Part shown: positions 1 through 35,451 of the stretch, piece after piece
Position numbering within the stretch: position 1 is the stretch's first letter
Layout of the letters: the number at the start of each line of letters is the position of its first letter
Source of the DNA: a virus
Lineage: Duplodnaviria > Caudoviricetes
Length of the DNA: 35,451 nt
Strand: one strand, 5' to 3'
Virus record (IMG/VR): IMGVR_UViG_3300035006_000009
Location: 1 to 35,451 of that record
Notes under the pieces: model-generated
The model's input: the letters and a program-made list of their open reading frames with translations, nothing else
Database searches by the model: none
What the model was told of the DNA's origin: nothing
Translations under genes and position numbers: made by a program

Positions 1-399
1 CTACACCATTGAGTTCGCCTCAGTATTCGATCGCTGGCGCACCCATTCCACCGGAAATGGCTCCATTAGCCCCGGCAGCGTCATCGCCTCCGGCTGCCGC
101 CCATCCAGGATCGCCTCGACGATGTCCGGCGCCAGCAGCGTCAGGCGCAGCAGGCGGGAGACATAGGACGAGTTGATCTTCTCTGCCGCCGCCAGCTCGT
201 TGATCGTCGCGTACCGCCCGGTCTCCATCATCCGCCGCCACCGGAACGCCCGGGCTACCGCCTTCACCAACGTGGTGTCCCCAGCCCACGCCCCCCGGTT
301 GGTGGGACTGGCAGGCGCGACCATCAGCTTCCGCCCGCCCCGCGGCTTCCGGACCGCCAGCGGCACCCTCACCGTCAGCATCTGCGCGGCGCCGGTCAT
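1..399 (-). CDS. Small HTH-like accessory protein downstream of the recombinase
   Basis: 132 aa, ATGA overlap with recombinase stop; motif INELAAAEKINSSYVSRLLRLTLLAPDIVEAILDGRQP resembles the C-terminal domain of related recombinases. Confidence 0.8.
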   Translation of the reverse strand: MTGAAQMLTVRVPLAVRKPRGGRKLMVAPASPTNRGAWAGDTTLVKAVARAFRWRRMMETGRYATINELAAAEKINSSYVSRLLRLTLLAPDIVEAILDGRQPEAMTLPGLMEPFPVEWVRQRSNTEANSMV

Positions 400-1748
400 G
401 CTGCTGCCCTTGCCGACTCGGCGCTGGTCGCCGCCAGGTCCCGGGCCAGGCTAGCCAGCCCCTCCAGCTTCAGCCGAACGTCGGCGCCGCTAATGCCGAT
501 GTCCACCCGGTCGACCAGCAGGCGGATGATCCGCGCCTGCTCTGCGGGGAACAGCTCCTCCCACAGCGGGTCCAGCCGCTCCAGCGCCAGGCGCGCCTCG
601 TCCTCCGTCATGTCCGGCGCCGAGGCCCGTGCCGCGCGCCAAGCCCCCAGCACCACCTCCGGCCGGCGCAGCAGCCCCCGAACCTGCGCAATGACCGCGC
701 CCTCGATCTCCGCGGCGGAGATGCGCGCGATGGCCGGGCCGTCCGCGGCGCTGCCCTTCAGCACAGACTGACTGACATAGTAGCGGTACTGCTGACCGCG
801 GCGCCCTCGCGCATGGGTGGGCGACATGGCACGCCCGTCGCTGCCGAAGATCAGCCCACGCAGCAGCGAAGGCGTTTGGCAGCGGGTGCGATTGGCGCGT
901 GTCTTCGGGCTGATCGCCAGCAGGGCGTGCGCCGCATCCCACATGGCCTGTGGCACGATGGCAGCATGCTCGCCCGGGTGCGACTTGCCCTTGTGCATCG
1001 CCTCGCCGAGATAGGTCCGGTTGCTGAGCACCCGATACACGTCGCTCTTGGTGAAGGCGCGGCCGCGCTTCGTGGTTGCGCCTTCGGCCCGGAGCATGGT
1101 GACCAGCTTCGTGCCGGATTCCGTCTCGACGAACCCCTCGAAGATGCGGCGTACCAGCGCGGCCTCGGCGTCGTTCACCAGCAGCTTGCGATCCTTGGCG
1201 TCGTAGCCGAGCGGCACAAAGCCCCCCATCCAGATCCCGCGCGCCCGCGACGCCGCGACCTTGTCGCGGATGCGCTCGCCGATGACCTCGCGCTCGAACT
1301 GCGCAAAGCTGAGCAGGATGTTCAGCGTCAGCCGCCCCATGCTCGTCGTCGTGTTGAACGACTGCGTGACGGAGACAAAGGTCACGCTATTCGCGTCGAA
1401 AACCTCGACCAGCTTGGCAAAGTCCATCAGCGCGCGCGACAGGCGGTCGATCTTGTACACCACCACCACGTCAATCAGCCCGCGCTCGATGTCCGCCAGC
1501 AGGCGCCGCAGCGCCGGCCGTTCCAGCGTTCCGCCAGACACACCGCCATCATCGTAGCGATCGCGGACCAGCACCCAGCCCTCCGACCGCTGGCTGGTGA
1601 TGTAGGCCTCACAAGCCTCGCGCTGGGCGTCGAGCGAGTTGAACTCCATGTCGAGTCCTTCCTCGCTCGACTTGCGCGTGTACACCGCGGCGCGGATCTT
1701 CCTCACTGTGGCCGGCATCGCGGCCTCGGCGGCTGGCTTGCGCTTCAT
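396..1748 (-). CDS. Large serine recombinase (integrase)
   Basis: YTRKSS catalytic serine motif, DDGGVSGGTLERPAL, VVVYKIDRLSR, FAQFEREVIGERI, PLGY start of recombinase domain. Confidence 0.96.
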   Translation of the reverse strand: MKRKPAAEAAMPATVRKIRAAVYTRKSSEEGLDMEFNSLDAQREACEAYITSQRSEGWVLVRDRYDDGGVSGGTLERPALRRLLADIERGLIDVVVVYKIDRLSRALMDFAKLVEVFDANSVTFVSVTQSFNTTTSMGRLTLNILLSFAQFEREVIGERIRDKVAASRARGIWMGGFVPLGYDAKDRKLLVNDAEAALVRRIFEGFVETESGTKLVTMLRAEGATTKRGRAFTKSDVYRVLSNRTYLGEAMHKGKSHPGEHAAIVPQAMWDAAHALLAISPKTRANRTRCQTPSLLRGLIFGSDGRAMSPTHARGRRGQQYRYYVSQSVLKGSAADGPAIARISAAEIEGAVIAQVRGLLRRPEVVLGAWRAARASAPDMTEDEARLALERLDPLWEELFPAEQARIIRLLVDRVDIGISGADVRLKLEGLASLARDLAATSAESARAAA

Positions 1749-2251
1749 GCGGTGCCCCTCCGGTTCTTCAGGCCGAAGAACAGCCAGCCATTCCAGCGGG
1801 TGCCAGTAATGGCGCGGGCGATGGAGGAGAGCGACTGATAGGGGCGCCCCTGATACTCGTAGCCGTCGTGCAGCACGGTGACGCTGTGCTCGACCCCCTG
1901 GTACTCGCGGATCAGCCGTGTCCCGGTGATCGGTTTGTCGTCGCCGCGGATGCGCCGGAGGACCGGATTGCCGCCGTCGAGTTGTTCACCCAAGGCCTCG
2001 AGGCGCTGGATCGTCTCGGCTTTCAGGCCGCCATAGGCCAGTTCCTGGATCCGGTAGGCCAGCCGGCTCTCCAGGAAGCGCCGGTTGTAAGGCGGCGGCT
2101 CTGCGGCGAAGAGCTCCCGCCACTGCTGCTTCAGGTCCGGCGTGCCGGTGGTCTTCAGGGCCGCCAGCCGGCCCAGCACGTCGGCCGGCAGGATGGCGGC
2201 GATGGTCGGCGGCGGCGGGGTGGCGGCTTTGGATTTGGTGGCGCGTGTCAT
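1745..2251 (-). CDS. DUF2924-like protein
   Basis: Start reassigned to ATG 2251 (ATGA overlap with upstream ORF, GGAG upstream); LAYRIQELAYGGL, GTRLIREYQG, SLSSIARAITGTRWNGWLFFGL motifs. Confidence 0.88.
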   Translation of the reverse strand: MTRATKSKAATPPPPTIAAILPADVLGRLAALKTTGTPDLKQQWRELFAAEPPPYNRRFLESRLAYRIQELAYGGLKAETIQRLEALGEQLDGGNPVLRRIRGDDKPITGTRLIREYQGVEHSVTVLHDGYEYQGRPYQSLSSIARAITGTRWNGWLFFGLKNRRGTA

Positions 2252-2451
2252 GCGGGTCTCCGGTTGGTCCGGTTCGCATGCAGGCGCTGGGGTGCCAGGA
2301 AGTGTAGGTCCGGCTCTCCGCGGTCCGCGGCCTCGCGCGCAGCTTCCTCGGCAGCGCGGCTGCGCAGCCGCACCAGGCCCGCGGCGAGGATGGTGCACAC
2401 CTCACGCAGGTGCGGCGGGAGGTGGCCATTGATCGGGTTCGGCAGGGGCAT
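2248..2451 (-). CDS. Small hypothetical protein
   Basis: 67 aa, stop overlaps next start; EVCTILAAGLVRLR motif recalled from ORFs upstream of DUF2924 genes. Confidence 0.65.
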   Translation of the reverse strand: MPLPNPINGHLPPHLREVCTILAAGLVRLRSRAAEEAAREAADRGEPDLHFLAPQRLHANRTNRRPA

Positions 2452-2483
2452 CGAGATCCAGCACGCATTGTCCTGCCTAATCT

Positions 2484-3248
2484 CTACCGCCTCGCCACCC
2501 GCACCTTCTCAGCCGGCCGGCTTGGCGCGGCGCCATGCACGGCCGTCAGTGCCGACGGTCGTCCGACATTCGGCTTCACGGTCGGCCAAATCCGGCTCAG
2601 ACGCGCCTTGATCGAGCTGTCGCAGGGCACATTGTCGGGTCCCAGCTGCGCGGCGAACCAATCCTGGATCATCCGTAGCCATTCAGCCTGCGTCGCCGGT
2701 GGGCCCGGGTCGTAGATGGTCTTCGCGATCTCGCACCAGCAGCCTTCCCAATCGAATTTGGGCGGAGCACCGCGTGACTTCTCCCGCCCGTTCGCGCCTG
2801 CCACGGCAGCAGTCGCCGAATGGATACCGCCGATCCCCTGCGCCTCCTGGAAGCGCTCCATCTCGGCTCGGCGCACCACCAGCGACTGGCGGTCGACCAG
2901 AATCGTGGCGCGCTCATCATCCTGGTCGGGGAGATCAAGCACCTCCCCCTGCACACCACAGAATCGCCCGATGGCCTGCGAGCCGTTCAGCAACACGGAC
3001 CAGGCATCCACGCTGCGGATGTCCATCGTCCCGACGATCCAGCGCGTCCCGGTCGGAATGCTGAACGGTCGCCCGTCGGCATCCTCCTCGACTTCACTCG
3101 TTTCGACACGCAGCCCTCCCACCGCGATCGACAGGGTCAATTCGCTTTCCAGGGCATAGGCGGCGATGTCGGCTTCTGAGAGCGACCAGTACTCACAGAG
3201 TTCAACCAGGCCGTAGAACGGCTTGCGGGGGAGAGGTTTGGCCATCAC
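2484..3248 (-). CDS. Hypothetical protein with possible N-terminal MerR/excisionase-like HTH
   Basis: 254 aa, overlaps XRE stop (start GTG 3248 or ATG 3245); KPFYGLVELCEYWSLSEADI looks like a wHTH. Confidence 0.75.
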   Translation of the reverse strand: MMAKPLPRKPFYGLVELCEYWSLSEADIAAYALESELTLSIAVGGLRVETSEVEEDADGRPFSIPTGTRWIVGTMDIRSVDAWSVLLNGSQAIGRFCGVQGEVLDLPDQDDERATILVDRQSLVVRRAEMERFQEAQGIGGIHSATAAVAGANGREKSRGAPPKFDWEGCWCEIAKTIYDPGPPATQAEWLRMIQDWFAAQLGPDNVPCDSSIKARLSRIWPTVKPNVGRPSALTAVHGAAPSRPAEKVRVARR

Positions 3249-3532
3249 CTCTCCGTCCGGTCGATCGCGCGCAGCCGGCGATAGGCACGCACCACCTTCG
3301 CCATATCGGTGCGCATATCAGGTGGCAGGCGCTGCGCCTCGACGAACACGTCATCCATACACAAGCCGAGGATCGCGGCAGCGCGCTCGATGAGCTGATC
3401 GCGCGGCGGGCTCTCCATGTCCCGTTCGATCCGCGACCAATAGGCCGCTGAAATCCCCAGCCGATCCGCCATGTCGGTCATGCCGATCCCGAGCGCAGTC
3501 CGGCGCTCCCGGATGATCCTGCCAAAGCTCAC
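3245..3532 (-). CDS. XRE-family HTH transcriptional regulator
   Basis: FGRIIRERRTALGIGMTDMADRLGISAAYWSRIERD. Confidence 0.92.
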   Translation of the reverse strand: MSFGRIIRERRTALGIGMTDMADRLGISAAYWSRIERDMESPPRDQLIERAAAILGLCMDDVFVEAQRLPPDMRTDMAKVVRAYRRLRAIDRTER

Positions 3533-4260
3533 AGCTTTGCTCCTTCAATCAAGCCGTAGCGTTGCAGTCGCACGGCGATGAACCTGTCCGAGACGCCGAA
3601 ATCGCCGGCCAGCGCCGCCACGACCCCCGCCAGGGCTTCCTCGGGAGTGTCGCGGGCGAGGACTCGGAATCCGGGGCGTCCCCGATGCGGCGCATGCACC
3701 ATCCGCAGCTTCTCGGTCCGCGCATGCGCGACCATGCGAAGATGCAGCGGCGCAGGCGGCACCAGCAGCGCCCCCATGAACTCATTGGCGCGTCGCTCGG
3801 ACAGCAAGGTGGCCCGGTCGAGGCAGCCGGGGTCGGCCGTCACCGACCGATAGCGCCGTGCGGGCTGCTCCACGGCGGATGGCACGTCGAACACGATATG
3901 GCCGATCTCGTGTGCTGCCGTGCTGAGCGCCAATTCCGGCCGGTTGGCCATCATGCCCGCATTGACCGACACCAACGCCAGCCCGGGGGCTGCGGGATCG
4001 GTCTCGCAGATACCCAGCACCGCACGGCCGTCCTCATCATGCACCGCATGGGCGAAGTCCCACTCGGCAGTGATCTGCCGGCTGTTGACCTCGAGCACGC
4101 TCGCAGTGGCGGCCAGCGCTCCTGCGTCCAACGCCCAGGCGCTGCCCTTCCGCGCGACGACGCGGCGCAGTTGGGCGGCGACAGCCCAGACGGCCTCGGC
4201 CGTGAGCCGATGCGGGACGCCGGTCTGCGGGTGGTGGGCATAGGTCAGGGACACCGGCAT
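3529..4260 (-). CDS. ImmA/IrrE-family zinc metallopeptidase
   Basis: TAAHEIGH (HExxH), SERRANEFMGALLVP, terminal FGVS..FIAVRLQRYG HTH; coupled to XRE gene. Confidence 0.9.
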   Translation of the reverse strand: MPVSLTYAHHPQTGVPHRLTAEAVWAVAAQLRRVVARKGSAWALDAGALAATASVLEVNSRQITAEWDFAHAVHDEDGRAVLGICETDPAAPGLALVSVNAGMMANRPELALSTAAHEIGHIVFDVPSAVEQPARRYRSVTADPGCLDRATLLSERRANEFMGALLVPPAPLHLRMVAHARTEKLRMVHAPHRGRPGFRVLARDTPEEALAGVVAALAGDFGVSDRFIAVRLQRYGLIEGAKL

Positions 4261-4302
4261 TGCGGCAAGCCTCGGTTGATGACGTAAGGGGTTAAGGCGC
4301 GT

Positions 4303-4317
4303 GTTCCTTTTATGTTC
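4303..4317. promoter_or_regulatory. Candidate alphaproteobacterial LexA (SOS) box
   Basis: GTTCcttttatGTTC = GTTC-N7-GTTC, about 43 bp upstream of the ImmA/IrrE start in the divergent promoter region. Confidence 0.7.
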
Positions 4318-4553
4318 TCCTCCCGTGCTGAGTCCAGCATCGCGAACAAGTGTCGGTCATTAAATCTTCGCACCGAAATCCCGCGCGGCGCTCAGTCGTG
4401 GCGTAGTCCTCAGAAACCCCTGGTTTTCCTGCCGGCCAAGAATGTGCCGGGACAATCCTGGCCGGCATTTATCGGCTTTGTTGGTCAATCGGCCGCAGCG
4501 CCTCGTGGTCCGGTCCGCTCATCGACGCAGCCAGCGCGATGCCGGAGCCAGAC

Positions 4554-5138
4554 ATGATCACACAACGCACTTCGAACCCCGTCGACCGACCCGCCTGGGA
4601 CCAACCGCAGTTGCGCCAGGCCCTCTCCACCGCCCAGCACCGGGCCGCCCGGGGGGCGCGCCGGCTGCAACTCTCCGCCCCCGACCGGGAGGACCTGCGC
4701 CAGGACATCCTGCTCGCCATGCTGCAACGCAGCCGGCACTTCGACTCGGAGCGCGGCGCCTGGTCGACCTTTGTCGGGTTCGTCGCCCGGCATGTCGTCG
4801 CGGACCACGCGCGCATTCAGCGGGATCAGCCGCGGCCGGTGTTCCTCCCGCTCGAGGTGGATGCGTTCCCTAACGGCTGTTCGGTGACGCAGCAGGATCA
4901 CGTCGATCCGTGCCTGGAGCTCGACCTCCAGCGTGTGGCCCAGGAACTGCCGACCGCGCCGCAATCCATCCTGCGGCTGCTGGCCGCCGAAGGCGATGTG
5001 CCGAGCGCGCAGCGGGCCAGCGCCCAGTCCCGCCCGACCTTCTACCGCTCGGTCGCCGATCTCCGCTGCTGGCTGCGCGCGACGGGCCTCCGCCCGCAGC
5101 GCGGCCGCGCACGCGCCCAGGCGCACAGCGCCGGCTGA
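4554..5138 (+). CDS. Sigma-70/ECF-like factor
   Basis: Region-2-like DREDLRQDILLAMLQRSRHFDSERGAWSTF; degenerate region 4 (LDLQRVAQELP...SRPTFYR); GGAG before ATG 4554. Confidence 0.75.
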   Translation: MITQRTSNPVDRPAWDQPQLRQALSTAQHRAARGARRLQLSAPDREDLRQDILLAMLQRSRHFDSERGAWSTFVGFVARHVVADHARIQRDQPRPVFLPLEVDAFPNGCSVTQQDHVDPCLELDLQRVAQELPTAPQSILRLLAAEGDVPSAQRASAQSRPTFYRSVADLRCWLRATGLRPQRGRARAQAHSAG

Positions 5139-5164
5139 GAAAAACTCGCCCACCGATCCGTAGA

Positions 5165-5179
5165 GAACAAGAGCCGAAC
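5165..5179. promoter_or_regulatory. Second candidate LexA box
   Basis: GAACaagagccGAAC = GAAC-N7-GAAC in the gap before the replication operon. Confidence 0.5.
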
Positions 5180-5204
5180 CATGCGTTCCAGGGAGAGCCG
5201 ACCG

Positions 5205-5588
5205 ATGCACCTCGTGCACCTCACCACCCAATTGCTGCCACCCGCCCAGGTGTCGAAGGCCAGCGCGCCGACGAACGTCGTCGTGAGCGAGAATGATCTC
5301 TGCGATCGACTTGCCGATGCGATGCCCGGCGACACCATCACCTACCACGTCGGCATGCTGGCCCGGGATCGGGCGCCGCAGACGCAAATACTCAGCCCGG
5401 ATCGCTGCCGCGATCTCAGCGCTGTCGCCGACCGTGTTCTGCAACTGGCCGAGGCCGGCTGGGTGCATCTGGTGCAGCGCCGGCTTGGCGAGGAACGCTT
5501 TGCCTACCTGCTGATCGTGCGACCCAGGCCGCGCGCCCTTCGTGGCGCGGCCATGCCGCTCCCCGCTGCACTCAAGCAGGCGGCGTGA
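5205..5588 (+). CDS. Conserved phage hypothetical protein
   Basis: PGDTITYHVGMLARDR...GWVHLVQRR motif; GGAG upstream of ATG 5205. Confidence 0.75.
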   Translation: MHLVHLTTQLLPPAQVSKASAPTNVVVSENDLCDRLADAMPGDTITYHVGMLARDRAPQTQILSPDRCRDLSAVADRVLQLAEAGWVHLVQRRLGEERFAYLLIVRPRPRALRGAAMPLPAALKQAA

Positions 5589-5596
5589 GGCCGGCC

Positions 5597-6022
5597 ATGG
5601 GGAAGCCATCCCGCGACAAAGGCCTGCGCCGTGAGCGCGCCATCGTCGAAACCCACCTGAAGTGCGGCATCCACGCCGAGCGGGTGCCGCTGTCCGGCGC
5701 CGTCCGGTACCGCGGCAACGGCGCCGACGTCGACCTGTACGTCCGCGGCCCGGAGCCGGTGAAGGCAGAGGTCAAGGCCCGCGCCGAGGGCGATGGCTTC
5801 AAGACGCTGGAGCGCTGGCTCGGTGGCAACGACGCCCTGTTTCTCTGGCGCGACCGCGCAGCGCCCTTCGTGGTGCTGCCCCTGCACGTCTGGCTGGAGA
5901 TCGTCGGCCGCAGCGCACGGTGCGCGGACCCCGATTCCGATCGCAGTCGTGCTCGTCGCGCGCGCCAAGCCGAGGAAGGCGCGTTGCCGTCCGCCGATGC
6001 CGTCGCGGAGCCCGCGCAATGA
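5597..6022 (+). CDS. PD-(D/E)XK nuclease, Holliday-junction-resolvase-like
   Basis: SRDKGLRRER, ERVPLSGA, DVD...AEVKAR motifs of archaeal-type Hjc-like phage nucleases. Confidence 0.82.
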   Translation: MGKPSRDKGLRRERAIVETHLKCGIHAERVPLSGAVRYRGNGADVDLYVRGPEPVKAEVKARAEGDGFKTLERWLGGNDALFLWRDRAAPFVVLPLHVWLEIVGRSARCADPDSDRSRARRARQAEEGALPSADAVAEPAQ

Positions 6023-6147
6023 GTCCGCGCACCGCGCACTACCAGCGCGCCATTGGCGAAGCCCTCCGCGATCTCGCCAGCGGTGCGCTGCTCGCCGGCG
6101 GCTTCATCGCGCTCCTCTGGCTCGCCGAACTGGCGACCGTCCGATGA
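6019..6147 (+). CDS. Small membrane protein (42 aa)
   Basis: ATGA overlap; hydrophobic GALLAGGFIALLWLAEL. Confidence 0.55.
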   Translation: MSPRTAHYQRAIGEALRDLASGALLAGGFIALLWLAELATVR

Positions 6148-6176
6148 GCACCATCCCCTCGACCAGAAGGACCACC

Positions 6177-6653
6177 ATGAACAACCGAACCACTCTGGCG
6201 CAGCTGCGCGAGATGGACGGCGAGCAGGCCGCACGCCTGCCCGTCGATCATCTGGCGCTGCTGCTGGAAGAGGTCGGGGCGCTGAAGGCCGACGCCAAGC
6301 ACCTCGCCGACCTGCTGCATGACGCGTTGCATGCCCGCTACGGCGCCCCCGCCGCCGCGGCCCGTCGCGCCGAGGGCAAGGACACCGGCCGTGTCCGCAT
6401 CGCGGATGACGCCTTCGAGGTCGTCGCCGACCTCCCGAAGAAAGCAGCGTGGGACCAGCCGAAGCTGGCCGCGGCGGTCGCCACCATCGTGGCGTGGGGC
6501 GAGGACCCCGCGGACTACGTCACCACCGAGATCCGCGTGCCGGAAAGCCGCTTCACGGCCTGGCCGCCGCGCATCCGCGCGGTCTTCGAGCCGGCGCGCA
6601 CCGTCGCCACCGGCCGCCCCTCCTACACCCTCGAACAGAAGGACGCCGCGTGA
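6177..6653 (+). CDS. Phage hypothetical protein of the recombination module
   Basis: AGGA before ATG 6177 (alternative start 6144); GKDTGRV, DLPKKAAWDQ, VPESRFTAWP motifs. Confidence 0.8.
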   Translation: MNNRTTLAQLREMDGEQAARLPVDHLALLLEEVGALKADAKHLADLLHDALHARYGAPAAAARRAEGKDTGRVRIADDAFEVVADLPKKAAWDQPKLAAAVATIVAWGEDPADYVTTEIRVPESRFTAWPPRIRAVFEPARTVATGRPSYTLEQKDAA

Positions 6654-6841
6654 TGGCACATGAGCTCCGCATCCAGGTCGTCATCCCGCTGCAGGGCGAT
6701 GCTGTCGCCCGCGCTAAGGACGTCGCCGCCTTCGAGCCGACGCTCGACGGCTTCACCGAAGTCGTCGCGCGCGCCGGCGGCGACATCAAGGTCGACGTCA
6801 TCAAGGCCAAGCCGCGCGCCGCGAAGCAGGAGGCGCACTGA
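6653..6841 (+). CDS. Small hypothetical protein (62 aa)
   Basis: TGATG overlaps at both ends; MAHELRIQVVIPLQGD. Confidence 0.7.
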   Translation: MAHELRIQVVIPLQGDAVARAKDVAAFEPTLDGFTEVVARAGGDIKVDVIKAKPRAAKQEAH

Positions 6842-7632
6842 TGGCGATCTCCCTCGCATCCCTGCGCAGCAGCACCAGCCTCTCGCCGCCGCGGCTGCTC
6901 CTCTACGGCGTCGCCGGAGTCGGCAAGACCGAGTTCGCCGCCGCCTCGCCTCGGCCCGTCATCCTGCAGACCGAGGATGGTCTCGGCCGGATCGAGGCGA
7001 CGACCTTCGGGCTGCTGCGCAGCTTTGACGAAATCATGGAGGCCTTGGGCGCGCTTTACACCGAACCGCACGACTTCGAGACCCTGGTGGTGGACAGCCT
7101 CGATTGGCTGGAGCCGCTGGTGTGGCAGCACACGGCGCGAACCCACAACCAGCCGGATATCGAGTCCTTCGGCTACGGCAAGGGCTATCTCGCCGCGCTG
7201 GATACCTGGCGCAGCTTTCTCGACGGCGTGAATGCGCTGCGCGAAGAGCGCGGCATGGGCGTGATCCTGATCGCGCATGCCGAGATCAAGCGCTTCGACA
7301 GCCCGGAGACGGAACCCTACGACCGGTATCAGCCCAAGCTGCACCGCAGCGCCTCGGCGCTGGTGCAGGAGCATGTCGATGCTGTGCTGTTCGCGAACTA
7401 CCGCGTCAGCACGCTGAAGTCGGACGTCGGCTTCAACAAGAAGGTGGTCCGCGGCGTAAGCGGCGGCGATCGCCTGCTGCACACCGCCGAGCGCCCCGCC
7501 TTCCTCGCGAAGAACCGCTTCGGGCTGGCCGAGACGCTGCCGCTGTCCTGGCCCGAGCTCGCCGCCGGCATCCCCTTCTACGCGACGCAGCCCAGCGCCG
7601 CCCCCGCCTCCACCACCGAAGCCCGGAGCTGA
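6841..7632 (+). CDS. AAA_24/Sak4-like ATPase (phage recombination protein)
   Basis: Walker A GVAGVGKT, Walker B LVVDSLD, YGKGY, LAKNR. Confidence 0.9.
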   Translation: MAISLASLRSSTSLSPPRLLLYGVAGVGKTEFAAASPRPVILQTEDGLGRIEATTFGLLRSFDEIMEALGALYTEPHDFETLVVDSLDWLEPLVWQHTARTHNQPDIESFGYGKGYLAALDTWRSFLDGVNALREERGMGVILIAHAEIKRFDSPETEPYDRYQPKLHRSASALVQEHVDAVLFANYRVSTLKSDVGFNKKVVRGVSGGDRLLHTAERPAFLAKNRFGLAETLPLSWPELAAGIPFYATQPSAAPASTTEARS

Positions 7633-7635
7633 CCC

Positions 7636-8175
7636 ATGGCATCCCTCAATGGAACCTTTGACGCGACCGAGGTCGCCCCCGCCGTCCCGCTCGAGGTGCT
7701 GCCGCCCGGCAAGTACCTCGCGCATCTGATCGAGAGCGAGATGATGCCGACCAAGGCGGGCGACGGGCAGCTGCTCAAGCTGGTGTTCGAGGTGCTGGAA
7801 GGCCCCTCCGCACGCCGGAAGATCTTCGACCAGCTGAACCTGGTGAACCGTAACGAGCAGACGGTCGAGATCGCGCAGCGCACGCTGTCGGCCATCTGCC
7901 ACTCGGTGGGCCAGGTGCATGTCAGCGACAGCGAGCAGCTGCACTTCAAGCCGCTGATCGTGACGCTGAAGGTCGAGCCGGCCGGTCCCGACAAATACGG
8001 CGTGCACCGGGAGGCGCGGAACAAGGTGGCCGGGTACTCGGCGGCCAACGCCGGCGCGGCCACCGGCACCGCCCCGCGCCCTCCCACCCCGGGGCCCCGT
8101 CCGGCAGCCGCGGCACCTCCGCCGGCCGCCCGCACCGGTGCCGCGGCGACCCCGCCCTGGCGCCGCAATGCCTGA
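7636..8175 (+). CDS. DUF669-like ssDNA-binding protein
   Basis: LPPGKY, LKLVFEVLEG, Pro/Ala-rich tail ending PPWRR; follows Sak4-like gene. Confidence 0.85.
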   Translation: MASLNGTFDATEVAPAVPLEVLPPGKYLAHLIESEMMPTKAGDGQLLKLVFEVLEGPSARRKIFDQLNLVNRNEQTVEIAQRTLSAICHSVGQVHVSDSEQLHFKPLIVTLKVEPAGPDKYGVHREARNKVAGYSAANAGAATGTAPRPPTPGPRPAAAAPPPAARTGAAATPPWRRNA

Positions 8176-8181
8176 TCACCT

Positions 8182-8206
8182 GCCGGCAGGCCTCGCGCCT
8201 GCCGGC
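8182..8206 (+). other. 10-bp GC hairpin after SSB gene (mRNA stabiliser or weak terminator)
   Basis: GCCGGCAGGC-ctcgc-GCCTGCCGGC; no U-tract. Confidence 0.5.
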
Positions 8207-8233
8207 CTCTCTCCCTCGAACCAGGATCAGGTC

Positions 8234-9334
8234 ATGGCTGCCCTTCCCACGCCCGTATGTCCCACCGTCACCGCCATCTACGCCGTCTATGAGGCGGCAG
8301 CGGACAACGGCTATCGCGCACATCTGGGCGCCTCGTTGATTGGCACCGAATGCGAGCGCGCCATCTGGTATCCTTTCCGCTGGGCCACGCGCGCCCGGCA
8401 TGCTGGCCGGCTGCTGCGGCTGTTCGACACTGGCAATCTGGCCGAGGCCCGCTTCGTCGCGGACCTGCGCCGCATCGGTGTCACCGTCCTGGACCTGGAT
8501 CCCGCATCGGGGCGCCAGTGGAACCTGCGCGATGCCTCCGGCCACTTCGGCGGCAGCATGGACGCAGTGGCGATCGGCCTACCCGAGGCGCCGGCGACCT
8601 GGCACGTCTGCGAGTTCAAGACCCACAGCGCCAAGTCCTTCGCCAAGCTGAGGGCCGAGGGCGTCGCCGCGTCGAAGCCGCTGCACTGGGCGCAGATGCA
8701 AGCCTACATGCATCTCGCTGGCCTTGATCGGGCCTTCTACCTGGCGGTCTGCAAGGACACGGACGAGCTCTACCAGGAGCGCATCCGGCACGATGCCGAG
8801 GCCGGGCTGCTCATCCTGGCCAAGGCCGAACGCATCATCGGCGCCGCGCGGCCGCCGGCCCGCATCAGCCAGGATCCCGCCTGGTGGCAGTGCCGCTTCT
8901 GCGACCACCACGCCGTATGTCATGCCGGCGCGGCACCGGAGCGGCATTGCCGGTCCTGCCTGCACGCCTCGCCCGCGCAGGGTGGCGACTGGCATTGCGC
9001 GCGCCACCACGCCCCTCTCGGCCGGCGCGACCAGGAGGCAGGCTGCGCGGCGCATCTCTATCTGCCGGATTTCGTGGCCGCCGAGCAGATCGACGCGGGC
9101 GAGGACTGGGTCAGCTATCGGCTGCCGGACGGCACCGAATGGCGTGACGGCGTGCCCGGCGCGGCGCGGCCGGACATCGTCTCGCACCTGCCGTGCCGGA
9201 TCTGTCGCGCCACGATCTATCGGGTCGGGCCCGGCAAGGGGCCGCACATCGCCGAGCTGATCTGCACCGGCTGCGAGACGGGCGGGCGCTGGCTCAGCAA
9301 GGTCGACGCCGTGGCGATGGGGGTGGCGGCATGA
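8234..9334 (+). CDS. Cas4/RecB-like phage exonuclease with C-terminal Zn ribbons
   Basis: HLGASLIGTECER, GSMD, CEFKT, QMQAY, CRFC...C; extra CRSC and CRIC...CTGC clusters. Confidence 0.85.
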   Translation: MAALPTPVCPTVTAIYAVYEAAADNGYRAHLGASLIGTECERAIWYPFRWATRARHAGRLLRLFDTGNLAEARFVADLRRIGVTVLDLDPASGRQWNLRDASGHFGGSMDAVAIGLPEAPATWHVCEFKTHSAKSFAKLRAEGVAASKPLHWAQMQAYMHLAGLDRAFYLAVCKDTDELYQERIRHDAEAGLLILAKAERIIGAARPPARISQDPAWWQCRFCDHHAVCHAGAAPERHCRSCLHASPAQGGDWHCARHHAPLGRRDQEAGCAAHLYLPDFVAAEQIDAGEDWVSYRLPDGTEWRDGVPGAARPDIVSHLPCRICRATIYRVGPGKGPHIAELICTGCETGGRWLSKVDAVAMGVAA

Positions 9335-10914
9335 CCCTCTCCCTCCGCCCGTATCAGCGCGCCGCCATCGAGGCGCTCTACGACTATTTTTCGGCCAGCA
9401 GCGGCAATCCGCTGGTCGTGATGCCGACCGGCACGGGCAAGAGCCTGTGCATTGCCGGCTTCACGCGCGAGGCGATCGCCGCCTATGGCGACACCCGCGT
9501 GCTGATCCTCACCCACGTGAAGGAGCTGATCCAGCAGAACTTCATGGCCATGCTGCGCGCCTGGCCGGAGGCGCCGGCCGGCATCTACTCGGCGGGCCTG
9601 TCCCGCCGTGACATCCACGCGCAGATCCTGTTCGCCGGCATCCAGTCCATCCACCGCCATGCGCGGCAGGTGCAGCGTTGCGACCTCGTGCTGATCGATG
9701 AGGCGCACCTGCTCGGCCGTGGCGACAGCGGCATGTACCGCTCATTCCTCGCCCAGCTGAACGAAATCAACGCTGGCCTGCTGAAGGTCGTCGGCTTCAC
9801 AGCCACCCCCTATCGGCTCGACAGCGGCATGCTGCACGAGGGCAAGGATCGGCTCTTCACCGACATCGCCTTCCAGGTGCCGGTGCTGGAGATGATCCAG
9901 CAGGGCTATCTCTGCCCGGTCGTGCCGAAGCAGACCTCGACGCAGCTCGACGTGGGCGGCGTCGGCACCCGCGGCGGCGAGTTCATTGCCAAGGATCTCG
10001 AGGCGGCGGTGGACCGCGACGAGGTGACCCGCGCCGCCGTGGCCGAGATCGTTCAGCACGGCGAAGGCCGCGGCTCCTGGCTGGTGTTCTGCTCGGGCGT
10101 CGCTCACGCCCGCCATGTCCGAGACGCCATCCGCGAGCATGGCATCTCCGCCGAGACGGTCACCGGCGACACGCCGGGGCCGGAGCGGGACGGCATCCTG
10201 GCGGCGTTCAAGGCAGGGCGGCTGCGGTGCGTCACCAACGCCAATGTCCTGACCACCGGCTTCGACGCGCCGGGCACCGACCTCATTGCGCTCCTGCGCC
10301 CCACCAAGAGCGTTGGCCTCTATGTGCAGATGGTCGGCCGCGGCACGCGCCTCGCCGAAGGCAAGGACAACTGCCTGGTGCTCGACTTCGCCGGCAACAC
10401 GGCGCGGCACGGTCCGATTGACACGGTGGATGGCCGGAAGAAGGAACCCGCCGGTGATGGCGAGGCGCCGATCAAGGTCTGCCCGGAATGCCAGACCATC
10501 AACCACGCCAGCGCGCGGCACTGCATCGAGTGTGACCACGAGTTCCCGCCGCCAGTGGTGAAGGTGGCGCCGCAGGCAGCGTCGAACGCGCTGCTCTCCA
10601 CGCAGATCCAGGCGGCCTGGTGCGATGTCACCAGCATCACCTACGCGCGCCACGAGAAGCCCGGGAAGCCCGCCTCACTGCGCGTCACCTACGAATGCGG
10701 CCTCGCGCGGCACAGCGAATGGGTCTGCTTCGAGCACACCGGCTTTCCGCGCGACAAGGCGGTGGGTTGGTGGCGTCGGCGTGCCGGCAATCTCCCGCCA
10801 CCTGCGACCGTGGATGCGGCGCTGGAACAGCTGGACCAGCTGCGTCGTCCCATCGCGATCCAGGTGCGGCCGGCCGGCCAGTACACCGAGATCGCCGCCG
10901 CGAGGTTCGTGTGA
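9331..10914 (+). CDS. SF2 DEAH helicase (RadD/YejH-like) with Zn ribbon
   Basis: LRPYQ, PTGTGKS, DEAH, TAT, TTGFD, QMVGRGTR, CPEC...CIEC. Confidence 0.95.
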   Translation: MTLSLRPYQRAAIEALYDYFSASSGNPLVVMPTGTGKSLCIAGFTREAIAAYGDTRVLILTHVKELIQQNFMAMLRAWPEAPAGIYSAGLSRRDIHAQILFAGIQSIHRHARQVQRCDLVLIDEAHLLGRGDSGMYRSFLAQLNEINAGLLKVVGFTATPYRLDSGMLHEGKDRLFTDIAFQVPVLEMIQQGYLCPVVPKQTSTQLDVGGVGTRGGEFIAKDLEAAVDRDEVTRAAVAEIVQHGEGRGSWLVFCSGVAHARHVRDAIREHGISAETVTGDTPGPERDGILAAFKAGRLRCVTNANVLTTGFDAPGTDLIALLRPTKSVGLYVQMVGRGTRLAEGKDNCLVLDFAGNTARHGPIDTVDGRKKEPAGDGEAPIKVCPECQTINHASARHCIECDHEFPPPVVKVAPQAASNALLSTQIQAAWCDVTSITYARHEKPGKPASLRVTYECGLARHSEWVCFEHTGFPRDKAVGWWRRRAGNLPPPATVDAALEQLDQLRRPIAIQVRPAGQYTEIAAARFV

Positions 10915-11264
10915 GATGCGCCGCATGTCGCCTCCGCACCGCCCGCGGCTTTGGCTGGTTCGATCCGCGCGTGCGGACCAGCGAGCCGCTGCCGGCCTGT
11001 TCCATGCGCGGCATGAACGCGCTCTGCCGGAGGTGGGGCGTGGTTGATCCCGACGAGCACGAAGTCGCCGCCATCGCGGCGGCCAGCCCCACGGCGGGCG
11101 AATGCCTGGAGAGCATCGGGAAGACCGATCTCGCGGTCCTGACCGAGGCCGAGTGGCTGACGCTGCTGGAGGTGATCATCACCGCCTACCAGGATGAGCT
11201 TGCTCGCCTGCTGGATCGGGGCCGGCACCCGGCGCCGCCGCTCGCGGTGGGTGGCCGCTCATGA
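10911..11264 (+). CDS. DUF6511-like protein
   Basis: GTGA overlap with helicase stop; CAAC...CSM, then GKTDLAVLTEAEWLTLLEVII. Confidence 0.7.
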   Translation: MRCAACRLRTARGFGWFDPRVRTSEPLPACSMRGMNALCRRWGVVDPDEHEVAAIAAASPTAGECLESIGKTDLAVLTEAEWLTLLEVIITAYQDELARLLDRGRHPAPPLAVGGRS

Positions 11265-11884
11265 GCGGCGTCACCTCCGCCCGAGAGGTCGCGCGCCGGA
11301 TCGGTCTCTCGCACACAGCCATCCAGAACGCCGAACGCGCTGGACGAATCGCACGGGAAGATGACGGCACCTGGGACGTCGAGAACGTCCAGCGAGGTCT
11401 GTCGGGAAAGCCTGCGCGCGAGCGTCGCGCTAAAACTGATATCGCGCCAGATCAGACCAGCGCCGCAGATGATGCCCCCCGCCCGGTCGGTGGAAGCGGC
11501 ATCGCCTCGACGCGCGAGCTTGCCCGACGCCTTGGCTGTTCCCACACCTCGCTGCAGAAGGCAGAGCGATCCGGCCGCATCGCGCGGGAACCGAATGGCC
11601 GCTGGGATTCGGAGAAGGTACGCGCGGGCCTCAAGACGCGGGCTGACCCCACGCAGCGTGCGCCACACGGTTCGCGGGGACCGTGGGCCAAGCCTGCGCA
11701 ATACTTCGCCAAGCTCGACACGGACATCATCGGCCCGGTCCGCAACATCCATACGGAGCTTGAGTCTGCGCGCCGCGCGCTCCAGCGCGCTGCCGAGCAG
11801 ATTGCGGCGCTCTATCCCGAGATCCTGCGCCTGGAACGCGCCTGCGACGCAGCCATTGCCGCACAGGAGCGTGGCAGCGAATGA
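11261..11884 (+). CDS. Protein with two tandem TerS-like wHTH domains and a C-terminal coiled coil
   Basis: Two 43-aa repeats, 27/43 and 29/43 identical to the N-terminus of the TerS at 20392; ATGA overlaps on both sides. Confidence 0.85.
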   Translation: MSGVTSAREVARRIGLSHTAIQNAERAGRIAREDDGTWDVENVQRGLSGKPARERRAKTDIAPDQTSAADDAPRPVGGSGIASTRELARRLGCSHTSLQKAERSGRIAREPNGRWDSEKVRAGLKTRADPTQRAPHGSRGPWAKPAQYFAKLDTDIIGPVRNIHTELESARRALQRAAEQIAALYPEILRLERACDAAIAAQERGSE

Positions 11885-14202
11885 CGGATGCTCCCTCCTT
11901 CATGGCCGACTACGGCGAACGCCTGGTCGACAACGGCTACTCGGTCATCCCCATCATGTCGGGCACGAAGGTGCCGGGGCGGTTCACCGGTGGGGAATGG
12001 TCGCCCTATCCGGACTGGACCCGGCACTGCGACCGGCCGACGAAGCCCTTCGAGGTGGACATCTGGCGCCGCTGGCCAGGCTGCGGCGTGGGCATCGCCA
12101 CCGGCGCCGTGGTGGGCATCGACATCGATATCCTGGACGGCGCGTTGGCCATCCAGATCGCCGAGCTCGCCACGTCGATGCTGGGCGATACACCCTGCCT
12201 GCGCATCGGCCGCGCCCCAAAGCGGCTGCTCGTCTATCGCGCCGCCACGCCATTCGCCGGCCGGAAGCGCCATCCCCTCGAGCTGCTGTCGCGCGGCCAG
12301 CAGTTCGTCGCCTATGCTGTCCACCCCGATACCGGCCGCCCCTATGAGTGGCCGGAGGACAGCCTGGTGGAGACGCCGCTCTCGCGCCTCCCGGTGGTCG
12401 ACGAAGCGGGATGTGCGGCATTCCTGGACGCCGCCTGGCGGCTCGTGCCCGACGAGGTGCGGGTGAACTCGATTCTCGCGGACGCGCCGACCAGCGCCTG
12501 GCGCGGCCCAAGCGACCCGAAGGGCACGCGGGACGCCATCGCCGCGGCCTTAGCTTGGCTGCCGAACGACGACCTGCCGGGCAATGAATGGATCACGGTC
12601 GGCGCGGCCATCAAGGCCGCGATCGGCGAGGAGGGGCGCGACCTCTGGCTCGACTGGTCGCGGCGGTCCGGGAAATCGGGCCAATCGGGTCGATCCGACA
12701 CCCCCGAGCGGCGCTGGGCCTCGCTCCGGCCGCACAGCGTCGGCGCTGGGAAGATCTACTGGCTCGCCGAGCAGCGCGGCTGGGTGCCGGATCCCGCCCT
12801 GACGCTGAACGGCACGGCGGCCGAACAGGCGAGCCAGCCGCATCCGGCCGCGGGGCTGTTGGCGAAGGTCGCGGTTGCACCGCTGCCGATCGCGCCGCCG
12901 CCGAAGCCCTATCGCGTGCCGCCCGAGCTGCTGCAGGTGGATGGCACGCTGAAGCTGTTCCTGGATTACGCCACGGGCAGCGCCGTCAGTCCGCAGCCGT
13001 TCCTCTCGTTGGGTGCCGCGATCTGCCTGGTCGGCGCCATCGCCGGCCGCCGGTATCGCACGCCGACCGACCTGCGCAGCAACCTCTATGCGATCGGCAT
13101 CGCCGACAGTGGCGGCGGCAAGGACCATGCGCGGCGCTGCGCAAAACGCGCCATTTATGCTGCTGGCCTCGACCGATACCTCGGCGGCGAGGATCTGGCC
13201 TCCTCGGCCGGCTTGCTCACCTCCTTGCAGCGCCATCCCGCCCGCCTGTTCCAGGTCGATGAATTCGGCCAGTTCCTGAAGCTGGTCCTGAATGCGCGCG
13301 CCCCAGCCCATAAGGCGGCCATCTGGTCGGAGCTGACAAAGCTCTACACCTCGGCCGCCGAGCCCTACATTGGCGCGGAGTACGCCGACCAGAAAGCGCG
13401 GCCGCGCGTCACCATCGAGCAGCCCTGCGCCTGCATCTGGGGCGTCACGGTGCCAGGGCCGTTCTGGTCGGCGCTGGAGGGTGGCGCCCTAGCGGACGGG
13501 TCGATTGCGCGCTTCTTGGTGTTCCTCACGGACGACGACTACCCGGAGCGCAATGAGACCCCGGCGCCAATGGACCCACCGCCAGACCTCGTGGCGGCCC
13601 TGCAGGGGATCGCGCGTGGTGTGCCAGGCCACAGCCATGGCGGGAACATCGCCGACGCCATGGAATCCTCGGCGCCCATCCACGCCTACACGGTGCCGAT
13701 GACACGCGACGCTGAGACCGCAATGGCACGCGTGCGCCGTGAGGCCACCGACCTGTTGCGCTCACACCGCGGCACCCACGCCACCGCTCTGTTCGGCCGA
13801 TACGCCGAGAACACCGCCAAGCTGGCGATGATCGCCGCAGTCAGTCGTGATCCCGGCCGGCCCATCACCGAGGTGCATGACGTCACCTGGGCATCGGCGC
13901 TGGTCGAGCACTGCATCGGCACGCTGCTCCGCGAAGCCGAGCGTCTCGTCTCGGACAACGACACCGAGGCAAATCACAAACGCGTCCTGGAGATCATCCG
14001 GGCCGCTGGCGAGATTAGCCGGAACGCACTGGTCCGCAAGACCCAGTTCCTGTCGAAGCGGGAGCGCGAGGAAATCTTCGACGCGCTGGTCGAGGGTGAA
14101 CTGGTCGCGCGTAGCGTGAAGCAGACCGGCACCAGACCGACGATGCTGTTCACGGCGTGCGGAACGCCTGAGGCGGCTGATGGCAAGGAGGCATCGCCTT
14201 GA
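11881..14202 (+). CDS. Bifunctional primase-polymerase with PriCT-2 and DUF3987-like helicase domain
   Basis: GYSVIPI, VGIDID (DxD), WITVGAAIK...WLDWS (PriCT-2), ADSGGGKD, QVDEFG, DGSIARFL. Confidence 0.92.
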   Translation: MTDAPSFMADYGERLVDNGYSVIPIMSGTKVPGRFTGGEWSPYPDWTRHCDRPTKPFEVDIWRRWPGCGVGIATGAVVGIDIDILDGALAIQIAELATSMLGDTPCLRIGRAPKRLLVYRAATPFAGRKRHPLELLSRGQQFVAYAVHPDTGRPYEWPEDSLVETPLSRLPVVDEAGCAAFLDAAWRLVPDEVRVNSILADAPTSAWRGPSDPKGTRDAIAAALAWLPNDDLPGNEWITVGAAIKAAIGEEGRDLWLDWSRRSGKSGQSGRSDTPERRWASLRPHSVGAGKIYWLAEQRGWVPDPALTLNGTAAEQASQPHPAAGLLAKVAVAPLPIAPPPKPYRVPPELLQVDGTLKLFLDYATGSAVSPQPFLSLGAAICLVGAIAGRRYRTPTDLRSNLYAIGIADSGGGKDHARRCAKRAIYAAGLDRYLGGEDLASSAGLLTSLQRHPARLFQVDEFGQFLKLVLNARAPAHKAAIWSELTKLYTSAAEPYIGAEYADQKARPRVTIEQPCACIWGVTVPGPFWSALEGGALADGSIARFLVFLTDDDYPERNETPAPMDPPPDLVAALQGIARGVPGHSHGGNIADAMESSAPIHAYTVPMTRDAETAMARVRREATDLLRSHRGTHATALFGRYAENTAKLAMIAAVSRDPGRPITEVHDVTWASALVEHCIGTLLREAERLVSDNDTEANHKRVLEIIRAAGEISRNALVRKTQFLSKREREEIFDALVEGELVARSVKQTGTRPTMLFTACGTPEAADGKEASP

Positions 14203-14367
14203 CGTATTCGATTCATCAAGCGGCACGATGGCGCCGAAACCTAGGCCAAAGGCGGGTTCCGCGCGCATACGTCAATACGTCAATACGTCACGCGGGCGCA
14301 CACGGGGACATGCAGGTCACGCGTGTTCGGGGAGAGAGACCCCTTGATGAATTGATGTATTGATGAA
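14199..14367. repeat. Eight TTGAYGWA octamers; candidate replication origin
   Basis: 14199 (+), 14212 (-), tandem 14268/14276/14284 (-; last has one mismatch), tandem 14344/14352/14360 (+); directly after primase stop. Confidence 0.7.
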
Positions 14368-14398
14368 TCCCCCAATAGACCCCCCTGGTCACCTGCGC

Positions 14399-14668
14399 AT
14401 GCGCGCGAATGGTGACCGCCTTCCCGTGCAGGGATCGCAGCGGATCACCGGTGGTCCTCAACCGCCGAGGTCCAGCCTCGACCGCGGCACCTGCAGCGCC
14501 ACCACCACGCCCGAGATGGAGATGCTGCGCCGCCGTGTCTGGCAGCAGCAGGGCGTCATCTCGCTGCACCTCGAGGACATCACCGATCCCTGGCTGCGCC
14601 AGGCGATCCAGAACGAAGCCGTGCGCCGCTGGGGACCACGGCAGCAGGAGAAGAATCATGGCCGGTAA
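14399..14668 (+). CDS. Small hypothetical protein (start uncertain)
   Basis: VWQQQGVISLHLEDITDPWLRQAIQNEAVRRWG; overlaps next start and supplies its GGAG. Confidence 0.6.
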   Translation: MRANGDRLPVQGSQRITGGPQPPRSSLDRGTCSATTTPEMEMLRRRVWQQQGVISLHLEDITDPWLRQAIQNEAVRRWGPRQQEKNHGR

Positions 14669-15206
14669 GCGGAAGGCAAAGACCTCCAAACGGGACGAGG
14701 CGCTCGGCCCGTCGAAGTGGCGGCTCCAGCATGGCGGGTTCTCGGAGCCGGTTCGTGAGGCTGATCCGGAGACCGGCGTCCCGGTCCAGTATCGTCGTGC
14801 CGTCGACACGCTCGGGCTTATGCTGGCCAATGGCAGCATCACGCCGCAGATGCACGAGGCCGGGGCGATGTTCCGTGTGACCTTCCGCCTCGCGGCGCTG
14901 GACGGTATGCGCACGACGCAGCTGCTGCGCATCCAGGGTGGCGGAGGCGATCTGCTGAGCGAACGCCAGGCTGCTGCGCGGCGTCGGTTGGCCGCGACCC
15001 TGGACCTATTCGGCGGCGCGGACAGCGCCGGCGGAAGCTGCCTGTGGCACGTACTCGGCCTCGAGTGCTCCCTGCGGGAATGGGCACTGCGGCAGGGGTG
15101 GTCGGGACGTCCGGTCCATCACGTCCAGGCGCAGGGCATCCTGCTCACGGCGCTCGGCGTGCTGGCGGCCCATTACGGCCTGCAGCCGCGGGAGCGTGCC
15201 GCTTGA
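14658..15206 (+). CDS. DUF6456-like protein, probable late-gene regulator (Q position)
   Basis: Last gene of early operon; C-terminal HTH-like LWHVLGLECSLREWA...LGVLAAHYG. Confidence 0.7.
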   Translation: MAGKRKAKTSKRDEALGPSKWRLQHGGFSEPVREADPETGVPVQYRRAVDTLGLMLANGSITPQMHEAGAMFRVTFRLAALDGMRTTQLLRIQGGGGDLLSERQAAARRRLAATLDLFGGADSAGGSCLWHVLGLECSLREWALRQGWSGRPVHHVQAQGILLTALGVLAAHYGLQPRERAA

Positions 15207-15209
15207 GCC

Positions 15210-15713
15210 TCAGCCCAGAGCGGCCTTCAGGTCCGCCATCGTGGCCATCAGCGTCATCGGGTCGATCGGTGACGGCACGAAGCCACACGCCTGGTAAAAG
15301 CGCTGGGCGTCGGCGTTCAGGGCCTGCACCAACACGCCGCGCACCGCCAGCACCTCGCTGGCCTGCAGCACGCGCAAGACCGCGTCCCGCAGCAGGGCCC
15401 GGCCGATGCCCTGGCCGTGCAGGCTGCGGTCCACCGCCAGTCGGCCTAGCATCGCCATGGGGATCGGGTCGGGCATGTTGCGCTTCACACGCCCTGAAGC
15501 GGCGATCACGGCCACCGCCCCAGCCGCCAGGCAGTAGAACCCCACCACGAAGCCGGCGCGGCACACCACGAAGGTCCTTGACGCGCCGGCCGCCTGATTC
15601 GCCCGCGCACGCCGCCGTAGCCACTCATCGAGCGTGGCCTCGCCGCTGTCGAACATCGCCAGGTCGTGCTTGTCTTCGAGCGGCGCCGGCGCGCTGAGCC
15701 GGTCGGCACTCAC
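15210..15713 (-). CDS. GNAT acetyltransferase toxin (TacT/AtaT-like)
   Basis: GTG start overlapping antitoxin stop; FDSGEATLDEWL, LGRLAVD, GQGIG acetyl-CoA loop, FYQACGF. Confidence 0.92.
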   Translation of the reverse strand: MSADRLSAPAPLEDKHDLAMFDSGEATLDEWLRRRARANQAAGASRTFVVCRAGFVVGFYCLAAGAVAVIAASGRVKRNMPDPIPMAMLGRLAVDRSLHGQGIGRALLRDAVLRVLQASEVLAVRGVLVQALNADAQRFYQACGFVPSPIDPMTLMATMADLKAALG

Positions 15714-16033
15714 TCCCACGGTGGCGCGGTCTCCAGCAGCTTGCGAAGCCGGCCGTTCGGGTTGGGCGGCGCGTCGAGCAGCGCCTGGAACTTTGCATAC
15801 GCAGCCGGCTGGGTGCGGAACAGCGTGCGGTCGAGAATGGCGTCGGTCGCAGCGCGGCGCGCAGCCTCCAACATGAACTCGGAGCGCGACTTCCCCGAGA
15901 GCACGGCGGCCTGGTCGATCAGAGCACGCTCCTCGGGCCGGACGCGGATATTGATCGCGCCGACGGTGATGGCGGGCTGGGCCTTTGCGGGGCGTCGGGT
16001 TGGGGTGGTGATGCGCTTGGCGGGTGTGGGCAT
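15710..16033 (-). CDS. DUF1778 RHH antitoxin (TacA/AtaR-like)
   Basis: INIRV...LIDQAA...SRSEFMLEAA...PPNPNGRLRKLL. Confidence 0.92.
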   Translation of the reverse strand: MPTPAKRITTPTRRPAKAQPAITVGAINIRVRPEERALIDQAAVLSGKSRSEFMLEAARRAATDAILDRTLFRTQPAAYAKFQALLDAPPNPNGRLRKLLETAPPWE

Positions 16034-16066
16034 GGTGGCCTCCGGGGCTGGTTCTACGACTCTGTA

Positions 16067-16079
16067 TGGACATTGTCCA
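16067..16079. promoter_or_regulatory. Palindromic operator upstream of the GNAT TA operon
   Basis: TGGACA-t-TGTCCA about 34 bp upstream of the antitoxin ATG. Confidence 0.6.
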
Positions 16080-16224
16080 CCACGCAGTCATCGCGCCGCT
16101 GAAAGCGGATTGCGGCACCGGAACCAGAAGAGATAGTGTCTCGATAGTCGTTGAATTGCGACCGCAGCCGAGTGGCTTCCGAGCCACCGGCCCGCTGATC
16201 AGCCACAGTGGCTCTCGAGCCGAT

Positions 16225-16384
16225 GGTTCCTTCCTGGCCCCGCTGTATGCGGGGGGCGGAAGCGCGCGACGTCTTTAGCGCCAGGCCGAAAATATGGGTT
16301 GCGGTTTGCAGCCTTCGCCCGCGGCTTCAAATCGTTAGCTGCAAACCGACGCTGGGCCGCTGCCCTGCAAACCACCTGCAAACC
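16225..16384 (+). other. Candidate cos packaging site (cosQ/cosN/cosB-like)
   Basis: GGTTCCT...TGCG GGGGGCGGAAGC GCG resembles lambda GGGTCCT...TACG GGGCGGCGACCT CGCG; four CTGCAAACC copies follow. Confidence 0.6.
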
Positions 16385-16394
16385 GGATGGCCAG

Positions 16395-17858
16395 ATGACG
16401 CTCCCCTGGATGGCGGCGAAGATCCTGCTGCGTCCGCTGGCGGAGCTGCGTCCGCATGCCGGCAACGCCCGCGTCCACAGCGCCGAGCAGCTGGAGCAGA
16501 TCAAGGCCAGCATGCTGGCCTTCGGCTTCACCAACCCGCTGCTGGTGGACGAGGACGATGTGCTGATCGCGGGGCACGGGCGGCTCGAGGCCGCGTCGGC
16601 GCTCGGAATGGCCAAGGTGCCAGTCATCGTGCTGCGGCACCTGTCCGCCGCGCAGAAGGAGGCGCTGCGGCTCGCCGACAATCGCATCGCGGAGAACGCG
16701 ACCTGGGACCAGGCGCTGCTGCGTGATGCGCTGGCCGCGGTGCAGGCGGCGCAGGAGATCGACCTCGGCGCGCTCGGCTTCTCGGCGGATGAGCTCGCGG
16801 ACATCCTCGCAGCGGCTGGAGATGCCGTGTCCGACGGCGACGCGCCCGAGGCTCTGTCCGCGGATTCCGCCGAGGGGAATGGCGCGGCAGGCACCGACGA
16901 TGCGCCGGCGGACGACCCCGCCGACGCCGACCCGGAGCCGCCGCGCCAGGCCGTCACCCGCCCCGGCGACCTCTGGCTGCTCGGCGAGCACCGCCTGCTC
17001 TGCGGCGACAGCACCGACGCTACGAACCTGGCGCGCGTGATGCGTGAGGACCGCGCGGCGCTGCTCTTCACCTCCCCGCCCTACGGGAATCAGCGGGACT
17101 ACACGACCGGCGGCGTCACGGATTGGGATGCGCTGATGCAGGGCGTGTTCCAGCATCTCGACGCGGCCATGCGGCCGGACGGCCAGGTGCTGGTGAACCT
17201 CGGGCTGATCCATCGCGACAATGAATGGCAGCCCTATTGGGCCGCCTGGCTCGACTGGATGCGCGCCCGCGGCTGGCGGCGCTTCGGGCTCTACACCTGG
17301 GACCAGGGGCCTGGCCTGCCCGGAGACTGGAACGGGCGGCTGTCGCCCGCCTTCGAGCTCCTGTTCCACTTCAATCGCGAGGCCCGGCGCCCGAACAAGA
17401 TCATCCCCTGCCGCTGGGCGGGGCACGTCAACTCGGAGAAGGGTGGCCTCCGCGCCAAGGACGGCACGGTCGGCGAATGGCAGCATGCCGGCCAGGGCGT
17501 GCAGGAGACCCGGATCCCGGACAACGTGCTGCGCATCACGCGGCACAAGGCCCGTGGCATCGAGACGGAACATCCCGCGGTGTTCCCCGTCGCGCTGCCG
17601 GACTTCCTGATGCGGGCCTATGCCGATGAGGGCGACGTGGTGTTCGAGCCCTTCGCTGGCGCCGGCACCACCATCATAGCCGGCCAGCGCACCGGCCGCC
17701 GCGTGCGGGCGATCGAGCTCGCGCCGGCCTATGTCGATCTGGCCGTGGCACGGTGGCGCATGCTGCATCCTGACCTGCCGGTGACGCTGGCGGACGACGG
17801 TCGCGATTACGACGCCGTGGCCGCGGCGAGGCAGGAGGTCACCGCCAGTGCAGCCTGA
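16395..17858 (+). CDS. ParB-N domain plus beta-class DNA methyltransferase (SPPY, N4-cytosine type)
   Basis: IAGHGRL, LRLADNRI, FTSPPY, HPAVFP, FEPFAGAGTT. Confidence 0.92.
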   Translation: MTLPWMAAKILLRPLAELRPHAGNARVHSAEQLEQIKASMLAFGFTNPLLVDEDDVLIAGHGRLEAASALGMAKVPVIVLRHLSAAQKEALRLADNRIAENATWDQALLRDALAAVQAAQEIDLGALGFSADELADILAAAGDAVSDGDAPEALSADSAEGNGAAGTDDAPADDPADADPEPPRQAVTRPGDLWLLGEHRLLCGDSTDATNLARVMREDRAALLFTSPPYGNQRDYTTGGVTDWDALMQGVFQHLDAAMRPDGQVLVNLGLIHRDNEWQPYWAAWLDWMRARGWRRFGLYTWDQGPGLPGDWNGRLSPAFELLFHFNREARRPNKIIPCRWAGHVNSEKGGLRAKDGTVGEWQHAGQGVQETRIPDNVLRITRHKARGIETEHPAVFPVALPDFLMRAYADEGDVVFEPFAGAGTTIIAGQRTGRRVRAIELAPAYVDLAVARWRMLHPDLPVTLADDGRDYDAVAAARQEVTASAA

Positions 17859-19011
17859 TCTCGTCGTTTCCGCTCTGCCGGTCGCTTCCCTCGTGCCCTA
17901 TGCCGAGAATGCGCGCACGCATTCGCCGTCCCAGGTGGCGCAGATCGCCGCCTCCATCGCCGAGGTCGGCTTCGTGAACCCCGTGCTGGTGGACGCAGAC
18001 GGCGTGCTAATCGCCGGCCACGGCCGCGTCATGGCGGCGAAGCAGATCGGGCTGGCCGCCCTGCCGGTGCTGCGGCTTGGCCATCTCTCCCCCGCACAGG
18101 CGCGTGCGCTGCGCCTGGCAGACAACCAGATCGCGCTGAACTCCGGCTGGGACGAGGCGCTGCTCGCCGCTGAGATCGCCCGCATCCGCGACGAGGCGGT
18201 GGTCGATCTGGACGTGCTCGGCTTCTCGGGCATGGAGCTCGATCGGCTGCTGGCGGCTGCCGATGCCGGCCTGGGCGAGGATGCCGACGACGCCCCGCCA
18301 CCGCCCGTGGTGCCCGTCACTCGCACCGGCGACCTTTGGCGCTGCGGGGAACACCGCTTGCTGTGCGGCGATGCCACCCAGATCGAGGACGTGCAGCGTG
18401 CCCTTGGCGCCGGCTACCTGGCCGACATGGGCTTTGTCGATCCGCCCTACAACGTGGCCTACGAAGGCGGCACCGCCGCCAAGATGACCATCGCCAATGA
18501 CGCGCTGGGCGGCGGCTTTCCGGAGTTCCTCCGTCCCGCGCTGGCCAACCTGCTCTCGGTCACGAAGGGCGCCTGCTACGTCTGCATGTCCTCCTCGGAA
18601 TGGCCGACGCTGCATCGCGTCTGGCAGGAGGCCGGCGCCCAGCACTATTGGTGCGGCGCCCGCGACCAGGGGAATGTCTGGCACTTCGATAAGCCGGCCA
18701 GGAACGACCTCCATCCGACCATGAAGCCGGTGGCGCTGGTCGAGCGTGCCATCCGCAACAGCAGCAAGCCGCGCGATACGGTGCTGGACTGCTTCGGCGG
18801 CTCGGGCACGACGATGATCGCCGCCGAACGCACGGGGCGACGCGCCGTGCTGCTGGAGATCGACCCTGCCTATGCCGACGTCATCGTGCGCCGCTGGCAG
18901 GAGACGACCGGCGAAGCCGCGGTTCTGGAGAGTGATGATCGCATCTTTGCCGATGTCGCCGCGGCCCGCGGCATCGTCGATCATGGTGTGATCCAACCCG
19001 CCGAATCATAG
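17848..19011 (+). CDS. ParB-N domain plus beta-class DNA methyltransferase (DPPY), apparently with an internal deletion
   Basis: IAGHGRV, FVDPPYNV, HPTMKP, LDCFGGSGTT; the IIW-K...E...YGW block expected after WQEAG is missing. Confidence 0.88.
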   Translation: MQPDLVVSALPVASLVPYAENARTHSPSQVAQIAASIAEVGFVNPVLVDADGVLIAGHGRVMAAKQIGLAALPVLRLGHLSPAQARALRLADNQIALNSGWDEALLAAEIARIRDEAVVDLDVLGFSGMELDRLLAAADAGLGEDADDAPPPPVVPVTRTGDLWRCGEHRLLCGDATQIEDVQRALGAGYLADMGFVDPPYNVAYEGGTAAKMTIANDALGGGFPEFLRPALANLLSVTKGACYVCMSSSEWPTLHRVWQEAGAQHYWCGARDQGNVWHFDKPARNDLHPTMKPVALVERAIRNSSKPRDTVLDCFGGSGTTMIAAERTGRRAVLLEIDPAYADVIVRRWQETTGEAAVLESDDRIFADVAAARGIVDHGVIQPAES

Positions 19012-19111
19012 CAATCTCACGACGCTGCATCTTGCTTGGCTCGTGCGCGCCACAGCGCGAATGGTCCGTCACACGCAGAGCACCCCGCACTGCACCACGA
19101 CGGAGACCAGC

Positions 19112-19348
19112 ATGACGGACCGCACCGCCCGCGCAGCCCGCAACCAGGAACGCAGCCTCGAAGCCTTCCTCGCCGAGAAGCCGCGCCTCGACGCGATGGT
19201 CGCCGAGCTTCAGCAGATGAGCGCGGACCACTTCGGCGCGGATCCCGAGACGGTGCTCTGGGGCGCGCATGCCAGCCTGCAGCACTGGAACAGCCTGCTG
19301 GCGCGGGTGACGGACTCCTACCTGAAGCGCGGCGAATCGGCCGAATGA
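19112..19348 (+). CDS. Small phage hypothetical protein (78 aa)
   Basis: GGAG before ATG; SLEAFL...LQQMSADHFG..PE.V.WG motif. Confidence 0.8.
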   Translation: MTDRTARAARNQERSLEAFLAEKPRLDAMVAELQQMSADHFGADPETVLWGAHASLQHWNSLLARVTDSYLKRGESAE

Positions 19349-19443
19349 AGCGGACCACTCCCGCACCGCCCCGACCGGCAGCGCCGGCGGGGCTCCCGGC
19401 AGTAGGGGCCGATGACCGGCGCCCGGAACCGGAGACCATCACG

Positions 19444-20301
19444 ATGACCAAGCTTTCCGACAGCCAGCGCGTGATCCTGAGCGCCGCCGCGCAGCACGAG
19501 ATGGGCCTCGCCCGCGCGCCGAAGACCCTGCCCGCCGCGGCCCGCAACGCGGTCTTCCGCAGCCTGATCAAGAACAACCTGCTGACCGAGATCAACGCCC
19601 CGCGGGACTTCGTCGGGTTGGGCTGGCGCCAGGACGAGGAAGGCACCTGGATCGTGGCGCGCATCACCGACGACGGGCTGCGCGCGATCGGCATTGACCC
19701 GAACGAGGGCGACGCGGGGGCCGGCGAGCCCGACTGCTCGGGCATCGAGGGCAGCGTGCCCCACACGGCGACGACGGGCGCGGAGGAGCCGGCGCCGCAG
19801 GGTGAGGACACCCCGCCGCCCGAAGCCACCCAGGCCGCACCCCTGGCGGAGGAAGTCGCCCTGCTCGACCAAGCCCTCGCAGCACGCGCCGCCACGCCCC
19901 GCGCCAGCCTGCGCGACACCGCCGCGGCGATCCTCGCCGCCTGGGATGACGAGGCAAACCGGGAGGGCGACATGATCGGCGCCCTGGACGCGCCGATGGA
20001 AGCCCTGCGCACCCTGCTAGCCGGCGAGCCCGCCCGCACGCCACGGGACGCCACCGCGCCACGCAAGCCGCGCGAGGGCACCAAGCAGGAGCAGGTGCTG
20101 GCGATGCTGCGCCGCCCCGAGGGCGCCACGGTCGCACAGATCGCCGAGGCGACGGGCTGGGCGCAGCACACGGTCCGCGGCTTCTTCGCCGGACTGAAGA
20201 AGAAGGGCCACGCGGTCGAGGTGAAGTCGCGCGAGCGGATGGTCGGCCCGAACAAGACGGGCGCGAAGGGCTCCTTCACCATCTACCACCTGCCGGCCTG
20301 A
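19444..20301 (+). CDS. DUF3489-like wHTH protein
   Basis: MTKLSDSQRVILSAA N-terminus; GTKQEQVLAMLRRPEGATVAQIAEATGWAQHTVRG. Confidence 0.88.
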   Translation: MTKLSDSQRVILSAAAQHEMGLARAPKTLPAAARNAVFRSLIKNNLLTEINAPRDFVGLGWRQDEEGTWIVARITDDGLRAIGIDPNEGDAGAGEPDCSGIEGSVPHTATTGAEEPAPQGEDTPPPEATQAAPLAEEVALLDQALAARAATPRASLRDTAAAILAAWDDEANREGDMIGALDAPMEALRTLLAGEPARTPRDATAPRKPREGTKQEQVLAMLRRPEGATVAQIAEATGWAQHTVRGFFAGLKKKGHAVEVKSRERMVGPNKTGAKGSFTIYHLPA

Positions 20302-20320
20302 CCACGGAGCCGGACACGTC

Positions 20321-20352
20321 GAGGGCTCGCCGCCGGACGGTAGCGGGCCCTT
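20321..20352 (+). terminator. Hairpin between DUF3489 gene and terS
   Basis: AGGGCTCGC...GCGGGCCCT followed only by TGCT; weak U-tract. Confidence 0.35.
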
Positions 20353-20391
20353 GCTCGTGATGACCATCACGTGCGGCGGGAGGTCGCCGCC

Positions 20392-20907
20392 ATGCCGGAA
20401 CTGACCGCCTCGACCCGCGAGGCTGCGCGGCGCCTCGGCGTCAGCGACACCGCCATCCACAAGGCCGAACGGGCCGGCCGGATTGCCCGCGAGCCGGACG
20501 GCCAATGGGATATCGACAAGACCCGCCGCCGCCTGACCGAGACCGCTGATCCCGCCCGCTCGCCCCTGGCCGGTGGCGCCGGCGCCGAGGGCACGCCCTT
20601 CGCCCGGCTGAAGGTCGCGCAGCTCGCGCTCAAGGTGGAGGCGCAGCGGCTCTCGCTCGACGAGACCAAGCGCCGCCTGCTCGATGTCACCGAGGCCAAT
20701 GCCGCGCTGGACGAGATCGGCAGCACGATGCGCAACGCGCTGCTGAACTGGCCCGCCCGCGTTTCCGGCCTGATCGCTGCCGAGATCAGCGTCGATCCGC
20801 ATCTGCTGCAGACCATCCTGCAGAGCCACATCAACGACCTGCTGACGGAGGCGGCCGATCGCTTCGATCCAGCAGGCCTCGGAGGGGACCGGTCTCCGCA
20901 GCCGTGA
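20392..20907 (+). CDS. terS: Terminase small subunit (Nu1-like)
   Basis: N-terminal wHTH, coiled coil, RNALLNWPARV; directly upstream of TerL; GGAGG ribosome site. Confidence 0.85.
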   Translation: MPELTASTREAARRLGVSDTAIHKAERAGRIAREPDGQWDIDKTRRRLTETADPARSPLAGGAGAEGTPFARLKVAQLALKVEAQRLSLDETKRRLLDVTEANAALDEIGSTMRNALLNWPARVSGLIAAEISVDPHLLQTILQSHINDLLTEAADRFDPAGLGGDRSPQP

Positions 20908-20932
20908 GCATGTCCGCCGGCGTGTCGGCGCG

Positions 20933-22846
20933 ATGCTCCGGCCGCCGCCGCAGCTCACCGTCTCGGAATGGGCGGAGCGGCACCGCATGCTCGGCAGCCG
21001 CGCATCGGCGGAACCGGGCCCCTGGCGGACCAGCCGCACGCCCTACCTCAAGGACGTGATGGACGCGCTCTCGGCCGTGCATCCGGCCCGGCGCGTCGTG
21101 TTCATGAAGGGCGCGCAGGTCGGGGCGACGGAAAGCGGCAACAACTGGCTGGGCTACATCATGCACCACGTGCCGGCACCGGCGCTGGCGGTGCAGCCGA
21201 CCGTCGAACTGGCCAAGCGCTTCTCGCGCCAGCGCATCGACCCGCTGCTGGAGGAGACACCGGCGCTGCGGGAGCGGGTCGCGCCCGCCCGCGCCCGCGA
21301 CAGCGGCAACACCATGCTGTCGAAGGAATTCCCCGGCGGCATCCTGGTGCTGACCGGGGCCAACAGCGCGGTCGGATTGCGCTCGATGACGGCGCGGTTC
21401 CTGTTCCTCGACGAGGTGGACGCCTATCCCGGCGACGTCGCCGGCGAGGGTGATCCGATTGCCCTGGCTGAGGCCCGGGCCCGAACCTTTGGCTGGCGGC
21501 GCAAGGCGTTCCTGGTCAGCACGCCCACCATCGCCGGCCGCAGCCGCATCGAGCGGGAATACCTCGCCTCCGATCAGCGGCGCTTCTTTGTGCCGTGCAC
21601 GGCGTGCGGCGAGATGCAGTGGCTGCGCTTCGAGCGGCTGATCTGGGAGAAGGGTGCGCCGGAGACGGCGCGCTATCACTGCTCGGGCTGCGACCATCCG
21701 ATGCAGGAGCACGACAAGACCGCGATGCTCGGGGACGGCGAGTGGCGCGCGACGGCCGAGGGCCAGGATCCGCACACGATCGGCTTCCACATCTCGGCGC
21801 TCTATTCGCCGGTGGGCTGGCTGTCCTGGGAGCAGATCGTGCGGGATTGGGAGGCCGCCCAAGGCAAGCCCGAGGACATCAAGACCTTCAAGAACACCGT
21901 GCTGGGCGAGACCTGGCAGGAGCAGGGCGAGGCCCCGGATTGGGAGCGGCTGGTCGAACGGCGCGAGGACTTTCCGATGGGCGTGGTCCCCACCGGCGCG
22001 CTGGTGCTCACCGCTGGCGTCGACGTGCAGGACGATCGCCTCGAGTGCGACGTGTGGGGCTGGGCGGAGGGTTTCTCGTCCTGGCTCGTGGACCACGTGG
22101 TGATCCCGGGCAGCCCGCGGGATCGCGCGCCCTGGGATGAGTTGGCCCGGGTGCTGGCGCGAGACTGGCCACGCCATGGCGGCGGTGCGATGCGCATTGC
22201 CCGGCTCTGCGTCGACACCGGCGGCCGGGACACGGCGGCGGTCTATGGCCATCTGCGCCGCCTGCGGGATCCGCGGATCGCGCCAACGAAGGGCATCGAC
22301 GGCTGGAACCGGGCACAGCCGGTGCAGGGCCCGACGCCGGTGGACGCGCTGGTCAATGGCCAGAAGCTGCGGCGCGGCCTGAAGCTCTGGACCGTCTCGG
22401 TATCGACCTGGAAGGCCGATCTCTATCGCCGGCTCTGGCTCGGCCGCGGCGACGCGGAGGAACTGCCGCCCGGTTGGGTGCATCTGCCGCGCGCAATCGA
22501 GGTGGAGTGGATCAAGCAGCTGGTCGCCGAGCAGCTGCGCACAACCAAGGACCGCCGCGGCTTCGCGCGGCAGGAATGGGCCAAGCTGCGAGAGCGGAAC
22601 GAGGCGCTGGACTGCGCGGTGCTGGCCCGCGCTGCGCTCTGGCTGCTCGGCGCCGATCGCTATGGCGAGCGGTTTTGGCAGCAGCTGCGCGACCAGATCG
22701 CCGATGCACCGCTTCTGCCGAGCGAACTTCCCACCGCAGGGAATGTCGCTGATCCATCACCACCATCGCAGGCCGCGCCGGCGCAGGCGCTCGACACCCA
22801 GCGCCCGCGGGGCTGGCTGGCGCCGCGCAGTGGCTGGCTTCGCTGA
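20933..22846 (+). CDS. terL: Terminase large subunit, lambda gpA family (true start may be upstream)
   Basis: PPPQLTVSEWA, RTPYL, KGAQVGATE, FLDEVD, STPT, GVDVQ, VDTGG, NEALDC. Confidence 0.97.
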   Translation: MLRPPPQLTVSEWAERHRMLGSRASAEPGPWRTSRTPYLKDVMDALSAVHPARRVVFMKGAQVGATESGNNWLGYIMHHVPAPALAVQPTVELAKRFSRQRIDPLLEETPALRERVAPARARDSGNTMLSKEFPGGILVLTGANSAVGLRSMTARFLFLDEVDAYPGDVAGEGDPIALAEARARTFGWRRKAFLVSTPTIAGRSRIEREYLASDQRRFFVPCTACGEMQWLRFERLIWEKGAPETARYHCSGCDHPMQEHDKTAMLGDGEWRATAEGQDPHTIGFHISALYSPVGWLSWEQIVRDWEAAQGKPEDIKTFKNTVLGETWQEQGEAPDWERLVERREDFPMGVVPTGALVLTAGVDVQDDRLECDVWGWAEGFSSWLVDHVVIPGSPRDRAPWDELARVLARDWPRHGGGAMRIARLCVDTGGRDTAAVYGHLRRLRDPRIAPTKGIDGWNRAQPVQGPTPVDALVNGQKLRRGLKLWTVSVSTWKADLYRRLWLGRGDAEELPPGWVHLPRAIEVEWIKQLVAEQLRTTKDRRGFARQEWAKLRERNEALDCAVLARAALWLLGADRYGERFWQQLRDQIADAPLLPSELPTAGNVADPSPPSQAAPAQALDTQRPRGWLAPRSGWLR

Positions 22847-22859
22847 GAGGAGGACGAGC

Positions 22860-23096
22860 ATGGATCCGACCGTCCTCGCCTGGGCGCTGGCGCAGCCTGT
22901 CAGCACCCGCGCCGCCGTCCTGGCCGCGGCCTTCACCGGCGGCACCACGCGCGTGACCTTCGACGGCCGCACCGTGGAATACCGCTCGCTGGATGAACTC
23001 GGCCGCGCCCTATCGGTGCTCCATGCCGCGGAGAACGCCGCCGCGCGCCGCCCCAGCGTGACCTTCGCCAGCTTCTCGCGCGAGGGCAGCAAGTGA
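22860..23096 (+). CDS. gpW-like head-tail joining protein
   Basis: GTTRVTFDGRTVEYRSLDEL; between terL and portal; GAGGAGG ribosome site. Confidence 0.88.
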   Translation: MDPTVLAWALAQPVSTRAAVLAAAFTGGTTRVTFDGRTVEYRSLDELGRALSVLHAAENAAARRPSVTFASFSREGSK

Positions 23097-24571
23097 TGGG
23101 GCGCCTTCGTGATGCCTGGCACGCCCTTCGTGGCTATGCCGCCGCGCAGGACAGCCGCGCCTCGAGCTGGGCGGCGTCGGGCAGCAGCGCCACGGCCGAG
23201 GTCGGTGCCGCAGCACCCACCGTCGCGCGCCGTGCCCGCGATGCCGTCCGCAACGACCCCTACGCCGCCCGCATCGTCGATCTCTGGACCGGCAATGCCG
23301 TCGGCGCCGGCATCACCACCCGCTGGCCGGACAAGCCGCATGCCGAAGCCTGGCGCCGCTGGTCCGACAGCACCGCCTGCGACGTAGAGGGGCGGCTCGA
23401 CCTCTATGGCCTCCAGGCGCTTGTGATGCGCGCGGTGGTCGAGAGCGGCGAGTGCTTCGTCCGCCTGCTGCCGGCCGGGATCACGCCCGCCAATCCGATC
23501 GGGCTGCGTCTCCAGGTGCTGGAGAGTGATCACCTCGACACGGCACGACAGGGCGTCATCGAGGGCATCCCCACGCTGCAGGGTATCGGCCTTGGCGAGG
23601 CCGGCGAGCCGGTCGGCTATTGGCTGCACCGCGTGCACCCCGGCGCCTCCTGGGTTCTGCCGGGTGGTGCCACCTGGTTGAGCAGCCAGCGCGTGCCAGC
23701 CCGCGACGTGCTGCACATCTATCGCAAGCGGCGCCCCGGCCAGCTGCGCGATGTCTCCTGGCTCGCCCCGGCGCTCACCCGCCTCCGCGATCTCGGCGAC
23801 TACGAGGCGGCGCTGCTCATGAAGGCCAAGATCGAGGCGTGCCTGGCGGCAGTCGTGTCGGAGGATGGTGACGAGGCCATGACCGGCCCGGCGTCGGGCC
23901 TGCTGCGCGACGCCCAAGGCCGCACGGTCGAGAGCTTCGAGCCGGGGATGATCCTCTATCGCCGCGGCATGGGCAGCGTCGAGGTGGTGAACCCGAGCGG
24001 CGGCGGCAGCCACGCCGCCTTCGCCCGTCGCGCGCTGGAAGCCTCCGCCGTCGGCACGGGCCTGACCTATGATCAGGTCGCCGGGGACCTCACCCAGGCG
24101 AACTACTCCAGCCTCCGCGCCGGCAAGATCGAGTTCCGCCGGCTCTGCGAGCAGGTTCAGTACGGCATGCTCATCCCGATGCTGGTGCGCCCCATCGCGG
24201 ATCGCTTTCACGCCCAGGGCGCACTGCTGGGCCTGTGGGGCGCCGACGTGCCCGATGGCCTGTCACACGTCCCACCCGCGCACGAGATGATCGATCCGCT
24301 CAAGGATACCACCGCGCTGATCGCGCAGGTGCGCGCCGGCTTCGTGCCGCAGCCCGAGGCGGTCGGCGCCTTCGGCTACGACTTCCGCCAGGTGGTCGAG
24401 ATGATCCGCGAGGCGAATACCCTGCTCGACGAGGCGGGGCTGTCGCTCGATACCGACCCGCGTCGTGTCGCGAAGTCCGGTGCGGCCCAAGACGCCGCAC
24501 AGATGGCAGCAATCGAGATCGCTGCCACTGGCGCCGTCACTCAGCCTTCGTCCGAATCGTCGTCATCCTGA
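23096..24571 (+). CDS. Lambda-family portal protein
   Basis: RARDAVRNDPYA, ESGECF, RPGQLR, GDLTQANYSSLRAG, IDPLKD. Confidence 0.95.
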   Translation: MGRLRDAWHALRGYAAAQDSRASSWAASGSSATAEVGAAAPTVARRARDAVRNDPYAARIVDLWTGNAVGAGITTRWPDKPHAEAWRRWSDSTACDVEGRLDLYGLQALVMRAVVESGECFVRLLPAGITPANPIGLRLQVLESDHLDTARQGVIEGIPTLQGIGLGEAGEPVGYWLHRVHPGASWVLPGGATWLSSQRVPARDVLHIYRKRRPGQLRDVSWLAPALTRLRDLGDYEAALLMKAKIEACLAAVVSEDGDEAMTGPASGLLRDAQGRTVESFEPGMILYRRGMGSVEVVNPSGGGSHAAFARRALEASAVGTGLTYDQVAGDLTQANYSSLRAGKIEFRRLCEQVQYGMLIPMLVRPIADRFHAQGALLGLWGADVPDGLSHVPPAHEMIDPLKDTTALIAQVRAGFVPQPEAVGAFGYDFRQVVEMIREANTLLDEAGLSLDTDPRRVAKSGAAQDAAQMAAIEIAATGAVTQPSSESSSS

Positions 24572-24891
24572 TCCCCGTCTTCATCTCCGTCAGCCAGAGG
24601 CGGAAAGAACCTGGCAAAAACTTCGGACGGGGGCCGACGATATCGCCGCAGGACGTCGACCTCCACACAAGGGAAGAGGTCATCTAGGTCGATGACCACG
24701 AGGCCCTTCTCAAGGGCGATGTCCTGCAACCGCTCGACAGTCGTAGCGTGCAGACGCTCGACGCGCAGAGCCTTCCTCAGCTGTTCGCGTGTCAGGCAGA
24801 AGCGTCCGCGCTCCTTGCCCCTGAACGATGCTTCGTAGACTTCAGCCCACAAAATCTGGGCAACTTTCTCGATCCATTCACGACTTGCCAT
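24541..24891 (-). CDS. Antisense moron gene, unknown function, acidic C-terminal tail
   Basis: 116 aa, GAGGA ribosome site, lower GC than flanks, own promoter candidate. Confidence 0.78.
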   Translation of the reverse strand: MASREWIEKVAQILWAEVYEASFRGKERGRFCLTREQLRKALRVERLHATTVERLQDIALEKGLVVIDLDDLFPCVEVDVLRRYRRPPSEVFARFFPPLADGDEDGDQDDDDSDEG

Positions 24892-24957
24892 TTTCAGTCC
24901 TCGTGCGGGGAAGATCGCCTACAGGCAACCCGGGATCGCCTCTGCGACCCTGGGGCA

Positions 24958-24987
24958 CCTATAAGCGACCAAAGCCCTATCCGTCAA
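24958..24987 (-). promoter_or_regulatory. Sigma-70-like promoter candidate for the moron
   Basis: TTGACG-N18-TATAGG on the minus strand. Confidence 0.5.
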
Positions 24988-25181
24988 TGAAAAGATCAGA
25001 TTCACGTATCTCCCGGTCACCATAACGATCCTGGGGCACGATTCAGGGGACTCTCTGGGTGGAATGGCACGGTTTTCCAGTACCGGCTTCCGAACTCCGC
25101 GGGCGGCGTTGCTAGTTGCACCGCGAGCAATGGCGATCGCCTAGCGAATGAGATTCATCATGCAATGAAAGGCACTTAGCC

Positions 25182-26675
25182 ATGATCGCAGGCGCCTACG
25201 ACTGGACCGACGACATGCTCAAGATCAAGAGCATGCAGAATAAGTTCCGCGACAGCTTCAACGGCACGGAGATCAACCCGGCGCGCTGGGAGATCGAGGC
25301 GACTGGAGGCGGCATCACGCACACCGTGGCAGAGGGCGCGGTGACCATCTCCACCGGCACGACGCTCGACGATGAGCTGACGCTCACCAGCCGGACCACC
25401 TTCACCATCCCGCTGCGGGTCATGGTGGCGGTGAACATGAGCCAGCGCATCGTCGGCCAGTCGGTCTGGCTCGAGCTGGTCAGCATCGATCCCACCACCG
25501 CCCAGCCGGACGGACGCAGCGCCGCGGCCTGGCGGCTGGATGGCGCCAGCGCGACGCTCGCGAACTACGAGGTGCAGAGCGAGGGCGCCCCGCGCCTCGG
25601 CAGCGCCTCGGGCAGCACCATCCCGACCACCGCGCCGGCCGGCTGGTCGGTGCTGGAGCTCGAGCCGACCAACGACGAATGCTACTTCCACGGCCGTCTG
25701 ATCGACACCACGGCGGCGCGCTCGAACTCCTATGTCCGCCACCAGCAGATCCCGGAGCCGAACGCGCTGTATCGTTTTCGGATCCGCGTACGGAACCGGC
25801 AGTTCATCAGCGGCATCTCGGCGGTGGCGAACAACGGCGGTGGCGCGGTGCGCATCACGCGGGCCGCGCATGGCTTTGCCACCAATGACGTGGTCACGGT
25901 CGCCGACGTCTCGGGCGTGCTGGGGGCGAATGGGACCTTCACGATCACGGTCATCGACGCGAACAGCTTTGACCTGGTCGGCTCGACCTTCACCGGCGCC
26001 TATCTGAACACCGGCTGGGCCTCGGTCAGCCGGAACCTGGCGCCAGTCTCGAACACGGACATCAAGGTCCAGTTCGTCACCATCGCGGATTATGCCGAGC
26101 TCACCACCGAGATCACCGCCGGCCGCGGCCAGTCGGTCGCTGGCCAGGGGCTGGGCGTGAACGTGCTCAGCACCATCCCACCGGCGGTCACGCCGGTGGG
26201 TGGCCAGGCGCGCAACACGGCCGGCGCCGTGCCGGTGCTGGCCGCCACTGGCTACTCGGCCAACCCGATTGCCGTCACGACGGCGCGTGGTGTGGATCTG
26301 CTGGCGACGCTGATCGGCGCGCTGGTCACCAAGCCTTACGCCATCCCCGAGGCTGACTGGCAATACGCTGCCGCCGCGGGCGGAATCATCAACACCACCG
26401 ACGTGGTGCTCCGTGCTGCGGCAGCGGCCGGAATCCGGAATTACGTCACCTCGATCGACATCCGCAACGCGCATCCGACGGTCGCGACCGAGGTGGTGCT
26501 CAAGGACGGCGCGACGGTGATCTGGCGGCAGCTGCTGCCGGCCGCGATGGCGGCCCCGGTGGAGATCACCTTTCCCACGCCGCTGCGCGGCACCGCCGCC
26601 ACGGCCATGAACGTCGCCTGCATCACCACCGGCGCGCAGGTTTACGTCAACGCGCAGGGCTTCGCCGCGCCGTAA
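25182..26675 (+). CDS. Beta-rich putative virion protein (head spike/decoration?) with an FCCH-like insert
   Basis: 497 aa rich in T/A/G/V; AVRITRAAHGFATNDVVTVADVSGVLGANGTFTITVIDANSFDL resembles E1-FCCH-like domains in phage structural proteins. Confidence 0.7.
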   Translation: MIAGAYDWTDDMLKIKSMQNKFRDSFNGTEINPARWEIEATGGGITHTVAEGAVTISTGTTLDDELTLTSRTTFTIPLRVMVAVNMSQRIVGQSVWLELVSIDPTTAQPDGRSAAAWRLDGASATLANYEVQSEGAPRLGSASGSTIPTTAPAGWSVLELEPTNDECYFHGRLIDTTAARSNSYVRHQQIPEPNALYRFRIRVRNRQFISGISAVANNGGGAVRITRAAHGFATNDVVTVADVSGVLGANGTFTITVIDANSFDLVGSTFTGAYLNTGWASVSRNLAPVSNTDIKVQFVTIADYAELTTEITAGRGQSVAGQGLGVNVLSTIPPAVTPVGGQARNTAGAVPVLAATGYSANPIAVTTARGVDLLATLIGALVTKPYAIPEADWQYAAAAGGIINTTDVVLRAAAAAGIRNYVTSIDIRNAHPTVATEVVLKDGATVIWRQLLPAAMAAPVEITFPTPLRGTAATAMNVACITTGAQVYVNAQGFAAP

Positions 26676-26699
26676 CGGCGCCCCGCAAGGAGCACTTCC

Positions 26700-28787
26700 A
26701 TGACCGAGCCGATCGAACCGGCGGGGCCCAGCTCCGTGCCGGATCCCGTCGCTGCGCCCGATCGAATGCCCACCGCTGGGCAGTCGATCACCGCCTGCCG
26801 CGCCCTGGCCGCACCGGTCACTGTCAATCGCGCGGCCCGCACCGTCGAGGTAGTTTGGTCCACCGGCGCCCGGGCCCGCAACTTCGTGCCGCCCTATGGG
26901 CCGATCCTCGAAGAGCTCGACATGGCGCCCTCCGCGGTGCGCATGGACGCGCTCCGCTCCGGCCGCGCGCCGGTGCTGGACACGCATCGCCGTGCCGGGA
27001 CGCGCGACGTGCTGGGCCGCGTCACCGCCGCCCGGCTCGAAGCCGGCCGCGGCTACGCCACGCTCCAATTCAGCGGCGCCGACGACGTGGAGCCGGTCTG
27101 GCAGCGCGTCGCTGACGGCACGCTGCAGTCTGTCAGCGTCGGCTACCGCGTGCACCGCTACGACCCCCGGCCCGACGCCAGCACCGGCCAGACCATCCAC
27201 CGCGCCGTGGACTGGGAGCCCTACGAGATCTCGATTGTGCCCGTCCCCGTGGACGGTCTGGCCGTGATCCGTGGTGAGGGGGATCAAGGCGCCCGCGCCA
27301 CCGCCATCGAACCCGCCCTGATTGAGGAAACCACCATGCCCGAGACGACGCCGGCTCTGCCGGATCCCGCGCCGGCGCCGCCCGCGCCGCCCACCATCCC
27401 GCACCAGGAGATCCCCGTGACCACCACAGCCCCGCCCGAGCCCACGCGCGCCGCGCCGCCCGCGCCCGACCTCGATGCCATCCGCGCCGAGGCCGAGCGC
27501 GCCGCCGTCGAGCGCATCGCCGGCTACGAGCCGGTGCTGGCCGCCGCCCGCGGCCTGGTGACCGCCGACATGCTCGACACCATGCGCGAGGCCGCCATCC
27601 GCGACCGCGTCAGCCCCGAGGTGCTGCGCGGCCGGCTGTGGGAGGCCTTCACCAGCGGTGCCGCGCGGCCCTCCCTGCCGGCGCGCCCCGACACCGGCCC
27701 GTCCAACGAGGATCCGTCGCAGCTCCTCGACGCCATGGCCGAGGCGCTCGCCGCCCGCTCCATGCCCGGCTACCAGGCCCCGCCGACCGGCCGCCACACC
27801 GAGTTCCTCGGCTGGCGCCCCTCCGACATGATCGGCGAGCTGCTCCGCGCCCGCGGAGAGCGCAACGTCCCGCGCAACCCGACCATCCTCGCGGAACGCG
27901 CCTTCCACACCACCTCCGACTTCCCGGCGCTGCTCTCGGCCGCGGCGAACAAGATGCTTCTGGCGGCCTATGCGCCGGCCGCGCCGACCTACCGGACGCT
28001 GTTCCTCCGCCGCGACTTCCGCGACTTCAAGCCGCACCGCCACCTGCGGGTCGGCGACTTCCCGACGCTGCTGCCCCTGTCGGAGAATGGTGAGGTCCAG
28101 GCCGGCACCATGTCCGAGAGCCAGGAGCTGGTCTTCCTGCAGACCTTCGCGCGGCGCATCCGCGTCACGCGGCAGATGCTGGTGAACGACGATCTCGGCG
28201 CCTTCACCGACTTCGCCAGCATGATCGGCCGGCGCGTCGCGGACTTCGAGAACGCGACCGCCTACCAGCTGCTGAATGCGGCGAATGGCGACGGCCCGAC
28301 GCTCATCACCGGTGCCGCGGCGGTGTTCGGCACGGCGGCGGCGCGGGCGAACAAGGCGGGTGCGGGCACCGCGCTCGACCTGCCGAACCTGGCGCTGGGC
28401 CGTGCCGCGGTGATGCGCCAGAAGACCCTCGACGGCCTGCCCATCGCCGTCGGTGCGCAGATGCGCCTGCTGGTTGGGCCAAACCAGGAACTCGCCGCGC
28501 GGCAGCTCACTGTCTCGGTCCAGGCGACGCAGACCAGCAACGCCAACGTCTATGCGGGCTTCGTGCAGCCGCTGGTGGAGCCGCTCATCCCGGCGAACCG
28601 CTGGTACCTGTTCTCGGATCCGCTGGCGGCGCCGGTCTACGTCTACGGCTACCTGAACGGCGCCGAGGGGCCGCAGGTCACCACCGGCAATGTCCAGGGC
28701 GTAGACGGCGTCGAGGTCAGCGTGATCTTCGACTTCGGTGTCGGCGCCATCGACTGGCGCGGCGCCTGGTTCAATCCGGGCACCTGA
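26700..28787 (+). CDS. Prohead protease - major capsid protein fusion
   Basis: PVLDTH, VSVGY, EISIVPVP (HK97-type protease); Pro-rich scaffold-like linker; HTTSDFP, DFK, NDDLGAF, DFGVGAIDWRG (capsid). Confidence 0.95.
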   Translation: MTEPIEPAGPSSVPDPVAAPDRMPTAGQSITACRALAAPVTVNRAARTVEVVWSTGARARNFVPPYGPILEELDMAPSAVRMDALRSGRAPVLDTHRRAGTRDVLGRVTAARLEAGRGYATLQFSGADDVEPVWQRVADGTLQSVSVGYRVHRYDPRPDASTGQTIHRAVDWEPYEISIVPVPVDGLAVIRGEGDQGARATAIEPALIEETTMPETTPALPDPAPAPPAPPTIPHQEIPVTTTAPPEPTRAAPPAPDLDAIRAEAERAAVERIAGYEPVLAAARGLVTADMLDTMREAAIRDRVSPEVLRGRLWEAFTSGAARPSLPARPDTGPSNEDPSQLLDAMAEALAARSMPGYQAPPTGRHTEFLGWRPSDMIGELLRARGERNVPRNPTILAERAFHTTSDFPALLSAAANKMLLAAYAPAAPTYRTLFLRRDFRDFKPHRHLRVGDFPTLLPLSENGEVQAGTMSESQELVFLQTFARRIRVTRQMLVNDDLGAFTDFASMIGRRVADFENATAYQLLNAANGDGPTLITGAAAVFGTAAARANKAGAGTALDLPNLALGRAAVMRQKTLDGLPIAVGAQMRLLVGPNQELAARQLTVSVQATQTSNANVYAGFVQPLVEPLIPANRWYLFSDPLAAPVYVYGYLNGAEGPQVTTGNVQGVDGVEVSVIFDFGVGAIDWRGAWFNPGT

Positions 28788-28826
28788 TCCGCACCGCCCT
28801 CATCGGCCTATCCATCATCAATCCAT

Positions 28827-28860
28827 GCAGAAGGCGTCCTTTGGGACGCCTTCTGCGTTT
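28827..28860 (+). terminator. Hairpin/terminator after capsid gene
   Basis: 13-bp perfect stem GCAGAAGGCGTCC-tttg-GGACGCCTTCTGC followed by GTTT. Confidence 0.75.
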
Positions 28861-28877
28861 CTGGAGACCTCATCCCC

Positions 28878-29225
28878 ATGCGCAACTATGTGCAGCCGGG
28901 CGACAGCCTGGCGCTCGCCGTCCCCTATGCCGGCGGCGTCACCTCCGGCCAGGGCGTCCTGGTCGGCGCGCTCTTCGGCGTGGCTGCCGTCGATGGCGTG
29001 CAGAACGCCGTCATCGAATGCCAGACCAAGGGTGTGTTCGACATCACCAAGGAGCCGGCGCTGGCGATCACCGCCGGCGCGCGCCTCTTCTGGGACAACA
29101 CCAACCGCCGCCTCACCACCACCGCCACAGGCAACTTCCAGGTGGGCCTCGCCACGGTGGCGGCGCTGGCCGCGGACGCCACCGTCCGCGCCGTGCTGCT
29201 GCGTGTCCCGGCGGCCGGCGCATGA
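28878..29225 (+). CDS. DUF2190-family capsid cement protein
   Basis: MRNYVQPG...GVTSGQGVLVGALFGVA...GVFDI; follows capsid gene. Confidence 0.9.
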   Translation: MRNYVQPGDSLALAVPYAGGVTSGQGVLVGALFGVAAVDGVQNAVIECQTKGVFDITKEPALAITAGARLFWDNTNRRLTTTATGNFQVGLATVAALAADATVRAVLLRVPAAGA

Positions 29226-29251
29226 GACACCCTGTGTCCAGCCTAATGTTG

Positions 29252-30457
29252 TCAGGCGGCGATTTTGACGGCGCTTGCGTGCTGGCTGGGGTCGTAGGTG
29301 TTGCCGTCTTTCCAGGCGCGCCAGAGCACTCGGACCCAAGCGCGTGCGAGGATGCGGATGGCATGGGGGTGCTTGCAGCCGCGTGCCTTTGCCTTGGCGT
29401 AGATGTCTGCGGCCCAGGCCGAGGCGTGTCGGGAGTTGTCGGCGAAGCGGGTGACGGCGAGGCGCAGGTTCTTGTTGCAGGCCCATCGGAAGACGACGCC
29501 GCGGGATTTGCCGGAGGCGTGTGTGACGGGGCAGACGCCGGCCTCGGCGGCGAGTTGGTCCTCGGTGGGGAAGCGTTCGCGGATGTTGCCGAGTTCGGCG
29601 AGGATCCCTGCTGCGCAGATACGGCCGGCGCGCGGGAAGGACATGACGATCCTGCCGTCGGGCAGTTCGGCGACGGCATGCTCGATGCGCGACGACAGCT
29701 TGGCGATCTCGGCGACGAGGCGTTCGAGGATGGCGGCCAGCGCGCGGGCGAGTTCACCCCTGGCGTCGGCCTCGGCGTCCTCGGCCAGGCCGGTGGGCGC
29801 GGCGCGGAGGCGGGCGAGCAATTCGGCGGCGGAGCGTCGGCCGCAATAGGCGTGCTGAGCCAGGAAGCTGGCCAGGCGTTTCTCGCCCAGGCGGTTGGCG
29901 CTGTCGGGCGTTGGATAGCGGCTGACGAAGGCGAGCGCGATCGGGCTGTCGATGGCGGCGAAGATGGCAGCAGCACCCGGCCAGAAGCCTTCGAGCAGGC
30001 TGCGCAGCTGGTTGGCGAGTGCGATGCGCTGGGCGACCAGGTCGTCGCGGCCGCGGACCAGCGCGCGGAGTGCCTTGATGTCGTCGGAGACGGGCATGAG
30101 GGGACGGAAGCGGTGCCCGTCGGTGCGCAGGATGTCGGCGAGCATGAAGGCGTCGCCCGGGTCGGACTTGCCGCCGGCGGCGCGATATCGAGGTCGGCAT
30201 GCTTTGACGACATTGGGGTGGATCGGGATCACCGGATGGCCCGCTTCGACGAGCGCATCGACGATGAGACCAGAGGGGCGCTCGATGGCGATGGGCAGTT
30301 CGGCCGGCGGGGCCACGCGCTTGAGGCAGGCCAGCATGTCGGCGAGGCCCGCCGCATCGTGGCTGACCTCGATACGGGTGACGAGCTGACCGGCGCCGTC
30401 GATGACGCAGACGGCATGGCTGGCGCCGCCCCAATCCAGACCTCCGTGAAATGGCAT
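29252..30457 (-). CDS. IS110-family transposase/bridge recombinase (401 aa)
   Basis: RuvC-like DEDD (GLDW, AIE, KSDPGDA); C-terminal Tnp domain with HASGKS serine; GAGGAG before ATG 30457. Confidence 0.97.
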   Translation of the reverse strand: MPFHGGLDWGGASHAVCVIDGAGQLVTRIEVSHDAAGLADMLACLKRVAPPAELPIAIERPSGLIVDALVEAGHPVIPIHPNVVKACRPRYRAAGGKSDPGDAFMLADILRTDGHRFRPLMPVSDDIKALRALVRGRDDLVAQRIALANQLRSLLEGFWPGAAAIFAAIDSPIALAFVSRYPTPDSANRLGEKRLASFLAQHAYCGRRSAAELLARLRAAPTGLAEDAEADARGELARALAAILERLVAEIAKLSSRIEHAVAELPDGRIVMSFPRAGRICAAGILAELGNIRERFPTEDQLAAEAGVCPVTHASGKSRGVVFRWACNKNLRLAVTRFADNSRHASAWAADIYAKAKARGCKHPHAIRILARAWVRVLWRAWKDGNTYDPSQHASAVKIAA

Positions 30458-30493
30458 GTGCTGGGCTCCTCGGGTTGCGATAGGCTCACCCAA

Positions 30494-30700
30494 GCCGGGA
30501 GATCACGCGGATCGCTCACTGACAGGCGCTCTGGCCGGCAAGCACTGGCGCTTCACCCTGTGGTCCGTCGGTATCTCCCGGCACCTGCCGCGCGGCGGGT
30601 CTCATGCGGGCCGTCCAGCGGCAAGCGACGCTGGCCGTCACGGCAGGGGCTCGGGCTGTCAGACACTACGCCGCTACGCGGCTCCGCGCCCAACAGCCCG
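30494..30700 (-). ncRNA. Predicted IS110 bridge RNA (5' stem-loop, target-binding loop, donor-binding loop)
   Basis: Stems 30652-30659/30693-30700, 30584-30596/30634-30647 and 30494-30503/30573-30582; internal loops match target and donor sequences; G-U pairs favour the minus strand. Confidence 0.85.
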
Positions 30701-30711
30701 AAGGTGCACCA

Positions 30712-31350
30712 GTGAGCCTCGATCCCAAGGCCACGCGGGGCTATCGCAATCGCAACCCGGGCAACATCGAGCACGTCTCGGCCAACAAGTGGCAGGGACT
30801 CGCCGAGCCGCCGTCGGACGGACGCTTCTGCCGCTTCACCAGCCACGAGTTCGGCATTCGCGCGCTCGCCGCGCTGCTGGTCACCTATCAGGACCGGCAC
30901 AAGCTGCGCACACCGCGGGCGATCATCGAGCGCTGGGCGCCCAAGGTGGAGAACGATACCGCGGCCTATGTCGCGGTGGTGGCGCGGCGGATTGGCGTCG
31001 GGCCGGATGATGCGATCGACCTGCATCGGCACGATCACCTCCGGCCGCTGGTGGAGGCGATCATCCACCATGAATGCGCCGGGCTCGCCTATCCGGCCGC
31101 GGTGATCGACCGGGCCCTCACGCTCGCCGGGGTGCCGCCTGCGCCGCCGGTGACGCTGCGGGAGGTGGCAGCCATCACCGGCACCGGCCGCGGCGCCGTG
31201 CTCGTTGGGGCGGCAGGCATCGCCACCGCCGTGGCGCAGGCCGCCCCCGCTATCCAGGCGCTGGGCACGCTCGCACCGGCGGTGGCCATCGCGGTCATCG
31301 TCGCCGCGGTAGTCGGCGTGCTCGCCTGGCGGCTGCGGCGCCCAGCATGA
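30712..31350 (+). CDS. Lysozyme-like protein (endolysin or virion lytic protein) with hydrophobic C-terminus
   Basis: RGYRNRNPGNI, GIRAL, IIERWAP..ENDT..Y, IIHHE motifs; start GTG partly supplied by the IS. Confidence 0.75.
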   Translation: MSLDPKATRGYRNRNPGNIEHVSANKWQGLAEPPSDGRFCRFTSHEFGIRALAALLVTYQDRHKLRTPRAIIERWAPKVENDTAAYVAVVARRIGVGPDDAIDLHRHDHLRPLVEAIIHHECAGLAYPAAVIDRALTLAGVPPAPPVTLREVAAITGTGRGAVLVGAAGIATAVAQAAPAIQALGTLAPAVAIAVIVAAVVGVLAWRLRRPA

Positions 31351-31655
31351 ACGCCTTCGCCGCGGCCATGGACGCGCTGGCGGCGGATCCGAACATCGGC
31401 ACGGATGCAGCCTACCGGGCCGGCGGGACCGGGGCGCCTGTGTCGCTGCGTGTGGTCCGCTCGGCGCCGGACCGGCTCGGCGATGCCTTCGGCACCAGCG
31501 TGACCCAGGCCAGCGACGTGCTCACGGTGGCGATCGCCGTGCTGCCCGCCGTGGACGCGGACGACACCTTCACCCTCGGCGCCGACACCCTGATCGTCCA
31601 GCACGCCGAGCGGGACGCCGCGGGCATCGCCTGGCGCGTCTTCTGCCGCCGATAG
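31347..31655 (+). CDS. Head-tail joining (gpFII-like) protein
   Basis: ATGA overlap; about 100 aa beta-rich; position before tail completion genes. Confidence 0.7.
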   Translation: MNAFAAAMDALAADPNIGTDAAYRAGGTGAPVSLRVVRSAPDRLGDAFGTSVTQASDVLTVAIAVLPAVDADDTFTLGADTLIVQHAERDAAGIAWRVFCRR

Positions 31656-31665
31656 GAGCACCGCC

Positions 31666-31965
31666 ATGATCGACCCCGAACGCATCGGTGGCATCGTCGG
31701 CGAGGCGCTGCTCGCCGGCGCGCTGGGTGCGCTCGGCGCGATGGCGCGCTTCTCTTCCACCGACCGGCCGCTGCTGACCCGCGCCTATCTGCTGCACGCG
31801 CTGGCCGGCGGCAGCCTGGGCACCGGCGCCTGGCTCATCGCGCATGCTTTCGAGCTCGACGGCTGGTGGCTTTTCGCGGTGGCGTGGCTCGCCGGCACGC
31901 TCGGCTACGCCGCGCTGCACGATCTGCTGCTGCGCATCCTCAGCCGCAAATTCGGCGGGCGCTGA
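31666..31965 (+). CDS. Small membrane protein, holin candidate
   Basis: 99 aa, three hydrophobic segments, basic C-terminus, AGGAG ribosome site. Confidence 0.6.
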   Translation: MIDPERIGGIVGEALLAGALGALGAMARFSSTDRPLLTRAYLLHALAGGSLGTGAWLIAHAFELDGWWLFAVAWLAGTLGYAALHDLLLRILSRKFGGR

Positions 31966-31968
31966 TCC

Positions 31969-32694
31969 ATGCGGCTCGGCGCCAGCATCGTGGGCGATCT
32001 GCGCAAGGTGCTGGCTGACGAGGTGCGGGCTGGTGAGCGGGCCGCGATGACCGCCATCCGTGCCGAAACGGAGCAGGTGAAGGCCGAGCTGCGCCGCCAG
32101 GTCACCACGGCCTTCTCGGGCAATGCGCGCGGTATCGCCAATGCCTGGCGGTCGATGATCTTCCCACGCTCCGGGCAGTCGCTGCGGCTCGCGGGGCTGG
32201 TCTTCACCAAGGTGCCGAACGTCATCGACGCCTTCGAGCGCGGCGCCCTGATCCGCGCCAAGGGTGGCGGGAAGTTCCTGGCCATCCCGACCGGCTTCAA
32301 CGCCGCCAGGGGGCGGCGTGGCCGAGGCGAGAAAGGCATGCGGGTCACGCCCACGCAGATGGTCGCCTCGGGCCAGGCCTTCCTGCGGCCGTTCAAGTCG
32401 GGCCGGGGCTTCGTCTGGTGCCTGCCGCTGCGGCAGGGCGAGCAGACTGGGCGACGGCGGCGCACGCGATTGGTGGCGGGTGGTGTCACCGAAGTCGGCA
32501 CCGGCAATCGCAAGGGGCGCGAGGCCTGGGCGCGCGGGCTGCTGGAGCAGGGGATGGTGCCGATGTTCGTGCTCCTCCCTCAGGTGAAGCTCGCCAAGCG
32601 CCTCGATGTGCGCGGCGCCGCGGAGCGCGGGCTGCGCCGCCTGCCCGGCCGCTTCGTGGCGGCTTGGGAACGCGAGAGCGGGAGGTCAGCGTGA
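31969..32694 (+). CDS. DUF6441-like basic tail completion (gpZ-like) protein
   Basis: Arg-rich; FLAIPT, VPMFVLLPQVKLAKRLD; position. Confidence 0.75.
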   Translation: MRLGASIVGDLRKVLADEVRAGERAAMTAIRAETEQVKAELRRQVTTAFSGNARGIANAWRSMIFPRSGQSLRLAGLVFTKVPNVIDAFERGALIRAKGGGKFLAIPTGFNAARGRRGRGEKGMRVTPTQMVASGQAFLRPFKSGRGFVWCLPLRQGEQTGRRRRTRLVAGGVTEVGTGNRKGREAWARGLLEQGMVPMFVLLPQVKLAKRLDVRGAAERGLRRLPGRFVAAWERESGRSA

Positions 32695-33137
32695 GCGCGC
32701 GCGAGACCGCCATCGCCGCACTGCACACCCAGCTCGTCACGTCGCTGGCGGCACGAGACCCAGCACCTCTGGTACTGCGCGGCGAGACCATCCCGCAGCG
32801 CATTCCCCCCGGCGGGCTAGTCGTCGTCCGCGACGGCGAGGCGGTGGAGGAGACGCCGATCCTCTCGCCGCTCGCCTGGCAGATCGAGCACCGCGCCGAG
32901 GTCGAGATCACCGTCAACGGCGCCACGCCCGCCGTGCGCAACGCCCTGCTCGACGCGCTGCTGGTCGATGTCGCCGCCGCCATCACCGCCAACCGCACCC
33001 TCGGCGGCGCCGTCGAATGGGCGCAGCCCGGCAGTGCGTCCTTCGAGGATGTCGAGTTCGAAGGCGCGGCCGCGGCGCGTGCCGCCGCCATCCCCGTCAC
33101 CCTCTGGTTCACCGTCGCCGGCTCGCCGCTGGCCTGA
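32691..33137 (+). CDS. Tail terminator (gpU-like) protein
   Basis: GTGA overlap; SARETAIAAL, VRDG, NRTLGGAV; precedes tail tube gene. Confidence 0.75.
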   Translation: MSARETAIAALHTQLVTSLAARDPAPLVLRGETIPQRIPPGGLVVVRDGEAVEETPILSPLAWQIEHRAEVEITVNGATPAVRNALLDALLVDVAAAITANRTLGGAVEWAQPGSASFEDVEFEGAAAARAAAIPVTLWFTVAGSPLA

Positions 33138-33158
33138 TCCCCTTCCAGGAGAAAGTCC

Positions 33159-34112
33159 ATGCCCCGTGCCATCGGCGCGAATTGCCGCCTGCTTATGCTG
33201 CCCGAGACCGTCTACGGCACCGCCCCCGGTAGCAACTGGCGGCGCATGCCGTTCCTCTCCTGCGATCTCGGCGCTGAACAGCCTCTGCTCGATGCCGACG
33301 TCATCGGCGTGGGGAGCAACCGCGACCCCGCTGCGCCCTTCCTCGACACAGTGACCGTCGCCGGCCAGGCGGTGGTGCCGGTGGACCTGATCAACATCGG
33401 GCATTGGCTGCGTCTGTTGCTCGGCGCGCCCACCACGACCGGCACGACCAACTTCATCCACACCTTCGCCTCGGGTGCGGCCGCGCTGCCGAGCAACGCG
33501 ATGGAGATCGGCTATCCAGACGTACCGAGCTTCGACGTTTGCACGGGCGTGCGCGCCGATACGCTGGAGATGGATTTCACGCCGACCGGGGCCGCGACGG
33601 CCACCTTCGGGCTGCTGGGCCAGGGCTCGGTACGCACCGGTGCCACGTCAGGCGGCACGCCAACCAGCGCCGCCTACACCGCCTTCAACAAGGCTCAGGG
33701 GTCCATCACCCGCAGCGGTTCGGCGCTGGCCCAGGTCACCGGCGCGCGGCTCACCTACGCCAACGGGATGGAGGCGGTGCGCACCATCCGCGCCGATCGC
33801 CGAGTCGAGGGCGTGGATCCCGGCATCGCGCGCTGCACCGGGCAGATCACCGTGCGATTCGAGAACACCACCCTGCTGGCGCAGGCGCAGGCCAGCACCT
33901 CAGCGGAATTCGCACTCGCCTTCACCATCGATGCGAACCGCAGCCTGACCATCACGCTGCACGAGGTCTATCTGGCGCTGGCCAAGACCCCGATCGAAGG
34001 CCCGGCCGGGGTGGAGGCCAGCTTTGATTTCAGGGCCGCGTTCAACGCGACGGCGACCCGGATGATGACGGCGGTGCTGCGGAACCAGCAGGCCGGGACG
34101 GAGTACGCCTGA
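33159..34112 (+). CDS. Tail tube protein
   Basis: ETVYGTAP, LGAEQPLL, RDP, GQITVRF, PIEGPAGV; AGGAG ribosome site. Confidence 0.88.
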   Translation: MPRAIGANCRLLMLPETVYGTAPGSNWRRMPFLSCDLGAEQPLLDADVIGVGSNRDPAAPFLDTVTVAGQAVVPVDLINIGHWLRLLLGAPTTTGTTNFIHTFASGAAALPSNAMEIGYPDVPSFDVCTGVRADTLEMDFTPTGAATATFGLLGQGSVRTGATSGGTPTSAAYTAFNKAQGSITRSGSALAQVTGARLTYANGMEAVRTIRADRRVEGVDPGIARCTGQITVRFENTTLLAQAQASTSAEFALAFTIDANRSLTITLHEVYLALAKTPIEGPAGVEASFDFRAAFNATATRMMTAVLRNQQAGTEYA

Positions 34113-34115
34113 GCG

Positions 34116-34436
34116 CTACTGGTCCGTCAGGCTGGCCAGGATCGCCTCGAGGTGCCGCTTGCCATAGAGGATGCGCATGATGCGCGCTCGCGGCAGACCT
34201 TCAGCCTGATACACCACCAGGTAGTCAAAAACCGGGATCACCAGAAATCGGAACTGGTCGGGCGCCAGATCCGGGCGCCTGACACCGATGTCTGGAAACT
34301 CACCGATCCGCCGCGCAGCACGACGCACCGCCTCGCGCATATCCAACGCCGCCTGCGGATTGTTCTGCTGTATCCAAGACAGGGCGTCCCGCAGATCCTC
34401 GCGTGCCTCAGGTGTGAGGAAGGCCGGCTGGCTCAG
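34116..34436 (-). CDS. parE: ParE/RelE-family toxin (inferred CTG start)
   Basis: Frame extended upstream gives LTPEAREDLRDALSWIQQNNPQAA...FPDIG.RRPDL...YLVVY...IMRILYGKR. Confidence 0.85.
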   Translation of the reverse strand: MSQPAFLTPEAREDLRDALSWIQQNNPQAALDMREAVRRAARRIGEFPDIGVRRPDLAPDQFRFLVIPVFDYLVVYQAEGLPRARIMRILYGKRHLEAILASLTDQ

Positions 34437-34711
34437 CCTGCGTTGCGGCGGGCCGCCTCCTGGCCGGAGACGCGGGCGCGCAGTTCCGCATCCACTTCGG
34501 CAATCACGTCATCGACCTCGTAGCAGCCCTTCTCGTCCGCCTCGCGGCTGACGCGCTCCAGCATCCGCGTGAAGGCATCGCGCTTGGATTCCTGGTCCTG
34601 CAGCAGGCGGAGCGCCGCGCGCATCACCTCACTCACATTGCCGTAGCGGCCTTTGGCCACGCAGGTCTCGGCGAAGCCCTCGAGCTCCGGCGTCAGGCTC
34701 ACATTGGGCAT
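34433..34711 (-). CDS. parD: ParD-family RHH antitoxin
   Basis: MPNVSLTPELE...GRYGNVSEVMRAALRLL; GAGGAGG ribosome site. Confidence 0.92.
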   Translation of the reverse strand: MPNVSLTPELEGFAETCVAKGRYGNVSEVMRAALRLLQDQESKRDAFTRMLERVSREADEKGCYEVDDVIAEVDAELRARVSGQEAARRNAG

Positions 34712-34729
34712 CGCGGCCTCCTCTCCATC

Positions 34730-34754
34730 GGTCATGTCAGACTTTGACATGACC
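34730..34754. promoter_or_regulatory. Palindromic operator upstream of parD
   Basis: GGTCATGTCA-gactt-TGACATGACC, perfect 10-bp arms. Confidence 0.75.
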
Positions 34755-34783
34755 CCACCCGATTTCAAGTCCGGAGACCCCCC

Positions 34784-35161
34784 ATGCTCACCCTCGACCT
34801 CCCGGTCGAGCCGTACTGGCTCGACATGCCGCGCGGCGTCCGCGTAGAGATCCGCCCCGTCACCACCGCCGTCATGGCCGCCGCCCAGGCCGGCTCCGCC
34901 CGCCGCCTCGGGGCGCTGCGGGCCGCGGAAGCCGACCTTGATCCCGACATGGCGCGTGGCCTGGCCTTCGCCTTCCTCGTCAAAGCGCTCGCCCGCCACG
35001 CCGTCACCGCCTGGGAGGGTGTCGGCGATGCTGCCGGCAAGCCGCTGCCGCTCTCGCCCGAGGCCGTCGAGCGGCTGATGGACATGGACGAAATGGCCGC
35101 CGCCTTCTGGGACCGCGCCACCGGCCCCGTCGCCGCCGTGGCCATGGAGGGAAACGGCTAA
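34784..35161 (+). CDS. Tail assembly chaperone (gpG-like)
   Basis: AVTAWEGVGD..GKPLP motif; ends in slippery G GGA AAC. Confidence 0.85.
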   Translation: MLTLDLPVEPYWLDMPRGVRVEIRPVTTAVMAAAQAGSARRLGALRAAEADLDPDMARGLAFAFLVKALARHAVTAWEGVGDAAGKPLPLSPEAVERLMDMDEMAAAFWDRATGPVAAVAMEGNG

Positions 35162-35451
35162 GGGCCCGGGCCGAATGGCACTTCGGCCAGGGACCTGACT
35201 ACTGCCGCGGCTGCGCGGCGCTCGATCGCGACTGCGGCCTCGCCTGCCCCTACACTGCCCACGCGCCCGCCTGCGTGGAGGGCGCCGCCTGCTGGGCCGC
35301 CGGCACCGCCTGCGCCACGGCGACCATGGCCGGCCTCGACCTCGACATGCCGGCCGCGCTCGCCACCGCCCGGGAGATGGGCGCCACCGGCTGGGCCGCG
35401 GCAGAACTGCTGCTCGCCATGCGCATGGGCCTCGCCGCCGGCAGCGCCGCC
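35149..35451 (+). CDS. gpT-like -1 frameshift extension of the tail chaperone (partial)
   Basis: G GGA AAC at 35149-35155; -1 frame is open to the window end (RLRARAEWHFGQGPDYCRGC...). Confidence 0.8.

Follow-up and report, generated by a model that had tools for sequence, protein, structure and literature searches.

The closest described systems to the element studied here are the bridge recombinases of IS621 and ISCro4 (IS622), and bridge RNAs of their layout, in which a 5′ stem is followed by the target and donor loops, are already in print (Durrant 2024, PMC11208160; Hiraizumi 2024, PMC11208158; Perry 2025, 10.1101/2025.05.14.653916). Like them, the element carries its RNA in a long left end, uses a CT core and a 9-nt left target guide, has handshake guides in the same places, and encodes a recombinase of the DEDD-plus-serine type. 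Elsewhere, 32,190 bridge RNAs have been predicted (10.64898/2026.10.21.760802), and the terms “start codon” and “translational coupling” are absent from the accessible part of that source. No match to the element was found in the accessible supplementary files of PMC11208160, and the lineage may be among the published models. Related literature comprises PMC4607514, 10.1101/2025.10.25.684509, and 10.64898/2026.08.14.744561. In the open-access literature, we found neither a connection drawn between the guides of bridge RNAs and stop/start overlaps nor a description of a relay frame in an IS110 element that terminates on a replacement start; older papers on IS900 and IS901 may say more.

IS900 and IS901 of Mycobacterium avium, which are reportedly treated in papers by Doran (1997) and Inglis (2003), resemble the present element in belonging to the IS110 family, in encoding a recombinase of about 400 aa, in targeting translation starts, and in having an antisense ORF across the whole element. 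As described in the accessible parts of PMC8141618 and PMC2942039, IS900 targets translation starts and carries a whole-length antisense ORF, hed, that depends on host signals. IS900 is reported to insert between the Shine–Dalgarno sequence and the start codon, whereas the element described here lies just behind the start codon; compared by description only, it also differs in being often located at a stop/start overlap and in that its antisense frame ends on a new start. The MIRUs of mycobacteria, which are short repeats, insert at start codons, and their internal ORF is linked to the gene behind it by a −4 coupling; a minimal effect on expression has been proposed for them (PMC12548453). The element shares the start-codon insertion and the −4 spacing with MIRUs but is 1,490 bp long and autonomous, with an intact recombinase gene; its antisense frame overlaps the recombinase gene and the guide RNA, and its target is written in a guide. 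In the IS1111-group seekRNA elements, the DEDD recombinase is likewise RNA-guided, but the RNA lies in a long right end, and the subterminal repeats are near-perfect and 11–13 bp long (PMC11187229).

The element was found in a prophage, a virus record of 35,451 bases (the window), in which capsid, head-decoration, head-closure, and tail genes are on the plus strand. It occupies positions 29227..30714 on the minus strand (1,488 bp, or 1,490 bp if one core is counted, the latter length being 2 mod 3) between two CT cores at 30715..30716 (left junction) and 29225..29226 (right junction). The recombinase gene (29252..30457, minus strand; 401 aa) encodes the DEDD_Tnp_IS110 and Transposase_20 domains (PF01548 and PF02371), and NF033542 also scored above its cutoff. 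The catalytic residues Asp8, Glu59, Asp99, Asp102, and Ser315 are intact and invariant in 43 of 43 aligned proteins; by motif and partial alignment, they correspond to Asp11, Glu60, Asp102, Asp105, and Ser241 of IS621 (PMC11208158). The AlphaFold model (pLDDT 91) has extra helices at about residues 160–225, and its best Foldseek matches are IS621 and ISCro4 (E value of 7e-13, TM scores of 0.62/0.75, 21% identity). Besides this low identity, the protein differs from that of IS621 in its length (401 aa versus about 326 aa, i.e., about 75 aa longer). The noncoding ends are 257 nt on the left, which contains the predicted RNA, and 25 nt on the right, and the subterminal repeat is short and imperfect with one covarying position. 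The long left end and short right end place the element in the IS110 group and not in the IS1111 group.

On the plus strand, the insertion lies between a head decoration/cement gene (28878..29225), whose TGA stays intact, and a gene of 212 aa (30712..31350; phrog_873, labelled endolysin), which is full length from a GTG of the element. A promoter and terminator scan of 29150–30800 found none. Two candidate further copies in the genome of the element itself were dropped, since one (G000) is the window itself and the other (L121) is the same DNA (100% identity over 4,203 nt). We also observed an ORF of 497 aa before the capsid gene (25182–26675) that has no PHROG family and only a subthreshold Pfam match (FCCH).

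The empty target reconstructed in a previous sequence-only reading of this DNA was borne out. Among 80 related prophage loci, 79 align in one piece across the junction, five are identical over 24 nt, and none contains the element; three contigs of sequencing run X2 skip exactly 1,490 nt. Judged from the empty sites in the related prophages and run X2, the element was inserted at a short core and left the rest of the target unchanged. Of the 24 listed runs, 23 contain only a small share and were left out as habitat evidence. A circle junction was sought in four runs, all as contigs, and none was found. In the reconstructed junction, a −35-like TTGACA/TGGACA and a weak −10-like hexamer are spaced by 17–18 nt. 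Another locus (L163) was dropped as evidence of a circle junction, because a 26-nt unit is repeated on both sides of the element instead. This unit (L163:1153-1185 and 2705-2737) consists of the left-end sequence of the element itself and a short hairpin. Its length is 2 mod 3, it reads as an eight-codon frame that ends on a start codon, like a tiny MIRU, and the left target guide of L163 matches its end at eight of nine positions.

The predicted bridge RNA lies on the minus strand at 30494..30702, with approximate ends. It consists of a 5′ stem-loop (30702-30650), a target-binding loop (about 30648-30583), and a donor-binding loop (30582-30494). The left-end region folds at z = −3.9. A consensus from 27 homologues, which were hand-picked for diversity from the fetched loci, gave the 5′ stem followed by two stems with internal loops (target loop and donor loop), i.e., an IS621-type structure. 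Two-sided changes were found in 28 of 45 named pairs, compared with 9–16 in slid structures, and none of 500 shuffles reached 28; these controls favor the structure, since it was derived from the same alignment. Rfam gave no match at E values up to 1. The layout and order proposed from the window alone are upheld by the fold and by the homologues, and we regard the predicted bridge RNA as very probably real. A 153-nt contig of RNA run X24, with a depth of 4.7 and three differences, falls on 30504-30656 and spans the bulk of the two guide loops in a close relative. No comparable piece on the recombinase gene was present among those listed, which is a weak hint of a discrete RNA in that relative.

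Pairing was analyzed using 131 aligned loci, which gave 102 unique sites (88 with both ends) and 60 guide sets. The element ends were set by terminal motifs and alignment columns, independently of the guides, and five loci with an unparseable end (L244, L245, L249, L255, and L258) were excluded from the counts. All four guides covary with target and donor across 54–58 guide types (p = 0.0002), the match of the four guides to their own DNA exceeding that in each of 5,000 reassignments. When 30700-30480 was shuffled 20,000 times with dinucleotides preserved, the three exact matches of the window arose 310, 14, and 972 times, and no shuffle had all of them. Covariation strongly supports the prediction of a bridge RNA that has the IS621 layout and four legible guides. 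The sequences and positions given in the earlier reading are all present in the window, and the lengths of two guides had to be revised.

In the target loop, the left target guide AGCGTCGCT (30624..30632, minus strand; 9 nt) ends on the CT core, as had been read, but matches the window site at only six of nine positions; across the family, the match spreads from 3 to 9 and is 0.36–0.69 at positions −7 to −2. Such loose left-guide matches agree with half-match insertion (10.64898/2026.08.31.748434). The right target guide was originally taken as CGCATGAG (30608-30601), which indeed matches the right target at eight of eight positions in the window. Its outermost base does not covary (0.49 versus 0.45 shuffled) and was rejected, leaving a 7-nt guide, GCAUGAG (30601..30607, minus strand). 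The match of this guide is 0.87–1.00 from the core to +5 and is absent at +6, and 79 of 93 sites match at seven of seven positions. The earlier reading proposed right guides longer than in IS621; the natural right target guide of IS621 pairs over 4 nt, and a length of 7 nt falls inside the published range. The target-loop handshake guide (AC; 30599..30600, minus strand) is complementary to donor positions −1 and −2, with A opposite T in 55 of 56 types, and this pair shows no variation that could give a covariation signal.

In the donor loop, the right donor guide CAGTGAG (30515..30521, minus strand; 7 nt) complements CTCACTG at seven of seven positions, in agreement with the earlier reading; its family match is 0.98–1.00, and in 53 of 54 types its last two bases are AG. 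The first base of the donor-loop handshake guide (CG; 30513..30514, minus strand) swaps between C and G with target position −1: complementarity holds in 51 of 52 types with two compensatory C/G swaps, and the second base is weaker. A left donor match of 9 nt had been read as CACAGGGTG (30562-30554), and it does equal 29236-29228 at nine of nine positions. The first of these bases is not a guide base, however, because the guide has C there in only 34 of 58 types while the donor is always C. The left donor guide is therefore ACAGGGUG (30554..30561, minus strand; 8 nt), which matches donor positions −9 to −2 (0.97–1.00) and covaries at −7, −4, and −3. At position −1, C, and T, the match falls to 0.41, 0.31, and 0.00 in 58 types; the guide stops 3 nt short of the end of the core and does not reach it. 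All four pairings of IS621 include the core (PMC11208160). Because the left donor guide matches −9 to −2 here, the left donor arm (29227..29235, minus strand) has 9 nt versus 7 nt in IS621, and with the right donor arm of 5 nt (30710..30714, minus strand), the donor site spans 16 bp instead of 14 bp. The left arm is preceded by the −35-like TGGACA (29240-29235) and by the imperfect subterminal inverted repeat.

A circle that carries CT between the joined ends is the favored form, as suggested by the terminal AG of the right donor guide, the handshake bases, and the promoter-like spacing. The shifted guide could alternatively mean that the circle lacks CT, so that the donor would have the 7 + 2 + 5 geometry of IS621 with a GT core, and CT would be a 2-bp target duplication. 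The left donor guide does have the length of that of IS621, where 8 nt (A123–C130) pair next to an unpaired A131 (PMC11208158), and it sits in the IS621 register if GT is taken as the core. Against this, the AG of the right donor guide pairs with CT, the handshake bases fit an exchange at CT, the spacing of 17–18 nt is obtained across the CT-bearing junction, and IS621 chemistry proceeds without duplication; we consider the GT-core arrangement unlikely.

On the plus strand, the crossover in the window falls in the ATGA overlap of the head-decoration gene and the phrog_873 gene; the sequence-only reading had the CT target right and overlooked this stop/start overlap. Of 55 element types (clusters at 97%), 47 have a right target guide that, viewed on the opposite strand to the recombinase, spells ATGAG or GTGAG; this number includes two with a damaged guide. 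Using a codon model trained on the genes of the window, 20 of the 39 classifiable RTG sites are stop/start overlaps compared with 6 of 227 other RTGAG sites that were taken from these flanks as controls, and start-like sites make up 26 of 39 compared with 20 of 227; a further 17 sites were too short to classify. The other 13 of the 39 are not start-like by the model (nine “stop only,” three “other,” and one internal Met), and two loci (L246 and L247) are not at annotated starts, their open frames having only 13 and 22 codons. A guide-matched enrichment control (100/412 overlaps) was discarded, because a single phage junction, present in about 80 copies, inflates its count.

The genes around the sites were compared with Pfam, using frames of at least 30 codons from 64 listed sites; duplicates of two repeat-targeting lineages, L121, and L134 were left out. 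Matches were obtained for 25 of 46 downstream frames, taken from the new start, and for 26 of 45 upstream frames, which run to the overlapped TGA; at 15 sites, both match. From the Pfam families, we take the gene pairs at sites to be pqiA–pqiB, kdsA–kdsB, virB8–virB9, virB9–virB10, trpC–moaC, and eutB–eutC, and one site lies before a dnaX-like gene. The kdsA–kdsB copy of Roseicella aquatilis NE82 is at locus L008. In a fresh set, the sites include hisS–aspS, scpA–scpB, pqiA–pqiB, and gatB, and 11 of 16 frames match Pfam. An unpublished genome (G713) underlies one of the 15 two-sided sites and one of the 55 types (L033), and the conclusions are independent of it. The 7-nt guide cannot see an overlap itself; what it reads is a word frequently present at overlaps, and selection may account for the remainder. 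Since the observed sites are survivors, targeting and selection are not separable here, and guide targeting and the survival of harmless insertions probably both shape the positions of the copies.

On the strand opposite the recombinase, the host ATG opens an antisense “relay” frame (29222..30715, plus strand) that passes through the whole element in 497 stop-free codons. Like hed, this ORF spans the element without a start of its own. Its TGA (30713-30715) overlaps a GTG (30712-30714) in a −4 overlap; on the plus strand, the right donor arm supplies this GTG and part of the TGA. The GTG is located five bases behind a Shine–Dalgarno-like AAGGTG (30701-30706), and both lie in the left end of the element (30701..30714, plus strand). 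The downstream protein is complete with its start codon alone changed, and the TGA of the upstream gene is untouched. The motif is modest: −3.9 kcal/mol in the window, compared with a family mean of −5.1, −3.3 for shuffled sequences, and −6.1 in the host. The open frame and the replacement start, which are both present in the window, had not been seen in the sequence-only reading. The start-codon target, the open antisense frame, and the replacement start also distinguish the element from IS621.

It could be argued that this is an ordinary IS110 bridge element, that its start-codon sites are those where insertions at any RTGAG survived, and that the antisense frame is open merely as a consequence of GC-rich codons and shared ancestry. 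The elements are indeed related, so that the p values given here overstate independence, and some copies are not at gene starts. An antisense frame in register within a GC-rich gene is open by chance in about 56% of cases over 401 codons, as estimated from host genes. For this reason, the open frame inside the recombinase gene was rejected as evidence, and only the noncoding ends and the length rule were counted. Codon use cannot act on the noncoding left end, where the relay frame of 46 elements of length 2 mod 3 contains one stop, whereas the two remaining antisense frames have 43 and 72, and the expectation from shuffles is 53; in 25 distinct left ends of 257 nt, one codon column bears stops in the relay frame versus 8 and 10. 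Of 13 distinct left-end lengths, 10 are 2 mod 3 (p = 0.002). Several insertions and deletions have also kept the frame, and the length rule holds in copies shortened to 860 and 1,340 bp by internal deletion. Of 51 recombinase genes, 45 lack TTA, CTA, and TCA; there are 13 such codons in the others, 12 of them in elements that have lost the length rule.

Losses of the frame follow retargeting. Of 47 start-guided types, 42 have a relay frame that stays open as far as a −4 or −1 overlap, compared with two of eight retargeted types (Fisher p = 0.0004). Two of the five shut start-guided types target repeats, two have frameshifted recombinases, and the fifth is L142. In a quickly computed maximum-likelihood tree built from 53 proteins, the label (open or shut) changes seven times, the open frame being lost about seven times, and the shut elements are scattered and are mostly retargeted, the guide no longer reading a start codon, or located in repeats. 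In the fresh set, which adds lengths from 1,340 to 1,646 and includes three copies of one element and an earlier locus dropped for its short flank (L269), 12 of the 13 sites that have both ends combine a length of 2 mod 3 with an open frame; in the remaining one, the recombinase gene is decayed. Three sites that had been dropped earlier were rechecked, and two have open frames and one is shut. We consider it improbable that survival and codon use account for these observations.

The antisense frame might instead make a functional protein, with start codons being targeted to express it (the “hed” reading of IS900); the title of the 1997 paper by Doran reportedly gives protein expression as the purpose of start targeting by IS900. 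The hed ORF does span the whole element without its own ribosome-binding site and start (PMC8141618), but a functional protein is very improbable here, given that the relay peptide has no Pfam match, its left-end part shows no codon-position pattern (0.141/0.157/0.160), the frame survives deletions of 150–630 bp and a 165-bp insertion, and its end invariably coincides with the new start codon, a feature that a free-standing protein could do without. The peptide encoded by the relay frame is probably junk.

Several variants of the element were also observed. In one sublineage (L007, L009, L127, L128, L130, L132, L133, L152, L155, and L158), the right end is about 165 nt longer behind the recombinase stop. 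This insert is conserved and hairpin-rich, and the antisense frame is kept where the guide still reads a start codon. Other extensions occur in L141 and L161. One genome (G005; L198, L201, L204, L206, and L208) contains internally deleted copies of 700–701 bp with an intact bridge RNA region beside full copies. All of these are in repeated palindromic sequence; in this lineage, the guide reads CTG, and the length rule is lost. A repeated intergenic sequence that resembles a hairpin is the target of at least 16 copies in G006 (L019-L026 and others) and L157, the left guides matching it almost perfectly, and the antisense frame in the G006 copies shuts after seven codons. In L038 and L129, the right target guide is interrupted by 15-nt insertions that resemble each other, which keep the frame (a multiple of three) and probably disable the guide. 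Another genome (G057; L260, L262, L264, and L291-L296) has twelve left ends with several guide sets, mostly truncated or at contig ends. Mini-elements were sought in 10 genomes by the end motif, and the loci examined were full copies or truncated remnants only.

From these sequence features, we consider it likely that this IS110 element uses its predicted bridge RNA to guide the recombinase to host start codons and that its opposite strand serves as a ribosome relay, which would keep the operon translated. By analogy with IS621, the circle would form first, and its joined ends would make a promoter from which the bridge RNA and recombinase are expressed. The target loop would then read 7 + 2 + 5 bases and the donor loop the joined ends; the pairings are shown by covariation, and recombination at CT would proceed as in IS621. 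In sequence, the guide reads RTG-AG on the opposite strand, so that the element is inserted backwards immediately after the start codon, which often overlaps the upstream stop. In the inserted copies, the upstream stop is kept, and the old start opens the stop-free frame, which ends on the new start with its Shine–Dalgarno-like motif. Ribosomes would thereby cover the inserted RNA, block Rho-dependent polarity over 1.5 kb, and reinitiate on the downstream gene; the basis of polarity and coupling is treated in PMC12548453. Host transcription here would run antisense to the bridge RNA and may damp the activity of the element, unlike in IS621, where excision is fed by read-through (PMC13626964).

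The bridge RNA alone is ordinary; it is the start-codon targeting, the relay frame, and the shifted donor guide that set this member apart. The lineage, followed to about 50% identity, includes members in Alphaproteobacteria, Actinomycetota, Acidobacteriota, and other groups. We lean slightly toward the broader view that this is a widespread IS110 lineage with a bridge RNA fixed on operon stop/start overlaps, a whole-length relay, a 16-bp donor, and a guide shifted by two bases, that the hed ORF of IS900 is the same device, and that such recombinases could spread MIRU-like start-codon repeats. If so, such elements would insert before essential genes with little polar effect, as a translation-level counterpart of self-splicing elements. 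For tool building, the shifted donor guide and the 401-aa recombinase provide a candidate geometry, and the design suggests nonpolar insertion cassettes. If the relay works, three codes, namely, the recombinase, the guide RNA, and the open antisense frame, are overlaid on a 1.5-kb element, and the hed ORF of IS900, whose function has been unassigned since 1997, gains a testable purpose. A working relay would also explain how insertion sequences can live inside operons and before essential genes.

Follow-up and report, generated by a model that had tools for sequence, protein, structure and literature searches.

An IS110-group element at a stop/start overlap in a phage operon: a loosely read RNA guide and a reverse strand probably laid out for translational read-through

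The stretch of DNA analysed here (the window; 35,451 nucleotides, positions 1 to 35,451 of virus record IMGVR_UViG_3300035006_000009) contains what we consider likely, from its sequence and from comparison with relatives, to be an intact IS110-group element that was inserted at a loosely matched overlap between the stop codon of one phage gene and the start codon of the next, and whose reverse strand is laid out for read-through and restart of the displaced gene. The element, its recombinase, the two flanking genes and the frames that connect them are as follows.

29225..30716, minus strand: IS110-group insertion sequence, both CT cores counted (1490 bp with one core).
29252..30457, minus strand: intact bridge recombinase of 401 amino acids (residues D8, E59, D99, D102 and S315).
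28878..29225, plus strand: upstream phage gene, head decoration/cement protein (PF09956, phrog_122), which has kept its own stop codon.
30712..31350, plus strand: downstream phage gene, endolysin-like (phrog_873, E 4e-56, residues 3-203), which now starts at the element's GTG.
29222..30715, plus strand: stop-free antisense frame of 497 codons, hed-like, running from the displaced ATG across the whole element to the TGA at 30713-30715.
30700..30715, plus strand: end of the element read outward, with GAAGGTG (Shine-Dalgarno-like), 5 bases, and GTGA, a new start codon that overlaps the stop of the antisense frame.

The boundaries of the element were fixed by an empty homologous prophage site in locus L048 with an identical 15-mer, where a single CT stands in place of the two CT cores (30716-30715 and 29226-29225). 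Joints from 29222 to 30713 that skip 1490 bases were present in runs X2 and X6, with joint sides of 62 and 43 bases, and in run X1, which may be the source and is not independent, one unbroken contig spans the element. A second phage variant, ~90-93% identical, occurs in run X1 beside the exact sequence on both flanks (28600-28736 and 31014-31400). No second copy of the exact element was found, and all statistics given here therefore come from relatives; L081 represents this very insertion, flanks included, and was counted together with this copy. Plasmid matches H1, H4, H6 and H14 were obtained, H1 without the 5' end of the element. The surroundings in this virus record are lambdoid head and tail genes on the plus strand, and between the portal and capsid genes lies an open reading frame of 497 amino acids (25182-26675, plus strand) with only a weak match to E1_FCCH, below the cut-off.

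The recombinase contains the Pfam domains PF01548 and PF02371 and scored 188 bits with NF033542 (cut-off 140). Its residues D99, D102 and S315 align with D102, D105 and S241 of IS621, which identifies both a DEDD RuvC-like and a Tnp serine active site; E59 aligns with the corresponding Glu of ISCro4, and D8 was placed by motif only. The non-coding ends measure 259 bases (5') and ~25 bases (3'), terminal inverted repeats are absent, and CT is found at both junctions, as elsewhere in the IS110 group. Together with a two-loop RNA and the covariation of its guides with target and donor, described below, this makes the element an IS110-group bridge element on every feature that its sequence allows to be tested.

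We placed the predicted bridge RNA (fold z -3.4) in the 5' non-coding end. A two-loop consensus built from 20 relatives contained compensatory changes in 18 of 44 pairs (RNAalifold), with the donor-loop guide columns partly drawn as paired because they hardly vary, and the region had no match in Rfam. The elements of the RNA, and the target and donor sequences that they would recognize, are listed below.

30497..30705, minus strand: predicted bridge RNA, a 5' stem-loop followed by two loops (outer limits predicted).
About 30648-30583, minus strand: target-binding loop, from fold and consensus.
About 30578-30497, minus strand: donor-binding loop, from fold and consensus.
30624..30632, minus strand: left target guide AGCGUCG-CU, which matches its own site better than the sites of others.
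30601..30608, minus strand: right target guide CGCAUG-AG, corresponding to the start codon plus the overlapping stop; positions 3-5 covary with sites, and 6/6 match here.
30599..30600, minus strand: target-loop handshake bases AC, complementary to donor positions 6-7 (GT) and essentially invariant.
30552..30559, minus strand: left donor guide AGGGUG-AA, which pairs with donor positions 1-6 but not 7-8 here and covaries with the donor in relatives.
30515..30521, minus strand: right donor guide CAGUG-AG, which tracks the left end in relatives (CAAUGAG/CTCATTG, UGAUGAG/CTCATCA).
30513..30514, minus strand: donor-loop handshake bases CG, the first covarying with target position 7, the second not following position 6.
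30717..30723, minus strand: left target ATCGAGG, 4/7 to the guide; on the plus strand, codons 2-4 of the downstream gene.
29219..29224, minus strand: right target CATGCG, 6/6; on the plus strand GC-ATG, where the original start codon overlaps the TGA at 29223-29225.
29227..29233, minus strand: left donor AGGGTGT at the 3' end of the element, read from the sequence.
30714-30710, minus strand: right donor CACTG, within the element end 30700..30715.

A register shifted by 2 bases was considered for the left donor guide and rejected; the guide occupies its usual register, and an invariant AC stands before it. The 14-bp donor is enclosed by a 3-bp inverted repeat, CAC and GTG (minus strand; 29234-29236 and 30707-30709), and the AC before the left donor guide matches this repeat. 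In L067, L070, L073 and L074 guide and donor disagree at one inner position of the left donor guide, one side having changed alone, and in L040 and L098 the left target guide ends in CG, not CU, despite a CT core (both ends were seen for L040). The RNA of L038 (1170-1500) has an extra stretch in the target-binding loop after the right guide, and its transposase is decayed.

Relatives were collected as 39 loci from GTDB genomes (about half of that collection was covered), 1 from viral contigs, others by whole-genome searches, and 21 from metagenomes; the metagenomes were selected for the guide NGCGTCG, so that this guide is over-represented by design. We parsed 91 RNAs, of which 70 were distinct after merging of identical left flanks, with the ends of L015 and L067 corrected. 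We left out 7 Acidobacteriota rows, whose target is repeated, and 7 more in which the left flank was shorter than 30 bases, which gave 56 sites, this copy included. Clade members in this sample are mainly Alphaproteobacteria, and protein identity among the relatives in the tree is 57-87%; since the lineages share ancestry, the counts are not independent.

An earlier note on this DNA had assigned the guide and handshake positions, and we found these assignments, which follow the IS621 model, to be correct. The right target guide with its AC gives the 10/10 match that was described there, 30599-30608 being the exact reverse complement of 29219-29228, which is the 3' (right-end) junction of the element and left only in window coordinates; by plain arithmetic, such a match at a structurally fixed place would arise by chance at about 1e-6. 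The programmed target AGCGTCG-CT-CATGCG and the actual ATCGAGG-CT-CATGCG likewise agree at 12/15 positions as noted, with mismatches at left positions 2, 5 and 6 and no G-U wobble.

Left-side mismatches, which the note had supposed to be tolerated, indeed are. None of the 56 sites matched its left guide at 7/7, and the totals were distributed as 0/7 at 1 site, 1/7 at 2, 2/7 at 5, 3/7 at 10, 4/7 at 16, 5/7 at 13 and 6/7 at 9, with a median of 4/7. By position, 12, 27, 32, 37, 24, 39 and 54 of the 56 sites matched. A left consensus resembling AGCGTCG was expected by the note at other insertion sites, and it was present in the 11 sites with this identical guide, which matched at 4, 4, 6, 10, 8, 7 and 10 of 11 by position (best 6/7, median 4/7) and on average at 4.45/7, compared with 2.16/7 at start-like background sites. 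Across 20 distinct guides, sites matched their own guide at 3.11 of positions 1-6 versus 1.88 after permutation (p 5e-5); by position, right 3-5 and left 2-7 followed their own sites (p 0.0002-0.013), and left position 1 was borderline (0.05). For the right guide, 41, 40, 40, 39, 34 and 19 of 41 sites matched at positions 1 to 6, and position 6 did not covary (p 0.28). These natural sites show strict reading of left position 7 and of the right guide with the core (CATG-type, positions 1-5), weak reading of left positions 2-6, and next to none of position 1.

Left and right matches traded off against each other (rho -0.51, n=36, p 0.001). The trade-off was pronounced in 10 identical-guide copies of genome G001 (rho -0.87, p 0.003) and weak without G001 (rho -0.29, n=26, p 0.075), and an additive pairing threshold would produce it. 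The sum of left and right matches was 8-10 of 13 at 31 of 36 sites, with 10/13, the value of this copy, the commonest; because typical totals lie in this range and 4/7 on the left is the median, the copy occupies an ordinary site and not a stray one, contrary to the claim that its target is unusually imperfect. One Acidobacteriota genome differs, with 10 copies (L019-L026, L030 and L034) of a 57%-identical relative, 1489 bp long, in a repeated non-coding element, where the left guide matches at 7/7 (6 copies) or 6/7 (4 copies) and the open antisense frame is lost; on the sequence, this group is a lifestyle switch within the clade. In genome G291, all six copies (L091, L097 and L099-L102) are located at the beginning of a Pfam-family frame, and their right ends are on other contigs.

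In the IS621 model, changes at position 7 go together with changes of the first handshake base in the opposite loop, according to the accessible part of PMC11208158. Here, the first donor-loop base complemented guide position 7 in 37/37 RNA types (35 C:G, 2 G:C), and the two G:C switches (L008 and L010) arose independently on separate branches of the tree, as expected of handshake covariation. The second base complemented position 6 in 27/37 types; it remained G in all 4 types with a non-C position 6 and changed in 6 types with an unchanged C, and, as it fails to track the guide, it cannot serve as independent evidence for C at position 6. The bases CG that the note used to cross-check the left guide are thus present, but as evidence they are weak: the second is the only one bearing on the mismatch here, and the first agrees with the programmed and the real site alike. 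The target-loop AC was present in 36/37 RNA types, opposite GT in 30/32 (with one AT and one parse offset), and because this pair is nearly invariant it represents conservation, not covariation, so that the target loop is uninformative on covariation. The handshake cross-check is already known, and the imperfect site is ordinary for the clade.

Read on the plus strand, the target is GGC-GCA-TGA / ATG-AGC-CTC-GAT, the stop/start overlap of two phage genes. Coding frames around the relatives were scored by a codon model for which 800 kb from two host genomes served as training data, and 259 motif-matched sites were the background. The upstream gene ended on the TGA at 18/29 sites versus 22/259 in the background (p 9e-11), stop and start occurred together at 12/27 versus 9/259, and an internal Met was found at 1/27 versus 42/259. 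The frame from the element's codon was the best coding frame at 32/49 sites (74/259 in the background); 17/49 left flanks and 11/29 right flanks fell outside predicted frames. Downstream frames of at least 40 codons, available at 46 of 56 sites, contained a Pfam family in 26 cases and none in 20; a Pfam family was also present in 16 of the 22 upstream frames with TGA and at least 60 codons (22 of 41). Many of these domains begin within the first 50 residues, and several frames form known operon pairs, with insertions flanked by EutB/EutC (L047), VirB8/CagX (L010), CagX/TrbI (L040) and PqiA/MlaD (L001). The element of L008 (1242-2731) lies on a DAHP-synthase-family/cytidylyltransferase junction, with a guide that is off the consensus and still matches at 6/7; we take the flanking genes to be kdsA-kdsB-like and usually essential. 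These elements thus lie, as IS900 does, at the signals for translation initiation and in antisense orientation to the host gene. Survivor bias, which is inseparable from targeting in these data, may inflate the junction enrichment.

The antisense frame extends over the whole element for 497 codons, as in the hed frame of IS900, for which Doran 1997 is reportedly cited. Its product had no family in NCBIfam or PHROG. Among 34 distinct complete elements 28 were in frame and 25 fully open; grouped at 95% identity into 29 lineages (with the L014/L031 cluster scored by L014, as L031 has 3 stops), 24 were in frame, 22 fully open, 2 open up to the penultimate codon, and 5 out of frame. The in-frame elements were 1484-1655 bases long, with 8 different lengths; L007, L009 and L073 are 153-165 bases longer (an extra 3' end in L007 and L009), and their antisense frame is still open. 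Among the elements that depart from this are the Acidobacteriota group that targets a repeat and L028, which has a guide reading CTG. In host genes, the antisense frame was open and in register in 40/132 (0.30), and the chances for the other parts were 0.21 (shuffled left ends) and 0.33 (frame); multiplied, these give about 2% per independent element, the lineages sharing ancestry. Antisense-stop codons were about 4-fold rarer in the elements (11/11,741) than in host genes (467/116,482).

The left ends supplied GTG (44) or ATG (12) at 56/56 sites. Duplexes were scored with the anti-Shine-Dalgarno motif; the value here was -6.2 kcal/mol, and duplexes of -4 kcal/mol or lower were found in 26/29 distinct ends, compared with 22% of random stretches and 56% of native contexts. 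As the Shine-Dalgarno-like bases coincide with the inferred -10 box of a bridge RNA promoter, their conservation has a second explanation. A simple scan of the linear region found no sigma-70 promoter and no terminator, and no circle joint was present among those listed in contigs of 4 runs. In the predicted circle, TGGACA (29240-29235, minus strand; TTGACA in several relatives) is located 17-18 bases before GCACCT/CACCTT (30706-30701, minus strand), and a circle-junction promoter is possible, whose -10 would overlap the Shine-Dalgarno-like motif of the other strand.

We weighed these observations against other explanations of the imperfect site. The earlier note had proposed that the preferred 15-bp target lies elsewhere, which would make this copy an off-target insertion. 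The 12/15 match and the leaning of sites towards the guide would agree with that, as would the repeated near-perfect target of the Acidobacteriota relative and, in the accessible part of PMC11208160, the occurrence of IS621-like elements mostly at 0-2 mismatches of a consensus. However, no site matched at 7/7 on the left among the 56 or among the 11 with the same guide, and the value here is the median. The perfect 15-mer was absent from the window (4 three-mismatch matches, 5.0 expected) and from 5 related genomes (7 one-mismatch matches, 4 in the control), G001 had no exact site for its own guide, and in viral contigs the 15-mer was no commoner than the reversed control (59 vs 61), the 59 matches falling in 39 unrelated clusters. 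On these sites and the sequences covered, this proposal is already largely refuted, and we regard it as very unlikely. Still less credible, and in our judgement extremely unlikely, is that the mismatches arose after insertion, or that a CCAGCG:CGCUGG hairpin ties up the left guide, CCAGCG having been suggested as the guide's alternative partner. The hairpin can form here, and the sites of such RNAs match slightly less (4,4,2,3,6 vs 6,4,5,5,4,6, read by eye), but it is possible in only 2/41 RNA types, has a pairing probability of ~0.10 against 0.53 for the conserved stem, and leaves two of the three mismatches outside; the same guide is scattered over the tree, and the L048 empty site is identical to the present flanks, which argues against later drift. 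A route in which the left target is irrelevant, and the right arm or donor-loop recognition alone chose the site, has been reported for IS621 (the accessible part of bioRxiv 10.64898/2026.08.31.748434); left matches of 0-2/7 at 8/56 sites, and the presence of CT-CA in both donor and target, are compatible with it. Because left positions 2-7 covary with the guide, position 7 matches at 54/56 sites and 4/7 match here, we consider this route distinctly unlikely as the origin of this copy, and it may account for a minority of sites such as L091 (0/7).

The layout of the reverse strand could also be a by-product of loose insertion at any GCTCAYG-like site, with other insertions purged and with the frame left open by GC-rich codon usage, without any function in read-through. 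The antisense frame is open and in register in 30% of long host genes, which would fit, as would the Shine-Dalgarno-like bases if they are promoter bases, the lack of a family for the frame's product, and the background sites, where better matches were not clearly more often starts (small numbers). Codon usage, however, does not explain the open non-coding ends or the in-frame length of 24/29 lineages at 8 lengths; antisense-stop codons are rarer than in host genes, and the lineage that lives away from gene junctions has lost the frame. Perfect phage guide matches, moreover, were on stop/start overlaps in 10/38 clusters, versus 4/133 for the bare motif in bacteria, a comparison confounded by phage versus bacterial gene packing. 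We therefore consider a mere by-product rather unlikely and prefer an element with a loosely read guide and a reverse strand suited to read-through.

By analogy with IS621, such an element would form a circle and enter its target by RNA-guided strand exchange at CT, followed by handshake pairing. The element sits in the host operon in antisense orientation, immediately 3' of the start codon; the upstream TGA is still in place, and the old ATG now opens the 497-codon frame that crosses the element and ends in GTGA. The GTG, behind the Shine-Dalgarno-like motif supplied by the element and in frame with the downstream gene, would then permit re-initiation, with transcription and translation presumably running through the element; loose targeting may be affordable since such insertions would be nearly neutral. 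We lean, by a modest degree, towards extending this to a widespread clade whose guides are directed at translational-coupling junctions and whose insertions are translationally transparent. An additive low-stringency guide would there find ATGA overlaps in operons of every kind, also essential ones; along a conserved antisense frame free of stops, ribosomes would cross the 1.5-kb element and re-initiate at a GTGA/ATGA overlap that the element itself has built.

The matches collected here constitute a natural, position-by-position specificity profile of a bridge recombinase far from IS621, which is useful for off-target prediction. They also connect insertion at stop/start overlaps with an RNA guide that can be read, in an element whose build seems to spare operons, and make the purpose of IS900-type hed frames directly testable; if true, the model would explain IS900-type 'hed' behaviour at the level of the guide and offer a natural tool for non-polar insertion. 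Our literature search, which covered the PMC11208160 supplements in part and had subscription papers and bioRxiv supplements outside its scope, found no paper joining bridge RNA guides with start-codon targeting or hed frames, and no such link was found in the accessible parts of the bridge-RNA literature, including bioRxiv 2025.05.14.653916, 2024.04.26.591405, 2026.08.14.744561 and 2026.03.19.712850 and PMC11187229.

According to the accessible parts of PMC11208160 and PMC11208158, the element shares with IS621 and ISCro4 (IS622) a DEDD and Tnp recombinase with a catalytic Ser, a two-loop RNA in the 5' end, a 7+CT left target guide, an 8-nt left donor guide, a CT core, covariation of the first handshake base with position 7, and a 14-bp donor between the arms of a 3-bp inverted repeat (CAC/GTG in this element). 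It differs in that its protein is distant (E about 2e-6), its right guide is read 5 bases beyond the core, and its donor right arm mimics the target (CT-CA-Y). Its left guide is also loose, with a median of 3 mismatches, whereas 'zero to two' are described in those parts for consensus targets, and its target is a translation junction and not a repeated palindrome. The L019 Acidobacteriota group resembles the REP-targeting IS110 elements of the ISPpu9/ISPpu10 type, as far as available descriptions of these go, in its repeated non-coding site and near-perfect match; this element and most of its relatives, in contrast, are without a repeated target.

In layout the element resembles IS900 of Mycobacterium avium subsp. 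paratuberculosis, for which the accessible part of PMC8141618 describes an IS110-family element of about 1.45-1.5 kb with a 400-aa transposase, insertion at translation initiation signals with genes rarely disrupted, and an antisense hed frame that spans the whole element and depends on host signals, as predicted here. The IS900 motif described there, CATG-N6-TCTCCTT, combines start codon and ribosome site; by eye, the listed right flanks of our relatives, which read CT-CATG, had no conserved TCTCCTT-like stretch, and we therefore describe the element as working like IS900 and do not file it as a member. In contrast to IS900, the guides of this element cover the start codon, the 3 bases that precede it and the three codons that follow; the crossover lies 3' of the start codon, the host ATG becomes the start of the antisense frame, and a new start codon and a Shine-Dalgarno-like motif come from the element itself.
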